DNA from: a virus | Taxonomy: Duplodnaviria > Caudoviricetes | Direction: 5' to 3' (one strand) | DNA: 64,000 bases | IMG/VR virus record: IMGVR_UViG_3300003375_000001 | Coordinates: 32,001 to 96,000 of that record | Notes under the pieces: model-generated | Databases searched by the model: none | What the model was told of the DNA's origin: nothing | Seen by the model: only the letters and a program-made list of their open reading frames with translations | Translations under genes and position numbers: made by a program | In this document: piece after piece, positions 1-64,000 of the stretch | Layout: every line of letters begins with the position of its first letter | How positions within the stretch are numbered: position 1 is the first letter of the stretch

Positions 1-48
1 AGATAGATAATCTTCGAAACAATCACGGAAACCACTGAAAGGAAAATC

Positions 49-348
49 ATGTCTGATGACAACACTACAGTTACCCCAGCTCCTGCTGTGGAAGATACAG
101 ATACTAAGGTATCCAAAGCCATTCAGTACCTTATAGACCGTTCTACTGAAGCCTCTTCTGTTCGGGGTTTCGTTGGCGCTCTAACTCTGGTCGCTGGCCT
201 AGTAGTTAAACCTGACCGCCTTGACGCCGTGGCTATGACCGCTGCAGGAGTAAGTGCTTTCTTAAAGGTCGCTCTTCCTGACGACCTGACTCCTATTGTC
301 AAGTCTGTGCGCTCCTTCTTCTCTAATATATTCTCCAAGAAGGCCTAA
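49..348 (+). CDS. Putative holin-like membrane protein
   Basis: 99 aa; AAGGA RBS; two hydrophobic segments (VRGFVGALTLVAGLVV, AVAMTAAGVSAFLKVAL); basic C-terminus KKA; 3 nt upstream of the endolysin. Confidence 0.55.
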   Translation: MSDDNTTVTPAPAVEDTDTKVSKAIQYLIDRSTEASSVRGFVGALTLVAGLVVKPDRLDAVAMTAAGVSAFLKVALPDDLTPIVKSVRSFFSNIFSKKA

Positions 349-351
349 GCT

Positions 352-960
352 ATGCTAGACCTCAAGTCAGCCTTGGCCAGTCTTCACGTAGGTGATAACG
401 TTGCCAATGAGTTTATACCAGTTCTTGCACCTGCACTCGCTCTTAACGACTTGGACTCTGACTTGAGAATAGCCGCGTTTCTGTCCCAAGCTGCTTATGA
501 GAGTAGGTACTTCACTGTGTTGGAAGAGAACCTCTATTACACAACAGCCTCCGTTCTTGCTGACGTGTTTGCTGTAGGTCGTGACCCTAATCTAGCTCCT
601 AGCCTCCTCCGTAACCCTCAAAAACTGGCTAACTTTGCTTATGCAAACAGAGGAGGTAACGGAGATGCTAACTCTGGGGACGGTTGGAAGTACAGGGGGC
701 GGGGCCTCTTTCAGCTAACGTTCAAAAACAACTATGCTAAGGCTGCCAATGACTTAGGTCTGCCTTTAGTAGACAACCCCGATCTCGTAGCTCAGCCTGA
801 CGGCGCAGTTACTACCGCTATCCACTACTGGATGAGTAATAACTTGAATGCCTTGGCTGACAAGAAAGACATAGCTGGCATAACGCGTGCAATAAATGGG
901 CCTAGCGAAGAAGGTCTTGCACAGCGCCTTGCTCTATACCGTAACCTAATTCCTAATTGA
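352..960 (+). CDS. Endolysin, glycoside hydrolase family 19 (chitinase-like)
   Basis: GH19 motifs IAAFLSQAAYES..LEENLYY, GDGWKYRGRGLFQLTFKNNY, ITRAING. Confidence 0.92.
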   Translation: MLDLKSALASLHVGDNVANEFIPVLAPALALNDLDSDLRIAAFLSQAAYESRYFTVLEENLYYTTASVLADVFAVGRDPNLAPSLLRNPQKLANFAYANRGGNGDANSGDGWKYRGRGLFQLTFKNNYAKAANDLGLPLVDNPDLVAQPDGAVTTAIHYWMSNNLNALADKKDIAGITRAINGPSEEGLAQRLALYRNLIPN

Positions 961-974
961 CTCTAGGGGTAACA

Positions 975-1829
975 ATGACTGATTTTGCTGTCGTAACCCC
1001 GGGTGACCTAAGCACTGATTTTGAGCTTGGTACCCGTATAACAAACAAGGTGTCGGTTGCGCTTGCGACCTCCACAACTTATGGTCTTGTAACCCTGGCG
1101 CAGATCGCGTCTATCGCGTCTAGCAACCCAGGCTCTGCTGCCACTACAACCACCTTAGGCACAGTAAAAATTGGCTCTGGCCTATCTATAGTGGCCGGTC
1201 TCCTTTCTTTGAACGCAGGTGCCATCGCCCTTACAGGTGGCTCGATTAACGGCGTAACAATTGGGGCCAGCAATCCTGAGCCTGGCAACTTCACTACTCT
1301 TACGTCTACAGGTCTTTCTAACCTGGCTAGTATTACCACCGGTTCTCTAACTACCACTTCGTTTACATCAACGGGGTCTGTAAACCTGGCGGCGGTAACT
1401 GTCACAGGAGCGGCAAGTCTACTGGGTAACGTTGTCCTGTGTGATAACACTACACATACGCTTATAGTGAATGGAGGTTCGACCTTCAACACTGATATAA
1501 CGTATGCTGGTAATCTCATATCCTCTTCTATAGGATCTCTGCAACTGCCACAAGGCTCAAGTGCTCAGAGGTTTGGCGGTCCTGGTAGTATTCGCCTCAA
1601 TACTACTCTTAGCGGATTTGAAGGCACCGTAGACGGATCTGTATGGTCGTCACTGAGTGGTGGTCCTACGGGCGGAGGTACAGATAAGATTTTTGAGTTG
1701 AACGGACAGACTATCACCACAAACTACACACTACCTTCGGGAAAGAACGCTGTTACAGCTGGACCTGTTACTATCAATAACGGTATAACTGTTATCGTTC
1801 CTACTGGCCAGGGCTGGTCTGTTGTTTGA
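975..1829 (+). CDS. Tail fibre / structural protein, Thr/Gly-rich
   Basis: ATG 975 behind AGGGGT (the track start at 957 is a TTG overlapping the upstream stop). Fibre repeats ATSTTYGLVTLA and ATTTTLGTVKIGSGL; LPQGSSAQR..IRLNT..FEG motif; C-terminal GGGTDKIFELNGQTITTNYTLPSGKNAVTAGPVTINNG..WSVV motif recurrent in phage fibre genes. Confidence 0.65.
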   Translation: MTDFAVVTPGDLSTDFELGTRITNKVSVALATSTTYGLVTLAQIASIASSNPGSAATTTTLGTVKIGSGLSIVAGLLSLNAGAIALTGGSINGVTIGASNPEPGNFTTLTSTGLSNLASITTGSLTTTSFTSTGSVNLAAVTVTGAASLLGNVVLCDNTTHTLIVNGGSTFNTDITYAGNLISSSIGSLQLPQGSSAQRFGGPGSIRLNTTLSGFEGTVDGSVWSSLSGGPTGGGTDKIFELNGQTITTNYTLPSGKNAVTAGPVTINNGITVIVPTGQGWSVV

Positions 1830-1843
1830 TAGAGGACTTATAA

Positions 1844-2848
1844 ATGTCAACACTAACCGTAACCAACATTACAGACGCGCTCAACGCAGGTGTATACTTT
1901 CCTATTCCACCTCGTACGCCTACGCCGTCCCCTACGGACAATTCTATGTCTGTCGCTACTACCGCCTTTGTCACAGCAGCCATTGCGGCCTCGGCCGTAG
2001 TAGGTTTTCCAATTACCATAGGTAGTACGTCAATTGCAGGGGGGTCAAGCCATTCTGCTTTTTCAGGTTTAGCCCTGAACAACACGACCATAGGGGTGAC
2101 AACACCAGCGGCTGGAGCTTTCACAACCCTGTCCTGCACATCAACGGCTAACCTATCTAATACGTCTGTGTTGTCCCTTACCACTAATGGGCTTATAGCT
2201 AATGGCGGTCACGTAAACAACACGTCAATAGGCGATATTACCCCAGCGCCTGGGGCCTTCACTACCCTGACAACATCAGGCACCGTCAACATGACGGCAA
2301 GTACTGTAACCGTACCTACTGCGTCTCCTGGTACGGTGTCTACCGTAGTGGCTAGCACCGCATTTGTTTCTACTGCTATAGCTTCCGTGTCCTCAACTTT
2401 CATAGCCACTGCTGCTCCACCTGGTGCAGTGTGCCTATTTGCTATGCAGGTTACTACAGCCGCGCCTTCTGGTTGGCTCAAGTGTAATGGCGCCTCTGTA
2501 TTACAAACAGATTTTCCAAGCCTTTACGCTGTTATTGGCGCTATGTTTGGTGGGAATAGCACTCACTTCACAATCCCCGATTTACGTGGTCAGTTCTTGC
2601 GGTGCTTTGACGATGGCTTAGGAGTCGATGCTGGTCGTACAATTGGGTCCTATCAAGGCTTCCAACTTACAGGTCACAATCACAGTTTTTCTCAATGGTC
2701 TGACTTTGGTGGTGCTAACGGTGGCGTGGCTTCTGGTTACTCCGGATCGTACCAAGGAACTGTATACACGTCTGGCGCGGGCGGAACGTCAAACGGAAAT
2801 GAAACGCGGCCAATAAACGTTGCGTTGCTTGCTTGCATTAAGTACTAA
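1844..2848 (+). CDS. Tail fibre protein with C-terminal tail-collar domain
   Basis: Collar domain PPGAV..APSGWLKCNG..FPSLYAVIG..FTIPDLRGQFLR..NETRPINVALLACIKY; fibre repeats (V)ATTAFV and ASTAFV. Confidence 0.85.
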   Translation: MSTLTVTNITDALNAGVYFPIPPRTPTPSPTDNSMSVATTAFVTAAIAASAVVGFPITIGSTSIAGGSSHSAFSGLALNNTTIGVTTPAAGAFTTLSCTSTANLSNTSVLSLTTNGLIANGGHVNNTSIGDITPAPGAFTTLTTSGTVNMTASTVTVPTASPGTVSTVVASTAFVSTAIASVSSTFIATAAPPGAVCLFAMQVTTAAPSGWLKCNGASVLQTDFPSLYAVIGAMFGGNSTHFTIPDLRGQFLRCFDDGLGVDAGRTIGSYQGFQLTGHNHSFSQWSDFGGANGGVASGYSGSYQGTVYTSGAGGTSNGNETRPINVALLACIKY

Positions 2849-2861
2849 GAAGGAGTAAAAC

Positions 2862-3458
2862 ATGCCCACACAACAAGTTTATCAAACGGATAGTGAAGGC
2901 TACTACGCAGGTACTACTTACGCGGACGAAAACCCCGTACGTCCAGGTACTTTTATCATGCCAGGCGGGTCTTACGCCGACGCACCTGATCTTACCGCGC
3001 TGCAGCCTTATCAGATATATCAACGTAGTGCTGATGGCAATAGTTGGACTATTGTTCCTAACTATCAAGGTGTTACCTATTGGAATGCTGACGGCACGTC
3101 AGAGACCATAGAAACTAGAGGTACACCTCTGCCAACAGGCGCAAGTTTAACGGAGGTTACTCCTCCACTTACTACAGCCCAAAAGAAGGCTTTATTTGAA
3201 AGTTACGTGCAAGCATACATAGACGCGCCGGCTAAAGCCTGGGGGTATGACAGCGCGGTCTCCTGTATATCCTATATAGGTGACCCCTTCGCACAATTCA
3301 ACGCAGATGGTCTAGCCATGAGAGCTTTTAGATCGTCTTGCTGGACAACAGCCAACGGGATCTATAGCCAGGTTACAGCAGGTACTATTCCTGCGCCTAC
3401 TAAAGACGCTCTATTGGCTATGCTTCCTACAGTACCTACTCAACCAGTGGTGTCTTAA
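2862..3458 (+). CDS. Tail fibre assembly chaperone-like protein
   Basis: Directly follows the collar-domain fibre gene; N-terminus VYQTDSEGYYAG..ADENP..FIMPGG..APDL..WTIVPNYQG typical of fibre-assembly proteins; strong AAGGAG RBS. Confidence 0.65.
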   Translation: MPTQQVYQTDSEGYYAGTTYADENPVRPGTFIMPGGSYADAPDLTALQPYQIYQRSADGNSWTIVPNYQGVTYWNADGTSETIETRGTPLPTGASLTEVTPPLTTAQKKALFESYVQAYIDAPAKAWGYDSAVSCISYIGDPFAQFNADGLAMRAFRSSCWTTANGIYSQVTAGTIPAPTKDALLAMLPTVPTQPVVS

Positions 3459-3460
3459 CT

Positions 3461-4975
3461 ATGTCCACACTAGCTGTAGCTAATATCTCGGGGTTGAACA
3501 TAGGTTCTCCCGTTAACTTCTTTGTGTCGCCTATAATGCCGACACCGACTATCGGAGACAGTTCTAACAAAGCCGCAACAACTAGCTTTGTTATGTCAGC
3601 GGTCACCGCTTTGTCAACCAGCTTCTCTTTTAATCTGGGTTCTACTCTGGTACTTGCTAACACGACGGTATCAGAATTGTCTTCTTTGTCAATTGACAAC
3701 TCACCTATAGGGTCCATTACACCGTCGTCCGGTAACTTTACCGGACTGTACGGCACAGTAAACGCAGGTTCCTACTTGGTCTCCCGCTATCGTGCTTTTC
3801 TCCAGGCCGGTACGGTATCTGCACCCGGTATAGCCTTTGGCGACGAAATAGCTCTTGGAAATACGGGGTTGTTCGAACCCGTAGCCAACGCTATCGGCGT
3901 AGCAAACAACGGAGTAGAGACATTCAGATTCGTTGCAGGTGGTCCGCCACAAGTTATAGCCGCTATTCCCGCTAACGATAACTCTACAAACGTTGCATCT
4001 ACGGCCTTTGTTCAGACCACTGCGTCAACATCTAACTTTATCAACGGTTCGCACCGTGATCTTGTTATTTATTCCGACGGAGCATCTAACAGCGTCTACG
4101 TCTCGGCTAAGGACATAGTTCTTAAGTCATCGACCGGCGCATACCTCGCTGCACGCAACTTCTCCACTATACTTGACCTCAGCACTGTAGGCTTAAATGG
4201 TCGAGACTCTGGGTCACTGACTACGGGCACCCTGTATTCCTTGTGGGTCATGTCTAACGGAACAACGTTCGGTGTTGTAGGAACACCTACACGCAGTTCT
4301 ACTGGTGTGTTTACACTAGGCTCTCGCGTTATAGCCAGCGTTGGTGACACGACAGGTATGTCTGTTGGTACAGTTATAAACTCTTACGTGGCTTCCAATC
4401 TTCTGCCTCCCGGTACGTTTATAACCAACATAGCTGGTACCAACATAACTGTAAGCAACCCCTGTATTGATCCCTCTGCCGCAGGCTCGGTTAGAACTAT
4501 TGTGTGGGTTCCAGCTCCTACGTTAGCAGGCTATACCTATGCTTGTCGTATTGGTATGCTTTACACAAATGCTACAACTGCGGCCCCCGTCCCCTTCACT
4601 CAGATTGACTCAAGGTTCAACTGGACTATTCGCACAACGTTCTTACCCGCTCTACCTCAGCCAGTTACAGGCACTTCCTCTGGATCAGACGTTACTACAC
4701 CAGCTTGGGCTAACGTTTCCTTGTTGAACTACGTGCCTCCTACAGCAAAGCGTGTCCATCTTACACTGATGACTGGAAGTTCAGGGTGCGCACTTGTGGC
4801 ACCAAGCTCACTGTATGGTGGTTATAACTCTAATAGTGCCCCACCATTCGTAGCTAATGCTACCTACGGTGTCTCAACACCGTTTGACATGCCACTAGAA
4901 TCGTTCAACGTAGCCTACGCGTCTAACGTATCGACAGCTCGCTTATTTGTACGCGGTTGGGAAGATACAATATGA
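3461..4975 (+). CDS. Tail fibre protein
   Basis: Shares the MSTLxVxNI start and AATTSFV/ASTAFV repeats with 1844; GTVSAPGIAF..NTGLF fibre motif; C-terminal beta-sandwich ending VRGWED. Confidence 0.7.
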   Translation: MSTLAVANISGLNIGSPVNFFVSPIMPTPTIGDSSNKAATTSFVMSAVTALSTSFSFNLGSTLVLANTTVSELSSLSIDNSPIGSITPSSGNFTGLYGTVNAGSYLVSRYRAFLQAGTVSAPGIAFGDEIALGNTGLFEPVANAIGVANNGVETFRFVAGGPPQVIAAIPANDNSTNVASTAFVQTTASTSNFINGSHRDLVIYSDGASNSVYVSAKDIVLKSSTGAYLAARNFSTILDLSTVGLNGRDSGSLTTGTLYSLWVMSNGTTFGVVGTPTRSSTGVFTLGSRVIASVGDTTGMSVGTVINSYVASNLLPPGTFITNIAGTNITVSNPCIDPSAAGSVRTIVWVPAPTLAGYTYACRIGMLYTNATTAAPVPFTQIDSRFNWTIRTTFLPALPQPVTGTSSGSDVTTPAWANVSLLNYVPPTAKRVHLTLMTGSSGCALVAPSSLYGGYNSNSAPPFVANATYGVSTPFDMPLESFNVAYASNVSTARLFVRGWEDTI

Positions 4976-5024
4976 CCTGTAGAGTATCATCCTACAGTAG
5001 CAACTCAGTTTTGAAAGGGACAGC

Positions 5025-6413
5025 ATGTCTACTTTAACCGTAGCAAACATTGCAGCACTAGGTACGGGGCCATTGAACTTCTTGATCAACGGTATTGGGC
5101 GCCTAACCCTAGACGCTAATGGTCATCTGGTTCAAAGTGCTGTTACAACCAACGTGGCTACCAATCAATACGTTATAAACGTGAATGGTAACAGCTACGC
5201 AGCCTTCTATGACGTTGGCTTGAGTGGGTCTAACGGAGGGCTTGCCATTAGTGGCACAACTGTTGTTGGAACTGTTCCAACTAACGCGACAATGTTCTGG
5301 AACGTTAATACCAATACTGTTGGTATTGGTACGACCAATGCTGTTCAAAAGGTAACTGTTCAAGCTGCGCCAAACCCGAATGGTTTTGACGGCGTCTTCA
5401 TATATAACGGAAACTTGCTACAAAAGGTGATGCTTGGCATCACAGGGTCTACCTATTCCTATTCTGGCATTGGCCCTAACCAGGCCTGGCTATACTCTGG
5501 ATCGAATGACCTTAACATAGGCCCAGACGGTCCAAACGTTATTAAGTTCGTCACGAATGCTAACGAACGTGTTCGCATAACTAGTCAAGGCTACGTAAAC
5601 ATAGGTACAGGCGTTAACAACCCGAATAACAGAGCTTTGTTTGTCGGGGGCGCTATCGGCCTTAGCAATGACGGAACAACTGAAGCGGCTAAATGGTATA
5701 CAGACGGAACGCTCGCGTATTTGGACTCAGGTGGCGTAGGCCAATCATTCTATGCTGGCGGAGTTGAACGCGTTAGAATAGCCTCTAATGGTAACGTTGG
5801 GATTGGGGCAGCGCCAACTGGCGGTCGAAAACTTGAAGTCTATGGAGCGGGCGCCACAGCCTATGACGTGTTGAATATAAGTAACCCTACTGGTGGTGGT
5901 AACCTGTTATTGGGATTGAGCGCCACAGGCACGGGGGCACTATTTTGTCAAGGTGGTGGTAACATCCTGGAAGTAGGCGCACAAGGTCAGGTAATATTCA
6001 CAACAGGCTCAACTGCTGGTGCGTCTACTAAACGTATGGTAATAGATAACTCTGGGAACGTTTTAGTTACCGGAGGCGGCGGTCTTGGTTATGGCACTGG
6101 TTCTGGCGGCACAGTTACTCAAGCGACAAGCAAGTCCACGCCGGTTACCTTGAACACTACAAGTGGTCAGATCATAATGAACAACGCAGCCTTGGCTGCC
6201 AACACCCATGTTCAATTTCAATGCGTTAACTCCACTATTGGCGTGAACGACACCGTATCGGTATCTATAGACTCTACCATGAGCTATGGTTACTACACCA
6301 GTGTCTATACAAAAGCTGGGGGTTTCTACGTTGACTTGTGGAACACGACAGGCGGTTCACTGTCTGAAGCTGTAATCATAAAGTTCAACGTGGTCAGAGG
6401 CTCTATCAACTAA
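5025..6413 (+). CDS. Tail fibre protein with ERxRIxSxGNVGIG repeats
   Basis: Repeats ERVRITSQGYVNIG, ERVRIASNGNVGIG, KRMVIDNSGNVLV; C-terminal GTVTQATSKSTPVTLN domain; MSTLTVANI start. Confidence 0.7.
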   Translation: MSTLTVANIAALGTGPLNFLINGIGRLTLDANGHLVQSAVTTNVATNQYVINVNGNSYAAFYDVGLSGSNGGLAISGTTVVGTVPTNATMFWNVNTNTVGIGTTNAVQKVTVQAAPNPNGFDGVFIYNGNLLQKVMLGITGSTYSYSGIGPNQAWLYSGSNDLNIGPDGPNVIKFVTNANERVRITSQGYVNIGTGVNNPNNRALFVGGAIGLSNDGTTEAAKWYTDGTLAYLDSGGVGQSFYAGGVERVRIASNGNVGIGAAPTGGRKLEVYGAGATAYDVLNISNPTGGGNLLLGLSATGTGALFCQGGGNILEVGAQGQVIFTTGSTAGASTKRMVIDNSGNVLVTGGGGLGYGTGSGGTVTQATSKSTPVTLNTTSGQIIMNNAALAANTHVQFQCVNSTIGVNDTVSVSIDSTMSYGYYTSVYTKAGGFYVDLWNTTGGSLSEAVIIKFNVVRGSIN

Positions 6414-6422
6414 GGACTCATC

Positions 6423-6686
6423 ATGAATTCAATCGACCGTGTTCCACAAATTCCCCAAGACTACGCCAACCATATCGTATACGGCGGCCTACTTGGTCTT
6501 GCCTGTTTACCTTTTATGCGCCCTGAAGTAGCGTGTCTTATGGTCCTCCTCGTAGCCATGGCTAAGAAAGCGGATGACTACTTTGCGGAGAAAGAGACCC
6601 CGTTGATGTGCGTAGGTAAAACTCTGGCAACAGCCGCGATACCTGCAACCCTTCTGCTAGTTAAAAACTTCCACCTCCTGGCGTAA
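6423..6686 (+). CDS. Small membrane protein, unknown function
   Basis: 87 aa; AAGGA RBS; two to three hydrophobic stretches; ends the fibre cluster. Confidence 0.5.
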   Translation: MNSIDRVPQIPQDYANHIVYGGLLGLACLPFMRPEVACLMVLLVAMAKKADDYFAEKETPLMCVGKTLATAAIPATLLLVKNFHLLA

Positions 6687-6814
6687 TTCAGAGTTTAGAC
6701 TGATAGACAGACTTACAGCGTTCGAAGCTCCTCCTCTTCTAAATAGCTGGATTCTGGTCTAGTACCCTACTCAGTGTCAGTCCTGCATAGTAGGTACTTT
6801 TCTCTGTACTGCGA

Positions 6815-6823
6815 CATTTTTAT
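6815..6823 (+). promoter_or_regulatory. Candidate late-promoter element CATTTTNAT (copy 1)
   Basis: CATTTTTAT in the intergenic gap, 33 nt before ATG 6848; same pattern at 26400 and 63708. Confidence 0.3.
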
Positions 6824-6847
6824 TCATAACTGCTCAAGGGTTACCAA

Positions 6848-7810
6848 ATGCTAACTCAATCTTTTCTTCCTTTGATGACCTCTGACAATCGAACGTTAGG
6901 CGTTGTTCCTATTGCGACTACAACCTATACTGACGTTATTACCTCAGAGGTGAAGGACACCATTACTACTTACAACGCAGCAGGTTCCCTTAGAAAGACA
7001 GTGGTTAACTCCAATAGTCGAATCGGGCCTGCCGCTTCAGCTTCTTTAGGTAGCCTGACGCTTCAGGCTGCTGGAGGCCGCTTAATAACAACTAAGCCTC
7101 GCCTCGTTACTTCTTATCCTAGTGATGGTGACGTGACAGACGTTATGCGGGCTGCTATGGCTACCCAAGTGATCGGTGCCAACACTTACCGACTACGCAC
7201 GGTAAACTATCATAGGCTGTCTGGTGAAACCTGGCAAGCCGGTAATCAGATGAGTTTTGTAGCTATCGATCTTTCTCCTAAAGAGGAACGTCAGCTATAT
7301 CAAAACAACATGCGTGGCCTGAACCTGATCGCCTTTGATAACAAGTGGATCATGGCGCCTAATACTGCTTTCAAGATCACGTATGTAGGTCAGTTAGCAG
7401 CCTTCTTTGCGCAAGCTGCTCAGATCCAAGCGTCTAATCCCACTCTTACTACGCCGACTGGCAATAACTTCTCTCGTAACTGGGCTGTCAACTCTCCGTT
7501 TAGCAACGTTGGTGCTAGCCAGTTCATTGATATTAACTGGATGGAAGAGCTGCAAGTTAACGCCGCTGCTTTTGCGCCTACTGTAGCTACGTTAGGTGTC
7601 GCCACATCTGACCCCGGATCAGGCCTTAGCCTGCGCGCGTTCCTTGTGCAACAACCACAGCCTATGGACAGTCTGATAGTCAACACAACTGTTCGTATAG
7701 TCAAGATCATTCAAGGTCCAGCCGCGCCTGGTACCTACACTTGGCCTTTGACAGCTACCGATTCGCAAGGTAACTCTGCCACGTTTAATTTTAGTGTTGT
7801 AGTGGTCTAA
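6848..7810 (+). CDS. Hypothetical virion protein, first gene of the receptor-binding array
   Basis: 320-aa clean ORF; beta-rich, with C-terminal Ig-like PGTYTWPLTATDSQGNSATFNFSVVV; AAGGG RBS. Confidence 0.6.
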   Translation: MLTQSFLPLMTSDNRTLGVVPIATTTYTDVITSEVKDTITTYNAAGSLRKTVVNSNSRIGPAASASLGSLTLQAAGGRLITTKPRLVTSYPSDGDVTDVMRAAMATQVIGANTYRLRTVNYHRLSGETWQAGNQMSFVAIDLSPKEERQLYQNNMRGLNLIAFDNKWIMAPNTAFKITYVGQLAAFFAQAAQIQASNPTLTTPTGNNFSRNWAVNSPFSNVGASQFIDINWMEELQVNAAAFAPTVATLGVATSDPGSGLSLRAFLVQQPQPMDSLIVNTTVRIVKIIQGPAAPGTYTWPLTATDSQGNSATFNFSVVVV

Positions 7811-7812
7811 CC

Positions 7813-8061
7813 ATGAGTTCACTCCCTGCTATTACAAGTGCTTGGTTTAGTACCTGTGGTCCTTTGCCACCTATCGATGGTAAGGGTCTTCCAACGTTAG
7901 ACATGTCTAGGGTAAACTTAGACGTAGATAAGACTAAGGTAAGTGAGGACTGCACCAGCCTTCGACAACTGCTAACTCGTTTAGGCCTAGACACACTAGA
8001 CGGTTGTAAGAGAATAGTATCTGACATTTCTTCCATAGACCCTTCATTGTATAACCTCTGA
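7813..8061 (+). CDS. Hypothetical protein
   Basis: 82 aa; exactly fills the gap between two coupled + strand genes. Confidence 0.45.
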   Translation: MSSLPAITSAWFSTCGPLPPIDGKGLPTLDMSRVNLDVDKTKVSEDCTSLRQLLTRLGLDTLDGCKRIVSDISSIDPSLYNL

Positions 8062-8073
8062 TCTGGAACTAAC

Positions 8074-9909
8074 ATGGCTTACATCTATACCAATGACGAC
8101 GCAAGTCGTTTGCTCACTAAGGCCTTGTCCAAGGGCCTTAACCGTATCACTAAACCAACAGTTGACGTTCGCTACGCAATCGTCAATCCAACCAACCCCA
8201 ACGGTGCTAGAACTACTGTTTCTATTACGGTGTCTTTTACCGCACCTAATCCTGTTACTGTAGGTCAAGGTGCTATATGGCTGAACGCTGACCCCAACTC
8301 TTCCAGTTACAGAACCTTCTCAGTCAGTACCGGCGTTTCTTTTATACCCCTAGGCGCTAGTGTTGACACTAGTACTGAAGCTCAGTTTTCCATTCCTAAC
8401 CCCACTCTTACTCCAGCTAGCACAACTTCTATCGGAGGCATTAAGATAGGTAATAATCTTGTCATAGCTCCTGACGGCACAGTTAACGCTAGCACCTTGA
8501 GTTTGCGTTTGGCTACACTGGCTAACACCGCCCGTGGTAACAACGTTTTTGACCGTGGCATGATGGTATCGCCTCCTATCGTTACTACGGATAACTCGGT
8601 AAATCCTGCTAACCCGGTTGCGTATACCTACTACGGCACTACACCCCGCCCTGATATATACGCTGGTATTCGCGGTGTAGACCCCGCGTTCTTCTATAAC
8701 TTCAGTGGCGCCGGTCTGTTGCGGTTTGAGGGGCCTAGAACTGCGGCTAGTACGTGGTCGCTAACCGCTAATGGAGTTCTGCCTTTCTATACAGATGCGC
8801 CTATCGTTCAAGTTGGTTGCGGAGCTTCGACGAATAACTATCGCTTCCGCGTAAACGGTCAGTACATTGACTCGGGTGTTACTAACATTACGCCGTCAAA
8901 CGTAGGTGCTGGATACACAGATGGTCTGTATAACCTTGTAGTAACTAGCACTACGGGTAAAAACGCGTCGGCTACAGCCAGAGTTACAGGCGGCGCTGTG
9001 GTAACAGCTAGCATAATCATCACTAACCCTGGTGAAGACTATGCCTCTGCTCCTACGTTTACCTTGCCTCCTGCTGCAGGTGCAGGTACTACAACCGCGG
9101 TATTCGTAGCTACCGTAGGCTCACTAGGTATAGCTTGCCCTTCGGCTACAGCCGTTACTCTGAACTTTGGCTCGCGCACACTCCGTCTTATCGAAGTTGA
9201 GTTCTTTGCTGACCATGGCTTCTGGAATATCACTGTAGGTCAGGACGATACTATCTACGCGGCGCCTCAGCCTTCTACAAAGATTCTCCTTATTGGCGAT
9301 AGCTTTGTAGGGAATACTATGGCACCAGCAAACTTGGCTGGTCTGTCTTTCCCTGCTGCCTTCCGCGAAATCAGCGGTACTAACGTTATCCCTCAAGGTG
9401 TTGGTGGCTCTGGCTGGCTTACAGGCAACGTATTGTCGAATAGCTGGCGTATCGGAGACGCAGGTCTCATTTCAAACGTTGACGGTGTTGCTATCGCGCT
9501 AGGTATTAACGACACGTCGTTGGCTGGAGTTGGTATTGCTGCTGCTGTAACTAGCACACTAACAGCACTTCGTGCTTTGCCTAATTTGGCTTCAGTGCCT
9601 ATTGTGGTATTTGGTGCGTGGCCCGCTGCTGCTAACTTCAGTGCAAACCTTCTGGCTACGGACGCCGCTATTTCTGCGGGCGTTACCGCTATGAACGATC
9701 CTTTGATCAAGTTTGTTCCTATCAACGTAGCCGGGTCTAACCCTTATGTATGGGGTACTAAGTACTCTGGTCAGAGCACAGGCGTTGCAGGTAACTCATA
9801 CTGGGTAACAGGTACTGATGGCACTCACCCCTCGGTGCCTGGCGCTGAATACCTTGGCAGACGAGCTGTTCCTGACTTCACTAAGGCCATAGTTTCTATG
9901 GGTCGTTGA
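8074..9909 (+). CDS. Receptor-binding protein 1: shared N-terminal module plus SGNH/GDSL esterase
   Basis: SGNH blocks LLIGDSF, QGVGGSGW, ALGIND, DGTHP; N-terminal ALSKGLN..PTVDV..WLNAD module. Confidence 0.85.
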   Translation: MAYIYTNDDASRLLTKALSKGLNRITKPTVDVRYAIVNPTNPNGARTTVSITVSFTAPNPVTVGQGAIWLNADPNSSSYRTFSVSTGVSFIPLGASVDTSTEAQFSIPNPTLTPASTTSIGGIKIGNNLVIAPDGTVNASTLSLRLATLANTARGNNVFDRGMMVSPPIVTTDNSVNPANPVAYTYYGTTPRPDIYAGIRGVDPAFFYNFSGAGLLRFEGPRTAASTWSLTANGVLPFYTDAPIVQVGCGASTNNYRFRVNGQYIDSGVTNITPSNVGAGYTDGLYNLVVTSTTGKNASATARVTGGAVVTASIIITNPGEDYASAPTFTLPPAAGAGTTTAVFVATVGSLGIACPSATAVTLNFGSRTLRLIEVEFFADHGFWNITVGQDDTIYAAPQPSTKILLIGDSFVGNTMAPANLAGLSFPAAFREISGTNVIPQGVGGSGWLTGNVLSNSWRIGDAGLISNVDGVAIALGINDTSLAGVGIAAAVTSTLTALRALPNLASVPIVVFGAWPAAANFSANLLATDAAISAGVTAMNDPLIKFVPINVAGSNPYVWGTKYSGQSTGVAGNSYWVTGTDGTHPSVPGAEYLGRRAVPDFTKAIVSMGR

Positions 9910-9914
9910 TAACC

Positions 9915-9946
9915 CTGGAGCGTCAAGACCTCTCTTGACGCTTCAG
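9915..9946 (+). other. Intergenic hairpin, 14 bp, no U-tract
   Basis: CTGGAGCGTCAAGA-CCTC-TCTTGACGCTTCAG (one G.U pair). Confidence 0.6.
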
Positions 9947-9977
9947 CTCTTGGCCCTCAACATAATAAGGACATCCG

Positions 9978-12272
9978 ATGACTATTTCAGTAGCGTATAA
10001 GATTCAACAAATCTTATCCAGCGCTTATAGCAAGGGTCTCAACCCTGTTCTACGTCCTACCGTGGATGTCTCCTATACTGATTCTGATCCGTCCACGCCT
10101 TTCGGTACCCGTCACACTATACCCGTAACGGTATCTTTTGTTCAACCGGCATCGCCTACAAACGGACAGCGATGGTTGAATCCGTCTAACAGCTTGATGC
10201 AGGTGTACTTAACGGCGTCTACAACGTGGGTTCCCAGCACAGACCTAGGCGTAGCTAACCCCACACCACCTTCTGCTGTGGCAGTAGCCAGCTTAGCCCA
10301 GGTTCAAGGTGGTACCAATGACGTTCTCGCCGTTACGCCTAAGAAGCTAGCCCAACAACTGGGTAGCAACTGGGTAAGCATAGCTGCCTATCTTACTGAT
10401 CTGACTGGTACCATAGATCAACGGGCTCAACTGGTACAGGCTTTTACCGACTGCTGTGCTTCAGGTTACACCCTGGTTATAAATGTACCTGTATACATAG
10501 CTATCGACTATGACTATACACGTCCTATATTTGTAGAGTCCAACTTGAATGTTGTGTTTACGGGTAACGGCAGGTTCATAACCGACAACGCCGGCGTGCC
10601 TTTCTTAAGCATAAACAACTCTTCGAATATAAAATTTAAGGACATGCACATAACATGGCAAGGTCTTAATCGCTTCCCTACTGACACACCATACATAACT
10701 AGCCCTGCCGCCACGTGGGTTCAACAAGCGTTCAACGATATAACGCTCCGTAACTACATGATAAACAACAGAGGCGTAACTATAGCCTCTGGCAGCATGC
10801 CTACTTGGAACCCAGCGGGTATTCAAGCGGTACTTCACATAACAGGGTCTTCAAGTAATATAGAATTTGATGGACTAACCGTTGATGTTCCTTTGGGTAC
10901 TCCTAAGGAACGTTTGTGTCCTTGGGTATCGTGGCTATCTCAGAATGCCAAGACTGGAGTCACTGTTACCACTAATTCCAGCCTGGCACAAGGTGACTTT
11001 GCCCACCCTTCTTACATAAAGTTCCGTCGTGTATACCTGGACGGATTCTACATGGGATTCCAAGGTGAAGGCGATAACATAAGTTTTCACGATGTTACCA
11101 CGGGTCGTTTCTGTGATAACTATCTGTCCGATGGATCGGCTATTAGAACACAGGCACCTCCTCCCCACTTGTTCTATATGCAGTTGAATAACTCCGTTAT
11201 CACAGACGTTAAGGACATTGGCACATTTATTGGTGACAACCTATATAGAGGGAACGGCGGATACATTAACTCTCTCAAACTAGGAGGTAACGACAACGTA
11301 GTTGACGGGTATGTAAGCTTCCGACGTGACGGTATTCTAGACGTCCTTAACTCTTGCAACCGCATCATGTTCCGCAACATGTATTGCGTGGCTAACACCT
11401 CGCTGCATGTGGCTAACAACAACGCTTTCGTAGCCCTTCGCTTACCTAACGGCCCTTACACTGATCTGACCTTCGACAACATAGTTATCATTGATCAAGC
11501 CCCTTACGTTGTTAACGCGCCATTTAGTTCTAATGGCAGTTCGGCCAATGCACGTATCACTCTTAACAACGTTAAAGTACAGGTTAACGACTTCCAAGGA
11601 AGTACAGGTTCTTCTACAGTATATCCAGCTATCTACTTTGCAGGTCAGGGTCATAAAATAGACGTGGACTTCGTTTTACTTGCACACACGTCTACCTCTA
11701 CTAATGTTGGTGTAGCCTGCTTTCTCGGTGCCAACAACCAAAACCTGAAAAACGTAAAGTATAACGCGCGTATCATAGGCTGGCGTGACGTTCATCCAGA
11801 CTACGCTAATATCAAGCCTAGGATACTTGCATATGGTGCTGGTTGCGACGGAGTGTATGTAACCCAGTACGATCAGACCAATGCTGTAATGCAAGTAATG
11901 GAAAACGGCATTGTTACCGAAACGTTCACCGACGCTCAAGACGTTACCCCATTAGCCGGCACAACCCAGATAGTAACAGGTTTGTTAGTGCCCGCAGGTA
12001 TGACAGTGGCAGACTTTCAAGCTAAGGTTATAACTGCTTTCGGTACCACGCAAGGTTTAGCTACGGGGTTCAACGTTGGCTTTACTGGGTCACTCTCTGC
12101 TATAGGATCAGTTGCAGGGATAGCTAGTGGTACTAAAGCTATAGGCAGCCCTGGTACTGCAAGCTCAGGCTCTGATAGGTATGTAGTCTTCTCTGCTCAG
12201 GCTGGGACGTTCGACGGAACAGGCACTATTAAGTTAACCGTCCGTTCTACTTCCAAATATTCTTCCGACTAA
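9978..12272 (+). CDS. Receptor-binding protein 2: shared module plus probable parallel beta-helix (tailspike/depolymerase)
   Basis: Module AYSKGLN..PTVDV..GQRWLN; fibre repeat ASLAQVQGGTNDVLAVTPKKL; D..GTIDQRAQLVQAF entry into Asn/Ile/Val-rich solenoid-type sequence. Confidence 0.72.
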   Translation: MTISVAYKIQQILSSAYSKGLNPVLRPTVDVSYTDSDPSTPFGTRHTIPVTVSFVQPASPTNGQRWLNPSNSLMQVYLTASTTWVPSTDLGVANPTPPSAVAVASLAQVQGGTNDVLAVTPKKLAQQLGSNWVSIAAYLTDLTGTIDQRAQLVQAFTDCCASGYTLVINVPVYIAIDYDYTRPIFVESNLNVVFTGNGRFITDNAGVPFLSINNSSNIKFKDMHITWQGLNRFPTDTPYITSPAATWVQQAFNDITLRNYMINNRGVTIASGSMPTWNPAGIQAVLHITGSSSNIEFDGLTVDVPLGTPKERLCPWVSWLSQNAKTGVTVTTNSSLAQGDFAHPSYIKFRRVYLDGFYMGFQGEGDNISFHDVTTGRFCDNYLSDGSAIRTQAPPPHLFYMQLNNSVITDVKDIGTFIGDNLYRGNGGYINSLKLGGNDNVVDGYVSFRRDGILDVLNSCNRIMFRNMYCVANTSLHVANNNAFVALRLPNGPYTDLTFDNIVIIDQAPYVVNAPFSSNGSSANARITLNNVKVQVNDFQGSTGSSTVYPAIYFAGQGHKIDVDFVLLAHTSTSTNVGVACFLGANNQNLKNVKYNARIIGWRDVHPDYANIKPRILAYGAGCDGVYVTQYDQTNAVMQVMENGIVTETFTDAQDVTPLAGTTQIVTGLLVPAGMTVADFQAKVITAFGTTQGLATGFNVGFTGSLSAIGSVAGIASGTKAIGSPGTASSGSDRYVVFSAQAGTFDGTGTIKLTVRSTSKYSSD

Positions 12273-12288
12273 CAACTGAAAGATAGAC

Positions 12289-14298
12289 ATGTCAAACTTC
12301 GATCTAGACGACATCAATGGTATCTTGGGCCTAGCCCTGACAAAAGGCTTGAGCCCTACTAAGCCTTCCGTAGACGTTACTTGGGGTATCACAGACCTCA
12401 CTAAGCCTAATGGCGTCAAAAAGAACGTTCTCATCACTTGTGCCTACACTAAGCCGGCCTCAGCACCTGCTGGTCAAATTTGGCTGGACTCAAACGTAAG
12501 CTCCAATACCTACAAGACGTTCTTTGTTGGTAACGGTAGCTATTTCGTGGCTGTGCCTTCACTGACATCGACTACTGCCTATACTAACTCTACTCCTGTC
12601 AACTACCCCTTGACCGCAGTTTCGTTGGGTGGACTCGTGGACGCTAACTCTACCACGTCACTAGGTATAAGCGGATTCGTACCACGTACAGACAATGGTG
12701 CTGATCTCAAATCTGTGTTGTTTGGTGACTCGACCGCCAATCAGACCTTTGTGGGCAATACAGCCCTTACCGGTTCGTTCGTTGTGATCCTGAACGGTAT
12801 TGCTACCGTTACTCTTACTTCTAACCACAATAGTCACGCTGGTGAAGTGATTCAAGTTATCATAACCACAAATTTGGCGGATCAAGTCGCTCAGTCGAAC
12901 TTCAACTACAACACAACAATCCTTTCTACTCCACAGAACAACCAGATCACGTTTGCAACGCAGGGTATTAACGACGGTAGCTACCCTGCTCAGGTTAATG
13001 GCGTCAACTGGTCATTCAACTTCCTCAATTCCATGTCGGATACGTCTTGGATTGCGGGTCTTGAAATGTTCAGCCCACGGCCATCCATCATCGTTGGTTC
13101 TTACGCTGTTGGTGGTTCGCTGTCTAGCAACCTGTTGATTCCTCTGTCAAGAGCTTTTGCTCCTGGCGCCCCGTCCTTTAATCTGGCTTACGTTTCTACT
13201 GGCTACAACAACATCAACACAGCAACTCCAGCAACTAGTGCGGCCGTAGCTCTGACCTCGTCTCTGGCCGCTGTGGACCAAGTTATCTCCGACTTGACCA
13301 CGTTCCTGCTTACTATGGAACAGCACGGTATTCAAGTTCGTGCTTTTATTCCTGCAGGTATCAACACCAATGCTACCGGTATCACGTATCAGCAACAACG
13401 CCTGCAAGCCTTCGCTGAACTGCGTAAGCGCATGTATGCTCTGCAAATCCGCTTCCGTAATCTAGCTTTGATTGACGGTCTGTACAACACTATGGACGTG
13501 ACCGGCTATCTGCAAACAGGCATGGCTACTTTGAATGACGGTCTGCACCCTCAAAACGCGGCCACTATTCAGCACGGTCGTTTGGGTGCCTATCAGTTGA
13601 AGCTAGGTGGTGCGCTGGGTGTTCAAAACACTCAACCTGTCTGCATATTCGATGACACTGCCACGTACCCTGGTGCTACCGAGAACTCAAACGTTCTTAA
13701 GAACGGTATGATGACTGGGTCTGTTGCTCAGACTGCTGGTGCTTTAGGCGCCACGGCGAGCATCGTCGGTGGTAGCACTATGCCAACAGGCTGGACGTTG
13801 GACAATTCTTCGTCCAACTGTGCTATTACTTCAACTGCGCAGCAACCTCTTGTTGCGGGCACCGGTGAAATAATCAACCCCCTGGCAGGCTATGGCCTTA
13901 ATCTTTCCGCGGTGTTCTCGGCTGGCGGTGTTTTGACTGTGAGGTCTTCTGACTTGCACGCCAATATAGAAGCTGGCTTCTGGTATCGCTTGACAGGTCG
14001 TATGGTTGTTACATCTACGGTTAACACGTTCCGTACGTTTAACTTCTTTACGTTTGAGTCCATTGGCGTCGCATGTGCTATCAAACGCGATATGACTGGT
14101 ACTTCTAACCAGCCAGCTACTCTCATTGCTGGCGACGTTATCAACTTAACTGGTGCTCTGTTCTACGTTCCTCCTGGCACCACGTATACAAGCTTCTACA
14201 TGTACTTCCAGTTTGCCATGCAAGCTGCCGGTACGTTGGCATTCCAAATGTCCAACATGAGACTTGAAAAGCTGATCAACAACCCCTTCACCAGCTAA
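12289..14298 (+). CDS. Receptor-binding protein 3: shared module plus SGNH esterase and C-terminal carbohydrate-binding-like domain
   Basis: LFGDST, AVGGS, STGYNN, DGLHP; ~100-aa beta insertion between blocks I and II; NVLKNGMMTGS..PTGW jelly-roll-like C-terminus. Confidence 0.8.
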   Translation: MSNFDLDDINGILGLALTKGLSPTKPSVDVTWGITDLTKPNGVKKNVLITCAYTKPASAPAGQIWLDSNVSSNTYKTFFVGNGSYFVAVPSLTSTTAYTNSTPVNYPLTAVSLGGLVDANSTTSLGISGFVPRTDNGADLKSVLFGDSTANQTFVGNTALTGSFVVILNGIATVTLTSNHNSHAGEVIQVIITTNLADQVAQSNFNYNTTILSTPQNNQITFATQGINDGSYPAQVNGVNWSFNFLNSMSDTSWIAGLEMFSPRPSIIVGSYAVGGSLSSNLLIPLSRAFAPGAPSFNLAYVSTGYNNINTATPATSAAVALTSSLAAVDQVISDLTTFLLTMEQHGIQVRAFIPAGINTNATGITYQQQRLQAFAELRKRMYALQIRFRNLALIDGLYNTMDVTGYLQTGMATLNDGLHPQNAATIQHGRLGAYQLKLGGALGVQNTQPVCIFDDTATYPGATENSNVLKNGMMTGSVAQTAGALGATASIVGGSTMPTGWTLDNSSSNCAITSTAQQPLVAGTGEIINPLAGYGLNLSAVFSAGGVLTVRSSDLHANIEAGFWYRLTGRMVVTSTVNTFRTFNFFTFESIGVACAIKRDMTGTSNQPATLIAGDVINLTGALFYVPPGTTYTSFYMYFQFAMQAAGTLAFQMSNMRLEKLINNPFTS

Positions 14299-14317
14299 GC
14301 TAGTTTCTTAACTTTTA

Positions 14318-14351
14318 CCTGAGGTGAGCGCGTCTACTGGTTCACCTCAGG
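14318..14351 (+). other. Intergenic hairpin abutting the RBS of the next gene
   Basis: CCTGAGGTGA-14 nt-TCACCTCAGG; the last G overlaps the GAGGAG RBS. Confidence 0.55.
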
Positions 14352-14364
14352 AGGAGACTCTTTG

Positions 14365-17300
14365 ATGACCTCGTCTTCTAGTTATACTGATACCTCTAGC
14401 TATGCCATATCCTTGGCGTTGTCCGCAGGTCTAAACGTTTCTAAGAATCCTTCTGTTGACGTAACCATTTACTTAGACGATCCTCAGAAGACACCAACCG
14501 TTAAGGTACCGCAGCTAGTAACGGTAGGCTACGTTAAGCCTTCTGGTATTCAAGGGCAGGTGTTTCTGGATGCAAGCTCTACGGGGACTAACTCTAGTAG
14601 GCAATTTTGGGTATTCAACTCGGGCAGTTGGTACCTGGTAGGCCCAACCTTAACACTACATCCCGAAAATTACGTGGCTGCTAACGTAGGAAGTCTTCCT
14701 ACTAAAGCTTCGTCCAGTGCTGTGGTGGCCGCTGTAGACGACACTAGTTTTGTCACACCTGTTGGGCTAGCTACTTTACTATCGGGTCGTAAGGCTGACC
14801 TATTAGTACCGTCTGTGTCAGCTCTTAGACTTCTTGCTACCGCGTCTGCCAATTCAGTCTATCTACAAAGTTACTACGGAGATGGCCATGGCGGCGATGG
14901 CTTCTTGTACGTAAACCCCAATGATACCACGTCTGTAGATAATGGTGGATCTATATTCGTCGATGCTTTGAATAGGCGTTGGTATAGAAAAGATCAACTT
15001 AACTTCAGAGCGACAGACTTTGGTGCTAAGCCAGACGACATATATGGCGTTGGTGCTAATGACAACGCACCCTTTCTGAACAATGCTTTTGCCTGGGCTC
15101 TTGCACAAAACACAGGGGTTGTAGTTAACTTAGAGGCCTACACCTATACTTGTGCAACACCTCCAGTAATAGGTACGCCTTCGTCCACTGCAACGCCTAA
15201 TCAAGCTAACCCCTTTACGGTTAAGGGTACATCACCACAACGTATGGCCGGTAAGCCGGGTGCCCAGATTAGGCTAGTACCTACTTCGATTGGTCAGTAC
15301 AACGCGATTCTAAGGGTTGACGGTACACAACAGATAGCGTACCTAACACTAGAGTACTTCTCTCTTACCTGTACGCCTATAACTCTTACCATTCCTGCAC
15401 AGACCGTAGCAGCCAATACATTCTCTATGCCTGGAGGTGACTTAGCCGGGTTTGCAACTGGAACTCCCGTCACGCTGTCAGGTGGCGGTGGCGCTACAGG
15501 TGTCACACGCTCCGGTATTGTTATCTACTACCTTATAAATCAAGCAGGCACTGACCAGTTTAGCCTTGCGCTTAATCCAGCTAACGCAGCAGCTAACATT
15601 CAGGTCCCTATATCTAGTGCGTTTACTGGTACAACAACCGTGTCCGCATGGGGTGGAGCTATAAACGGCTTACTTTATGACGGCACGCGCCTTACGTCTC
15701 CTAGAGCGACACAGATAAATATTACTGGTGCTGATAATAGCATTACCATGCAAGCTGTTGCCGATAGTGCTAATGGCGAGTTTGGGCACTTCGAATTGTG
15801 CGAAGGCTCTTACTGCAAACGTTTCTTCTACATGCCAGGCACCGGTGAAACAGGACAGGCCTTACGCACCACGTTTATAAACTGTAGCTCTAACCCTCGC
15901 TTTGCTGACGGCGAAGCCTGTATGGAAATAGGTGGTGGTATAAGAGGGTACGGTATAGACGCGTTTGGTTTTAACTGTAGCGTTGTACCTGTAGGTGTTG
16001 ACGTTGGAGCTGCAGGTGGGTGGAGAAAGCCTATCTACGCATTCAGAGACAACGGTACTAATGAAGCAACTAGTTTCTATGGTGGTCGCCTCGAAAACCT
16101 TACCGGAATTGTTGACATAACCCAGCAAAGCTACGAGGAACGCATACTGTTTAAGGGAACAACGTTTGCTGCGCTGGCATCATACGTTAATGCCCCTATG
16201 GTACAAGCTGCGCATCCAACGGGGTCTACACCAACTGCATCATCTGTTGTGCTGGAGTCCTGTTTCATATACATGAACGGCGGCACTTGGCAACAGAGCA
16301 ACCTTGGTATGTACTTTGCAACGACGGGCTCGTATAGCACAGGCATATACGTTCTGTTCGATAAATGCGTTCTAGAACACGGTGGTAGAAAACGTTTGCT
16401 GCAGGGTATCAATACCTCATGCATAGAGTTTAGGGACTGCTCTGAAAAGATATCTAACCTCAGTACGAATGCAACCTATCTGATTCGTCGAATGAGTCAA
16501 CGACTAGGTGAGCCTGTGTCTACGCCTATGCAAGCTCGTATAGGCAGAGATAACATTAACTCTTACCCTGGTCTACCTAACAACCTACTAACATATCCTG
16601 ATTTTGGAGGTACGTACGGAGCAGCTAACGTAGTCTTACCCTCACCTTGGGTACATTTTGGTTCGACAGCCTCGCTTAATAGGCTGGATCAGCCTTCAGA
16701 CGTTAGAACACCGCAAGCCCGTGTTCTACGCATAAATGCAACATCCGGCGTGCGACAAGTAATATCCGGAGCCACACCTACGCAGGGTGTTCCTCTGTTC
16801 TATCAAGCGGACGCCTGGGTTAACTTTTCTAACGTAACAACCGATACCATTCGTATCGCTCTTGAGAACGATACGACAGGTGAAATATACGACGAGGTGT
16901 TCTTACAGTCTCAACCTAATAGAACTCACAGCGCGCCTATAAACCTCACTGCTGTACCCTCTGCGACAACTGGTGTATTCAGGTTAGCTATAGAAAACTT
17001 GAGTGCAACAAACGTCACGCAGTTAAGGGTTAACTGGCATATGGTGTCGGCTAACGTGTCGGCAGCTTACGTTCTTCCTGATGCAGGTTCAACTGCTACT
17101 TGGACTAGCACCTGGAGTTCAAACTTCGATTCGGCTCGCATCAACTCTCGACTTTCTCTTCCTTATAAATATGATGCGTTTGGGTCAGCTGACGCAAGTA
17201 TGCCTAACCCTAGGTCAGACTTGTACCTGTCGGCCACTAATGAGCATCTCCAATACTACGCAGGTACTAAAGACGCAGCTGGTGGCAAGTGGTGGACGGT

Positions 17301-17499
17301 AAAACGAGTTTATGCCAGCAGCGCGATGCCTACTACTGGCTCATGGACAGCAAATGATTACGTTGACAACACCGCGCCTACGCAATTAGGTACAGCTGGC
17401 AGTCAATACGTTATCAAAGGCTGGATCAGAGTCACTACAGGTAGCGGTAACGTCTTAAACACTGACTGGTTGCAGGACAGAGCCTTGACCGGCAACTAA
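14365..17499 (+). CDS. Receptor-binding protein 4: shared module plus tailspike (pectate-lyase-like beta-helix)
   Basis: ATG 14365 (TTG 14362 is an alternative) behind GAGGAG; tailspike neck YLQSYYGDGHGGDG..DNGGSIFVD..RWYR; ATDFGAKPDD..NDNAPFLNNAF beta-helix entry; C-terminal PTTGSWTANDYV..GWIRVT..W..RALTGN tip motif. Confidence 0.8.
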   Translation: MTSSSSYTDTSSYAISLALSAGLNVSKNPSVDVTIYLDDPQKTPTVKVPQLVTVGYVKPSGIQGQVFLDASSTGTNSSRQFWVFNSGSWYLVGPTLTLHPENYVAANVGSLPTKASSSAVVAAVDDTSFVTPVGLATLLSGRKADLLVPSVSALRLLATASANSVYLQSYYGDGHGGDGFLYVNPNDTTSVDNGGSIFVDALNRRWYRKDQLNFRATDFGAKPDDIYGVGANDNAPFLNNAFAWALAQNTGVVVNLEAYTYTCATPPVIGTPSSTATPNQANPFTVKGTSPQRMAGKPGAQIRLVPTSIGQYNAILRVDGTQQIAYLTLEYFSLTCTPITLTIPAQTVAANTFSMPGGDLAGFATGTPVTLSGGGGATGVTRSGIVIYYLINQAGTDQFSLALNPANAAANIQVPISSAFTGTTTVSAWGGAINGLLYDGTRLTSPRATQINITGADNSITMQAVADSANGEFGHFELCEGSYCKRFFYMPGTGETGQALRTTFINCSSNPRFADGEACMEIGGGIRGYGIDAFGFNCSVVPVGVDVGAAGGWRKPIYAFRDNGTNEATSFYGGRLENLTGIVDITQQSYEERILFKGTTFAALASYVNAPMVQAAHPTGSTPTASSVVLESCFIYMNGGTWQQSNLGMYFATTGSYSTGIYVLFDKCVLEHGGRKRLLQGINTSCIEFRDCSEKISNLSTNATYLIRRMSQRLGEPVSTPMQARIGRDNINSYPGLPNNLLTYPDFGGTYGAANVVLPSPWVHFGSTASLNRLDQPSDVRTPQARVLRINATSGVRQVISGATPTQGVPLFYQADAWVNFSNVTTDTIRIALENDTTGEIYDEVFLQSQPNRTHSAPINLTAVPSATTGVFRLAIENLSATNVTQLRVNWHMVSANVSAAYVLPDAGSTATWTSTWSSNFDSARINSRLSLPYKYDAFGSADASMPNPRSDLYLSATNEHLQYYAGTKDAAGGKWWTVKRVYASSAMPTTGSWTANDYVDNTAPTQLGTAGSQYVIKGWIRVTTGSGNVLNTDWLQDRALTGN

Positions 17500-17534
17500 C
17501 TCACTTTCATTAGCATTCACTTAAAAGGCAAGAC

Positions 17535-20219
17535 ATGTCAAACTTCGATCTAGACGATATCAACCAAATACTGGGTCAGGCTCTGTCACAGGGCTTGAAC
17601 CGCACTACAAAGCCCTCTGTAGATATAACCTGGGGTATAACAGATGTAACCAAGCCAAACGGTGTCAAGACTAACGTTGTGGTTACGGTATCTTATACTC
17701 AGCCTGCGTCTCCAGCGATTGGCATAATCTGGTTGAACGCGGATAACCAGACACCTACGTACAAGCAGTTCTCGGTAAGTAATGGCAGTTATTACGTACC
17801 CATCCAATCTTTGACTTCTGCAACGGCCTACACTAGTTCTAACCCCTCACACTTTCCTCTTGCTACCGTGTCTTCAGGAGGTCCTCTAGACACTCCATCC
17901 GTAGCGGCTGTAAAAATGTCAGGCATAGAAATATTTTCAGGATCTACTGGCAGGCTTAGATTTAAGTCCCGAGAGTTGGCTGCGGGGTCAGACGTCGGTA
18001 TAGCTACTGTGGTAGAATGTGAACGCTACTGGTCTAGTGGCCCAATAGTACCTTTGGTGTATGACGTTCAATCTGGCACGTCTACGGCTAGAGACACTGT
18101 TCAGTTTGCAAATGGTAAGTATGGTAAGCTCCGTATCGCTGAATATGTAACCCCCCTAATGTTTGGTGCCAAAGGTCAATGGATTGCGGCACAGGCTACC
18201 ACACCGCTCAAGACAGCTTACTTGGCCGCTAACCTCGATCAGACCGGTATTCAAGAGGCTGTCAACTACGCTATATTCAATGTCCCAGGGTGCCTTGTTA
18301 GAGTACCTTCTGGATCTTACGCAACAACAGATACTATTCATCTAGGCTATGGTGTTAACTACCAGGCTAGCCCCTACGCCTCTATCCGTATAGAAGGCGA
18401 TGTAGGTTCTCAAGCCCAGAACACGACTGCCGGTAAACCAGGCGCAGCGTTATTCCCTCAGTTTACTGACAGGCCAGTGTTTGCCGTGTCGGGCGGTCGT
18501 CACACAAAGATAAGAAACATAGGGGCTACTGGTAGTGAGACTTACATAATATCCCAAGGTCTCACTAATCCTCCAACAGTATTAGGCGCTAATAATGTAT
18601 CAACGTGGATTGACCCAACTTGGTCAACAAACGCAAATTCTCAAACAGCACCCTTCTGCTTTGTAGCCGTGGACCCCTACTCTGTTGCTACAGCACCGGC
18701 TATAACTTATCCCAATGTAACCTTTCCTATTGAGTTGGCTGGTACAGGACAGTACGCTAAGGCCGCTTCATCGGATACCGTTATCGAAGGCTGCTTCGCA
18801 GGTGGATTTGCTGTAGGTATTGCAGTCGCGCCTTCTGGTAACACTGGTCAGTCAGACTTTACCCGAGTTGACCAGTGTTGGTTTCAAAATATGATATACG
18901 GCGTGTCTATAGGAAATACCGATAGCCGAGTAGTATCGGTTACTAGAAGTTATCTTAACCAGATGCACACCGTTATAACAGGCTCTATAAATGGTGGGCA
19001 AATAGGACAAATAGGATCTACTATAGAAAACTGCGCATTTGACAGATGCATAAAATGGTTTAACGTTCAAGACGTTGCTAATCCACGAGGCGGACCCGTT
19101 ACTATCCAGAACGTATACGGGGAAAACGTATGGTCACTGGGTGAATGGGCGGGAGGCGCTGCGCGTGACAGCAGTCTTATTCTAAACAGCAATTCTGTAA
19201 ACTTTAACCACACGGGGGCATGTGGTATCCCACCGTACATAATTAAGACTAACAGTGGTTATCACATGATTACCATGAACGGAGGTACTTACTTCGGCTA
19301 TTCTGGTGCGTTTGCTATTCTAGGACAAGCTCAAAACTTTACCATCAATGGCGTGGCTTTCGAGGAGACTACGGTTCGTACTGGCTTATTCGAGAAAATT
19401 GCCGCCACGGCACTAGGTGGCGCAATTACATTTACGTCATCTGGTCATTGTGGAGAATTCAGGTCTAAATATCTGGCTTACAACGCCAGCACTGGTGCTT
19501 CTTACATGAAGAGAAACTCTGACTACCCCTTATCTGACTCTACCACCCCCTTCCCCATATGGGCTAAACAGACAGTAGGCAGCGGCTCACGGCAGTTTGC
19601 TCAACGACCTGTTTATACGCCTGCGTTGTCGCAAGCATTCACCAAAGTGTCTTTAGCTTCTATATCTCTTACTAATCTTGAATTGACCATTGTGTTTAAC
19701 TCAAGACTAGAGATGCAGTTCGCCTTATTCGGGCCTAATCCAGGTGACGCCATCGTTGACATCGTATCAGGATCAGTATTCTTTGTTCATGCACGTACGG
19801 GCCTAACGGTAAATGCTACCTTGCAGAATAATCATACTGGAAATGCCTCGTCGGCTACACTAATAAACCCTATAACCCTAACCTTATCGCCGTCAGAACA
19901 GTTTTTGTTTTTGAACTGTAGGTCTTACACGCCACAGTACCCTGTCTTTGGTCAATTTACCACGGGGTCTCCTTCAGTTACTGGTGTAGGCGCAGACGAC
20001 GGTACCAGTTCGTTCCTAACTACAGAAATTCCTACTGGCGCGTTTATTCCTATGGACCAGTACACCGACAACATATTTGCACTAGGTGACTCTGGAGGAT
20101 CCCCCAATTCAAAAATAAACACAGGCGGAGGTACTACTTTAACTATGAACGCTAACTCCTTAAAAACCGAGCGTAGACAAATTCAAGTACTCGTGATGGC
20201 GCCACCTGCTAATGCTTAA
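17535..20219 (+). CDS. Receptor-binding protein 5: shared module plus beta-helix tailspike
   Basis: Module ALSQGLN..PSVDI..WLNAD; YVTPLMFGAKG..DQTGIQEAVNYA..VRVPSGSY..TDTI beta-helix entry. Confidence 0.75.
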   Translation: MSNFDLDDINQILGQALSQGLNRTTKPSVDITWGITDVTKPNGVKTNVVVTVSYTQPASPAIGIIWLNADNQTPTYKQFSVSNGSYYVPIQSLTSATAYTSSNPSHFPLATVSSGGPLDTPSVAAVKMSGIEIFSGSTGRLRFKSRELAAGSDVGIATVVECERYWSSGPIVPLVYDVQSGTSTARDTVQFANGKYGKLRIAEYVTPLMFGAKGQWIAAQATTPLKTAYLAANLDQTGIQEAVNYAIFNVPGCLVRVPSGSYATTDTIHLGYGVNYQASPYASIRIEGDVGSQAQNTTAGKPGAALFPQFTDRPVFAVSGGRHTKIRNIGATGSETYIISQGLTNPPTVLGANNVSTWIDPTWSTNANSQTAPFCFVAVDPYSVATAPAITYPNVTFPIELAGTGQYAKAASSDTVIEGCFAGGFAVGIAVAPSGNTGQSDFTRVDQCWFQNMIYGVSIGNTDSRVVSVTRSYLNQMHTVITGSINGGQIGQIGSTIENCAFDRCIKWFNVQDVANPRGGPVTIQNVYGENVWSLGEWAGGAARDSSLILNSNSVNFNHTGACGIPPYIIKTNSGYHMITMNGGTYFGYSGAFAILGQAQNFTINGVAFEETTVRTGLFEKIAATALGGAITFTSSGHCGEFRSKYLAYNASTGASYMKRNSDYPLSDSTTPFPIWAKQTVGSGSRQFAQRPVYTPALSQAFTKVSLASISLTNLELTIVFNSRLEMQFALFGPNPGDAIVDIVSGSVFFVHARTGLTVNATLQNNHTGNASSATLINPITLTLSPSEQFLFLNCRSYTPQYPVFGQFTTGSPSVTGVGADDGTSSFLTTEIPTGAFIPMDQYTDNIFALGDSGGSPNSKINTGGGTTLTMNANSLKTERRQIQVLVMAPPANA

Positions 20220-20243
20220 TCACCAACCCTCTTAAGGTAAAAC

Positions 20244-20657
20244 ATGAAACTCCGTACTCGTATTATATCCTTGGCACTCCTTGCGGCTAGCCCTGCGTTT
20301 GCTGTAACTTACCCCTGCCAGCCTGCCTTTAACGTACTGCCTGTCCTTAACCCTTCTATGGTAGTAGGAGACAAGCGGGGGCCTCTTACCATAAGCACTG
20401 CCGACGGATCAGGTGCCTACTGGTATTGTCAAGATGCGAAGGGCGTCATTACCGCTTGGCAGTACCATGCTACCATCGCGGCGCAAAACGTCGGTCTAAA
20501 GAACTGGTATATGCACTTGACTAACTGGGGTCAAACCGTAATCACAGAATCTCGTACAGCCGACTGTTCTAATCCAGCCACTCTGGTAGACGATCCAGAG
20601 AAAAGACTGTGTGCAGCCATAGTTACTGCTGTGCAAACTAACTGGCCTAAGAAGTAA
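20244..20657 (+). CDS. Secreted (Sec signal peptide) protein of unknown function
   Basis: MKLRTRIISLALLAASPAFA: basic n-region, hydrophobic h-region, A-F-A cleavage site; four Cys in the mature part; AAGGT RBS. Confidence 0.7.
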   Translation: MKLRTRIISLALLAASPAFAVTYPCQPAFNVLPVLNPSMVVGDKRGPLTISTADGSGAYWYCQDAKGVITAWQYHATIAAQNVGLKNWYMHLTNWGQTVITESRTADCSNPATLVDDPEKRLCAAIVTAVQTNWPKK

Positions 20658-20670
20658 GAGGTTAACTAAC

Positions 20671-20703
20671 GTGGGTGTTCTGATTACACGTCAGAACACC
20701 CAC
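20671..20703 (+). other. Intergenic perfect 13-bp hairpin, no U-tract
   Basis: GTGGGTGTTCTGA-TTACACG-TCAGAACACCCAC, a few nt upstream of the AGGGGT RBS of 20721. Confidence 0.65.
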
Positions 20704-20720
20704 CACAGGGGTTATAAAGC

Positions 20721-23700
20721 ATGTCACAGTTCGGCACCGACGATATCAATCAAATCCTATCCGAAGCTTTGTCTTTGGGTCTCAACCGTTTTACAAAACC
20801 GTCTATAGATATTCAGTATGGTGTTATAGACCCCACAAAGCCTAACGGAGTCAAAACAAACATAAGGGTAACAGTAGCCTTTTCCGCACCGTCCCCCGCT
20901 TTTGTTGGTCTCGTATGGCTCAACGCTGACAGCACCTCTCCTACTTATAAAACATTTTACGTGGGTAACGGTACAACAGTTGTACCGGCAGGCACCCAAC
21001 TAGACTCCACGTCAACCATAACAAAGAACATAGTATCGGTTATCCCCGCCACTACAACGACCCTTGGTGGTATTATAGTTGGTAACGGTCTTGCCATAAC
21101 ATTAGACGGTAAGCTTTCAGCTACAGGTGGTGTCGGAGTTAGTAACGCCACGGCATCGGTCCCTGGTGTCATTCAGCTAACTGGGGACCTTGGAGGTACG
21201 TCTACTTCGCCTACAGTTCCAGGTTTGGCTGGCAAACAAGCCACACTCGTATCAGGTACTAATATAAAGACTGTAGGAAGTCACAGCCTATTAGGCTCTG
21301 GTGACATTAACCTTGTACCTTCAGATATTGGCGCATACGCTAAACCAGGTACAGGTATCCCTACTTCTGACTTGGACGCAGCTACTCAACTGGCTATAAG
21401 CAAGGCTAACTCGGCTATTCAGTCAATACCAACTGTTCCGTCAGCCACGTCATCCGTTCAAGGCTTAATAACGCTTACGGGTGACCTCGGAGGAACTGCC
21501 TCTTCACCCACAGTTCCTGGTCTAGCAAACAAGCAGGCTACACTCGTATCAGGTACTAACATCAAGACAGTTGGCTCTAAGTCTTTGGTGGGTTCTGGAG
21601 ACCTTGGTCTACTACCGTCAGACATAGGAGCGTACGTCAAGCCAGGTACGGGCATTCCTTCTACTGACTTGGATGTTGCTAGCCAGACTGGCCTAGCTAA
21701 GGCTCTAACCGCGGTACAAACCCTTCCTGCAGCAACATCGTCAGTAGCCGGTATTATTCAGTTGACTGGAGATCTCGGCGGAACGTCTGCTTCGCCTACA
21801 GTCCCTGGCCTAGCAAACAAACAAGATACCTTAGTATCAGGCACCAATGTCAAGACTATAAATGGAGCTTCTTTACTAGGCTCTGGTAACTTAGTAATAA
21901 GCGTCCCTACCACTACAGACGCGTTGAGTGAAGGTACAACTAACCTGTACTTCACACAGTCTCGCGTTCTGGCTACAACTATAACAGGTGTTTCTACTGC
22001 GGTGTCTACGCCTATAACGGCAGCAGACACAACCCTAGCGGCTCTAGGGAAGTTACAAGCCCAGTTAACCAATACACAGCCTACTCTAGTATCTGGAACA
22101 AGTATAAAGACAATCAATGGCAGTTCTATACTGGGTAGCGGTAACCTTACAGTATCAGGCAGTGGCGGCGGAGGCAGTGGTCCTACTAGCACTGACGGCT
22201 TACCTGAGGGGACAACGAACCTTTACTTCACGCAGCCCCGTGTACTTTCAACCACGTTGGCCGGCTTATCAACTTCAACACCAACACCGATTACCTCGTC
22301 AGACACAACGTTGTCTGCACTTGGTAAGCTTCAAGCTCAATTTGTTGGCGTTAACCATGCACCTGTGGTCAACCCTGCTTCTGGTTCTTTCGTTAACTCA
22401 GTAGTAGGCTCTGGGAACATCATAACAAGCTACGTTACGGACCTGGACAGCAACACCTGTACTGTTTCGTGGATAGACTGGCGTGCTAGTTACCCTGCAG
22501 TAGGTACACCATTCACCACGCTGTACGGTACCATGACCATTAATGCCAATGGTAGCTGGACCTACGTGGCAGGAGCAGGCGCCTGGGCTTTGCTTGCTGG
22601 TCAAAACGTAACGGATACTTTCACCTATCTTATTACTGATGGTCAGGGCGCTCAGGTTCCTGGAACACTTACGGTAAACATTCAGGGCAGTGCAATAGCC
22701 CCAACTATAACGCCTACCAATGGTGGTGTTCAATATAATACCCCAGTGACTGGTAGTGTTGCAAGTTCCATCACAGAACTATCTCCTCTTACTGTGACCT
22801 TGACGCAATTTACGGTAGCTGGGGTCACTGGTACGTTTACTGCCGGCGCTACGGCTACTATTACAGGCGTAGGTACCATAACGATGGGCTCTAACATGAG
22901 CTACACGTTTACTCCTGTTTCTGGCTACTATGGTCCTGTGCCTATAGTAACGTATTCGGTAACTAACGGAACCGAGACAGTAACGGGTACCCTTGGGCTG
23001 ACTGTTGCTATTCCTCAAGGCATAAGTGCGGCCAAGCTAGTAAAGCGCCCTAGTATAACGGGTACAGGCAACGCAGGTGACGTTCTAACATATGTGGCAG
23101 GTACCGTTACTGGAGCAACGGGTGCGCCGGCCTTGCAATGGATGCGCCAGGGGCACGCCATTCCTGGGGCTACAGGTACTACGTATACCACTACAACCGC
23201 AGACACTTGGTATTGCATAAGTTTGCAGCTTACGTACCCTTCTTCTACAGTGCCTCTGCAGATTCGTACATATCCTATAGAGATAGGTCCAGCGACACAG
23301 CGCACCGTTGTGGACTATACGTTGGACCCCTTTGTAAACTATAAGCCTTGGAGTTACGAGCATCCGTTGCCTAATCAGAACGGAATGACTTCAGCTTATG
23401 CTGGGACGGTTTATGAGGTAGGCCCTGGTAAAGCATATTCGAGCCTGCATGACGTACCTATCATGAATCTTCTGCCTGGGGACACTGTCAAGCTGTACTG
23501 GCGTTCAACCCCTTACAGCGAGTCAATCTTTATTCCGTGCCAGGGGGAACCAAATCGCTGGATCAAGTTTGAAGGTGTACCTGGCCCCTTGGGTCAGTTG
23601 CCTATTCTTGACGGTACGTTGGCCACTAGCCCTCCACCGAATTCTGGTCTTAGTTCCTCCACCGACGGTGCTGCGATGATTCAAGTGGGAACGCCTACTT

Positions 23701-26066
23701 ATGGCGCACCTCCTTTTGTCAACTTTCCTTACTCACGTCCGTCCAACTATAAGGCTGGATGGATATGGATAACCAAGATACAGATCCAAAACGCAAAAGT
23801 TGGTCAGGGCCAGATAACGCTTACGGGCCAGAGTTCACCCTCGGCCTGGATACTAGGTGCTTCAGGCATAGCACAGTACGGTACGTACCGTATGCACGTG
23901 GACTATTGCAGAATCACCAATTGTGGATGGGGCATCTTCAGTCGTTCCATCAACTTCAACTCGCAGAATGATTCCACGCGGGAAGACTTTGGCACCCACT
24001 ACAGGTTCAATTACATAGACCTGTGTGGCGTTCCTTATTTGGACGGTGGGCGTGCTGGTCAACACAATATATACAACGAAGCTCTAGGCGCTATATTCGA
24101 ATACAACTACTTGGACTCTCCTGTAGACACAGGCGATGCCAACAACATAAAGACCCGAGACTGTGGAACTATACTCAGGTATAACTTCATTCGAAATGGC
24201 ACTAACAACATATGGATCATGGAGCCAGAAAACAACCCGTTGTTTGAAGCTTCACAGGTAGACGCTTGGGGTGAAAAGCTTATATCCAAGTTGTTTATCT
24301 ATGGTAATACGTTTGTCATTGATCGTCTGAATTACTACAACGGTAATGAAGACCACATATCTGTAGGTGATGGTCCTTTCCAAGGCAATACCCAGTATCG
24401 ATTTGGGTCGTTCCATTACTACAACAACATAATGCTGAACAACACCAGCACGGCTCAGGCTCCTTACATGCCCTTGTTTAACTTGCTCGACGCGTCTGCC
24501 GTTCTTACTGACGGTACGTCTACAGGAGGTTATGCAGGTCCTGTAACCACATACGTTATAAATAATCTTTTCTATACAACAGCAACCGCAGGTGGAACAC
24601 CAACGAACTTCGCCTTGTTCTACTGCCAAGGGTATGCCAACTGGTCACAGAACTGGATTAACGGTACATACGAAAACTCATATGCTTCCGTAGCGGACGG
24701 TGACTTGGCTAACGGTGTACCTTTCACAGGTGTAGGCTTGGGGGGTCTTGCTGCTGACAACGTAACTGACCCTGGCTTCTACGATATTCCGAATCTCGAT
24801 CTACGCCTACACAGCACGTCACCTTTTTACAGCCTTACTGGTAGCCTTCACAACGATGCCATTCTTCGTGGTCTAGTGTGTGATGATTCCTCTGTCTATG
24901 TTCCTTACGGCTATATCGCACCAGTCAACACCGTGCTACCCACTTTATCGGGGTCTTTCGTAGCAGGAGGTACGGTAAACTTCACAACAGGTACATGGGA
25001 CGACCCTAGCTACACGTTTACAGTTACTCCTCTAGTTAACGGGGTAGCTCAGACGGCGGTGACTGGTACCTCTTTCGTTATTCCTAACAGCGCAGGTGGA
25101 GGAACTATAGCTATAGCCGTTCTAGCTCAGAACCCTACGTCACTTAAGACAGCTACGATAAACTCAGCATCTCACAACGTAACAGCCGCTTCCGGTGCAC
25201 CTACCAATACCTCCCCACCTGTTTTCTTGACAGGCTCGCACTTCTATGTAACAGGCACCGCAACTTGGGGTTCGGATACTTGGTCTACTTCTCTATCAGG
25301 CGAAAGCTATAGTCTTATCCGGGACGACGGTGTGAACGTAGCTACAGGAACTAGCTATACCTTCGTCCTTGGGGATCAAGGTCATACATTTACCATTCAT
25401 GCTTCTGTATATGATTCGTCTGGTAGATATAACACAGCTACCTCTACCGCTAGCGCATCCATCGCGGCCGCACCTGCACTTGAACCTGACTCCAACGGGA
25501 TATTCCAATGGAATGAGGCTTCTGGCGCGTTACTACCTACTTTGAGTTCAAAGCTAATTGAGTCTACTCCAGGTAGTTATCAAACAAGTGGTACAGGTAC
25601 ACTGGAAACAACCTCGGCTGCCGGTTTTAACTCCGTTGTTGTTCAATACGAAAACGGACAAGGTGCGACGCAAGCAAGTTGTGGAGTGGTAGCTGGGGGC
25701 GTAGGCTTCTCTGGCTCTGCCGGTAACACCGTTTACCTATATATTTTTGGTAGCACGGGGTACGCTATTGTTTTGGGTGCAACAAACTGGCAGCTTACCA
25801 AAGCCGGTAGTTTTGTTACACAGGGTAACCATGGGATAAACATCTCGACCACTTCTATTAAAGCGGCTCTAAAGTATGATTCCACTGCGGGGACAATAAA
25901 CGTTTATGTGGCAACAGGTGCTACTGTGTTCTCAAGTGGTACGACACCTACCTACACCGCGTCTGACTCGTCGCCGCCAACAGGCAACTACCCCGGTTTT
26001 ATGTTGTACCCTGGTGCTAACAATACTACTGTCCAGCTTGATTCTTGGTCTGACTCCCTCTATTGA
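20721..26066 (+). CDS. Receptor-binding protein 6: 1781-aa multidomain fibre (shared module, internal repeats, VCBS/Ig-like domains, beta-helix)
   Basis: Module; three ~97-aa repeats; VCBS-type YGTMTINANGSWTY..VTDTFTYLITDG; Ig-like YTFTPVSGYYG; VYEVGPGK..LLPGDTV..PYSE beta-helix entry; PVNTVLPTLSG and PTNTSPPV Ig-like units. Confidence 0.8.
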   Translation: MSQFGTDDINQILSEALSLGLNRFTKPSIDIQYGVIDPTKPNGVKTNIRVTVAFSAPSPAFVGLVWLNADSTSPTYKTFYVGNGTTVVPAGTQLDSTSTITKNIVSVIPATTTTLGGIIVGNGLAITLDGKLSATGGVGVSNATASVPGVIQLTGDLGGTSTSPTVPGLAGKQATLVSGTNIKTVGSHSLLGSGDINLVPSDIGAYAKPGTGIPTSDLDAATQLAISKANSAIQSIPTVPSATSSVQGLITLTGDLGGTASSPTVPGLANKQATLVSGTNIKTVGSKSLVGSGDLGLLPSDIGAYVKPGTGIPSTDLDVASQTGLAKALTAVQTLPAATSSVAGIIQLTGDLGGTSASPTVPGLANKQDTLVSGTNVKTINGASLLGSGNLVISVPTTTDALSEGTTNLYFTQSRVLATTITGVSTAVSTPITAADTTLAALGKLQAQLTNTQPTLVSGTSIKTINGSSILGSGNLTVSGSGGGGSGPTSTDGLPEGTTNLYFTQPRVLSTTLAGLSTSTPTPITSSDTTLSALGKLQAQFVGVNHAPVVNPASGSFVNSVVGSGNIITSYVTDLDSNTCTVSWIDWRASYPAVGTPFTTLYGTMTINANGSWTYVAGAGAWALLAGQNVTDTFTYLITDGQGAQVPGTLTVNIQGSAIAPTITPTNGGVQYNTPVTGSVASSITELSPLTVTLTQFTVAGVTGTFTAGATATITGVGTITMGSNMSYTFTPVSGYYGPVPIVTYSVTNGTETVTGTLGLTVAIPQGISAAKLVKRPSITGTGNAGDVLTYVAGTVTGATGAPALQWMRQGHAIPGATGTTYTTTTADTWYCISLQLTYPSSTVPLQIRTYPIEIGPATQRTVVDYTLDPFVNYKPWSYEHPLPNQNGMTSAYAGTVYEVGPGKAYSSLHDVPIMNLLPGDTVKLYWRSTPYSESIFIPCQGEPNRWIKFEGVPGPLGQLPILDGTLATSPPPNSGLSSSTDGAAMIQVGTPTYGAPPFVNFPYSRPSNYKAGWIWITKIQIQNAKVGQGQITLTGQSSPSAWILGASGIAQYGTYRMHVDYCRITNCGWGIFSRSINFNSQNDSTREDFGTHYRFNYIDLCGVPYLDGGRAGQHNIYNEALGAIFEYNYLDSPVDTGDANNIKTRDCGTILRYNFIRNGTNNIWIMEPENNPLFEASQVDAWGEKLISKLFIYGNTFVIDRLNYYNGNEDHISVGDGPFQGNTQYRFGSFHYYNNIMLNNTSTAQAPYMPLFNLLDASAVLTDGTSTGGYAGPVTTYVINNLFYTTATAGGTPTNFALFYCQGYANWSQNWINGTYENSYASVADGDLANGVPFTGVGLGGLAADNVTDPGFYDIPNLDLRLHSTSPFYSLTGSLHNDAILRGLVCDDSSVYVPYGYIAPVNTVLPTLSGSFVAGGTVNFTTGTWDDPSYTFTVTPLVNGVAQTAVTGTSFVIPNSAGGGTIAIAVLAQNPTSLKTATINSASHNVTAASGAPTNTSPPVFLTGSHFYVTGTATWGSDTWSTSLSGESYSLIRDDGVNVATGTSYTFVLGDQGHTFTIHASVYDSSGRYNTATSTASASIAAAPALEPDSNGIFQWNEASGALLPTLSSKLIESTPGSYQTSGTGTLETTSAAGFNSVVVQYENGQGATQASCGVVAGGVGFSGSAGNTVYLYIFGSTGYAIVLGATNWQLTKAGSFVTQGNHGINISTTSIKAALKYDSTAGTINVYVATGATVFSSGTTPTYTASDSSPPTGNYPGFMLYPGANNTTVQLDSWSDSLY
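21147..22245 (+). repeat. Intragenic tandem protein repeats
   Basis: Three copies of AT(A/S)SV.G.I.LTGDLGGT..SPTVPGLA.KQ.TLVSGTN(I/V)KT near 21147, 21444 and 21733; two copies of TD.L.EGTTNLYFTQ.RV near 21912 and 22190. Confidence 0.9.
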
Positions 26067-26077
26067 TAGGAAAACTA

Positions 26078-26311
26078 ATGGCAATCGATGAAGACCTTGT
26101 TCAATATCAAGCCATTAAGTCCGAGTTGATAAGTCACCTTGGTCTAAAGCTTGTTAGGTTAAGGCTACAACTAAGTAACCTACAGCCTAGTGTAAACAAC
26201 CTACCCAATATAGCCTACTACCACACTAGAGGTCGTGTGTTGGAAGTAATGCAGCTAATTGAAAAGGCTAAAGCGGCCACTACGGTAGACGAGATAAAGG
26301 CTCTATTGTGA
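26078..26311 (+). CDS. Hypothetical protein, possible fibre chaperone
   Basis: ATG 26078 behind AGGA; C-terminus AKAATTVDEIKALL resembles the ends of fibre-chaperone proteins. Confidence 0.5.
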   Translation: MAIDEDLVQYQAIKSELISHLGLKLVRLRLQLSNLQPSVNNLPNIAYYHTRGRVLEVMQLIEKAKAATTVDEIKALL

Positions 26312-26399
26312 GCTAACCAAAACATAGTCCTGATTTTCTTATAGTGGACTTCCTCTTTACTCGAAAGTCAGGCTGTTCTCAAATAAATCACGCATATCA

Positions 26400-26408
26400 C
26401 ATTTTAAT
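26400..26408 (+). promoter_or_regulatory. Candidate late-promoter element CATTTTNAT (copy 2)
   Basis: CATTTTAAT in an AT-rich gap, 53 nt before the head operon ATG 26453. Confidence 0.35.
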
Positions 26409-26452
26409 TTTGTGCTTAAACACATATTTTTCAACCTCCAAGGATCTCTGAC

Positions 26453-28129
26453 ATGGCAACAAAACTGAAAGAACGAGCATCGGCTATCAAAGCTGCTGGC
26501 TCGATTTTCGTTTTCGCCGCAACGGATCGTAGTGTGCCAAAGAAAAGCGCAGTGTTGAAGGCGTCTTACGCTGAACACACTTGCGGTGACTGCGGCACAA
26601 TGGTGAAAGCAAGCGCCGAAACGCCTCAACCTTTTTGCGTTACGTGCGGCTCACACCATGTCAAAGCTACGGGCTCTGCTGTGAAGACTGAAATCGACAA
26701 GACCACTTTGGTGTCGGTGCGTTGTGGTAAGTGTTCGTCTGCAAACATTCTGAGTAAACCAGTACTTGCAGCCGCTTCTAATCACGTTCACTGCATCAAC
26801 TGCGGGCACGATATGGTAGCAGCCGCTGAAGCTCCACCTGCACTGGATGTTCCTAAGTTGGATTCGCCTAACGTTTCTCAGAAACCACTAGGTGTTCCTG
26901 ACATCGAATCGTTCAAAATCGACACGCCTGTCGATGAGCCTTTCGAACATGATCTTCCCGTCAAGAAAACGGAAGCAACTACTGAAGAGCCACTGCCGGC
27001 TGTGCTGAAAAACGGCACTACTGAGCCTGAGCTTCGTGAACCTGAACCTGCTGACGACTCTGGCGTTGATAACCCCAAAGGTATTGACGTTGAAAAGGCT
27101 GACGCAGAAAGCTTTGATTTTTCTGCGCCTGCTGACGACGACATCGGCCTTGACGAAGTGGAAACATCTTCGTGGGATTTTGGTCCTGACGAAATCAAAG
27201 AAGGCGAAACAGCCGCTGACGATCTGTCCCTGCTGGAAGGCAAGGAAGAAGTTCACTCTTCGGAAGAGTTTACTGAAGAAGACGACGGCGAAATGTTTGA
27301 TCCTTCTGCTGATGACGAAACGGCTGATGCTTTGATGGACAACCTTGACATGGACGATACATGTGCTCAAGTTGCTTTTGTTTCTGCTGGCTCCAAGCTG
27401 GTAGCTATGAAAGGCACTGTCACTATCGCCACATTGTCTCCTAAAGACGCAGGCAAGAATGCCGATCTGTTGCACTCTGACGTGATGGCTTCTGCTATAA
27501 TTCGCCAGGCTGAACAAGCAGGTCTGCGCAAAGGTCTGGCCTCTATGGGATTCAAGCTGATTCGCATTAAGTCGTCCAGCAAAATCGTTACTGACAAGAA
27601 GGTACAAGCTAAGGTTGCTGAAATCGCAAAGGCTTCGGCCCAGCGTGAATCAGAAACTGCTGAATGCCTGGCTCTTGCCGCCGCAGGTCTTGCCCGTAAC
27701 TTCTGGCGCGATAAACCCAATCCGATGAAGACTGCTTTCGAAAAGGAACTGGCTCATCTGGGTGTAAGCAATCCTCAAGTGGTATCGGCTTCGTTGTTCA
27801 AGACTTACGGTGTTGAATATACCAAGTCGCTTGTCGAAATCGCAAACTCCATTCAGGCTCTCGGCGCAGAAAATCGCAAGACCTTTGCTGCCGCTCTTGA
27901 TATGACTGACGGTATCGACCCTGCGTTTGACATCGCCACTGGTTCTAACGTTGACGACATGCCAATGAACGACTATTCCGAAGTGGAAGACGTTCAAGCT
28001 CGTTTGTCTCGTCCTGCCACAGTGACTGCTGCTCTGCTGCGTCCATCTTCAACCCGTGTATCTGCTAGCACCTATGACCGTGCTCATGCCATCCTGAATG
28101 GTACAGCTCGTCTCAATCTTGGCGTCTAA
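26453..28129 (+). CDS. Probable head scaffold/core protein with four CxxC motifs and an acidic linker
   Basis: CGDC, CVTC, CGKC, CINC in the first ~120 aa; D/E-rich middle; helical C-terminus; first gene of the capsid operon; highly expressed codon style. Confidence 0.5.
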   Translation: MATKLKERASAIKAAGSIFVFAATDRSVPKKSAVLKASYAEHTCGDCGTMVKASAETPQPFCVTCGSHHVKATGSAVKTEIDKTTLVSVRCGKCSSANILSKPVLAAASNHVHCINCGHDMVAAAEAPPALDVPKLDSPNVSQKPLGVPDIESFKIDTPVDEPFEHDLPVKKTEATTEEPLPAVLKNGTTEPELREPEPADDSGVDNPKGIDVEKADAESFDFSAPADDDIGLDEVETSSWDFGPDEIKEGETAADDLSLLEGKEEVHSSEEFTEEDDGEMFDPSADDETADALMDNLDMDDTCAQVAFVSAGSKLVAMKGTVTIATLSPKDAGKNADLLHSDVMASAIIRQAEQAGLRKGLASMGFKLIRIKSSSKIVTDKKVQAKVAEIAKASAQRESETAECLALAAAGLARNFWRDKPNPMKTAFEKELAHLGVSNPQVVSASLFKTYGVEYTKSLVEIANSIQALGAENRKTFAAALDMTDGIDPAFDIATGSNVDDMPMNDYSEVEDVQARLSRPATVTAALLRPSSTRVSASTYDRAHAILNGTARLNLGV

Positions 28130-28150
28130 TTAACTGAAAAAGGTATTCCC

Positions 28151-28840
28151 ATGATCTATCAACCTCTGTCTTCGTCTACCCGTAGCACTGAGCTGCCTCT
28201 GGCGGCTGGCGCTTCCAGCACTATCGTCGCTGACGGTCAATCGCTGGTCTACACTCTGGTCAACGGTATCGCTGGCGTGCAACCTTCTGCTGGTGCCGCT
28301 GGCGAACAATTCGCTGGTTTCGTTAACGCTCAAACTTCGGCTGCTGCTTTCCTGCAACAAACAGCTATCAAGGTTGAAGACGTTACTCTGGGTGCTTCGG
28401 GTACTTACTCGTTGGCCTTCGTCCCTGTCTCCGGCACGCTGTTTGTGTACGACGTGACTGCTGGTGCTCCTGTCGTTGTGACTACAGGCTACACCATCGA
28501 TGCATACGGTAACGTGACTGCTACTGGTTCTGCCAACCATGAAGTGATCTTCACTTATGTGTACGCTCTGACCGTTACGCAAGCTCGCGCTCTGCAAGGT
28601 GACATTCAGCCAGGCAACTACGCTGGTCTGTCGCTGGGTCAAGTGGGTGTTAGCCAATCGGGCACCATCTATCATGACCAGATCGACACTTCGAAAAACT
28701 GGCGCGCTGCTACCGCTGTGAAGCTGGGTGCTGGCGGCAAGCTGCAGGACCAAACAGGCTCCGGCGTGCAGATCAATGCCAAAATTCGCGCCGTACCTAC
28801 TGGCGATTATCCGTACCTCGGCTTGGACTTCTCCCTGTAA
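28151..28840 (+). CDS. Probable capsid decoration/cement protein
   Basis: 229 aa, beta-rich, Ala/Gly/Thr-rich; immediately upstream of the capsid gene; strong codon bias. Confidence 0.5.
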   Translation: MIYQPLSSSTRSTELPLAAGASSTIVADGQSLVYTLVNGIAGVQPSAGAAGEQFAGFVNAQTSAAAFLQQTAIKVEDVTLGASGTYSLAFVPVSGTLFVYDVTAGAPVVVTTGYTIDAYGNVTATGSANHEVIFTYVYALTVTQARALQGDIQPGNYAGLSLGQVGVSQSGTIYHDQIDTSKNWRAATAVKLGAGGKLQDQTGSGVQINAKIRAVPTGDYPYLGLDFSL

Positions 28841-28847
28841 TCTAGCT

Positions 28848-28881
28848 TGGTGGGGTAGATAACTACAAAACTACCCCGCCA
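28848..28881 (+). other. Hairpin upstream of the major capsid gene
   Basis: TGGTGGGGTAG-12 nt-CTACCCCGCCA (one G.U); no U-tract. Confidence 0.55.
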
Positions 28882-28906
28882 GTAACACACCCTCAAGGAA
28901 ACACTC

Positions 28907-29983
28907 ATGACTTCTGCAATTCGCGCTCAACGTCACGCTACCGTGGCGACTGACTTCAAATTCCAAGGTTCCAACACTCGTGTCGTTGGTTCGAATGGCG
29001 AAATCAACGCCAACGATAAGAAAGACCTGCTGAAATCGTCCATGCGTCTGATGGAAGCAGCGTCTAACGGTCTGATCGTTACGGAAGACGACCAACGCGC
29101 TCGTGACGAACGCGCCGCTGTGAACAAGGAACTGTTGACTGCTGCTTTTGGCAACGACATGTCTCACCGTGTTCTTGGTGAACGCATCGCCGAAGAAATC
29201 TATATGACTTCAAACCGTAAGGGTTTCAGCCGTCGCTTCCTGAACCGTATCGAACTGAAGCAAGGTGACATCCCTCGTTTCGCAGTTCGTAAGAAGAACG
29301 TTACTGCCTCTTTCATCACAGGCCCATCGCGTCTTGAAACCCAAGTCGTGACTGACAAATGGCTGACCCCTCCTGAATTCCAACTGGCAACACGCGTGTA
29401 CGTGCCCCAGAACGAAATCAACCAAAGCAACAGCGACGTGCTGGAAGAAAAGTACGTCGAAGCACTGGAAGCCATCATGGTGTCGGAAGACCGCCTGTGG
29501 TACCAACTGGCACAAAACACTATCGGTATCGACAACAACAAGTCGGTCATCGCTGGTACCTTGTCGCCTTACTCCCTGATGAGCGTGCGCCAGCAAGTTG
29601 CTAAGTGGGGTCTGAAGGTTCCTTACTGTCTGATGGCTTCTGACCTGTTTATCGACATCGTTGGTGACAGCGACTTCATCCAAGCTATTGAACCTGTCGC
29701 TCGTCACGAACTGGTGATGACTGGTGAACTCGCTGTGCTGTACGGGATGACTCTGATCTCGGAAGCTTATCGTCACCCAGAACACAAGGTTCTGAACCAA
29801 GGTGAATTCGCTTGCGTGTCGGATCCTCTGCAACACGGTGCTTACTCTGATCGTGGTGGTGTTGACAGTGCTCCTATCAACCCAACTACTGAAAAGATCA
29901 TGGGTCGTGGTTGGTTGCTGTCGGAATCGTTGTCGATGACTGTGGCGAATTCCCGTTCAGTTGCACTTGCTGTTAGACAGTGA
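28907..29983 (+). CDS. Major capsid protein (HK97-fold, inferred)
   Basis: 358 aa; strongest codon bias in the window; AAGGA RBS; capsid-like segments RRFLNRIELKQGDIPRF, VPQNEINQSNSDVLEEKYVEALEAIMVSEDRLW, LYGMTLISEAY; lies between scaffold-like and neck/tail genes. Confidence 0.75.
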   Translation: MTSAIRAQRHATVATDFKFQGSNTRVVGSNGEINANDKKDLLKSSMRLMEAASNGLIVTEDDQRARDERAAVNKELLTAAFGNDMSHRVLGERIAEEIYMTSNRKGFSRRFLNRIELKQGDIPRFAVRKKNVTASFITGPSRLETQVVTDKWLTPPEFQLATRVYVPQNEINQSNSDVLEEKYVEALEAIMVSEDRLWYQLAQNTIGIDNNKSVIAGTLSPYSLMSVRQQVAKWGLKVPYCLMASDLFIDIVGDSDFIQAIEPVARHELVMTGELAVLYGMTLISEAYRHPEHKVLNQGEFACVSDPLQHGAYSDRGGVDSAPINPTTEKIMGRGWLLSESLSMTVANSRSVALAVRQ

Positions 29984-30000
29984 GTACATAAACTATACGG

Positions 30001-30190
30001 ACTAGGGCCAAGTGCCCTAGTGTAAGACGATACCTTGCGAATGTTTGAAGGTGGCTGAAACTAGCTTAGCCGCTGGTGCGAAAGAAATGGTGCAGACTAC
30101 GTGGTTGTGGTATCTGCTCCTGACGGGGTTCATACGATAGTGAATCCAACTCGCAAAGTTCTAATGAACGTCTTACACTAGGGCACTAGC
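30001..30190 (+). ncRNA. Candidate structured non-coding RNA (~180-190 nt); strand assumed from context
   Basis: Perfect 19-bp closing stem 30011-30029/30169-30187, inner stem TTGCGA/TCGCAA and three internal hairpins; no credible ORF in the 243-nt gap. Confidence 0.6.
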
Positions 30191-30226
30191 TCTAATTTAT
30201 TGAACCAACCCCACAAAGGAATCGAC

Positions 30227-30700
30227 ATGGCAAAGTATAATCGCGCTCTTGACACTCTTGTCATGGCCGCTGCCCTGCATCGTCAAGGCAAATCTAATGA
30301 AGCTGCGAAGCTTTTTGTTCAAGCTGCCTCGGACAAGTCTATGGCAGAAGCATCGAAGCTGGTGAATCTGTATAATCAGAAAGCTCTGGCCTCTAACATA
30401 GCAACCCGCGTCGCAAAGGCTACTACAGCTAAGCCTGCTACAAAGCCAGCTAAGCCTACAAAGGCTGCCGCTTGGCCTTGGTCTGAGACGGCTGACGCTG
30501 CTCCTTCTGACGTGCTTGACGTTCAAAACGAAGACTTCGGTATCGAGCCTGAAGAAAACGAGTTGATGACTCGCGTTGTTCAGGAAGCTGACGCCATCGA
30601 CGGTGATGAAGACGAGCATGAAGACGAAGGTGAAGAACAGGAAGCTGTTGCAGCTGCCCGCTTCACTCGCGCTCTTGCTAATCTGTCCCGTCAAGGTTGA
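30227..30700 (+). CDS. Acidic, Ala-rich hypothetical virion protein (possible internal head protein)
   Basis: ATG 30227 behind AAGGA (track start 30200 is TTG); capsid-like codon bias; D/E-rich C-terminus. Confidence 0.6.
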   Translation: MAKYNRALDTLVMAAALHRQGKSNEAAKLFVQAASDKSMAEASKLVNLYNQKALASNIATRVAKATTAKPATKPAKPTKAAAWPWSETADAAPSDVLDVQNEDFGIEPEENELMTRVVQEADAIDGDEDEHEDEGEEQEAVAAARFTRALANLSRQG

Positions 30701-30729
30701 TCTTCCAGGTCTAACAACTCGCCAAAGCT

Positions 30730-30770
30730 AAAGGGCTAGGTGCCAACTCCGGCCCTAGCCCTTTTCTTTT
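30730..30770 (+). terminator. Rho-independent terminator ending the head operon
   Basis: AAAGGGCTAGG...CCTAGCCCTTT followed by TCTTTT. Confidence 0.85.
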
Positions 30771-30788
30771 GGTCAATCAGGAACTACC

Positions 30789-31229
30789 ATGTCACACATT
30801 CAAGAGATTGCTAAACGCTTGCAAGTTACCTCTGCACACCCACCTAGTGTTATTACTGAAGTTAGAGGGCGAAAGCTTAAACTTTGGGAATCAGGCGTAT
30901 ATCTTATAACAGGCTCTATAAAATATCTTAACGACGACGACCTTCACGATTTTTTAGAAGACAGTAACCCGAGCCCTGAATTAGAAAAACTGTATAAGAC
31001 CGCTGACGGTGCTATAAGCGGCTACTCTAGTAACCATAGAGATAGTGGAGGCTTTGTATATTCTGGTGCAGTAAAGCCTTATAAAAACATAAATGACCTC
31101 TACGACTTCTTAGGCTTGTTACCTAAACTCCCTAGTTTTGCTGGTTTCACCTTTAAAGCCTACAGCGATGTACTGTTTACCTTCTCCAAGGGCAACAACA
31201 TTGTTGTCATAGCCTTAGTTGACGACTAA
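30789..31229 (+). CDS. Hypothetical protein (N-terminus MSHIQEIAKRL)
   Basis: 146 aa; AGGA RBS; N-terminal motif shared with the internal start at 32642. Confidence 0.6.
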   Translation: MSHIQEIAKRLQVTSAHPPSVITEVRGRKLKLWESGVYLITGSIKYLNDDDLHDFLEDSNPSPELEKLYKTADGAISGYSSNHRDSGGFVYSGAVKPYKNINDLYDFLGLLPKLPSFAGFTFKAYSDVLFTFSKGNNIVVIALVDD

Positions 31230-31985
31230 ATGACAACCTCGAACTTCTCCAACAGTACTGAAGCCGCAAAATCAGGTCTCAACCTCACCCTCGATCCTGT
31301 TGAGAAGTTCATCTTTGCTGGTCTTCAAAAGCAAATGCTGAAGGTATTTGAAGCTAAGTCTGCTTGGGTCACCTCAACAGACAAGACCAAGACACTTCAG
31401 CAGTTGTTCGGGTCTCCTTCACAAGAGGCCTCAGAATTAAACGTAACGTACCCCTATATATTCATGTACTGCGGTACATTGGCCGAGTCTCCAGATAGAG
31501 CTAACTTAAAGGCGACGGCAGTACGAGGTATCGCCAACGTTGTACCGTCTTCCGACAATCGGAGATCGTTTCGGGTCGAGTACATCCCCGTAGACTTTAC
31601 AGTGACGGTCGAGTACGTTACGAATGACTATAAAGAAGTATTGAAGTTTGCTAGGCTCTGGTTGTTCTCTAGACACAAAGGCTTCCTTAACTTCGATGTT
31701 GTCTATGGTCGAGCCACGTTTGCTATAAGCTGTAGGCCAGACGCTCAGATTCAGATCCCTTTGAGGGAAGCAGAGCTTGAAGGTCCCTCGGAGTATACCT
31801 TAAGCCAAACACTAGTTATACAAGGGTACATAAGTAGCTCGACTCTAATAGAACAACAGGTGACAACTAGCATCGAAGCTAACTTTACTCTACCGGATGG
31901 CTCCGTGTTCTGGTCTCTGTCCTCACCTGAGACAGACGTAACACCTCCAGACCCCACAGCCTCTGTATCGAATTCAACTAACTGA
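31230..31985 (+). CDS. Probable neck / tail-completion protein
   Basis: 251 aa; TYPYIFMY and PVDFTVTVEYVTND..F.RLWLF segments resemble tail terminator/completion proteins; between head and sheath genes. Confidence 0.4.
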   Translation: MTTSNFSNSTEAAKSGLNLTLDPVEKFIFAGLQKQMLKVFEAKSAWVTSTDKTKTLQQLFGSPSQEASELNVTYPYIFMYCGTLAESPDRANLKATAVRGIANVVPSSDNRRSFRVEYIPVDFTVTVEYVTNDYKEVLKFARLWLFSRHKGFLNFDVVYGRATFAISCRPDAQIQIPLREAELEGPSEYTLSQTLVIQGYISSSTLIEQQVTTSIEANFTLPDGSVFWSLSSPETDVTPPDPTASVSNSTN

Positions 31986-31994
31986 GGAAACAGA

Positions 31995-32372
31995 ATGTCT
32001 CAAATTCAGAATAGGGCTCTACTGTTTAACCTCGGAGTGTTTGTTGCCAATAACAACATTCGGAGGTCTCTGTCTGCGTTCACTCACAATTACCAGACGC
32101 CGGACGGATCTGTAGACGTAAAAGTAAAGACGTTGGCCGCAGGTGCTACCTTTACCTTTACACCCGACATTCCTACTAGTGTGCTTTTGGTAGAAACAAC
32201 AGGTACCGTGCAGGCTAGCGTCACTCTGGGTGCTTTAACGTCTCCTGTACGGTCCTCAATGACGTATCTCACTTTTATCAAACAGGTTCTATTACTTGAT
32301 GACGCAGTTACTAGTGTCGTGTTTACGAACAACGGCACTTTGCCTATTCAAGTAACTCTGATTCAAGGATAG
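31995..32372 (+). CDS. Hypothetical virion protein
   Basis: 125 aa, beta-rich; GAGGA RBS. Confidence 0.6.
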   Translation: MSQIQNRALLFNLGVFVANNNIRRSLSAFTHNYQTPDGSVDVKVKTLAAGATFTFTPDIPTSVLLVETTGTVQASVTLGALTSPVRSSMTYLTFIKQVLLLDDAVTSVVFTNNGTLPIQVTLIQG

Positions 32373-32374
32373 GT

Positions 32375-33166
32375 ATGGACGTAACCTTTCAAGTATATAA
32401 CAAAGGTAACCTGCGTGAAAGTGTGAAGTCCATTACGCCTGAAGCGTTGTTTACTCTTCTTCAGTCCATGTACGAAAAAGGTGAAGGTGACAGACGTGCA
32501 GGCTGGAGCGATATGCCTGACGAAGTTGCAGAGCTTGAACACCTTCTGCGTAAGCCGCACACGTTGACTTACAAAATGCCAATTGCGCCTATAGGCAAAC
32601 TAACTTTCACGTTCACCTTAACTCCTAAACAAGGACAAGTTATGTCTCACCTTAATGAAATTGCTAGCCGGCTCTTAGAAAGTGCTGCTGGTGGCCCTGG
32701 CATGGGGCGGGGCCTTATCCGTAGGCCTAGTAGCAGTGCTGAGGTTAAGAAGGAACTAACCGCTTATGACAAAGAATCTAAAGCTCTACTAAAAACTTTT
32801 CTAGTCACCGTAAAGTCTAAAGGTGGTGACATTGTGTATGCCACTAAATGGTTTTCTGAGGCTATAGAAGAGAATAGAGAATTTTTAGAAGATGGTCTTA
32901 ACGAAGCTGGTAGAGCCTTTAAAGGAAAAGGTGGTCCAGGTGGCTACTATTCAGCAGAGGCAGCACTCACGCCTTTGCGAAAGTTGACCTACAAGCAGTT
33001 CGCTGAGGACTACGCTTCTGAACAAGAACACTTAGGTATTCAGAAGGTTAGGGACGCCGGTAAAGCAATATCTGAGGATCCAGCAAAGAAAATAGCGTTG
33101 CTTAAGAAGCTAGGGCTGTCTGGAGAAGAGTTTCACGCCTTATGTATCATGATCAAACAGAGCTAA
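32375..33166 (+). CDS. Hypothetical protein with an in-frame internal start at 32642
   Basis: 263-aa ORF; AAGGA plus ATG at 32642 gives MSHLNEIASRL. Confidence 0.55.
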   Translation: MDVTFQVYNKGNLRESVKSITPEALFTLLQSMYEKGEGDRRAGWSDMPDEVAELEHLLRKPHTLTYKMPIAPIGKLTFTFTLTPKQGQVMSHLNEIASRLLESAAGGPGMGRGLIRRPSSSAEVKKELTAYDKESKALLKTFLVTVKSKGGDIVYATKWFSEAIEENREFLEDGLNEAGRAFKGKGGPGGYYSAEAALTPLRKLTYKQFAEDYASEQEHLGIQKVRDAGKAISEDPAKKIALLKKLGLSGEEFHALCIMIKQS

Positions 33167-33180
33167 CAAGGAATCAAAAA

Positions 33181-33432
33181 ATGTCCAATCGTATTGTCAA
33201 CCTTACAGCTCACGCTCACGCTGTACCTATCGTCAATAGTGACACAGGCGAAAAGCGTGAAGTATTTGTTCAGCCTAGTGGTAAGCCTAAGCTGCCTGAC
33301 GGCTTCGTGCCAGACTCTACTTTCCTGTTTCGCAATCCTGGCTTCAAGGTCGTTTCTGACGCACCTGCCGATACGCCAGCCTCAGTTGCTCAAACAGTAG
33401 ATACCCCTGCTCCTAGCACTACTACGCCTTAA
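33181..33432 (+). CDS. Small hypothetical protein preceding the sheath gene
   Basis: ATG 33181 behind AAGGA; capsid-like codon style; Pro/Thr-rich tail. Confidence 0.6.
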   Translation: MSNRIVNLTAHAHAVPIVNSDTGEKREVFVQPSGKPKLPDGFVPDSTFLFRNPGFKVVSDAPADTPASVAQTVDTPAPSTTTP

Positions 33433-33450
33433 CTAACTGGAGATACACAC

Positions 33451-35379
33451 ATGGCAGCTCTATCGCGCCAAGGCTCTGACGTCCGTATCAACGAAATCGA
33501 TCTGTCTACTACGTTGGCGCAAAACTCCAACGTAACTGCTGCCATCGTCGCTGTGTCGTCTCAGGGCCCAATCGGACCTACCCTTTATTCTAGTTTTGAT
33601 AACTACAAAGCTGACTTCGGTAACCTGAATTCCTTGGTTAGCTATGACGGCTATTGCGCTAAGGACTACTTCGCTGAAGGTAATACACTCTGGGCAATTA
33701 GAGCTGTCAACATTGACTCCTTATATGGTTGCGCACGCGTGTACGTCGATAACACAGGTAACACGGTCATCGACCAGGCTACCATGTTCGACCCTACTAC
33801 CTTCGTGACTTGGGGAACTACATACCCTGCTGGCTCCACGCCTCTTTACCTGTTCTACTACAAACGGGGTCCCGGTAGTTCTAGCTCGAATATTAAACTT
33901 GGTCTGCGCAGTCAAAACTTGGCGGCACCTTCAGGTCTCGCTACGTTGTCTTCGTCCACTGGCGGCACCCTGTCTGCAGGCACTTACGAATACACGGTTT
34001 GCGCTGTAGGTCCTAACGGTGACTCTCTATCCGCTACTCCTGTGCAGATTGTCGTCACTTCAGGCACAAACACAAACACGGTGACTATTAGCTGGAATCC
34101 CGTTCAAGGTGCTACAGCTTATAAGGTGTTCGGTAGGTTGTCTACTAACCTCAAGTACTTGACAACTGTCGGAGCTGCTACGACGACATTGCTGGACGAC
34201 GGCCTGTACACAGTAGGGTCAGCTGCGCCCTTCACTAATGTTAGTCAACTGCCTCCAGCTTCTGTGTTGTTTAGCCTGGACGTTTACGACTTGACTTTCG
34301 ATACACAGAACCCTGTCGAAACGTTTGACTGCTCCATGACAGAGCAAGTAGACGAAATGGGCTTGCAGATGGAAACTGCCCAGCGCGTTAACTCGTTCTC
34401 GCAGTACATTCGTTGTAAGTCACACATCCCCGCTATTGTTACTTTGCCTCGTGTCTACTCCGCGGGACCTGCATTGTTAGGTACTGGTACAGCAGGTAGT
34501 GCACCTACTGATGCTAACGTGAACGCAGCCTGGAACGTGTTTTCCGATAAGCAAAACTACGTGCTGGATGTCCTTATCAACGCAGGTCGCGGTTCTGTTG
34601 CAGTTCAACAGAACATGGAACAGATTGTACGCACTCGCTTTGACTCTGTTGCATTCTTGGACGTACCTTCGTCTAGCCAAACAGCACAAGAGGCTGTCGA
34701 CTTCCGTAACCTTCAGTTGAACCTGAACTCGTCTTTCGCTGCTCTATTCTGCTCAGACCTCCTAGAGTCAGATCCAGACAACGGTAAGACTTTGTACATA
34801 CCACCATCCGGTGCTATGGCGGCCCTTATGGCCCGTACTACCCGAGTAGGTCAACCTTGGTTCTCCATGGCAGGTCTTAACCGAGGTCTCGTTAACGCGC
34901 TTGACGTGCGTAACACGTATGACGACGGTGACTCTACGTACCTGTATCAGAATCAAGTCAACTACATGCGCAAGTTTGTAGGTCAAGGCATTCCGCTATG
35001 GGAACAGTCAACCTTGTATGCTAAGGCTAGCTCGTTGCAGTTCTTGAACGTACGTGTGCTGTGCAACGTTATCAAACGAAGCATGTATAACTTCCTTTTG
35101 TACTCGTTGCAAGAGCCTGGTGACGACTTGCTTCGCAAACAAATCAAGTACGGTCTTGAAGACTACTTGTCTTACGTGGAAGGTGCACGAGGTATAACTT
35201 CGTCTACCGTTGTAGTGTCTGCTGTAAACAACCCCGCTATCCTTACCAATTCAGGTATAACTGCTGTTGCTGTTTACATCGTGCCTATCTTGGCCACTCG
35301 TCAGATTAACCTTAGCTTGCTGATAGGTAAGCAGGGGTTGAACGTGACGGAACAAGATATCGCTAACTTGACACTCTAA
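33451..35379 (+). CDS. Contractile tail sheath protein (T4 gp18-like) with inserted FN3-like domain
   Basis: IVAVSSQGPIG, PPSGAMAA, PWFSMAGLNRG and FLNVRVL motifs of sheath proteins; followed by the tube gene. Confidence 0.92.
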   Translation: MAALSRQGSDVRINEIDLSTTLAQNSNVTAAIVAVSSQGPIGPTLYSSFDNYKADFGNLNSLVSYDGYCAKDYFAEGNTLWAIRAVNIDSLYGCARVYVDNTGNTVIDQATMFDPTTFVTWGTTYPAGSTPLYLFYYKRGPGSSSSNIKLGLRSQNLAAPSGLATLSSSTGGTLSAGTYEYTVCAVGPNGDSLSATPVQIVVTSGTNTNTVTISWNPVQGATAYKVFGRLSTNLKYLTTVGAATTTLLDDGLYTVGSAAPFTNVSQLPPASVLFSLDVYDLTFDTQNPVETFDCSMTEQVDEMGLQMETAQRVNSFSQYIRCKSHIPAIVTLPRVYSAGPALLGTGTAGSAPTDANVNAAWNVFSDKQNYVLDVLINAGRGSVAVQQNMEQIVRTRFDSVAFLDVPSSSQTAQEAVDFRNLQLNLNSSFAALFCSDLLESDPDNGKTLYIPPSGAMAALMARTTRVGQPWFSMAGLNRGLVNALDVRNTYDDGDSTYLYQNQVNYMRKFVGQGIPLWEQSTLYAKASSLQFLNVRVLCNVIKRSMYNFLLYSLQEPGDDLLRKQIKYGLEDYLSYVEGARGITSSTVVVSAVNNPAILTNSGITAVAVYIVPILATRQINLSLLIGKQGLNVTEQDIANLTL

Positions 35380-35398
35380 TAGCCTAGGACAAACCATC

Positions 35399-35617
35399 AT
35401 GTCTTCCCTAATACTGTTGTCCCGCCGTCATAGAGCGGAGAAGAAAATTCAAGTTGTTGCTAGCGTGGCCACAAGCCCTGTTACGCAACCAGGGAATTGT
35501 CCAGGCGCCCAATGCGTATCGTCTACTCTTGCAGACGTTAAACGCGTTGGTAAAAGAATCTTAGACCGCATAGACGACATGAGTGCAACAAGCTCTCGTG
35601 CCGTGGTGTCTAAATAA
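35399..35617 (+). CDS. Small hypothetical protein
   Basis: 72 aa; AGGA RBS; fills the sheath-tube gap. Confidence 0.45.
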   Translation: MSSLILLSRRHRAEKKIQVVASVATSPVTQPGNCPGAQCVSSTLADVKRVGKRILDRIDDMSATSSRAVVSK

Positions 35618-35629
35618 CCAGGAACTGAT

Positions 35630-36148
35630 ATGGGTACTACAACACTTCAAAATCTGTTTAGTGTTTTGGATCCTCAGAAATCTTTCAATTGGGAGATTTC
35701 TATTCCAAACATTCCGGGGGTCAATGACTCCCGTCAGCTTACCTACAAAGCCATCTCAACAACCATCCCTGGTTCATCTGTAGCTCAGATTAAGCTAGAG
35801 GCTCACGGGATGGCGGTTCACTTTTCAGGTCGCCGTACGTGGCAAGGTACCTGGAATGTTACCATTGTTGAAGACCGTCAAAACAACACGCGTGACTCTA
35901 TATGGAACTGGTTCGAATTGGTTCGTAGCTGGGACAACAACACTGGTGCGTATAAGTCTCAGTATGCTGTGCCCGCTGAATTGGTTCTTTTGGATGACTC
36001 GAACAATGTCCAACGTACTATTAAGCTTGTGAATATTTGGCCTACACAACTTAGCGAACCTGCTGCTGATCAGTCGGACGAAATCATTCGTTATGACATT
36101 ACCTTCAGCTATGATTACACTCAAGAGTTTGTTGCTGGGGCAGCTTAA
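35630..36148 (+). CDS. Tail tube protein (T4 gp19-like)
   Basis: FSGRRTWQGTWNVTIVED, IWNWFE, LLDD..IKLVNIWPTQLS..ITFSYDY tube motifs. Confidence 0.88.
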   Translation: MGTTTLQNLFSVLDPQKSFNWEISIPNIPGVNDSRQLTYKAISTTIPGSSVAQIKLEAHGMAVHFSGRRTWQGTWNVTIVEDRQNNTRDSIWNWFELVRSWDNNTGAYKSQYAVPAELVLLDDSNNVQRTIKLVNIWPTQLSEPAADQSDEIIRYDITFSYDYTQEFVAGAA

Positions 36149-36149
36149 C

Positions 36150-36180
36150 AAGAGGGGCCTCGTGCCCCTCTTATCGTTTT
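36150..36180 (+). terminator. Terminator after the tube gene
   Basis: AAGAGGGGC-CTCGT-GCCCCTCTT then ATCGTTTT. Confidence 0.75.
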
Positions 36181-36192
36181 GGAGTTACCCGC

Positions 36193-37011
36193 ATGTCCAA
36201 CTTTGACTTAGGTAGTTTTGATGTCACAAGTGCTGTTAATCAAGTCACTAACGCACTTACCAAAGGTGTTCTTGGCCCTCCCATCAAAAGCATCAACGAC
36301 TTTATAAACAAGGTATCAACCACTACGTCACTAGCTCGTAAAGAGGGCCAGTCGTTAGCGCACCAAGACTTCATCAAAGCTATATCTAGTAGACCAGACC
36401 CCTCACTGTCTTTCGACTGGATAGGCCTAATACTTGACCCCACAGTATCCACGTCGGCACAGCTACCTTGGGAATACATAGACGGCATAACAACCCCGGC
36501 TGTGAGTATAACCACTGAAGAAGTTTTCATGAATGGTCGTGTGCGTAAGTATGCTACCAAGTATGACGTTCAAACCGCAGATATAAAAATCTACAGCGAC
36601 GTTAACGGTCTAGGATTTAACTTCGCTAATACGTGGGCTCGATCTGCATATAGGCAAGACGGCTTCTGGAACTTACCTAAAGCGTACAAGAAAGACATCC
36701 AGATTTTTGTCATCGACGCAACTCGGAGCATCATAGTTGACTTCAGGCTAGTAGGATGCACGGTAACTAACTGGAATGGGTATAACTTGGATTCGTCCGA
36801 CACTCCGTTAGAGACTTCGCTGACCCTGAGCGTTGATGACTTTTACATGAACTACGATAGCGACTTCACTGCGGCTAAGTCCTCTCTCAATTCCATTTTG
36901 ACGACAGGTCTTAATGCAGGTATCGCTAACTTGACGACAGCCCTAACCAGCGGCGTGTCGTCTGCTATATCAGGTATATTTGGCTCTGACACGGGTTTCA
37001 ATATTATCTGA
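36193..37011 (+). CDS. Second tube-fold protein (tube initiator, gp54/gp48-like)
   Basis: TPAVSITTEEV..RKYATKYDV..IKIYSD..FRLVGCTVTNWNGYNLD..LTLSVDD follows the tube-fold pattern. Confidence 0.6.
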   Translation: MSNFDLGSFDVTSAVNQVTNALTKGVLGPPIKSINDFINKVSTTTSLARKEGQSLAHQDFIKAISSRPDPSLSFDWIGLILDPTVSTSAQLPWEYIDGITTPAVSITTEEVFMNGRVRKYATKYDVQTADIKIYSDVNGLGFNFANTWARSAYRQDGFWNLPKAYKKDIQIFVIDATRSIIVDFRLVGCTVTNWNGYNLDSSDTPLETSLTLSVDDFYMNYDSDFTAAKSSLNSILTTGLNAGIANLTTALTSGVSSAISGIFGSDTGFNII

Positions 37012-37026
37012 AAACTCATACCCTCC

Positions 37027-37055
37027 TTGACGTTGTTTAACGCAAGTGGTATGCT
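37027..37055 (+). promoter_or_regulatory. Host sigma70-type promoter (extended -10)
   Basis: TTGACG (37027-32), 17-nt spacer, TG-G-TATGCT (-10 at 37050-55). Confidence 0.65.
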
Positions 37056-37087
37056 GTATCAACCGCCACTCCCTATGAGGATTGAAC

Positions 37088-38053
37088 ATGGCAACATCTG
37101 ACGACAATCAAACCCCCGAAACAGTATCAATGCCGTTCCCGACTAAAGCAGGTAAAGCACTATCCCCAGAGCCTTCTAGGGACAGTCAAACGGTGCCAAA
37201 ATCGTCGAATTGTGCAAATACACTGAAAGACGCAGAATTCACCAAATTACGGACTTCTGCGGAAGAATCGCCGGACTACTTTACTATCCAACTTCCAAGC
37301 GGTTTTGTGTTTTACTCCTTCAAAACGTTGTCAGTAAAACTGGTTAACGGACGGGCCCAAGGCAAGTTTACACGCGCTTCAAAAGAAAAGTCCTTGCGGT
37401 ATACAGTAGAGGCTATATCCAGTCTGCTTGGTGATAACATATCTGCGTTTGACCTGACTCTGAAGGACTTCTACTACGTCATGTATTGGCTGCGCCTTGG
37501 CTCTTACCCTAACAAGTCAATGAACCACTTGGCCGTCTGTACTAACGCCGAGCACGCAGACCGCATACTAGATTCCAAGAGAGCTAAGGAAGACCAGAAG
37601 TATCCTGAGTCCAAGTGGCTTGACGAGAAAAGTGTGCGAAGTCTTCACACCATTAATAGCACAGTGCTTGAGGAAAAGGCGTTTGATAAGGACAAGTATG
37701 CTCACCTAGAGTTTCCTGCTTTAAAGGCACTAGGCATTACGCTAACTCCTGTCCTTATGAGTGACGTTGTGAACTACAGTGAGTTTATGGACCCTGAGCG
37801 CCCTGACTACGAGGAAGTAGAAGATGCAGCCAACCTCGCAGGCTACATAGGCACAGTTAAAGGTAAGGTGCTGTCCTACGTTGATCGCATGGCGGTGTAC
37901 AATGAACTTAACCTAGATGCCATTGAAGAGATTCAGAAATTTGCAGATGCCGTTAGTGACTACGGTGTTGAAGAATCCATCAAAGTTAAATGCCCGGGGT
38001 GTGGTGCGGAGATCAGGACAGAAGTGTCTATCTCCGCACACTCCTTTCTTTGA
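37088..38053 (+). CDS. Baseplate hub assembly / tail assembly chaperone (T4 gp26-like)
   Basis: ATG 37088 behind GAGGA; FDLTLKDFYYVMYWLRLGSY and C-terminal IKVKCPGCGAE CxxC typical of gp26-like proteins. Confidence 0.65.
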   Translation: MATSDDNQTPETVSMPFPTKAGKALSPEPSRDSQTVPKSSNCANTLKDAEFTKLRTSAEESPDYFTIQLPSGFVFYSFKTLSVKLVNGRAQGKFTRASKEKSLRYTVEAISSLLGDNISAFDLTLKDFYYVMYWLRLGSYPNKSMNHLAVCTNAEHADRILDSKRAKEDQKYPESKWLDEKSVRSLHTINSTVLEEKAFDKDKYAHLEFPALKALGITLTPVLMSDVVNYSEFMDPERPDYEEVEDAANLAGYIGTVKGKVLSYVDRMAVYNELNLDAIEEIQKFADAVSDYGVEESIKVKCPGCGAEIRTEVSISAHSFL

Positions 38054-38072
38054 TAAGGTAGACGACAACTAT

Positions 38073-38222
38073 ATGTTTGTTGCTCGTCGCCTTATAGCCC
38101 AGTATCTAAACGTTCAAATAAGTCCTGATGATACCATGCTGACTATAATGTATTTGGCTGGGGAAGCACAGAACGAAAGAGCGCGGTTAGAAGCCCAAGG
38201 TAATACCGGACCACGAAGGTAA
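38073..38222 (+). CDS. Small chaperone-like ORF (gp51-like, or +1 frameshift extension of 37088)
   Basis: 49 aa; this frame is open back to 37917 across the CTT-TGA stop of the upstream gene; directly precedes the tape-measure-like gene. Confidence 0.5.
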   Translation: MFVARRLIAQYLNVQISPDDTMLTIMYLAGEAQNERARLEAQGNTGPRR

Positions 38223-38227
38223 CAATC

Positions 38228-40834
38228 ATGGCTAAGAACAGAAAAGGCGGCGTCCATGCTGCTAACCAGTCTAAAGCAAAAGCTCGTTGGAAACAAGTAA
38301 CGAAAGACCTTAGTTCACAAGGTTCCATTCCTGCTGGTGACCTTGCTAAACACCTGGCTAAAGACACGGCTGCCCTCTTTTCTGAAATGACTGGGGGTAA
38401 GCCTTCAGCCATCACTAAGTCCATCGAGAACATGCGTAAAAGCGTTGAGTCTCGATCGGATAAAGTCAACGCAATGCAACGTAAGGCCAACGCGGAGCTT
38501 GTAAAGGCTTTAAAGGCTGTCGGAGACGATGACGTAAAACGTAGAGCCGTTGAAGACGAGTTTCAGGCTAAGGTCTTTGATCGTATAGACGCTCTACAGG
38601 AAAAGCTTGGAGACAAGAAGGAGTCTCTTGACGAAAAGCTGAAGGACTTGAAGGAAGAGTTTGTAGACGGTCTCAAAGCGCAAGCTAAAGCGCTGTCCAA
38701 GTCTTACGAGGATCACTTCCAACGTACGCGTAAGCTTCGCAGCAAAGAGTACAGAGACGAACAGGCTAAACTTATTAAGTCACACAGGGAAGACAACGAC
38801 CCGGAGTTTCGTCTTCAAAACGAACTTAACGACCTCCGCAAACAACAACAAATGTTGTCGCGTGGTCTTCTCCGCAGGTATGCGGTAGATCCTTTGATAG
38901 GAAACATCAAAGATAGAGCAAGAGAGAAATGGTCAAACATAAAGCGCAAGACAGGCATAACGGCTGTCAGTAACTTCGTTGATAAGGAACGCAAGCGTAG
39001 GGACGATCTGGATGAACTCAAGTTCAAGATAGCCCAGTCCGAAGCTGAAAAGCTAACGCTTAACCCTACAGCAAAGGCTGCTAGTGGAACTCTGGAGGAC
39101 CAAGCGCAAGGGCAGCTGGCTAATCGTGAAGTAAGTGCCCTAGAAAAGATAGCGCAGTCAATAGGTAGAGGGCGCAAAGACAAGAAAGAGGAAGAGACTT
39201 CAGGCCTGTTAGAAAAGCTTGGCTTAGGCCTGCCTCTTTTAGCAGCAGCTATACCAGCGGCCATATCAGGCCTAGGTAATGTTATAGGCCGCCTGCTTGG
39301 TAAGGTTGCACCCGGAGTAAAGAATGCAGTTGCCAGTGCAGCCGAAGCGGCGTCCAATGGGGCTAGCTCTCTATATAGAGGAGCAAAGAATCTGATTACC
39401 AACCCCGTAGGTACGTTTAAGTCTTGGGTAACCTCTGCAAAGAATGCAGCGGAAGACCTCATTGAATCCGCTTTGTCTAAGTCTAGTAAGGCTTGGGGTA
39501 GTGTTCTCTCTACTATCAGATCAGCACCTGGTGAGGCTATGGAACTCATGCAGAAGGCTGGCCGCAGTGTATTTCAATTTCTCACGGCTGCCCCTAGCAA
39601 GTCGGGATTTCTGAATCTTGTCAAAGGCTTGTTCGCTAAGGTAAACCCCGCTACTGCACTGACAGGTCTTAGAAAACTCATATCTGCTGGTGTTACTGGT
39701 GTCGTGTTTGGCGTTCTTGTTGACATGCTGGTGGACACGGTAGCGTCCTCGCTAGGTCTATCACCTTCCACGGCTAGCCTGGTCAAGATGATATTGAACG
39801 CAGGTATAGCTATAGCCGTAGGCGGCGCAGGAGGCCTCGCTATATACGTGCTTATAGAAGCCTCTATATTTGCATACGAACAGTTTCAGAAGTTCCCTGA
39901 TAAGGAAGCCTTGCTAGCAAAGTTAAAGGGAACTGCGGTAAAGGCCGAAAAAGCTATTGCTTCAGGCGCTAAGGCCGCAGTTAACTACGCGGAAGACGTA
40001 ACTACTACAGCGACCGGCGCAGCATCGCACGCAATAAGTAGTGCAGTGGCCGCAGCTAACGGAGACTACCCCGCTATAGCTGCTAACGTATCGTCCCTGT
40101 CTTCAGGTATAGGTAGTGCCGTATCGAGTGCAACCGACTATGTCTTGGAAGGGGCGGGTAGCGCTTACAAAACAGTAAAGAGTGCTTTAGGCAAACTGTT
40201 TAGGCCGACCAGCCCTGACATAAATGTAGATAAACTGCATCCCGCAATGCAGCACCGATTGCTAGCCATGGCCCAAGAGTACGAGGCTATGTATGGTGAA
40301 CCTCTAGACCTGAACTCTGCTTTCCGATCGTATTCAAAGCAGGCAGAGCTGTATAGAAAAGATCCCAAGAGAGCCGCGCGTCCAGGCACGTCCTTGCACG
40401 AAGTTGGTCTAGCCGCTGACTTCAAGCCGTCTCAAGTGGATAAGCTTAAGTCTGCGGGCCTGCTTGAAAAGTACGGGTTGGAAGGCATAAGAGGTAGCAA
40501 CGAACGTCAGCACGTTCAAATGAAGGGCGGCTCTGCTCTCGCTAAAGCGAACCGGCTTACCGCAGGCGATAACGTGTCTGAAAGAGCGTCTATTGGCAAA
40601 GACGCTATGGAAACAGGGTCCTCAGATAATGCCTCAAACATAAAGGCTTCTCTAAGTGCTACAGGGTCTCCGTCAGCGTCAGGAAATCAGTCCACGTCTG
40701 CCGCTCCATCCAGTATATTCACTAGTAACTCTGGAGGTAGTGGCCTAGGCGGTATATCTATAGACTCCGTACCTACCTTCTCTTATCAAGACCATTCATT
40801 CTTTGCTCTCAACCTCGGCGCTATAGGCGGATAG
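38228..40834 (+). CDS. Tape-measure-like protein with C-terminal M15 Zn-peptidase (peptidoglycan hydrolase) domain
   Basis: Charged coiled-coil N-terminus; Ala/Gly hydrophobic middle; LNSAFRSYSKQAELY..PGTSLHEVGLAADF..NERQHVQ matches the M15 SxHxxGxAxD..ExxH pattern. Confidence 0.8.
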   Translation: MAKNRKGGVHAANQSKAKARWKQVTKDLSSQGSIPAGDLAKHLAKDTAALFSEMTGGKPSAITKSIENMRKSVESRSDKVNAMQRKANAELVKALKAVGDDDVKRRAVEDEFQAKVFDRIDALQEKLGDKKESLDEKLKDLKEEFVDGLKAQAKALSKSYEDHFQRTRKLRSKEYRDEQAKLIKSHREDNDPEFRLQNELNDLRKQQQMLSRGLLRRYAVDPLIGNIKDRAREKWSNIKRKTGITAVSNFVDKERKRRDDLDELKFKIAQSEAEKLTLNPTAKAASGTLEDQAQGQLANREVSALEKIAQSIGRGRKDKKEEETSGLLEKLGLGLPLLAAAIPAAISGLGNVIGRLLGKVAPGVKNAVASAAEAASNGASSLYRGAKNLITNPVGTFKSWVTSAKNAAEDLIESALSKSSKAWGSVLSTIRSAPGEAMELMQKAGRSVFQFLTAAPSKSGFLNLVKGLFAKVNPATALTGLRKLISAGVTGVVFGVLVDMLVDTVASSLGLSPSTASLVKMILNAGIAIAVGGAGGLAIYVLIEASIFAYEQFQKFPDKEALLAKLKGTAVKAEKAIASGAKAAVNYAEDVTTTATGAASHAISSAVAAANGDYPAIAANVSSLSSGIGSAVSSATDYVLEGAGSAYKTVKSALGKLFRPTSPDINVDKLHPAMQHRLLAMAQEYEAMYGEPLDLNSAFRSYSKQAELYRKDPKRAARPGTSLHEVGLAADFKPSQVDKLKSAGLLEKYGLEGIRGSNERQHVQMKGGSALAKANRLTAGDNVSERASIGKDAMETGSSDNASNIKASLSATGSPSASGNQSTSAAPSSIFTSNSGGSGLGGISIDSVPTFSYQDHSFFALNLGAIGG

Positions 40835-40835
40835 T

Positions 40836-41957
40836 ATGTTAGGACTCAGTAACGCGCGTCTTATAGCGAAGGCTGTTCAATATCATAACGGTAAGGTAGA
40901 TGAGTACGTACCAAAGAAACAGTCTTTGCTATCTCGCGTGGCAGAGACGTTAGGCGTGAACCCTACACTACTTGCGGGCGGTGCTGTGACCATGGTTGTT
41001 GGTGCTGTAGGCGCTGCGGTATACGCGCTTATGCATGCGCACAAGGACTCTATAGACGATATGGCCGAGACTATAGAGAAGGACAACGATACCAAACTAG
41101 CGACATCGCCAACATCAGGCCCCGTTTCGGTATCACCTGCAGTACTTAACGCCTCTGCTCCTGTGCAACAGCCTGCAGTGCAAGCTACGACAGACAGCCA
41201 GCCCTTATCGTTAGCTCCACACAAAGGAGCCTCTATAACTGGAGCCTTGACTATTCAATCTGAGGCTCATGGTAACCGTAAGCTTATTACTAATACGGTT
41301 GCTACGAAACGAGGTATTGACACTGCTAGCTACGGTGCCTTTCAAATGACGGGCACTACGCTTAAGGACTACATCGCTAGCTCCAAGTATGGAGCTAAGC
41401 TTAGCGGACTTAAGCCTGGCAGCTCCGCGTTTACTAATAAGTGGGCAGAGCTAACAAATGGCATAGACGGCGATGCATTCATAGAAGATCAAAAGAACTA
41501 CTTGGTAGAAAAGCTTCTCAAGCCCTATGTTATAAAACCGCTTGCAGCTAAAGGAATCAAGTTTGACAGCTTGCCACCACGAACCCAAGAGTTCTTGTTT
41601 TCCGCCGCAGTAAACACTCCGGCTCTAGCCAAGAAGTCTGTAATGACTCTCGGAGAGGGTGCTAGCTCGTCTGACATAGTGATGGCTATCAGCAAGGCTA
41701 GGGCTGATAAGTATTCAGCCAACTCTATAGAACTGAAGACTGGTCTATATAGACGACTTGTAGACGAGGCTGACTACGCTGGGGTTAAGTTAAGCCTTAA
41801 CGATTTTTCTGGACCTGTTCAAGTGGATTTGTCCAAACTTCTAAGCCCACCTGTTAGACTCGCTCAAAACGCAGCTCCTCCCGTCTCTCTAACCACATCT
41901 CCTTTACCACCTCAGACTATATTCAAAACGAAATCAGGCATACTTGCCGTAAGTTAA
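40836..41957 (+). CDS. Virion-associated lysozyme-like protein with N-terminal hydrophobic helix (VgrG3-C-like muramidase)
   Basis: QSE..G..ASYGAFQM..Y...LSGLKPGS.AF..KW.EL..F.E.Q..Y pattern resembles the V. cholerae VgrG3 C-terminal peptidoglycan hydrolase; TM-like LLAGGAVTMVVGAVGAAVYALM. Confidence 0.6.
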   Translation: MLGLSNARLIAKAVQYHNGKVDEYVPKKQSLLSRVAETLGVNPTLLAGGAVTMVVGAVGAAVYALMHAHKDSIDDMAETIEKDNDTKLATSPTSGPVSVSPAVLNASAPVQQPAVQATTDSQPLSLAPHKGASITGALTIQSEAHGNRKLITNTVATKRGIDTASYGAFQMTGTTLKDYIASSKYGAKLSGLKPGSSAFTNKWAELTNGIDGDAFIEDQKNYLVEKLLKPYVIKPLAAKGIKFDSLPPRTQEFLFSAAVNTPALAKKSVMTLGEGASSSDIVMAISKARADKYSANSIELKTGLYRRLVDEADYAGVKLSLNDFSGPVQVDLSKLLSPPVRLAQNAAPPVSLTTSPLPPQTIFKTKSGILAVS

Positions 41958-41967
41958 AGGTAACACC

Positions 41968-42987
41968 ATGTCTTTAGATAGCATACTGACGCAGGCGGCA
42001 AACGCGCTAGGCGCGTCTATAGGTGCAGCCGTTAGCCCTACCACTGCGGCAACTACTACCATGCCGCCAGACTTGTCTACCAACCAGACTCTAAAAGGCA
42101 TACTCAAAACCAAGTCTCTTCTGCCAGAATACGCTTGCTTTGTAGTTTGCAATGATAGAAAGATATACGTTGCGGCGGCCTTGCCTGATCAGTTTACACT
42201 AGGCTCTAGCGCAGAATATGACAGGCCCTTTGCTGATACTTTGCCTAACAAGGCTAGTATGATTGGAGGTATTCCAAAACTAATTGGGATGCAGCCTCTA
42301 GTTCAGGCCTTGACTGCTCGCTTTTGGTCGGGGTCGTCTTCCGGAAGCATTCGTTTACCTATAGTACTTCAAGCTCAGACTAATGAGGTCAACGATGTTC
42401 TAAAGCCGTTCGCTGACCTCATGACTCTTATGCTGCCTTCGGCTCCTAATGGCCTGGGTTCTATCCTTAGAAGCCCTGGTCCAAGCTTTAGTGTTACCAA
42501 AGCTGTTCAAGCTGGTAACAGTCTTGTTCGTAAGGTCGCTCAAGGTGCTAGCGACGCTGCAAGCTCTTTTTCCTTGCCTAGCCTATCGAGTCTAACAAGC
42601 GTAAAGGACACGGTGTCTAGTCTGATAGGAGGCCTTAACGACAACAAAACTGTGGCCCAAATAACATCAGGTATATCGTCCATAGAGTCTGCTTCCACGT
42701 CGGCTTTCAATACCCTGGACTCAGCTATCAAGAATAAGATATCTATTCAGATAGGCCGGTACATGATTTTTGACAACGTGGTAATCCGCAACGTGTCTAG
42801 CACTCACAAGGTTCAGCCAGTTGGCGGTCTATACGGATCATCGACGGGTAACATGCAGAGGATTGACGTTGAGCTAGAATTCGAGCCTTTCTTCGACTTG
42901 ACCATTCAGAGCCTTCAGTCTATTTTTCTGGATCAGACTCTTAGGGACTATATGACCTCACAATTAAAGAACGCGTCAGGAGTATAG
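41968..42987 (+). CDS. Baseplate protein (probable tube-cap/hub component)
   Basis: 339 aa; FWSGSSS..IRLPIVL and ISIQIGRYMIFDNVVIRNVS..IDVELEFEP segments; lies before the gp53-like gene. Confidence 0.45.
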   Translation: MSLDSILTQAANALGASIGAAVSPTTAATTTMPPDLSTNQTLKGILKTKSLLPEYACFVVCNDRKIYVAAALPDQFTLGSSAEYDRPFADTLPNKASMIGGIPKLIGMQPLVQALTARFWSGSSSGSIRLPIVLQAQTNEVNDVLKPFADLMTLMLPSAPNGLGSILRSPGPSFSVTKAVQAGNSLVRKVAQGASDAASSFSLPSLSSLTSVKDTVSSLIGGLNDNKTVAQITSGISSIESASTSAFNTLDSAIKNKISIQIGRYMIFDNVVIRNVSSTHKVQPVGGLYGSSTGNMQRIDVELEFEPFFDLTIQSLQSIFLDQTLRDYMTSQLKNASGV

Positions 42988-42991
42988 TAGC

Positions 42992-43336
42992 ATGTCTGTT
43001 TACGCAATTGAAAATTTTCACACGCTTGAGACTTCAGGTGTTCCTGATATATTCTCTGCTCAGTATGCTAACATGAGGTTTGAAGTACCGCGGTCAGAAT
43101 ACGTTGTAGTAGACGCTCAATGGCAAGCCAATCTTCCAGGGTTAGCCGCAGCAAAACTAGGTAGCCAGTACTTATGGTGGGTCCTACTAATGTATAACGG
43201 CCTGGACGACAGCGTTAACGATGTTGTCCCCGGCGTTAAACTAGCAATACCTGACCCTCAAGCTCTGCTTACTTATCTAAGGCAAGCGCCTGCTGTTAGC
43301 AACGTAGGTCTGAACCTTGGATCAACTGTCTTGTAA
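42992..43336 (+). CDS. Baseplate wedge LysM-like protein (T4 gp53 / P2 gpX-like)
   Basis: LAAAKLGSQYLWWVLLMYNGLDD..V.PGVKLAIP. Confidence 0.8.
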   Translation: MSVYAIENFHTLETSGVPDIFSAQYANMRFEVPRSEYVVVDAQWQANLPGLAAAKLGSQYLWWVLLMYNGLDDSVNDVVPGVKLAIPDPQALLTYLRQAPAVSNVGLNLGSTVL

Positions 43337-43341
43337 CCATA

Positions 43342-45267
43342 ATGGCTTACGAACTTGAAAACGGCGTACGTGTTGCCATATACTTTGCTGATCAAGAATT
43401 CGATTTTAGCAAAGGCAACATACTAAACTTTTTGCACATGGCCGAGTCCACGCGCTTGGGTGTGCCTATGATTCACCTTAGCCTAACGGACACCTCAGGC
43501 TGGTTTACTGACAACCCTGTGTTAGGTGATGGCATTGTAATTCGTGTAGACATAACACGTAACTCCGGCGACAACTCAAACAACACCGTTACTGAGTTCG
43601 CGTTGAACTTTTTTAATGAGACAGCCACTACAGCTGGTAAGGTATACAAGATAGACGGTTACTATAATGTACCTATCTACTGGGCTGCTTCAACTTCAAC
43701 GCCTGTTAAGGGAACAGCCTACGACGTGCTATCCAAGATATGCGATGCCACAGAACTTACCTTAGACGCGCAAGGCACTAACGATAGCCAGATATGGTAT
43801 CCTAGAAATGAGCCTTTCTACAAATTTGCCAAGAGGGTAACAAGCTATGGATACGTCTCAGACAATTCGTGCCTATCTATGGCTGTTAGTATGGACGGTT
43901 ATCTTTACCTCCGGGACATTTCCCAGATGGATGACCAGGCGTATGACTTTGGTCTGTATGACTTTACTAATCCTGACGTGTTTACTGTGGTTGGATACAA
44001 GCCGTTTGTGGCTTCAGGCGCCTTCAACCAACTTGGAGGGTACAGCTTCGAGTCTGTAGAACAGAGTATGGCGAAGGCCGACACCCGTGTCTTCACTTCT
44101 GTCCAGTTTAAGGCTAACGAATCCGGGTCTCTGATGGTTAACAACGATATAAGAGACAAGCTTCCTCAAAGCCGTGTTGCTTACGCGCCTATAGATGTAG
44201 GCAACACGCACGATGAATTTCAGAGAGCCTATTACCAAAATCAGCGTGTTGCTAACCTGTTCACGTCCGGCCTTGAGATACTTACTGACTCCATGACGGA
44301 TGTATCCGTGTTAAGTACAGTAAGGTTTAATACACCACAGGAAATAAATTCTACTGTGGTAGGCATAGACACGTACTCAGGTACTTATAGAGTAACGTCA
44401 AAGACCATCTATATTAGAAACGCAAGGTACGTAGAAAAGTTTGAGCTGGTTAGACGTACTCTAAACACCCTGGTACCTTCTGCTACTACTGGAGATGCCG
44501 CAGGGGCTCAACTAAACATACCTATCGAGTTCAAGGTACCCTCTCTATCTAACTTCTCTGTACTGGACGCTATATCTCTAGTAGGATCTATATCTAACGG
44601 TCTTCCTGACAGTCTTTCCAGTGCCGTTGACTCAGCCGAGTCAACGCTATCAGGATTGGCGTCCTCTGCTGCATCCGCTGTGTCTGGCCCTATGTCAGCT
44701 CTTACTTCTCTAACCTCTTCGGTAAGTGCATCCATGGCGTCGATTAACACCTCAGCGTTAGCGTCTATTTCCGCGGCCAAAGCAGCAAATTTGGCTGCAC
44801 ATACCGCATGGGTTGCCGCGGGGAGTATACCTCCAGCTCCTGTTGGGGTAGACCTCGTAGCGTTAGCCACTTCAGCCAGTGCGTCTATCGCAGGTGTTCT
44901 AAGTGCTTCAGCGTCAGCCATAGCTATACAACAGAATAGAGCTATCAGTGTAGGCGGTATCAAGCAAGCCCTTAGTTCTAAGCTAGACGGTCTAACCTCT
45001 CAGCTTACCAGTAGTTGTGAAGCTGCGGCCACTGAAATGACAGGGCTTATGGACTCTATAGCCGACACTACTATTGCTTCCTTACACACATCTTTTGGGT
45101 CTGTCGTAAGTAGCGCGTCTTCTGCGGAAGCGTCTGTGTCCTCTGAGGTAACTAGTGCGCAGTCTGCGTTGTCTAGTGCTATCTCTCAGGCTTCCAGTGC
45201 TATGACTACCCTTAACACAGCCAGTTCCAACTATGCTTCACAACTAATGACGGCGGCTACAACATGA
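43342..45267 (+). CDS. Baseplate hub protein (gp27 / P2 gpD-like) with Ser/Ala-rich C-terminal extension
   Basis: Lies between gp53-like and spike genes; QIWYPRNE..FAKR and YSGTYRVTSKTIYI..EKFELVR hub-type segments. Confidence 0.6.
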   Translation: MAYELENGVRVAIYFADQEFDFSKGNILNFLHMAESTRLGVPMIHLSLTDTSGWFTDNPVLGDGIVIRVDITRNSGDNSNNTVTEFALNFFNETATTAGKVYKIDGYYNVPIYWAASTSTPVKGTAYDVLSKICDATELTLDAQGTNDSQIWYPRNEPFYKFAKRVTSYGYVSDNSCLSMAVSMDGYLYLRDISQMDDQAYDFGLYDFTNPDVFTVVGYKPFVASGAFNQLGGYSFESVEQSMAKADTRVFTSVQFKANESGSLMVNNDIRDKLPQSRVAYAPIDVGNTHDEFQRAYYQNQRVANLFTSGLEILTDSMTDVSVLSTVRFNTPQEINSTVVGIDTYSGTYRVTSKTIYIRNARYVEKFELVRRTLNTLVPSATTGDAAGAQLNIPIEFKVPSLSNFSVLDAISLVGSISNGLPDSLSSAVDSAESTLSGLASSAASAVSGPMSALTSLTSSVSASMASINTSALASISAAKAANLAAHTAWVAAGSIPPAPVGVDLVALATSASASIAGVLSASASAIAIQQNRAISVGGIKQALSSKLDGLTSQLTSSCEAAATEMTGLMDSIADTTIASLHTSFGSVVSSASSAEASVSSEVTSAQSALSSAISQASSAMTTLNTASSNYASQLMTAATT

Positions 45268-46058
45268 GTGTACTAGGACTAAGTCAACAGTCGGAAGACG
45301 GCTACGATAGGTATCTTACCGGTAAGGTAGTTGATAACAATGACCCTGAAATGCTTCAGAGAGTTAGAGTCGTCATCCCGCGTTTATTTAGCGACGACGT
45401 CCCCGTAGACCTGTTACCGTGGATAGGTCCTAGGAATCGTAGCTTCTTTGGGATAGGCGATAACTACGGAACTATTAGCATACCTGTCATAGGCTCTAGA
45501 GTAGCAGTCTACTTACAGAATGGACAAGCAGAGTATGGACTAGTTGATCACGACTTGATCAACACACAGTTTACTCTTCCTGAAGAATTTCAGACTAACT
45601 ATCCTAATCGAGTTGGCCTGAAGACGCCAACGGGAGATGTCTTCTACTACGAGGTTAACACCGGCCAGTGGTTCTTCCGTCATAACAAGGGGACATCTAT
45701 TCGTGTAGACGCCGATGGCAATGTATTCAAGTCGGTAGCTGGAAACTACACCGAATACGTGAAAGGTAACTATACTAGGGTTGTTGAAGGTGACAACATA
45801 GAAACGGTAAAAGGTAACTCTACCCTATCATATGGAAGCACTGTTCTAAGTGTAAAAGGCTCATACGGGGTAACAGTCTCATCCGACTTTTCTAACCTGG
45901 TCTCGGGGTCTACTACAACATCTACCTCTTCTTGGACACACTCTGGGCTATTAAAGTCGTCTGATGACATAATAGCGGTTAGTACCAGCTTGATGAACCA
46001 TCAGCATGAGTATGACGACGCTGGTAACCCAAATATCACAAACATACCTAATGCTTGA
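45264..46058 (+). CDS. Central baseplate spike (gp5 / P2 gpV-like), no lysozyme domain
   Basis: OB-fold GKVVDNNDPEMLQRVRVVIP..LPW..PVIGSRV; VxGN beta-helix repeats; apex HQH (HxH iron-binding) motif. Confidence 0.9.
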   Translation: MSVLGLSQQSEDGYDRYLTGKVVDNNDPEMLQRVRVVIPRLFSDDVPVDLLPWIGPRNRSFFGIGDNYGTISIPVIGSRVAVYLQNGQAEYGLVDHDLINTQFTLPEEFQTNYPNRVGLKTPTGDVFYYEVNTGQWFFRHNKGTSIRVDADGNVFKSVAGNYTEYVKGNYTRVVEGDNIETVKGNSTLSYGSTVLSVKGSYGVTVSSDFSNLVSGSTTTSTSSWTHSGLLKSSDDIIAVSTSLMNHQHEYDDAGNPNITNIPNA

Positions 46059-46066
46059 GGTAAATC

Positions 46067-46498
46067 ATGAGTCAAATAGACAATGTAGATCAGTTTAACC
46101 TCCTGACGCCGGCCAAACGAATATCCAACGCCACTTTCCTTGATGTAAATCCTCTTCCTAACCCCGGGTCTACGGAACTTCTTATAGACGCTGCCGCTGT
46201 TCTCGCGTCTATCCGCAATTTGATAAAGAGCTTCAACGGTACCCGAGGTCGTATATTCACGCCTGACTATTTCAGCGGTTTATACGAGTTGCTACAGGAA
46301 CCCTTTGACGACATAACTTCTACGAAGATGTCCATAGCTTTATACCAAAGCTTGTCCAAGTGGGAGCCTAGAGTGACTTGGGTGCCAGCGGATGTTAGTG
46401 TGTCTCCTAACTACCTAAACGTTGGCTATGACATAAGCCTTAACATAAACATTGACGGCACACTGGTTAACCACACCTTCTTACTTCCTAAGTCATGA
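46067..46498 (+). CDS. Baseplate wedge protein, gp25-like
   Basis: SIRNLIKSFNGTRGRIFTPDYFSGLYELLQEP..I...LSKWEPRV. Confidence 0.85.
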   Translation: MSQIDNVDQFNLLTPAKRISNATFLDVNPLPNPGSTELLIDAAAVLASIRNLIKSFNGTRGRIFTPDYFSGLYELLQEPFDDITSTKMSIALYQSLSKWEPRVTWVPADVSVSPNYLNVGYDISLNINIDGTLVNHTFLLPKS

Positions 46499-46932
46499 AC
46501 ACAAAAACGTTTATAGTAGCTCAATGGTTAACCACGTTTTCATTAGCAGTGGTTCATGAAGTATGTCTTAGTTGTGGCATAACGCCTTCAGTTAGACCAG
46601 GGTACGGTTGCTACATACAGTCTTATAGCGCCTTAGGTAATAGAGAGTTCAATGAAATAGGATCTAACCTAGCCGTATACATAACCGGTGCTTATTTACA
46701 TCCGAATGGTTCTCTAGGCTTAATTATAGAGTCGAGAGGCCTAAGAGAACGAACAACACAGAGAGACCTAAGCGCAGTGTTCAAGGACTTGGAGGACGAG
46801 ATCCTTGTAACCTCTCAGGCTTCCGTAGCCTCTGTTGCTAGGCTTGAAAACAGACTTCGTAAGAAACCAATACTTGTCACGCTAACTGACGAGGTAATAC
46901 TTGAAACGGTGGAACAAAATGGCAAGCATTGA
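46495..46932 (+). CDS. Hypothetical protein
   Basis: 145 aa; ATGA-coupled to the gp25-like gene. Confidence 0.55.
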   Translation: MNTKTFIVAQWLTTFSLAVVHEVCLSCGITPSVRPGYGCYIQSYSALGNREFNEIGSNLAVYITGAYLHPNGSLGLIIESRGLRERTTQRDLSAVFKDLEDEILVTSQASVASVARLENRLRKKPILVTLTDEVILETVEQNGKH

Positions 46933-48664
46933 GTTACCAGTAACAGCTATAGACTTCGAGTCTATAAAGACGGCCCTCGGCAACAACCTAGGCAACTACA
47001 GCTCTTGGAAAGGATACCTGACCACGCAGACAGGCACTACTATCCTAGACTTTACGTCTGCTGTAGGCTCGTCCGCAGCCGTAAAGGGTCTAAGGTATTT
47101 TCAAGAAGCCTTTACTGATACCGCCACTTCAGACCGTGGCATATATTCCATAGCTGACATGCAGGGGGTGCGCCTCGCACGAAAGCTACCTGCTGTGATG
47201 CCTGTTCAGGTGTCTTACACCGCTCCTAGTTCTACGTCACCTCAGACTGTAGCTCTACCTAGGTTCTCTCAGTTTCAAGGCGGAGGCACTTACTGGTATA
47301 CACGAGACGCCATTACCGTGGCAACTGGAGCTACAGTAACGGTCAACATGTATCAAGGATATACCGTTCTGGTAACTACTTCAGGCTTAGGCTCAGACAA
47401 TCAGACGTTTCAGTCTAATGAAGCCGGCTTCGTGGTAGCTGACCAAGACGTTTATGTATTCGTTAACTCTACAGAACTAACCCGTGTCCCCTCAGGTCTT
47501 TGGAACTATAAAGGTGTGTCTGCTTTTGTAGATAGGACTTCTCCGACGGGGCAGCTCCTCATTCAATTCGGTAATGACTACTACGGGGCGAAACCTACTG
47601 CTTCTGACAGCGTAAACATTGTATACGCCATTACGTCTGGCGCTGATGCTAATAGCCTCAGTATGCTAACAGCTCGCATATCTCAAGTGACAGGCCAAGT
47701 GTCGGGCCTGTCTTTCTCTGCTTTAGCTAACCCCGCAGGCGGTGCAAACGAAGTTAGCCCCGCTCAGTTAAAGCATACTGGTGCAATTAGCTATGGTACG
47801 TTTAACTCTGCTGTAACCAAAAATCAATACGGTGAAGTAGCACTTACTTACCCCGGTGTTGTAGACGCTATAACCTTTGCACAGAGAGACATAGATCCTA
47901 CCAACGTTCACCTCATGAACGTTATTCAGGTAGTCCTGTTAACGTCTACTACTTGGACTACTGCTCAACAGGCTGCTTACATAGCGTATCTTCAGTCTTC
48001 AACCATGTATGCGCCGTACTTCAATCTTAGCTGGGGTACACCTAATAACGTTACCATTTCAGGTAAGCTGCACTGTTTCAACACTGCAAACCTTAGTCAG
48101 AGTTTGGCAGATGCTACTACCGCTCTGCAAAACCTTTACGCCTTGAAAGCGGGCAGTTTAAGCTATGACATAACTATAAATGACATCCATACTGTGGTAA
48201 AGGCTGCCAACACGGGGATAGACTGGCTTGAGCTTTACACGCCTACCACGGACTCCATAGTAAGCTCTACTCCCCTAGACGCACCTGCACTAAGTATACC
48301 AGTTACCGTTGGGGCACTGGCTCCAAATACCTATTCATACGCCATAGCCGTAGTTATGCCTAATGGTGTAATCGCACCAAAAAATTGGGCTACCATAACG
48401 ACTACAGGTTTAACGTCTTCCATCGAAGTAGACTGGAAGCCCTATCCTGGCGCTTTGTCTTATGAAGTATATGGCCGTCAGGGATCCGCAGGCTACGGGC
48501 TACTTACAACTGTTAGTGCGTCTACTCTTACTTGGACAGACACGGGGAGTGTAGCACCAACTACATTACCACCAACGTCAAACACAACACCCATTCAGTA
48601 CAACAACCTGGTAAGTATTTCACTAACGCCTGCCTACACGACGCGCGTTACCCGGGGGTCTTGA
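46919..48664 (+). CDS. Baseplate wedge protein (T4 gp6 / P2 gpJ-like) with FN3-like insertion
   Basis: IDFESIKTAL, FTDTATSDRGI, IQFGNDYYGAKP, YAITSGADAN, GGANE, SAVTKNQY motifs; ATG 46919. Confidence 0.88.
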   Translation: MASIELPVTAIDFESIKTALGNNLGNYSSWKGYLTTQTGTTILDFTSAVGSSAAVKGLRYFQEAFTDTATSDRGIYSIADMQGVRLARKLPAVMPVQVSYTAPSSTSPQTVALPRFSQFQGGGTYWYTRDAITVATGATVTVNMYQGYTVLVTTSGLGSDNQTFQSNEAGFVVADQDVYVFVNSTELTRVPSGLWNYKGVSAFVDRTSPTGQLLIQFGNDYYGAKPTASDSVNIVYAITSGADANSLSMLTARISQVTGQVSGLSFSALANPAGGANEVSPAQLKHTGAISYGTFNSAVTKNQYGEVALTYPGVVDAITFAQRDIDPTNVHLMNVIQVVLLTSTTWTTAQQAAYIAYLQSSTMYAPYFNLSWGTPNNVTISGKLHCFNTANLSQSLADATTALQNLYALKAGSLSYDITINDIHTVVKAANTGIDWLELYTPTTDSIVSSTPLDAPALSIPVTVGALAPNTYSYAIAVVMPNGVIAPKNWATITTTGLTSSIEVDWKPYPGALSYEVYGRQGSAGYGLLTTVSASTLTWTDTGSVAPTTLPPTSNTTPIQYNNLVSISLTPAYTTRVTRGS

Positions 48665-49401
48665 TGAACTATTCAATTCTGTGGCCTTCTTACATGGGGC
48701 ACGCGGTATGGCAGGACTTAGGCTCTGCTATTGACGCCACCTTTGCTCCAACTGTAGACGTTATTCACACGGCTCTAAAGTGGGTTAGAACTACCTACAT
48801 ACCGTCTGACGCTACTATAGCCAGCACGCAGTTTCAGCAGCTAATAGACTTTAGTTCCTGGACCACTTACGACCAGACTGTAGATATTCAGCGCCTGAAC
48901 TTTTTAGGTCTCAACATATCTGAGCCCGATATCTTGAGACCGGAGGACACGTCTAGGTTCATTCAAAACATAGGCTCGTACTGGTTTGAAAAAGGCAAAG
49001 CTAGCTTCATTGACTTTCTAGGCTTCTGCCTTAATGTCAACGTAACAGTCACTAAGCTGTGGACAGAAGATTACGTAAACTTTGTGCCTGAAGGTGACCC
49101 CAGCATAGGGACTACCGTGCTAAACGGTGGAACCTGGTATCCAACAACTCATGTTCGCCTTTTGTACGACAACTCTAACTTTGCTGGCACGCCTGTCACC
49201 AAAGTGGTTAAGCTATTCTACGACATCTGTCCCTACAACCTTGTTATAGAATCAGTGTATAGCTCTCAGAACTTGGCAGTTATAAGGACAGATCAGGTGC
49301 CAGTTTCAGTTCCACAAGCAGCACCCATCATTTTTACGGGTAACATAACCCATAGCATTCAGATTATACCCTCGCTTATAGCGCCAACACCCTCAGCCTA
49401 G
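48664..49401 (+). CDS. Baseplate wedge protein (gp7 / P2 gpI-like)
   Basis: ATG 48664 overlapping the upstream TGA; LNFLGL..YWFEKGKASFIDFLG..V..LW pattern. Confidence 0.6.
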   Translation: MNYSILWPSYMGHAVWQDLGSAIDATFAPTVDVIHTALKWVRTTYIPSDATIASTQFQQLIDFSSWTTYDQTVDIQRLNFLGLNISEPDILRPEDTSRFIQNIGSYWFEKGKASFIDFLGFCLNVNVTVTKLWTEDYVNFVPEGDPSIGTTVLNGGTWYPTTHVRLLYDNSNFAGTPVTKVVKLFYDICPYNLVIESVYSSQNLAVIRTDQVPVSVPQAAPIIFTGNITHSIQIIPSLIAPTPSA

Positions 49402-49410
49402 GACTAACCG

Positions 49411-51264
49411 ATGACAACACCTACAGCCTTTTATCTTGTTGGAGACGGCGTTAACCTTATAAACAACGCCGCAACTGGAATACCTACAATCCGAATATCT
49501 CAGTTCAAGCTGGGTAGTCAGGTTAACTATCAGCCGGAGTCTACCGATCATGACATTAGGGGAACTCTCGTATATCAAGGTACTATAACAAGCGTCACCC
49601 AGTTTGATCACGATACCATTAGGGTCACTATTCAACTACCACCAAATGTGGGCCCTTTCAGCTTTGGCGAAGTAGGCCTTTACACAGATGCCGGTGTGCT
49701 AGTTGCCTTGTGCAGCTACCCAGTCTTGCAGAATAAGTTAGAAGTCACCACATCTGGTATTGTTAACCCTTGGACCATCAGTGCTTTAATTCAAGCAACT
49801 CAAGGCACTGGTATATTCTTTCTGTCCAACGCTGTTTCACCTATTGTGCCAGAGTTCCCTGACTTCTCTTACGTGACACAGCCTTCTGGCATGGTCGGAC
49901 AACCTAATGTCATAGTCGTTAGAGAAGGAACGGCTGACGGTCAACCTATAACTCTCGTAGCCAATAGCACAGACTGGTCCCCAATAGACTGGACTCCTAT
50001 CGCTACCGTAGTACCTTCGTTTGTCGATCCCGACTCTCTGTCTTTCCCGGGCATTGATCAGTTGGACGGCAGCACTAGCGGTAGGTATCTTTTGAGCGAT
50101 GGTCTTGGTAACCTTATAACCATTCAGTCAATTTACCTCAGTACGGCTTTACTTCCTAGAATTGTTACCTGGCTATACGTTACTAATTCATATACCTTGT
50201 ATGAAAAGACCTCGTATAGAACTGGTAAATCAGCTATTAGTGTATCAGACGCTAACGGCTTTGTATCCCAGATAAACAAGGTCTGGTCTGCCCCTACAGG
50301 TACCGTTGCTACGGGGCCTTCGCGTTTTGGTATAAACGACAGTGCGCTTCCTTACTACGGATACGGCCAGCCGGCTGTGTCTAACCTAACTGACGTGACC
50401 GACCCCCTTGAGTGGCAGGGGTTTATTGAGGCTCTTACGTCTACGGCCACGCTTCTAGGCCTACCTATCCCCGTTAACCTCACAGGATTTTCTGCTCAAG
50501 CTCTCTCGGCTTACAACAACGAGTACCAACTCGACACCATAAAGTCCCTCCTGTCTCAGATAACCACGAGCAGGCTTCGCATACCTACCAAGAATCTTGA
50601 GTATTCTGCTTTCGTAAATCAGATTCTTGCCACCACTAACAACAATAGAATCCATTACAACGTAACGGCCACGTTCGCTGACCAACCGTCAGAGTACGCT
50701 TACTTTAACTCAGGCGGGTCTATATGCTTCCAGTTAGAAGACGGTATAAGCAACCTACCGGCACAGACTTATACGGAGTACATGACAAGGTCTATACTAA
50801 GTCAGCTAGGCACAATTCGGTTCCATGGATTGGCTTGTGAATCGCTAGGACAACTTAAGGTAAAGGGTCGTAACTCCTTTAGCCTATCACCATCCGGCCC
50901 TTCGTATCGTGGTAATCGTAACCCCGGTATTGGCTACAGCTCAGAGTCATTCCTAGGGTTCTATTCTCTTTCAGTAGGTCAGCGCGCAGAGGTATTTAGT
51001 TACGTGGTACCTCTTGGTACAGATGGAGGCTCAGCCGCAGGCTCTCAGATTCTTGAGATAGGCATATATGCAACTCGTACAACCGCGTCGGTAATTATGC
51101 TAGAATGCTGGGTAAACATACTAGCCTACTCTGACTACGCGGCAGGAAACTTCACGGTGTCTACGCCTAGGCAGACAACAATAACGGTGTATGCTGCGCG
51201 TGCCTCTTCGTCCTACATGTCGGTCAACTACCCTACCCTGGTAGCCGACGCAACTAACTGGTAA
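49411..51264 (+). CDS. Baseplate-proximal tail fibre / attachment protein (P2 gpH N-terminal, DUF3751-like)
   Basis: ISQFKLGS..Y.P..T...G.LVY..LPPNVGPFSFGEVGLY..G.LVA..YP..K. Confidence 0.75.
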   Translation: MTTPTAFYLVGDGVNLINNAATGIPTIRISQFKLGSQVNYQPESTDHDIRGTLVYQGTITSVTQFDHDTIRVTIQLPPNVGPFSFGEVGLYTDAGVLVALCSYPVLQNKLEVTTSGIVNPWTISALIQATQGTGIFFLSNAVSPIVPEFPDFSYVTQPSGMVGQPNVIVVREGTADGQPITLVANSTDWSPIDWTPIATVVPSFVDPDSLSFPGIDQLDGSTSGRYLLSDGLGNLITIQSIYLSTALLPRIVTWLYVTNSYTLYEKTSYRTGKSAISVSDANGFVSQINKVWSAPTGTVATGPSRFGINDSALPYYGYGQPAVSNLTDVTDPLEWQGFIEALTSTATLLGLPIPVNLTGFSAQALSAYNNEYQLDTIKSLLSQITTSRLRIPTKNLEYSAFVNQILATTNNNRIHYNVTATFADQPSEYAYFNSGGSICFQLEDGISNLPAQTYTEYMTRSILSQLGTIRFHGLACESLGQLKVKGRNSFSLSPSGPSYRGNRNPGIGYSSESFLGFYSLSVGQRAEVFSYVVPLGTDGGSAAGSQILEIGIYATRTTASVIMLECWVNILAYSDYAAGNFTVSTPRQTTITVYAARASSSYMSVNYPTLVADATNW

Positions 51265-51269
51265 TTCAA

Positions 51270-53210
51270 ATGAACCTCATACAAATTCTGTTTGCGTTTG
51301 TCATTGCTTATATCAAAGGCGAGTCGCCAGTCAAGTCGCTCTCTACCGTTATGTCGAAGGAGAATCAAGGCACACTTCTAAAGATGATACCTGGAATGAA
51401 GCCTTACATAGACGCCTATAATAGTGGAGGTGACTTGGACTGGGAAGGGCTTAGCAGCTTGGTATCGGCTTTTAACGCAGCTTACCTTAAGCAGCCTGAT
51501 GCCAAGGCTTCTTACGGAGACATCCTCAAGACCTTTGCTCTGTGGTTTAGAACAGGCAGTGCGTCTGCTTTTACTAAGCTGGAGAAGCTATCTACTAGAG
51601 TAAAAGACCAGGCAATCCCTGCGGCTTTCACTAAGGAAGAAGTAGACCAAGGGCCCATTAAAGATCAGATGACTAAGGTAGTAAAGAAGCTCGGAGGCTC
51701 TGGCTCCGCTCTTACTCCGGATGAAGCCAGAGAGGCTAAGGTAAAAAATCCTGATCTCTATAAGACCTACTTGAGTCTTAGAAAGCAGTACTCGGAGTCC
51801 TGGAAGACCGCTTTGTCGAACTATGTTCGCAACTCAGGCAAAACCATGGTCCCGTTTAAGGAAGTGGAAGCGTACTTCAAGACGCTAGGTATTCAGCATA
51901 CTATGCCCACGGGGTTTACAGGTAACATCGATGCTAAGGGTACCTGGTATACGTCGTCTGGTAAGGAAATTCAAGGCGTACCAGCTGCGGCTCTTTTCCC
52001 CACAGTTAAGATGAACCCTAAGCCTGACCATGCACCTTGGGTGTTTCAGACCGTACGAAACACCGGAGAACTGGGTAATCAGTTCTACACGCTGGAGTTT
52101 CAACGTAATCAGGCTCAGCAGAAATTTGCTAAGGTGGCTGACTTCAATCCCGACAAGATTAAAGGTGAATGGCGTTCTCTAATAACGGGCTTTGACTACT
52201 ATAACCCCAAGTGCGTTGCAGCTATAGTCATTGAACTCTTGTATAGGTCTTCACATAGAGTAGGAACCACTGGAGGTAACGCATCAGGTGGGGGCTTTGG
52301 TATCTGCACGCTCCAGAAGCAGCACTTTTACCCTCAGACTGACGGCGGAATAAAGTTCATGTACCTTGGTAAAGATAACGTCAAGTTCACCTATAAGCTT
52401 AGTCCTAACGTGGACCAGATAGCCAAGAAGATATGCGAGGTCGTTCACGAAATGGCTAAAGACAAGAAGCCAAGAGACGCCTTGTTTACTTACTGGACTA
52501 AAGGCGGTAAACCTAAACACCTCACTCCGCAAGTCGTTAACGCAGTATTCGGTAGCATGTCGGGAGGCCTCACTATCCATAAGCTTCGTACCTATAAAGG
52601 CACAAAGCTTTTCCGTGAGTATCTAGCCTCCGTGTTTTCTAAACGCACCAACGTTTCTAGCGGCGACGCGATGGAACTTCTGCGCAAGGGCGCCACACTA
52701 GTAGGTAAAGAGCTTAATCACGTCAAGAGATCGGCAGACGGGAGCGAAAACGTAACTCCAAATACTGCTATCAAGAATTACATTGACCCAAGTGCACAAG
52801 CAGAACTGTTCTTACACTACGGGTTGCCTCTGCCGTCTTACCTGGAAAAGCTTGTGGGTGGATCAGAGATAGCATCACTGGTTACTGCATCTGACGGTAC
52901 TCCTGCTGTTAAGCCTGTTGCTCCTGTAAAACCTGTAGATACGCCTACACAACCACCGGCTGTTGCTCCGGTAAAACCTGTAGCACCCGTTCAGCCTACA
53001 CAACCAACGGCCCCACCTGCGCCTGTAGCTCCCGCGCCCCAACCAGCACCAGCTCAAACTCCCCCTCAGCAGCCTGTAGCTGCGCCTCAGCCTGTTCAAC
53101 CGCAGGTACCTCAGCCACACCCCGATGACGTAGAAGAACCCATAGAATTAAGGCTTGATCCTCGCATGGAGTCGTACCTCTCTGGAGAGACAGACCTGTG
53201 GCAGTACTAG
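51270..53210 (+). CDS. Type IB DNA topoisomerase-domain protein with ~300-aa N-terminal extension and Pro-rich tail
   Basis: Catalytic pentad R330 (HRVG), K368 (YLGK), R440 (KLRTYKGT), H484 (LNH), Y504 (KNYIDP); spacing comparable to vaccinia R130/K167/R223/H265/Y274. Confidence 0.85.
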   Translation: MNLIQILFAFVIAYIKGESPVKSLSTVMSKENQGTLLKMIPGMKPYIDAYNSGGDLDWEGLSSLVSAFNAAYLKQPDAKASYGDILKTFALWFRTGSASAFTKLEKLSTRVKDQAIPAAFTKEEVDQGPIKDQMTKVVKKLGGSGSALTPDEAREAKVKNPDLYKTYLSLRKQYSESWKTALSNYVRNSGKTMVPFKEVEAYFKTLGIQHTMPTGFTGNIDAKGTWYTSSGKEIQGVPAAALFPTVKMNPKPDHAPWVFQTVRNTGELGNQFYTLEFQRNQAQQKFAKVADFNPDKIKGEWRSLITGFDYYNPKCVAAIVIELLYRSSHRVGTTGGNASGGGFGICTLQKQHFYPQTDGGIKFMYLGKDNVKFTYKLSPNVDQIAKKICEVVHEMAKDKKPRDALFTYWTKGGKPKHLTPQVVNAVFGSMSGGLTIHKLRTYKGTKLFREYLASVFSKRTNVSSGDAMELLRKGATLVGKELNHVKRSADGSENVTPNTAIKNYIDPSAQAELFLHYGLPLPSYLEKLVGGSEIASLVTASDGTPAVKPVAPVKPVDTPTQPPAVAPVKPVAPVQPTQPTAPPAPVAPAPQPAPAQTPPQQPVAAPQPVQPQVPQPHPDDVEEPIELRLDPRMESYLSGETDLWQY

Positions 53211-53226
53211 CCAATTGGTGTCTATG

Positions 53227-53262
53227 GAGGGGCTATAACTGTTAATCAGGTTATAGCCCCTC
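53227..53262 (+). terminator. Perfect 13-bp hairpin separating the virion operon from the replication block (terminator-like, no U-tract)
   Basis: GAGGGGCTATAAC-TGTTAATCAG-GTTATAGCCCCTC. Confidence 0.55.
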
Positions 53263-53292
53263 AGTCTATTACAACTCGGAGTTTATACTAAC

Positions 53293-54354
53293 ATGGATTT
53301 AAGCGCATTCGAAGTTGGTCTCAAGGTTATTGAGTCCGCCTGTGGCCCCATTCCGTCATTCTTCATTCATCCTGAAAAGAAGCGTACCGTCCTATCCGGA
53401 ACTAGCGCGGGGTCCTTGGCTACGTTTAACGTACCAGGAATACTCGAAGGTCTAGAAGGGCCTATCGAAGTACAGAAGGACGTGTTCTTGTCTGCCATTA
53501 AAGGCCGCAAAGAAGGTACAGTGACCTTGGTTGATGGCCAGCTTGTAATCGTAGCTGGCTCTTATAAGACGCAGGTTAACGTTACTGACTCGCGCGAAGC
53601 CCTAGCTATAGGCGAACCTTCAGAAGGTCAAGTCTTTGACATGACACCTGAACTGCATGCTTACCTAAGCAAGACATTACCTCAACTCCGAATTGAACGC
53701 GTACACAGCGCGCTACCTGATGTTCTAGTACATTTGCGCCTTACGGCCAAACAAGCTTTCGCTGTGACCTTTGATCCTATGCAGTTGTGCTTTCTTACTG
53801 GCCCTAATAAGACAGGTACAGAGTTTTTAGCTACACTGCCTTACACCCGGTTCTCTTCTTTCATTAAAGACCTACCTGTAGCTAACTCAAGGATTGTCAT
53901 AACACCTGAGGCAATCTTTGCGTTCACTAAAACGTTCTCAGTTCAAATAGCCGTGCCTGTTGTGGATGAAAGTTCAGCCGCGTCACCGGATGAGGTGTAC
54001 GAGAAGGCTAAAGAAGTATCGAAGGTAAAGACAGACACTGCGGTTACTCTTTCTAAAGGTGAAATGGAACTGTTCCTAGACAATGCCAAAGCTCTTGTAG
54101 CCGTTGGCACTGAAGTTCAGTTCGTGCCGTCAAAGAAGGGTACAACGCTTATCGTTGATTCACCTAAAGGTAAGGTAACACTAGGCCTGAAGACCGCCAA
54201 CAAACATGAGAAGTTTGGACTGGACTACCGCTTCGTTCAAGCCTTGTTGCTTAAGTCAACAGACGAACTTAGTTTCTTTATTGTGGACAATACCTACGTG
54301 GTATCAAAGGCTAACGTAGTATACGTGGCTTTGTTGTCGGCTGGGGACGAGTAG
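53293..54354 (+). CDS. Probable DNA sliding clamp (beta-clamp-like)
   Basis: 353 aa, about beta-clamp size; alternating alpha/beta pattern; FGLDYRFVQALL resembles the clamp FNxxY segment; heads the replication genes. Confidence 0.5.
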   Translation: MDLSAFEVGLKVIESACGPIPSFFIHPEKKRTVLSGTSAGSLATFNVPGILEGLEGPIEVQKDVFLSAIKGRKEGTVTLVDGQLVIVAGSYKTQVNVTDSREALAIGEPSEGQVFDMTPELHAYLSKTLPQLRIERVHSALPDVLVHLRLTAKQAFAVTFDPMQLCFLTGPNKTGTEFLATLPYTRFSSFIKDLPVANSRIVITPEAIFAFTKTFSVQIAVPVVDESSAASPDEVYEKAKEVSKVKTDTAVTLSKGEMELFLDNAKALVAVGTEVQFVPSKKGTTLIVDSPKGKVTLGLKTANKHEKFGLDYRFVQALLLKSTDELSFFIVDNTYVVSKANVVYVALLSAGDE

Positions 54355-54356
54355 TC

Positions 54357-54758
54357 ATGATAGGGGTAACGTTTCCCATAACTTACCCTAGTGGTATTCT
54401 ATACGAGACTGACGATGGAATATTTTACCCGCGACACACTGTAGCTAGAGGGCATTACGTCTTTGATAGGTTTCAGCCTACGCAAGCTCTTACCACTATC
54501 TTGCTAGACATATACCACTGCGAAGACGTAGGCTATCTAATAAAGCCAAAGACTCTAGGCCGACATGTTTGGCCCACTGGCGTTATGGCTGTTGTCAACT
54601 CTCGTATAAACGACGATCAAACCTTCGTTAATAAAGACAAGGTATCCCTGGTTTTCAAAGGTGACTTCTACTTACACAACGTAGAAAACACCGCAACTCT
54701 TTTAACCATAGATTCTCTTCCTTTGAGCGTAGAGAAGCTCCTAACTATACAGGGGTAA
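54357..54758 (+). CDS. Hypothetical protein
   Basis: 133 aa, tightly packed in the operon. Confidence 0.6.
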   Translation: MIGVTFPITYPSGILYETDDGIFYPRHTVARGHYVFDRFQPTQALTTILLDIYHCEDVGYLIKPKTLGRHVWPTGVMAVVNSRINDDQTFVNKDKVSLVFKGDFYLHNVENTATLLTIDSLPLSVEKLLTIQG

Positions 54759-54762
54759 CGCC

Positions 54763-55113
54763 ATGGTAGTCTCTACAGGTCTTCCTCGTCCATTGCTACC
54801 TGAAGGCCATGATATAACAATAAAACTGACGGCTAATCCCAAGTCTGACTTTACCAGTATTGTCAATACGGAAGAAGCCTATCAGTTCTATAAGGGAATT
54901 CTCACTGGTCAGCTCGAATGCACTCCGGACGTATTAAAAACCAACTTCAGACTAGCTCCTCACTGGCCTGAAGTTGTAGGTGTGGTATCTGCATTAAACA
55001 ACCGTTGGCTAGACTTCAAGAAGGCTAATGACAAAACCCGTGAGTTTGTTTTCAGTAAGACTCTAGCCTTTCACGTCGATATGAAAAGAAAAGAGGGTCT
55101 ATGGCTTCTTTGA
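54763..55113 (+). CDS. Hypothetical protein
   Basis: 116 aa; AGGGG RBS. Confidence 0.6.
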   Translation: MVVSTGLPRPLLPEGHDITIKLTANPKSDFTSIVNTEEAYQFYKGILTGQLECTPDVLKTNFRLAPHWPEVVGVVSALNNRWLDFKKANDKTREFVFSKTLAFHVDMKRKEGLWLL

Positions 55114-55628
55114 ATGACATCAGAGAAGACGAGCAGTACCTTCAATTCAAGAAGGTCCTAAAGATAGCCGAAGGTAAGATAAGTCTCGAAGCCATTCTAG
55201 ATGAAGCCAAGCTGATTCATTCCAGTAGGCCTTCACGTAACTTGTATAAGACTAAGCTGGAACCCACTGCGGTGTTTAACGCTGCGGCTAACGACGTTAA
55301 CGCTCGGTCTCGGCTAGTCGAGGTGCGTGCTCAGGTATACAGACAACGCCGTGTAATAGCAAGAGCCACGACTGGCATGCGCACGTATTTATCTACTAGC
55401 TATGCCACGGCTATAAAAAGTCGGGCAACGACACAGCAGGAACGTAAGGCAGTACTAGATCGCATACTTAGTAAGGCTTTGGACATGGTATCAGAGTTTG
55501 ATGACACCCTGGAACAGATAGACCTCTATATCAAAGACATTGACCAAACAGGCTTTGCCATCAAGAACATCACAGAAGTCCTCAAGCTATTGATGGCTCC
55601 TAATAGTGCAGGCAAGGTAGAAGTATGA
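55101..55628 (+). CDS. UvsY-like recombination mediator (tentative)
   Basis: All-helical 175 aa; C-terminal IKDIDQTGFAIKNI resembles the UvsY GFAIK motif; adjacent to a UvsW-like helicase as in T4. Confidence 0.5.
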   Translation: MASLNDIREDEQYLQFKKVLKIAEGKISLEAILDEAKLIHSSRPSRNLYKTKLEPTAVFNAAANDVNARSRLVEVRAQVYRQRRVIARATTGMRTYLSTSYATAIKSRATTQQERKAVLDRILSKALDMVSEFDDTLEQIDLYIKDIDQTGFAIKNITEVLKLLMAPNSAGKVEV

Positions 55629-55643
55629 CGGTAGAAGCCAGGC

Positions 55644-56861
55644 TTAAGCTGACTTCAAGTAAGATACAAGTTCCTTGTACCCTTGTCTACCCTTAAATAC
55701 TTTAAGTGGTGATTTAAGTTTTTGACACCATACTATCAAAACGTAGTCTCCCCAGTTACGTTCTTCTGAAGCTAGTTGGGCGTACTTGAACTTGTTAAGC
55801 ACGCCTTTTTGCTTAACCCACCAGGTGCTCTTTACCTCTACTAGGTGCTTTACACCAGAAGACGACTTTGCACACAGATCAGGAAAGTAGTATCGCTTCT
55901 GTTCATTATTCCAATATGGAATGTATATCTTAAGTCTTTCCGCAGAATCAACGGTAAAGCCCTTTGACTCTAGCCACGCGGCTACAAAAGGCTCATATCC
56001 TTGTAATGACAGCACTCGCCCTGATACTGTTGTGAAGAGTTTTCTTGCCCTATACGTTTTAGCTGACTTTGACTTAGCGTCCTCTGACATTATGGAGAAG
56101 GGTACGCCATACTTCTCCATGCATGTAGCCATTACCTTAGCTCGTACTTTTTTGTTCTTCATAGCTGAGGTCGCCCCAAACCTTTTCATGTTTGTCGCAA
56201 CAGTCTTTCGCCTAATGTCCTTTGATTGCTGTGCGTGTTCTACTCCGTATAATGCTAGCATTTTTGCTTTTGACTTTTCCTTAACTGCTAACGATTGTTG
56301 AGGGCTTTTAACACCATGGTTCTTCTTGCAAGTCTTCTGCATGGCAGCTAATATAGTATCGCCTCTTACTTCCCAGTTTCGCTTTTGGGACTCCGAACTT
56401 TTTCGCTTGACATGATCAAGCTGTATAGGGTTATTAACTCCATACTTCTTCATCATGTCTCGTTTACGACTGGACTGATACTCTTCCGAGCCTTGCCATT
56501 CTTTTGAACAAGCCATAGAACAAAATCTGTTTTTAGGCCTAGTGAATAAATAGCCTCCACTCAAAGGTATAGTACGACCTGTCTTACACCACTGACAGTT
56601 GTATTCCCCAATCGCCATAAGGTATACTTTAAGCCATCTGTCTCTCATAGGTCCAAACCGTTTGCTGTTAACGTACTCTGACCTATCCGGAGAGTTGGGT
56701 CCCGCAACAATGGCTAACTTAATGAACTCGCTCTCACTGTTTGATATGTTCAGGTCGGACGGGCAGTTCTGTCTGACCACGTCACGCAGCTTTCTAGCGC
56801 TGGTGTACTCACCAAAATTTACCACTGCCTTGACGGCGTGCTTGAAGGTGTAAGATTTCAT
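55644..56861 (-). CDS. Free-standing homing-endonuclease-like protein (KYGV repeats plus PD-(D/E)xK nuclease)
   Basis: Only credible minus-strand gene; Cys cluster CQWC..CSMAC; five ~19-aa (K/R)(Y/H/F)G(V/A) repeats; C-terminal RYYFPDL..LVEVKS; start 56861 preferred to 56888. Confidence 0.8.
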   Translation of the reverse strand: MKSYTFKHAVKAVVNFGEYTSARKLRDVVRQNCPSDLNISNSESEFIKLAIVAGPNSPDRSEYVNSKRFGPMRDRWLKVYLMAIGEYNCQWCKTGRTIPLSGGYLFTRPKNRFCSMACSKEWQGSEEYQSSRKRDMMKKYGVNNPIQLDHVKRKSSESQKRNWEVRGDTILAAMQKTCKKNHGVKSPQQSLAVKEKSKAKMLALYGVEHAQQSKDIRRKTVATNMKRFGATSAMKNKKVRAKVMATCMEKYGVPFSIMSEDAKSKSAKTYRARKLFTTVSGRVLSLQGYEPFVAAWLESKGFTVDSAERLKIYIPYWNNEQKRYYFPDLCAKSSSGVKHLVEVKSTWWVKQKGVLNKFKYAQLASEERNWGDYVLIVWCQKLKSPLKVFKGRQGYKELVSYLKSA

Positions 56862-56907
56862 GTCTGATCCTAGTAAAACGTCTGACATAAAAATGTCTAA
56901 GTTGACT
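55645..56907 (-). mobile_element. Endonuclease insertion flanked by a 10-bp near-direct repeat
   Basis: TAAGCTGACT (55645-54) and TAAGTTGACT (56898-907), both encoding K-L-T in + strand reading frames. Confidence 0.5.
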
Positions 56908-58440
56908 GTCTACAAAGAAAGCGGCTATCTCCTAAATGTAAAGAAGTTGACCGAGTCTCAGATAGAAGACGCTAAGGATAGGTTTACCTTCTCCCTGTAT
57001 GACCATTCTGCCTGTGACAAGTGTGAACAACTGGCCAGTAGACATTCAGAGATATGTGACGGCTGTGCCGCATTCATGGGTCACAGAGCTTTGGCTAAAG
57101 AGGTAGAACGAGGCGATCAAGTTCTTTTGTCTCTACCTTACGGGGCTAAGAAAGAAGTACGGTCTTTCCTAAAGTCACTAGGTAAGCCCTATGTAGTGGT
57201 AAACCGGCATCCTCAAGACAAACCTTTTTCTAGGCCTATTAAGTTCACTGGTCAGCTTAGAGATTACCAGCTAGACGCTCAGACCGCTATCTTGAGGGAG
57301 AAGAAAGGTATTGTCAAAGCGCCGCCTCGTTCAGGTAAGACCGTTATTGGTACAGCGACCATATGCACTATAGGTCAGAAGACCATTGTGCTAGCGGCTC
57401 AGCGAGAATGGCTTATAGGGTTTCAAGAAACGTTTCTGGGTAACGCAAATCAAGAGGCTATGTCTAACGCTAGTGCCCGTCAGATAGGGTTCTGTAAGAC
57501 GTATGAGGACTTTGTCAAGACAGACGTATGCCTTGCCACGTTTGCACAGTTCTTTAGCCCAGCTGGCAGAAACCTGCTTGGAAGAATCCGCAGCTTGTTT
57601 CCTGTCTTGATGGTGGACGAAGTTCACTTGGCGTCGGCGCTGCAAACAAGCCGTGTTCTCGCCCAGTTCAACGCTGAATACAGAATAGGTTTGACTGGTA
57701 CACCTGAGCGTAAACAAGCCGACCTCGTAAAGATTTTCTTCAACCTCATTGGTCCTATTATATACGAGGCTAAGATAGACAGACTACGTCCTCGTGTTGA
57801 ACTGCTGAATACCGAGTGCAAGAAAGATATAAATGGGTTTGGTCAGGCAGCCTTCACTAGGTTCGTCACAGCCATCGAGAAAGAGCCTGACCGAATCAAG
57901 AAGATATGCAAGCGGGTGATTCAGCTGGTTAACCAAGGTCATATGGTTCTGTTACCTGTCCAACGTGTCAAGTCGGTTGACTTATACTGCAAAGTTATCA
58001 ACCGCATGCTAGGTGAAGACGCTAAGAGGATAGCCTTTCCTTTTTATGGAAACATGACTAAGGAAAGACGTAAAGAAACAATCAACCGATGCCGGGACTA
58101 TCGAATCAAGGTTCTCGTCGGCAACGCTAAACTCATATCTGTAGGCTTGAACATTCCTAGAGCCTCTTGCATATTCGAACGGGTCACTGTATCTTCCAAC
58201 GTACCCAACTGCGATCAGCGCGTGTCCCGTATCCTTACTCCTATGGACGGTAAGCCTCAACCTCTTATAGTTTACGTGCTGGACGATAGCAAGATAATGC
58301 AAACAACAGCCCGTACAGAGTGGTGGGGGTGTATCCACCCAAGGCACCGACCATTGATGGACGCCAGAGACAGAGCTATTCTAATGGAATGGTTCAAGGG
58401 CAAGTCTCAGTCTGACATATCTGACCTTAACGACGTTTAG
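56893..58440 (+). CDS. uvsW: Superfamily 2 DNA helicase, UvsW-like
   Basis: LRDYQ Q-motif, APPRSGKT, DEVH, GLTGTPER, SVGLNIP; ATG 56893 preferred because 56860 overlaps the antisense gene. Confidence 0.85.
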   Translation: MSKLTVYKESGYLLNVKKLTESQIEDAKDRFTFSLYDHSACDKCEQLASRHSEICDGCAAFMGHRALAKEVERGDQVLLSLPYGAKKEVRSFLKSLGKPYVVVNRHPQDKPFSRPIKFTGQLRDYQLDAQTAILREKKGIVKAPPRSGKTVIGTATICTIGQKTIVLAAQREWLIGFQETFLGNANQEAMSNASARQIGFCKTYEDFVKTDVCLATFAQFFSPAGRNLLGRIRSLFPVLMVDEVHLASALQTSRVLAQFNAEYRIGLTGTPERKQADLVKIFFNLIGPIIYEAKIDRLRPRVELLNTECKKDINGFGQAAFTRFVTAIEKEPDRIKKICKRVIQLVNQGHMVLLPVQRVKSVDLYCKVINRMLGEDAKRIAFPFYGNMTKERRKETINRCRDYRIKVLVGNAKLISVGLNIPRASCIFERVTVSSNVPNCDQRVSRILTPMDGKPQPLIVYVLDDSKIMQTTARTEWWGCIHPRHRPLMDARDRAILMEWFKGKSQSDISDLNDV

Positions 58441-58447
58441 AGATAAC

Positions 58448-59023
58448 ATGGCAAAGCGTCTTCTAATAAAGCTAGACAAGGACAACTTCAAGGTCAATAT
58501 ACCTGGGAGTGTTCACCGACAAGCGCCTTTCAACTTTGCACCTAATGACTTTGGCATAGGTAACGAGACTATAAAGGATAAGATCATAAGTGGTGAGTCT
58601 CAGACGCGAGGACTAGAAGCGTTTCTGAAGAACCCTTCGCATCCATGGGTGTACGGGGTTGGCTCTGCTCCTGATGACGCACACGCGAAGTACTTTGCGG
58701 CCTTCCTAGCACAGGCTTACACCAGACAAGTACCTAACTCCCGTGTCGTCTGGCATCATGTGTACGGCAACTTCAGTAATCCTCTTATAGAGAATCAAGA
58801 ACCTGCTAGCCTTCTCGTTCTTACTGGCATGGCCCCTAATTCCACAGCGGCTAGGCTGGAGAAGTGTCGTGATCTTCTTGAGTTCTACAGTGACATACCT
58901 CGCATCGTGGTGACAGCTGGAGTCGACCCTGTCACCTTCTTCTATTCTGTACTTCACCAAAAGCTAACACAGGTATACTACCAGTCCAAGAACGTTATCA
59001 AGCGTAGGGTGGAGGTTGTCTGA
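58448..59023 (+). CDS. Hypothetical protein, possibly a degenerate DnaC/IstB-like AAA+ fold
   Basis: 191 aa; SLLVLTG..RLEKCRDLL..IPRIVVTAG parallels DnaC Walker B and sensor segments but lacks GKT and DD. Confidence 0.35.
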   Translation: MAKRLLIKLDKDNFKVNIPGSVHRQAPFNFAPNDFGIGNETIKDKIISGESQTRGLEAFLKNPSHPWVYGVGSAPDDAHAKYFAAFLAQAYTRQVPNSRVVWHHVYGNFSNPLIENQEPASLLVLTGMAPNSTAARLEKCRDLLEFYSDIPRIVVTAGVDPVTFFYSVLHQKLTQVYYQSKNVIKRRVEVV

Positions 59024-59340
59024 TGGCTAAGAAAAAAGCTAGCGTAATGATATGGTACCCCCTTACCATACCAGTTTCAAAGGTGGCGTTCAAAGACGAC
59101 GCGGTATACTATAAGAAGGTGGGTACTTCGTCCATAGACTCTGTACCTTATTCTCAGTTTATGCAAGCCATAGAGACTGACGAAGGCTACAGCTTGATGA
59201 TAAAGGTAAAGTACAAGGTTGGGGAGTTTGTAGCTACGTCTATAGACAACCATGCCAATCCAAATCTAGTGGTGTGCAAGAGAGAACATGGACACAAGAT
59301 TATTGTTAATGTGTCTTCATTGAAAGTCACAAGTCTATAA
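59023..59340 (+). CDS. Hypothetical protein
   Basis: 105 aa; GGAGG RBS; overlaps the upstream stop. Confidence 0.6.
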   Translation: MAKKKASVMIWYPLTIPVSKVAFKDDAVYYKKVGTSSIDSVPYSQFMQAIETDEGYSLMIKVKYKVGEFVATSIDNHANPNLVVCKREHGHKIIVNVSSLKVTSL

Positions 59341-59341
59341 C

Positions 59342-60700
59342 ATGGCAAAACTGTTTAGTAGTCCTTCCGAGGCGATTGCGCTTCGTGCATTGTGTAGTCC
59401 TGATCGTGTCATAGCAGGTCACATGTTAGCTAGAGTTGACCAGTCCTTCTTTCACCTGGACGAGTCAAGAGAAGCCTATAACTACATCCTTGCTCATGTA
59501 AGTGAGAAGGGTGGATCACCGCCTTTCAACATATTGGTAGAGAATGTATCTCTATCCGAAGACGCTAGAGAACACCTTAAGCAAGCAAAGGTACAGCCTA
59601 AGCGAATTAAGGAAGCCGATCAGCTTATTGATAACCTTCAGAAATACAGACAGACGAGAATCTACTGGGACCTAGCCAAGTCTCTAAAGACTAAGCTGGA
59701 AGCCGCTAAGATAGATCCCTTAGAGCTAGCCGAGCTTGTCAGTAAACAACAGAATAAAGCTCAAGCCAAAAAGAGTAGTGTTGACGATCGGATGTTCCAC
59801 ATTGGAAAGAAAAGCAATGTTGCAAAGATTGTTCACAACATTATCCATGGTGAAGACACCGATAACTGGATACCCACAAGGTTTAGCGTATTCGATGACA
59901 TCAATGGAGGTTTTCCACGAGGTGGTCTAGTAACGCTAGGCGGTGCATCGTCTTCTGGTAAGTCCCACCTCGTCATTCAGTTAGCTCTTAATCAGGCGCT
60001 ACTAGGCTATAAGGTTGTGGTTGTTCCTCTCGAAATGACAGAGGAAGAATACCTCATCCGAACAATGGCTAACGTCTCTAAGACCGATAGCTTACGTATC
60101 AGTAGGAAACAGCTAACTTCGGAAGAGAAGGCTACTGTCGAAAGACGCTTTGCCAACGCTCAAAAGAAGATAGACAGGGCTGGAGGTCGTATCAGTATTT
60201 ATGTACCTGATACGGATATGTCCATCGAAGAGATCATGGCTGCGGTACACAGCTATGGTGCAGACGCCGTCTACATCGATTACATAGGCTTGCTTAAAGG
60301 TGCTGATGGAGATGACCAGTGGCGTAAGCTGGGTCAGATTTCTCGTTATGCTAAGGTATACGCAAACAACCACAATAAGGTAGTTGTGCTAGCTTGTCAG
60401 GTCGATGAAACAGGTAAGATTCGTTATAGTCAGGCCATCAAAGAACATAGCTCCTTGGCCTGGATCTTTGTTGCTACTAAGGAATCTCGTGAACGCGGAT
60501 TCCTTAACTTCAGTATGCTAAAGGGGCGTAATCAAAAGATGATTGACTTCACCTTGCGCATCGACTATGAATACTCTAGGCTGTACGACCCCGATCCTTC
60601 TGACATGGACAAATCTAGTAACATGCCTAATGAAGAATCTGGCAAAAAGAAGTCTGACATGCCAGACGAAGAATCTTTTGTACCCGACCTCTCTGACTAA
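59342..60700 (+). CDS. dnaB: Replicative DNA helicase, DnaB-like
   Basis: GGASSSGKS Walker A, VPLEM, VYIDYIGLL, VLACQV, YSQAIKEHSS, KGRN; N-terminal DnaB-type domain. Confidence 0.9.
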   Translation: MAKLFSSPSEAIALRALCSPDRVIAGHMLARVDQSFFHLDESREAYNYILAHVSEKGGSPPFNILVENVSLSEDAREHLKQAKVQPKRIKEADQLIDNLQKYRQTRIYWDLAKSLKTKLEAAKIDPLELAELVSKQQNKAQAKKSSVDDRMFHIGKKSNVAKIVHNIIHGEDTDNWIPTRFSVFDDINGGFPRGGLVTLGGASSSGKSHLVIQLALNQALLGYKVVVVPLEMTEEEYLIRTMANVSKTDSLRISRKQLTSEEKATVERRFANAQKKIDRAGGRISIYVPDTDMSIEEIMAAVHSYGADAVYIDYIGLLKGADGDDQWRKLGQISRYAKVYANNHNKVVVLACQVDETGKIRYSQAIKEHSSLAWIFVATKESRERGFLNFSMLKGRNQKMIDFTLRIDYEYSRLYDPDPSDMDKSSNMPNEESGKKKSDMPDEESFVPDLSD

Positions 60701-60710
60701 AGGATCTCGT

Positions 60711-61091
60711 ATGCTTTTCTTTATAGTGTCTCTGTCCTTTTTGATACTAGGCATCCTGATCGGAGGTGCGCTAACCCTAACTTTGATAGACGGTGAAAAC
60801 AAGTTTATTCAAAAGCAGAAAAGCAACTTCAATGCCCGGTATGACTCTTATACCTTGGAACGTAACGCGGCCGCTATCATAATGGCCCGTCTACAAATAG
60901 GTATCAAAACGGGGTCTCACATAAACAAACGTTTCTACGAGGCCTTGTACCGAGAACTAAGCACCTGCGGCTCGCTAAGTAACTTTAGCATCACTAGGGT
61001 AGAGGAAGTGCTAAGGCTAGAACGTAAGGCTAATCTAAAGTCTGTTCTTAGAACATACGAACTGGCAGCAGCAAAGAAGGACAAGACGTGA
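60711..61091 (+). CDS. Membrane-anchored hypothetical protein
   Basis: ATG 60711 behind AAGGA; N-terminal TM helix MLFFIVSLSFLILGILIGGALTLTLI. Confidence 0.6.
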   Translation: MLFFIVSLSFLILGILIGGALTLTLIDGENKFIQKQKSNFNARYDSYTLERNAAAIIMARLQIGIKTGSHINKRFYEALYRELSTCGSLSNFSITRVEEVLRLERKANLKSVLRTYELAAAKKDKT

Positions 61092-61726
61092 AAAACAGCA
61101 TTCTTCCTTTTCCTACAGGTGACCTTGAGCCACAACACCGGTCAAAGACACTAAACAATCATTTGATATCTAGGTCGGTTGAATACGGGAAGGAACTCCC
61201 TTTTCTTCTAAGCGACAAGATAATATTGGTTAGGGAGTATTTCTTAACGGAAGTACTCCCCTTATTCCTTGCTCTGGACACAGGGATGGACGATGCAACT
61301 GACGTGGTTCGTCTTACCTTAGACGATGAACCCTCAGCCAGTTCCTTTGAAAGCATGCTACGCGATGCAACCATAGAAGCGTTAGCCATAAAGCTAACGT
61401 CTTTTGTCATCAACTACGTTGGCCTAGACAAAGAACAAGCCACGTTGTTTATGATGACCTTTATATCTAGAACACTAAAAGGCGCCGATCATGGCCACGT
61501 TGCCGAAGCCCTCATGCGCAAAATGCAGCAGATACCTGAGTTGCCGAGACCCTCAAAAGACAAAGCCCCGGTACTCGTGCGAGAAGTTCAAAAGGCTAAC
61601 GGAGATTCACGACGTAAGCGAACTGACGGAGATGAGCCTAACGATTCCCCGAGGGGAAGACGAGGACCTGCTAGTAAGACGGCAGCCAAAGCTAAAGAAG
61701 TCTCCAAGCGGAATCCTCGTACCTGA
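61088..61726 (+). CDS. Hypothetical protein (possible terminase small subunit) overlapping terL by 236 nt
   Basis: GTG behind AAGGA; helical core; basic low-complexity tail in the overlap. Confidence 0.5.
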   Translation: MKNSILPFPTGDLEPQHRSKTLNNHLISRSVEYGKELPFLLSDKIILVREYFLTEVLPLFLALDTGMDDATDVVRLTLDDEPSASSFESMLRDATIEALAIKLTSFVINYVGLDKEQATLFMMTFISRTLKGADHGHVAEALMRKMQQIPELPRPSKDKAPVLVREVQKANGDSRRKRTDGDEPNDSPRGRRGPASKTAAKAKEVSKRNPRT

Positions 61727-63704
61727 TGATACCATCGTCATCGATGACGCCATTGACATACCAGATGACGCGGAAGATAACTTCATAGCTAAGGCCATGG
61801 AGAGAGCATACGATCCCATAACCAATACCGTCAGGGATCTAAAGATAGACGACTCTCATATACCTGTTGCTGCAAACTTCTACGACTTCTGTGCCAACCA
61901 TGCCGGCAAGAACGTCAAGATGCCCTTTGCTAGGCAGCTATGGATAGCGATGTACCTGTTTGGTGAGGTATGCAACAAGTGTACGCATGTTAAAGCACAA
62001 GACATGTGGAATGTACCAGTTGACCTTGACCCTCATGTTCTAAATAGGAAGATGGTCTTTCTAAGGTTTGGAAAATGTCCAAGCTGCAAGTCAACTAAGT
62101 TTGAATTGATTAGAGACGGCTACCTTAACGACTACACCGAGTTGGTATTGGTCGGTGGCCAGCGTCTGGGGAAATCTACGCTTACTGCCAGCATGCTAGC
62201 CTACGCATTGCACCGCATGCTAACAGCTCCAAAGCTATCCACTATAGCACGAGGTATTCAAGACTTTACACCGCTAGTAGGCTCGTTTGTAGCTCTGACG
62301 GTTACTAAGGCGACAGGCCTACTGTGGAAGCCTGTCCGAGAAATGATAGCCGCGTCTGCATGGTTCGACAACTATTTTGACATGCTTAAAGACGCAGGTC
62401 GTAGATATGGTAGAGAGTTCTTCCAGTTTACGCCAACGGGGACCTACCTTCGCTTCTTTCATAAGAACATCGACCTATATCCCGAAGGCCCTAGCAAGAG
62501 AACACTTCGGGGGTCAACTCGCTGGGTTGCAGCGACAGACGAATTGGGTCATTTTCCTTTTGACGCCAAAGCTGACCAGGAAGACTACGAGGACGAACGT
62601 GAACGGGCTAACGCGGACGAAGTGCATACTGTCCTTAATACCTCGTTGTCTACAGTTCAAACAGAAGTTATGAGCTTCTATAAGAAGGGCATATTTACTG
62701 TTCCTCAAGCGTTGAACATAAGCATCTCCTCTCCTGCGTCGTGGAAAGACAAAATTTGTCGTTTGTATAAAGAGTCGGAAGGCTCTAAACAAGTTCTAGC
62801 CATTAAGGCTGCCACTTGGGAAATATCACCCATCTTCACGCGTGACCACCCTGTAATTACTAAAGCCTACCACAGTAATGCCAGGCGTGCTGATCGAGAC
62901 TACGGGGCTAATCCTCCTTCCCTGTCTTCTACCATATTCAACAAGGAACAGATAAAAGACCTGTTTTGTTTAGATCCTTTATACGCCATCTTGTACGGAG
63001 TGGGCTCAGACAAGACACAAGGCAAGGCCATAGAACTTATGAAGCCTGCCGTCTTCTATCCTGCTATACTAGGTCTTGACGCAGGCTATACAAACAATGC
63101 CTTTGGTTTATCTCTGACGTATCAGACACCAGAAGGTCTTGTCAAGTGCCCTAGTGTTCTGGAAGTAGTTCCACAACCAGGTAAGAAGATCGACTTCGTT
63201 TACCTATACGAAAATATCATCAAGCCTATCATCAAGCACTGTAACGTTAAGTGGGTAGTAGCTGACAGATGGAATTCTATTCATGTCCTTCAGAGCATTG
63301 ACACTGACTTCAAGGGTGTAGTAAAGACCAGCATCTATTCACTACGCAAGAAGGACTTTGACGCGTACATAGAACTTGTAGGCGCTGGTCTACTATTGAT
63401 GCCTAAGCTCGAACTAGATCATGAGCGTGTGGAAGTGGTGACTGACTATAAGAAAGACCTGCTTCAGTACCCGGCAGCTCACTTGTATTTGCAACATCTT
63501 ACTGTGCAAGAAATAGGTGGTATTCTAGACAAAGGCTCAGGCTATACCGATGACTTGTTTAGAGCTACAGTTATATCAGCCGTTCACCACTTCAACCCCA
63601 AAATCTCTGAGTACCTTAAAGAGTTTCAACCCGTAGAACGCGAGGCTCAGGATATAAGATCGGTAGTACTGGTAGTAGGTCGAAGCGGGATGGGCTATCG
63701 TTGA
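61491..63704 (+). CDS. terL: Terminase large subunit
   Basis: LVGGQRLGKS Walker A, AATDELGH Walker B, ISISSP, RNase H-like ILGLDAG..VVADRWN..TDDL. Confidence 0.9.
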   Translation: MATLPKPSCAKCSRYLSCRDPQKTKPRYSCEKFKRLTEIHDVSELTEMSLTIPRGEDEDLLVRRQPKLKKSPSGILVPDDTIVIDDAIDIPDDAEDNFIAKAMERAYDPITNTVRDLKIDDSHIPVAANFYDFCANHAGKNVKMPFARQLWIAMYLFGEVCNKCTHVKAQDMWNVPVDLDPHVLNRKMVFLRFGKCPSCKSTKFELIRDGYLNDYTELVLVGGQRLGKSTLTASMLAYALHRMLTAPKLSTIARGIQDFTPLVGSFVALTVTKATGLLWKPVREMIAASAWFDNYFDMLKDAGRRYGREFFQFTPTGTYLRFFHKNIDLYPEGPSKRTLRGSTRWVAATDELGHFPFDAKADQEDYEDERERANADEVHTVLNTSLSTVQTEVMSFYKKGIFTVPQALNISISSPASWKDKICRLYKESEGSKQVLAIKAATWEISPIFTRDHPVITKAYHSNARRADRDYGANPPSLSSTIFNKEQIKDLFCLDPLYAILYGVGSDKTQGKAIELMKPAVFYPAILGLDAGYTNNAFGLSLTYQTPEGLVKCPSVLEVVPQPGKKIDFVYLYENIIKPIIKHCNVKWVVADRWNSIHVLQSIDTDFKGVVKTSIYSLRKKDFDAYIELVGAGLLLMPKLELDHERVEVVTDYKKDLLQYPAAHLYLQHLTVQEIGGILDKGSGYTDDLFRATVISAVHHFNPKISEYLKEFQPVEREAQDIRSVVLVVGRSGMGYR

Positions 63705-63707
63705 CCT

Positions 63708-63716
63708 CATTTTCAT
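63708..63716 (+). promoter_or_regulatory. Candidate late-promoter element CATTTTNAT (copy 3)
   Basis: CATTTTCAT just after the terL stop, 47 nt before ATG 63755. Confidence 0.3.
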
Positions 63717-63754
63717 GAAGCTTTTCGGAAACAAATTCAAGCCAAGAGGCATCT

Positions 63755-64000
63755 ATGACTAATTCTACAAATCAACAAGTTGCGGCGTATCACGCGTCCG
63801 CTCAGCTTGCTCTAGGTGCTGCACTTCAGAGGAAGCTTAACGTCAACACTCTTCCTCTTGTTGATGTTACTATCCCTTTGTCTGATCCTGTTTCAGGTTC
63901 AATTAAGAATCAGGCCGTCACTGTAGCTTTCTCAGCGCCAACAGGTACAGCTGGCCAAGTCTGGTTAAATGTATCACCCCAGTCCCCTACTTACGAGGAA
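63755..64000 (+). CDS. Truncated ORF: seventh copy of the receptor-binding N-terminal module
   Basis: Not in the ORF track. Manual translation MTNSTNQQVAAYHASAQLALGAALQRKLNVNTLPLVDVTIPLSDPVSGSIKNQAVTVAFSAPTGTAGQVWLNVSPQSPTYEE; AGAGG RBS; open to the window end. Confidence 0.8.
   Translation, partial: MTNSTNQQVAAYHASAQLALGAALQRKLNVNTLPLVDVTIPLSDPVSGSIKNQAVTVAFSAPTGTAGQVWLNVSPQSPTYEE

Follow-up and report, generated by a model that had tools for sequence, protein, structure and literature searches.

Immediately behind the major capsid protein gene of an uncultured jumbo phage lies a short, highly structured element closed by a perfect inverted repeat, and the question raised by this locus is what such an element could be. 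It was found in a 64,000-nt stretch of DNA (hereafter the window), which belongs to a 238.5-kb genome with direct terminal repeats, and an earlier note made from the letters alone had taken it for an undescribed structured RNA. The capsid gene matches those of phiRSL1, BcepSaruman, and Motura and thereby relates the window phage to them. The 243-nt gap described behind this gene is real, with the capsid stop codon ending at 29983 and the next gene most likely starting at ATG 30227. This next gene encodes an acidic 157-aa protein that has no match in Pfam or PHROG, and homologues of which stand 3′ of the corresponding position in L020, L049, and L056, the loci of three related uncultured jumbo phages that carry the same arms at the same place. 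While a mechanical ORF list puts the start of the acidic protein at TTG 30200, the ATG at 30227, behind AAGGAA, is the likelier start and agrees with the MAKYN start of the three homologues. The coordinates of all the features discussed below are collected in Table 1.

Table 1. Features of the post-capsid region of the window
Feature	Position	Strand	Basis or remark
Major capsid protein gene, 358 aa	28907..29983	+	phrog_2522 major head protein, E 5.8e-83
Cassette remnant, block common to the intact L049 cassette	29988..30186	+	Two alignment blocks
Local hairpin H, ACTAGGGC/GCCCTAGT, loop CAAGT	30001..30021	+	Fold -13.8 kcal/mol
Left arm of the bracketing inverted repeat	30011..30029	+	19/19 complementary; 14-bp core invariant
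Truncated nuclease 5′ leader, with TTGCGA (30035-40) and hairpin 1 (30051-73)	30030..30074	+	Aligns with 5′ half of the L049/L056/L020 leader
Deletion junction, CGCT microhomology	30071..30074	+	CGCT at L049 99-102 and 1246-1249
Pseudogene fragment, last 35 codons and TAG of the DUF7487/TnsA-like nuclease gene	30074..30181	+	P0275 translation
Right arm of the bracketing inverted repeat, contains nuclease stop codon (30179-81)	30169..30187	+	19/19
Weak hairpin H′ (TAGGGC-ACTA-GCTCTA), then ATTTATTG	30179..30202	+	Terminator scan; terminator-like
Downstream gene, acidic 157-aa protein, unknown family	30227..30700	+	ATG after AAGGAA ribosome-binding site

The inverted repeat itself is beyond doubt. 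Positions 30011-30029 are the exact reverse complement of 30169-30187 (19/19), and these 19-bp arms enclose a 139-nt interior, which makes the element 177 nt long. At three mismatches or fewer, the arm sequence occurs at only two places in the window, as against 0.02 expected, and the element is single-copy across the 238.5-kb genome. The minimum free energy (MFE) of 29995-30195 on the + strand is -86.3 kcal/mol (z -7.64), and this fold reproduces the inner stem TTGCGA/TCGCAA, the three hairpins, and the junction that had been described by eye, while adding an outer 6-bp extension in which 30003-08 pairs with 30189-94. However, the - strand of the same region folds at z -6.9, and the 139-nt interior by itself reaches only z -2.5, somewhat more structured than shuffles; the fold signal is therefore mainly that of the inverted repeat, although a residual RNA role of the interior is conceivable. 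The competing hairpin proposed at the 5′ end is real as well: ACTAGGGC (30001-08) and GCCCTAGT (30014-21) form 8 bp worth -13.8 kcal/mol, and since the 3′ strand of this hairpin H belongs to the left arm, H competes with the long stem. Hairpin H′ at the other end also competes with the long stem and folds, but no better than shuffles, and the same place in L020, L049, and L056 holds GGGCA-loop-TGCCC followed by a T-rich run. Both ends of the element contain ACTAGGGC (at 30001 and 30177). Further on, just 3′ of the acidic-protein gene (30722-30772), we observed an imperfect 19-nt inverted repeat (84%) that is terminator-like, as its 3′ arm ends in a T-rich stretch (CCTAGCCCTTTTCTTTTGG), and that has a CTAGCCC/GGGCTAG motif in its stem in common with the hairpins at the ends of the element.

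Comparison with the three related loci reveals what the element is made of, since there the same arms bracket a gene. The order within an intact cassette is left arm, structured 5′ leader, nuclease gene (377-390 aa), and right arm, the last overlapping the stop codon. In L020, the closest relative that we found (its capsid protein, P0001, is 93% identical), the arms GGTGCCCTAGTGTAAACCA and TGGTTTACACTAGGGCACC surround a 377-aa ORF (L020 4234-5367) that matches PF24308 (DUF7487, E 1.3e-28), PF08722 (TnsA-like, E 2.6e-7), and phrog_3339 ("homing endonuclease," E 5.3e-15), its PHROG matches being to families annotated as homing endonuclease or endonuclease. L049, a 1651-nt contig from another sample, encodes a 390-aa homologue that is 41% identical to the L020 protein. 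Three residues, D301, E315, and K317, are invariant across six homologues in a D...ExK pattern, and the nuclease is, as judged from its sequence, a predicted homing endonuclease of the DUF7487/TnsA-like, PD-(D/E)XK type. In L056, the nuclease gene is frameshifted in an A-run, with 70-80% identity to L049 across the break. The frame changes at about 1170-1190, inside the run CAAAAAAGAAAA, where two ORFs of 247 and 139 aa are called; a genuine mutation, slippage, or a mistake in the assembly could each account for this. The nuclease ORFs of all three loci stop at the same TAG within the right arm.

The window holds the two ends of such a cassette and nothing of its middle. Positions 29988-30074 correspond to L049 16-102 (86/87 identical, 99%) and positions 30075-30186 to L049 1250-1361 (104/112 identical, 93%), and the two homology blocks overlap by the 4-nt CGCT. 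From these collinear blocks and the 4-nt CGCT direct repeats, it follows that about 1147 bp were lost from an L049-type cassette. The lost part comprises the ~355 codons with which the nuclease gene starts, the catalytic region (D301, E315, and K317) included, as well as the 3′ half of its leader. Only the two arms, one half of the leader, and 35 codons of the C terminus are left. The translation of the latter (P0275) is identical at 33 of 35 positions to the C terminus of the L049 protein (P0273; tblastn E 7.2e-18) and is clearly homologous to the nuclease C termini of L056 and L020 too, while upstream of the fragment there are in-frame stops and no start codon. As the eight nucleotide differences yield only two amino acid changes, most of the divergence is older than the loss of the gene. 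The comparison with L020 gives the same picture, with homology that spans the left arm and hairpin 1, ends at 30074, and resumes at the right arm; the L049 alignment also accounts for a weak match (E 0.24), of little meaning by itself, that links the interior to the 3′ end of the L020 gene. As pseudogene remnants go, the element in the window is an ordinary one, and we consider it very probable that it represents a dead, internally deleted homing-endonuclease cassette in the post-capsid spacer of phiRSL1-like jumbo phages. The gene thus forms a decay series that runs from intact copies (L020 and L049) through a frameshifted one (L056) to the deletion in the window. The same deletion allele is present, with no variants, in a 96.8-kb Logan contig from a freshwater metagenome DNA run; this is not an independent observation, as that run is the only sequencing run matching (no RNA run does) and probably this record's own source, but it shows a consistent assembly of the deletion allele.

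This origin also accounts for each part of the fold. Hairpin 1 is a refold of the orphaned leader half, whose partner strand is deleted in the window, while hairpins 2 and 3, the TCGCAA strand (30151-56), and the right arm are former nuclease coding sequence. It is by chance that the arms, the half leader, and the 35 codons now fold together as a junction with the arms as its closing stem. The last hairpin, with its likeness to a tRNA T-arm, is nuclease coding sequence, and ARAGORN finds no tRNA or tmRNA gene. A free-standing, undescribed structured RNA gene (tRNA/Y-like, 6S-like, or a packaging RNA), as the earlier note had favored, might have been expected from the strong fold (z -7.6), the four-way junction, and the T-arm-like hairpin. 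It is hardly credible now that the 5′ part is known to be half a leader and the 3′ two-thirds to be the last 35 nuclease codons with their stop, that the junction is confined to the deletion allele, and that relatives show either a short spacer or a full gene. Nor is there an Rfam or tRNA match: the best Rfam hit has an E value of 0.57 (a 21-nt plant-virus pseudoknot model), with none at gathering score, and the four intact cassettes have no Rfam match at E values up to 0.1. The weak promoter claimed for the RNA (TTGCTG-16-TAAACT) is likewise missing from the consensus scan, which lists no + strand sigma-70-like promoter in 28800-30900. An insertion scar, named beforehand as the finding that would speak against the RNA, is what the locus contains, because the element is a nuclease-gene leader plus a coding remnant.

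How did the cassette come to this site? A profile search, made exhaustively, places the nearest nuclease homologues directly behind capsid genes (L050/51, L052, L053, and L055), and overall the nuclease gene stands directly behind the capsid gene at seven loci of related phages. Searches elsewhere were poor in matches: IMG/VR yielded no close relative of the L020 nuclease, tblastn against cultured phages gave only distant matches (25-45% identity), a PDB sequence search with the nuclease returned nothing meaningful, and a literature keyword search found no paper mentioning DUF7487. Since the nearest nuclease homologues lie behind related capsid genes, the distribution looks like one-site homing and not like transposition. 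Moreover, the identities of the cassettes disagree with those of the flanking genes, which indicates that the cassette moves independently of its flanks. The cassette blocks of the window and L049 are 93-99% identical, as opposed to 159/252 nt (63%) and 43% at the amino acid level for the next gene; conversely, the gene 3′ of the cassette is 84% identical between L049 and L020, whose nuclease proteins are only 41% identical. To judge from these sequence comparisons, this is what homing of a DUF7487 cassette to the post-capsid site looks like.

Among 16 related loci taken from IMG/VR and GenBank, a post-capsid spacer of 32-75 nt with one strong hairpin (9-13 bp stem) is usual, and about a dozen relatives with spacers of 32-75 nt lack the nuclease gene. 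Nearly all phiRSL1-like relatives (L004-L017 and L025) keep a GC-rich hairpin right behind the capsid stop. In most of them no T-run goes with it, and the hairpin suggests either a conserved 3′ stabilizer or a terminator other than a classical intrinsic one. Two more distant loci have longer spacers of 162-165 nt with several strong hairpins (L009:830-991 and L018:4006-4170, with MFEs of -82 and -53 kcal/mol, respectively), and these may be further insertion remnants. A close empty-site allele (>80% identical) was not found among the fetched loci without the nuclease gene, the alignments of which end inside the capsid gene, and we can therefore only infer the borders of the cassette, its homing site, and the origin of the arms.

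An element of this kind could also be taken for a miniature inverted-repeat transposable element (MITE), that is, a non-autonomous transposon moved via its terminal inverted repeats. The likeness is more than superficial, as the element is short (177 nt), non-coding, bounded by 19-bp terminal inverted repeats, and produced by internal deletion of a longer coding element that encodes a TnsA-like nuclease domain. Unlike MITEs, however, it is single-copy in the genome and present at one locus, with no copy at other loci in IMG/VR or JGI contigs, and there is no target-site duplication, the flanks being CA and AG and the 8-nt direct repeat ACTAGGGC overlapping the right arm. The full-length element has no transposase partner, only the nuclease, and is always found at one site, and the other DUF7487 genes are without inverted repeats. 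The exact 19-mer arm has no match in IMG/VR, and the 14-mer core has 23, which we take as chance because all are single, with no partner arm at three mismatches or fewer; the leader motif is absent from IMG/VR, and JGI/ENA metagenome contigs gave only an already known relative (L054, the same as L022). A MITE, which the earlier note had offered as one form of DNA-level remnant, is therefore a very unlikely explanation.

What sets the cassette apart from an ordinary selfish gene is the pairing between its ends. The leader can pair with the 3′ end of the gene over 15-20 bp in 7/7 post-capsid nuclease loci, with five unrelated arm sequences, and this pairing is kept in every intact cassette copy of the related phages. 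By lineage, the stem lengths are 15 bp (L052), 17 bp (L053), 19 bp (L055), and, counting G-U pairs, 15 bp (L050), and the 19 + 6 bp in the window compare with 15-20 bp in the related cassettes, all of these lengths being predictions. Three controls fall short of this. Leaders mismatched with the 3′ end of another lineage reach at most 9 Watson-Crick pairs (at most 11 with G-U), 16 distant DUF7487 loci that are not capsid-adjacent 6-10 (9-14 with G-U), and the loci of two paralogues in the same genome, which have no bracket, at longest 7 (10 with G-U). The pairing consequently characterizes the post-capsid lineage and does not extend to the nuclease family at large, which speaks for a function connected with the post-capsid site and against ends of the transposon type. 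Both paralogues are intact 414-aa DUF7487-family genes, located at 55644-56888 (- strand) and, outside the window, at G000 222514-223758; they match PF24308 with an E value of 2.2e-33, are 34-41% identical to the L049 protein, and either could in principle act in trans on the site of the remnant.

The arms have changed in concert. Within the arm family to which the window belongs (four copies), a 14-bp core is invariant and the flanks covary in L049, L056, and L020, with double compensatory changes at four stem positions. The outermost pair is A-T, C-G, or G-C (A·C in L049), and the three inner pairs alternate between GACG/CGTC and ACCA/TGGT. Arms are perfect in the window (19/19), as compared with one G-U pair and a terminal mismatch in the intact L049 copy. 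The idea that the structure is conserved in relatives thus holds for the closing stem, which covaries, and not for the interior junction, which occurs only in the deletion allele. We infer from these sequence data that the 15-20 bp pairing of leader and 3′ end is a selected feature of the post-capsid nuclease lineage. The leader of the intact nuclease genes (L049:58-196, L056:330-464, and L020:4130-4246) has a fold of its own, a conserved long stem around two hairpins, in which 12 of 39 predicted pairs show compensatory change (three sequences, + strand), and which is probably a translational control element of the nuclease gene.

A second recurrent property is that the long pairing has local competitors. 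Hairpins overlapping the left arm recur in L020, L056, and L052, and in three types of cassette (window/L049, L020/L056, and L052) the left arm shares sequence with the 3′ strand of the local post-capsid hairpin, and the right arm with the 5′ strand of a weak hairpin that precedes a T-rich run. Because the arms overlap the hairpin strands, the long pairing and the two local hairpins are mutually exclusive. Of the two exclusive folds originally described in the window, the competing hairpin is therefore part of a recurrent layout, and the interior junction shows no conservation as an RNA. The layout varies, though: in L053 and L055 the stop codon follows the right arm at a distance of 70-90 nt, and the start codon is covered by the pairing only in L055.

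The pairing may act as RNA or as DNA. Action in the + strand late transcript, our preferred reading at about an even chance on the predicted structures, is favored by stems that lengthen on the + strand when G-U pairs are tolerated (5/7 loci, which is suggestive only), by the covariation of the leader, and by inner arm pairs that covary outside the local hairpins. L052 contradicts the first of these points, as there the G-U test favors the - strand (21 vs. 15 bp). In such a transcript, the long duplex would enclose the selfish gene and serve either to insulate it structurally or as a site for RNase III-type processing, and would compete with hairpins H and H′, leaving the capsid and tail messages undisturbed. 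The pairing, a duplex of 15-25 bp around a 1.2-kb insert, might in this way separate nuclease expression from the capsid message and release the cistron downstream. We tentatively propose, with considerable doubt, that post-capsid cassettes carry a selected RNA bracket that serves to box in or excise the selfish gene in an intron-like manner, and that in the window this bracket has outlived the gene and is now a 3′ structure of the capsid message. The option of a cis-acting RNA, raised by the earlier note, hence survives in part, in that the closing stem recurs and is kept with compensatory changes, although such an RNA would belong to the mobile cassette and would not be an independent gene.

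The arms could instead matter only at the DNA level, as halves or inverted duplicates of the capsid hairpin that make up a palindromic nuclease target, in which case the pairing would be a by-product or a protein-binding feature. PD-(D/E)XK nucleases are frequently dimers acting on palindromes, and a target of this kind fits such an enzyme. It also fits that every relative without the nuclease gene has a strong hairpin just after the capsid gene, that ACTAGGGC is duplicated at both ends and the right end reads as an inverted copy of the left hairpin and part of its loop, each loop being partly complementary to the other, and that the 14-bp core is invariant though the nuclease proteins are 41% identical, as would be the case for a protein-recognized site. 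The - strand folding about equally well and the result of the G-U test in L052 point in the same direction. However, the inner 4-5 bp of the arms, which lie outside the local hairpins, covary (GACG/CGTC vs. ACCA/TGGT), the G-U pairs of the + strand (5/7 loci) would turn into A-C mismatches on the opposite strand or in a DNA cruciform, and L053 and L055 have their right arm within the ORF and not at the border of the cassette. A purely DNA-level role of the arms is a serious possibility, but one to which we give less than an even chance.

For the window, there is the further question of why the remnant has been kept. Probably it persists because it does no harm and because, on either view of the arms, it still interrupts the target site of the nuclease, which would shield the phage from the intact enzyme of co-infecting relatives. 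Protection by a remnant that interrupts the site is a standard expectation of the homing cycle (PMC2988022). Alternatively, the remnant might have been co-opted as a cis-acting RNA, its 25-bp stem serving as a 3′ stabilizer, a processing site, or an attenuator of the acidic-protein gene. The arms are perfect here (19/19) and imperfect in L049, six more outer pairs have been added, and the stem is located where all relatives keep a hairpin, with a weak hairpin and a T-rich run behind it. Against this, there is one example of the shortened form, so that covariation cannot be assessed for it, and the deletion looks recent (99% and 93% identity, with mostly synonymous differences), which leaves little time for selection. 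We regard co-option as unlikely, and retention of a harmless remnant that still interrupts the nuclease site as the probable course.

Many of these properties have counterparts in well-studied phages. Free-standing homing endonuclease genes of T4-type phages (seg and mob) go through a cycle of invasion, decay, and loss (Edgell, Gibb and Belfort 2010, PMC2988022). Like them, the cassette carries an optional nuclease gene, present or absent among relatives between essential late genes, with a phylogeny that conflicts with that of its flanks and with decay by frameshift and internal deletion. Unlike seg and mob, which are of the GIY-YIG or HNH families, its nuclease combines DUF7487 with a TnsA-like PD-(D/E)XK domain and its host is a phiRSL1-like jumbo phage; paired ends like those of the cassette are, moreover, not reported for seg and mob. 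RNA hairpins limit the translation of T4 I-TevI, I-TevII, I-TevIII, and segB and of Aeh1 mobE (PMC2988022). As in these cases, the cassette presents a conserved RNA structure on a selfish nuclease gene within long late polycistronic messages, but instead of a local hairpin over the ribosome-binding site, its pairing of 15-20 bp spans a gene of ~1.2 kb, from the leader to the region of the stop codon. Another precedent is found in the PeSL cassettes of T4-type phages, in which direct repeats of an early promoter and a stem-loop are thought to drive recombination (Arbiol, Comeau et al. 2010, PMC2839356). Stem-loop sequences flank optional genes in otherwise collinear phage genomes in both instances, although the flanks of our cassette are inverted, unlike the direct repeats of PeSLs, and lie in a late operon.

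A parallel to the end pairing comes from RNA processing. Long-range stems processed by RNase III flank 16S and 23S rRNA, and RNase III also acts at the intercistronic sites of T7. The cassette is similar in that a predicted duplex of about two helical turns joins the sequences that flank a long insert in a polycistronic RNA, which is a likeness of workings and not of membership. Decayed homing-endonuclease genes and restraining RNA hairpins are thus well described in T4-type phages (PMC2988022), and what differs from the known here is an uncharacterized nuclease family, a jumbo-phage host, and end-to-end pairing. Our literature keyword searches found no paper describing paired ends around phage homing-endonuclease genes, nor any description of the idea that a selfish gene is made harmless by such pairing.

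The locus is a warning case, for what folds at z -7.6 into a four-way junction that includes a tRNA-like arm turned out to be the refolded ends of a deleted gene, and it was the comparison of relatives that decided what structure prediction could not. It displays, at one position in the genomes of uncultured jumbo phages, every stage that a selfish nuclease gene passes through, namely the empty site, the intact gene, the frameshifted gene, and the deletion, and it gives the uncharacterized DUF7487 family a concrete homing context. The bracket is the one unusual point and makes the remnant a modestly interesting variant. Because the end pairing is specific to the post-capsid site and is kept by compensatory change, the sequences suggest that selfish genes in a phage's most transcribed operon may evolve a way to stay harmless.
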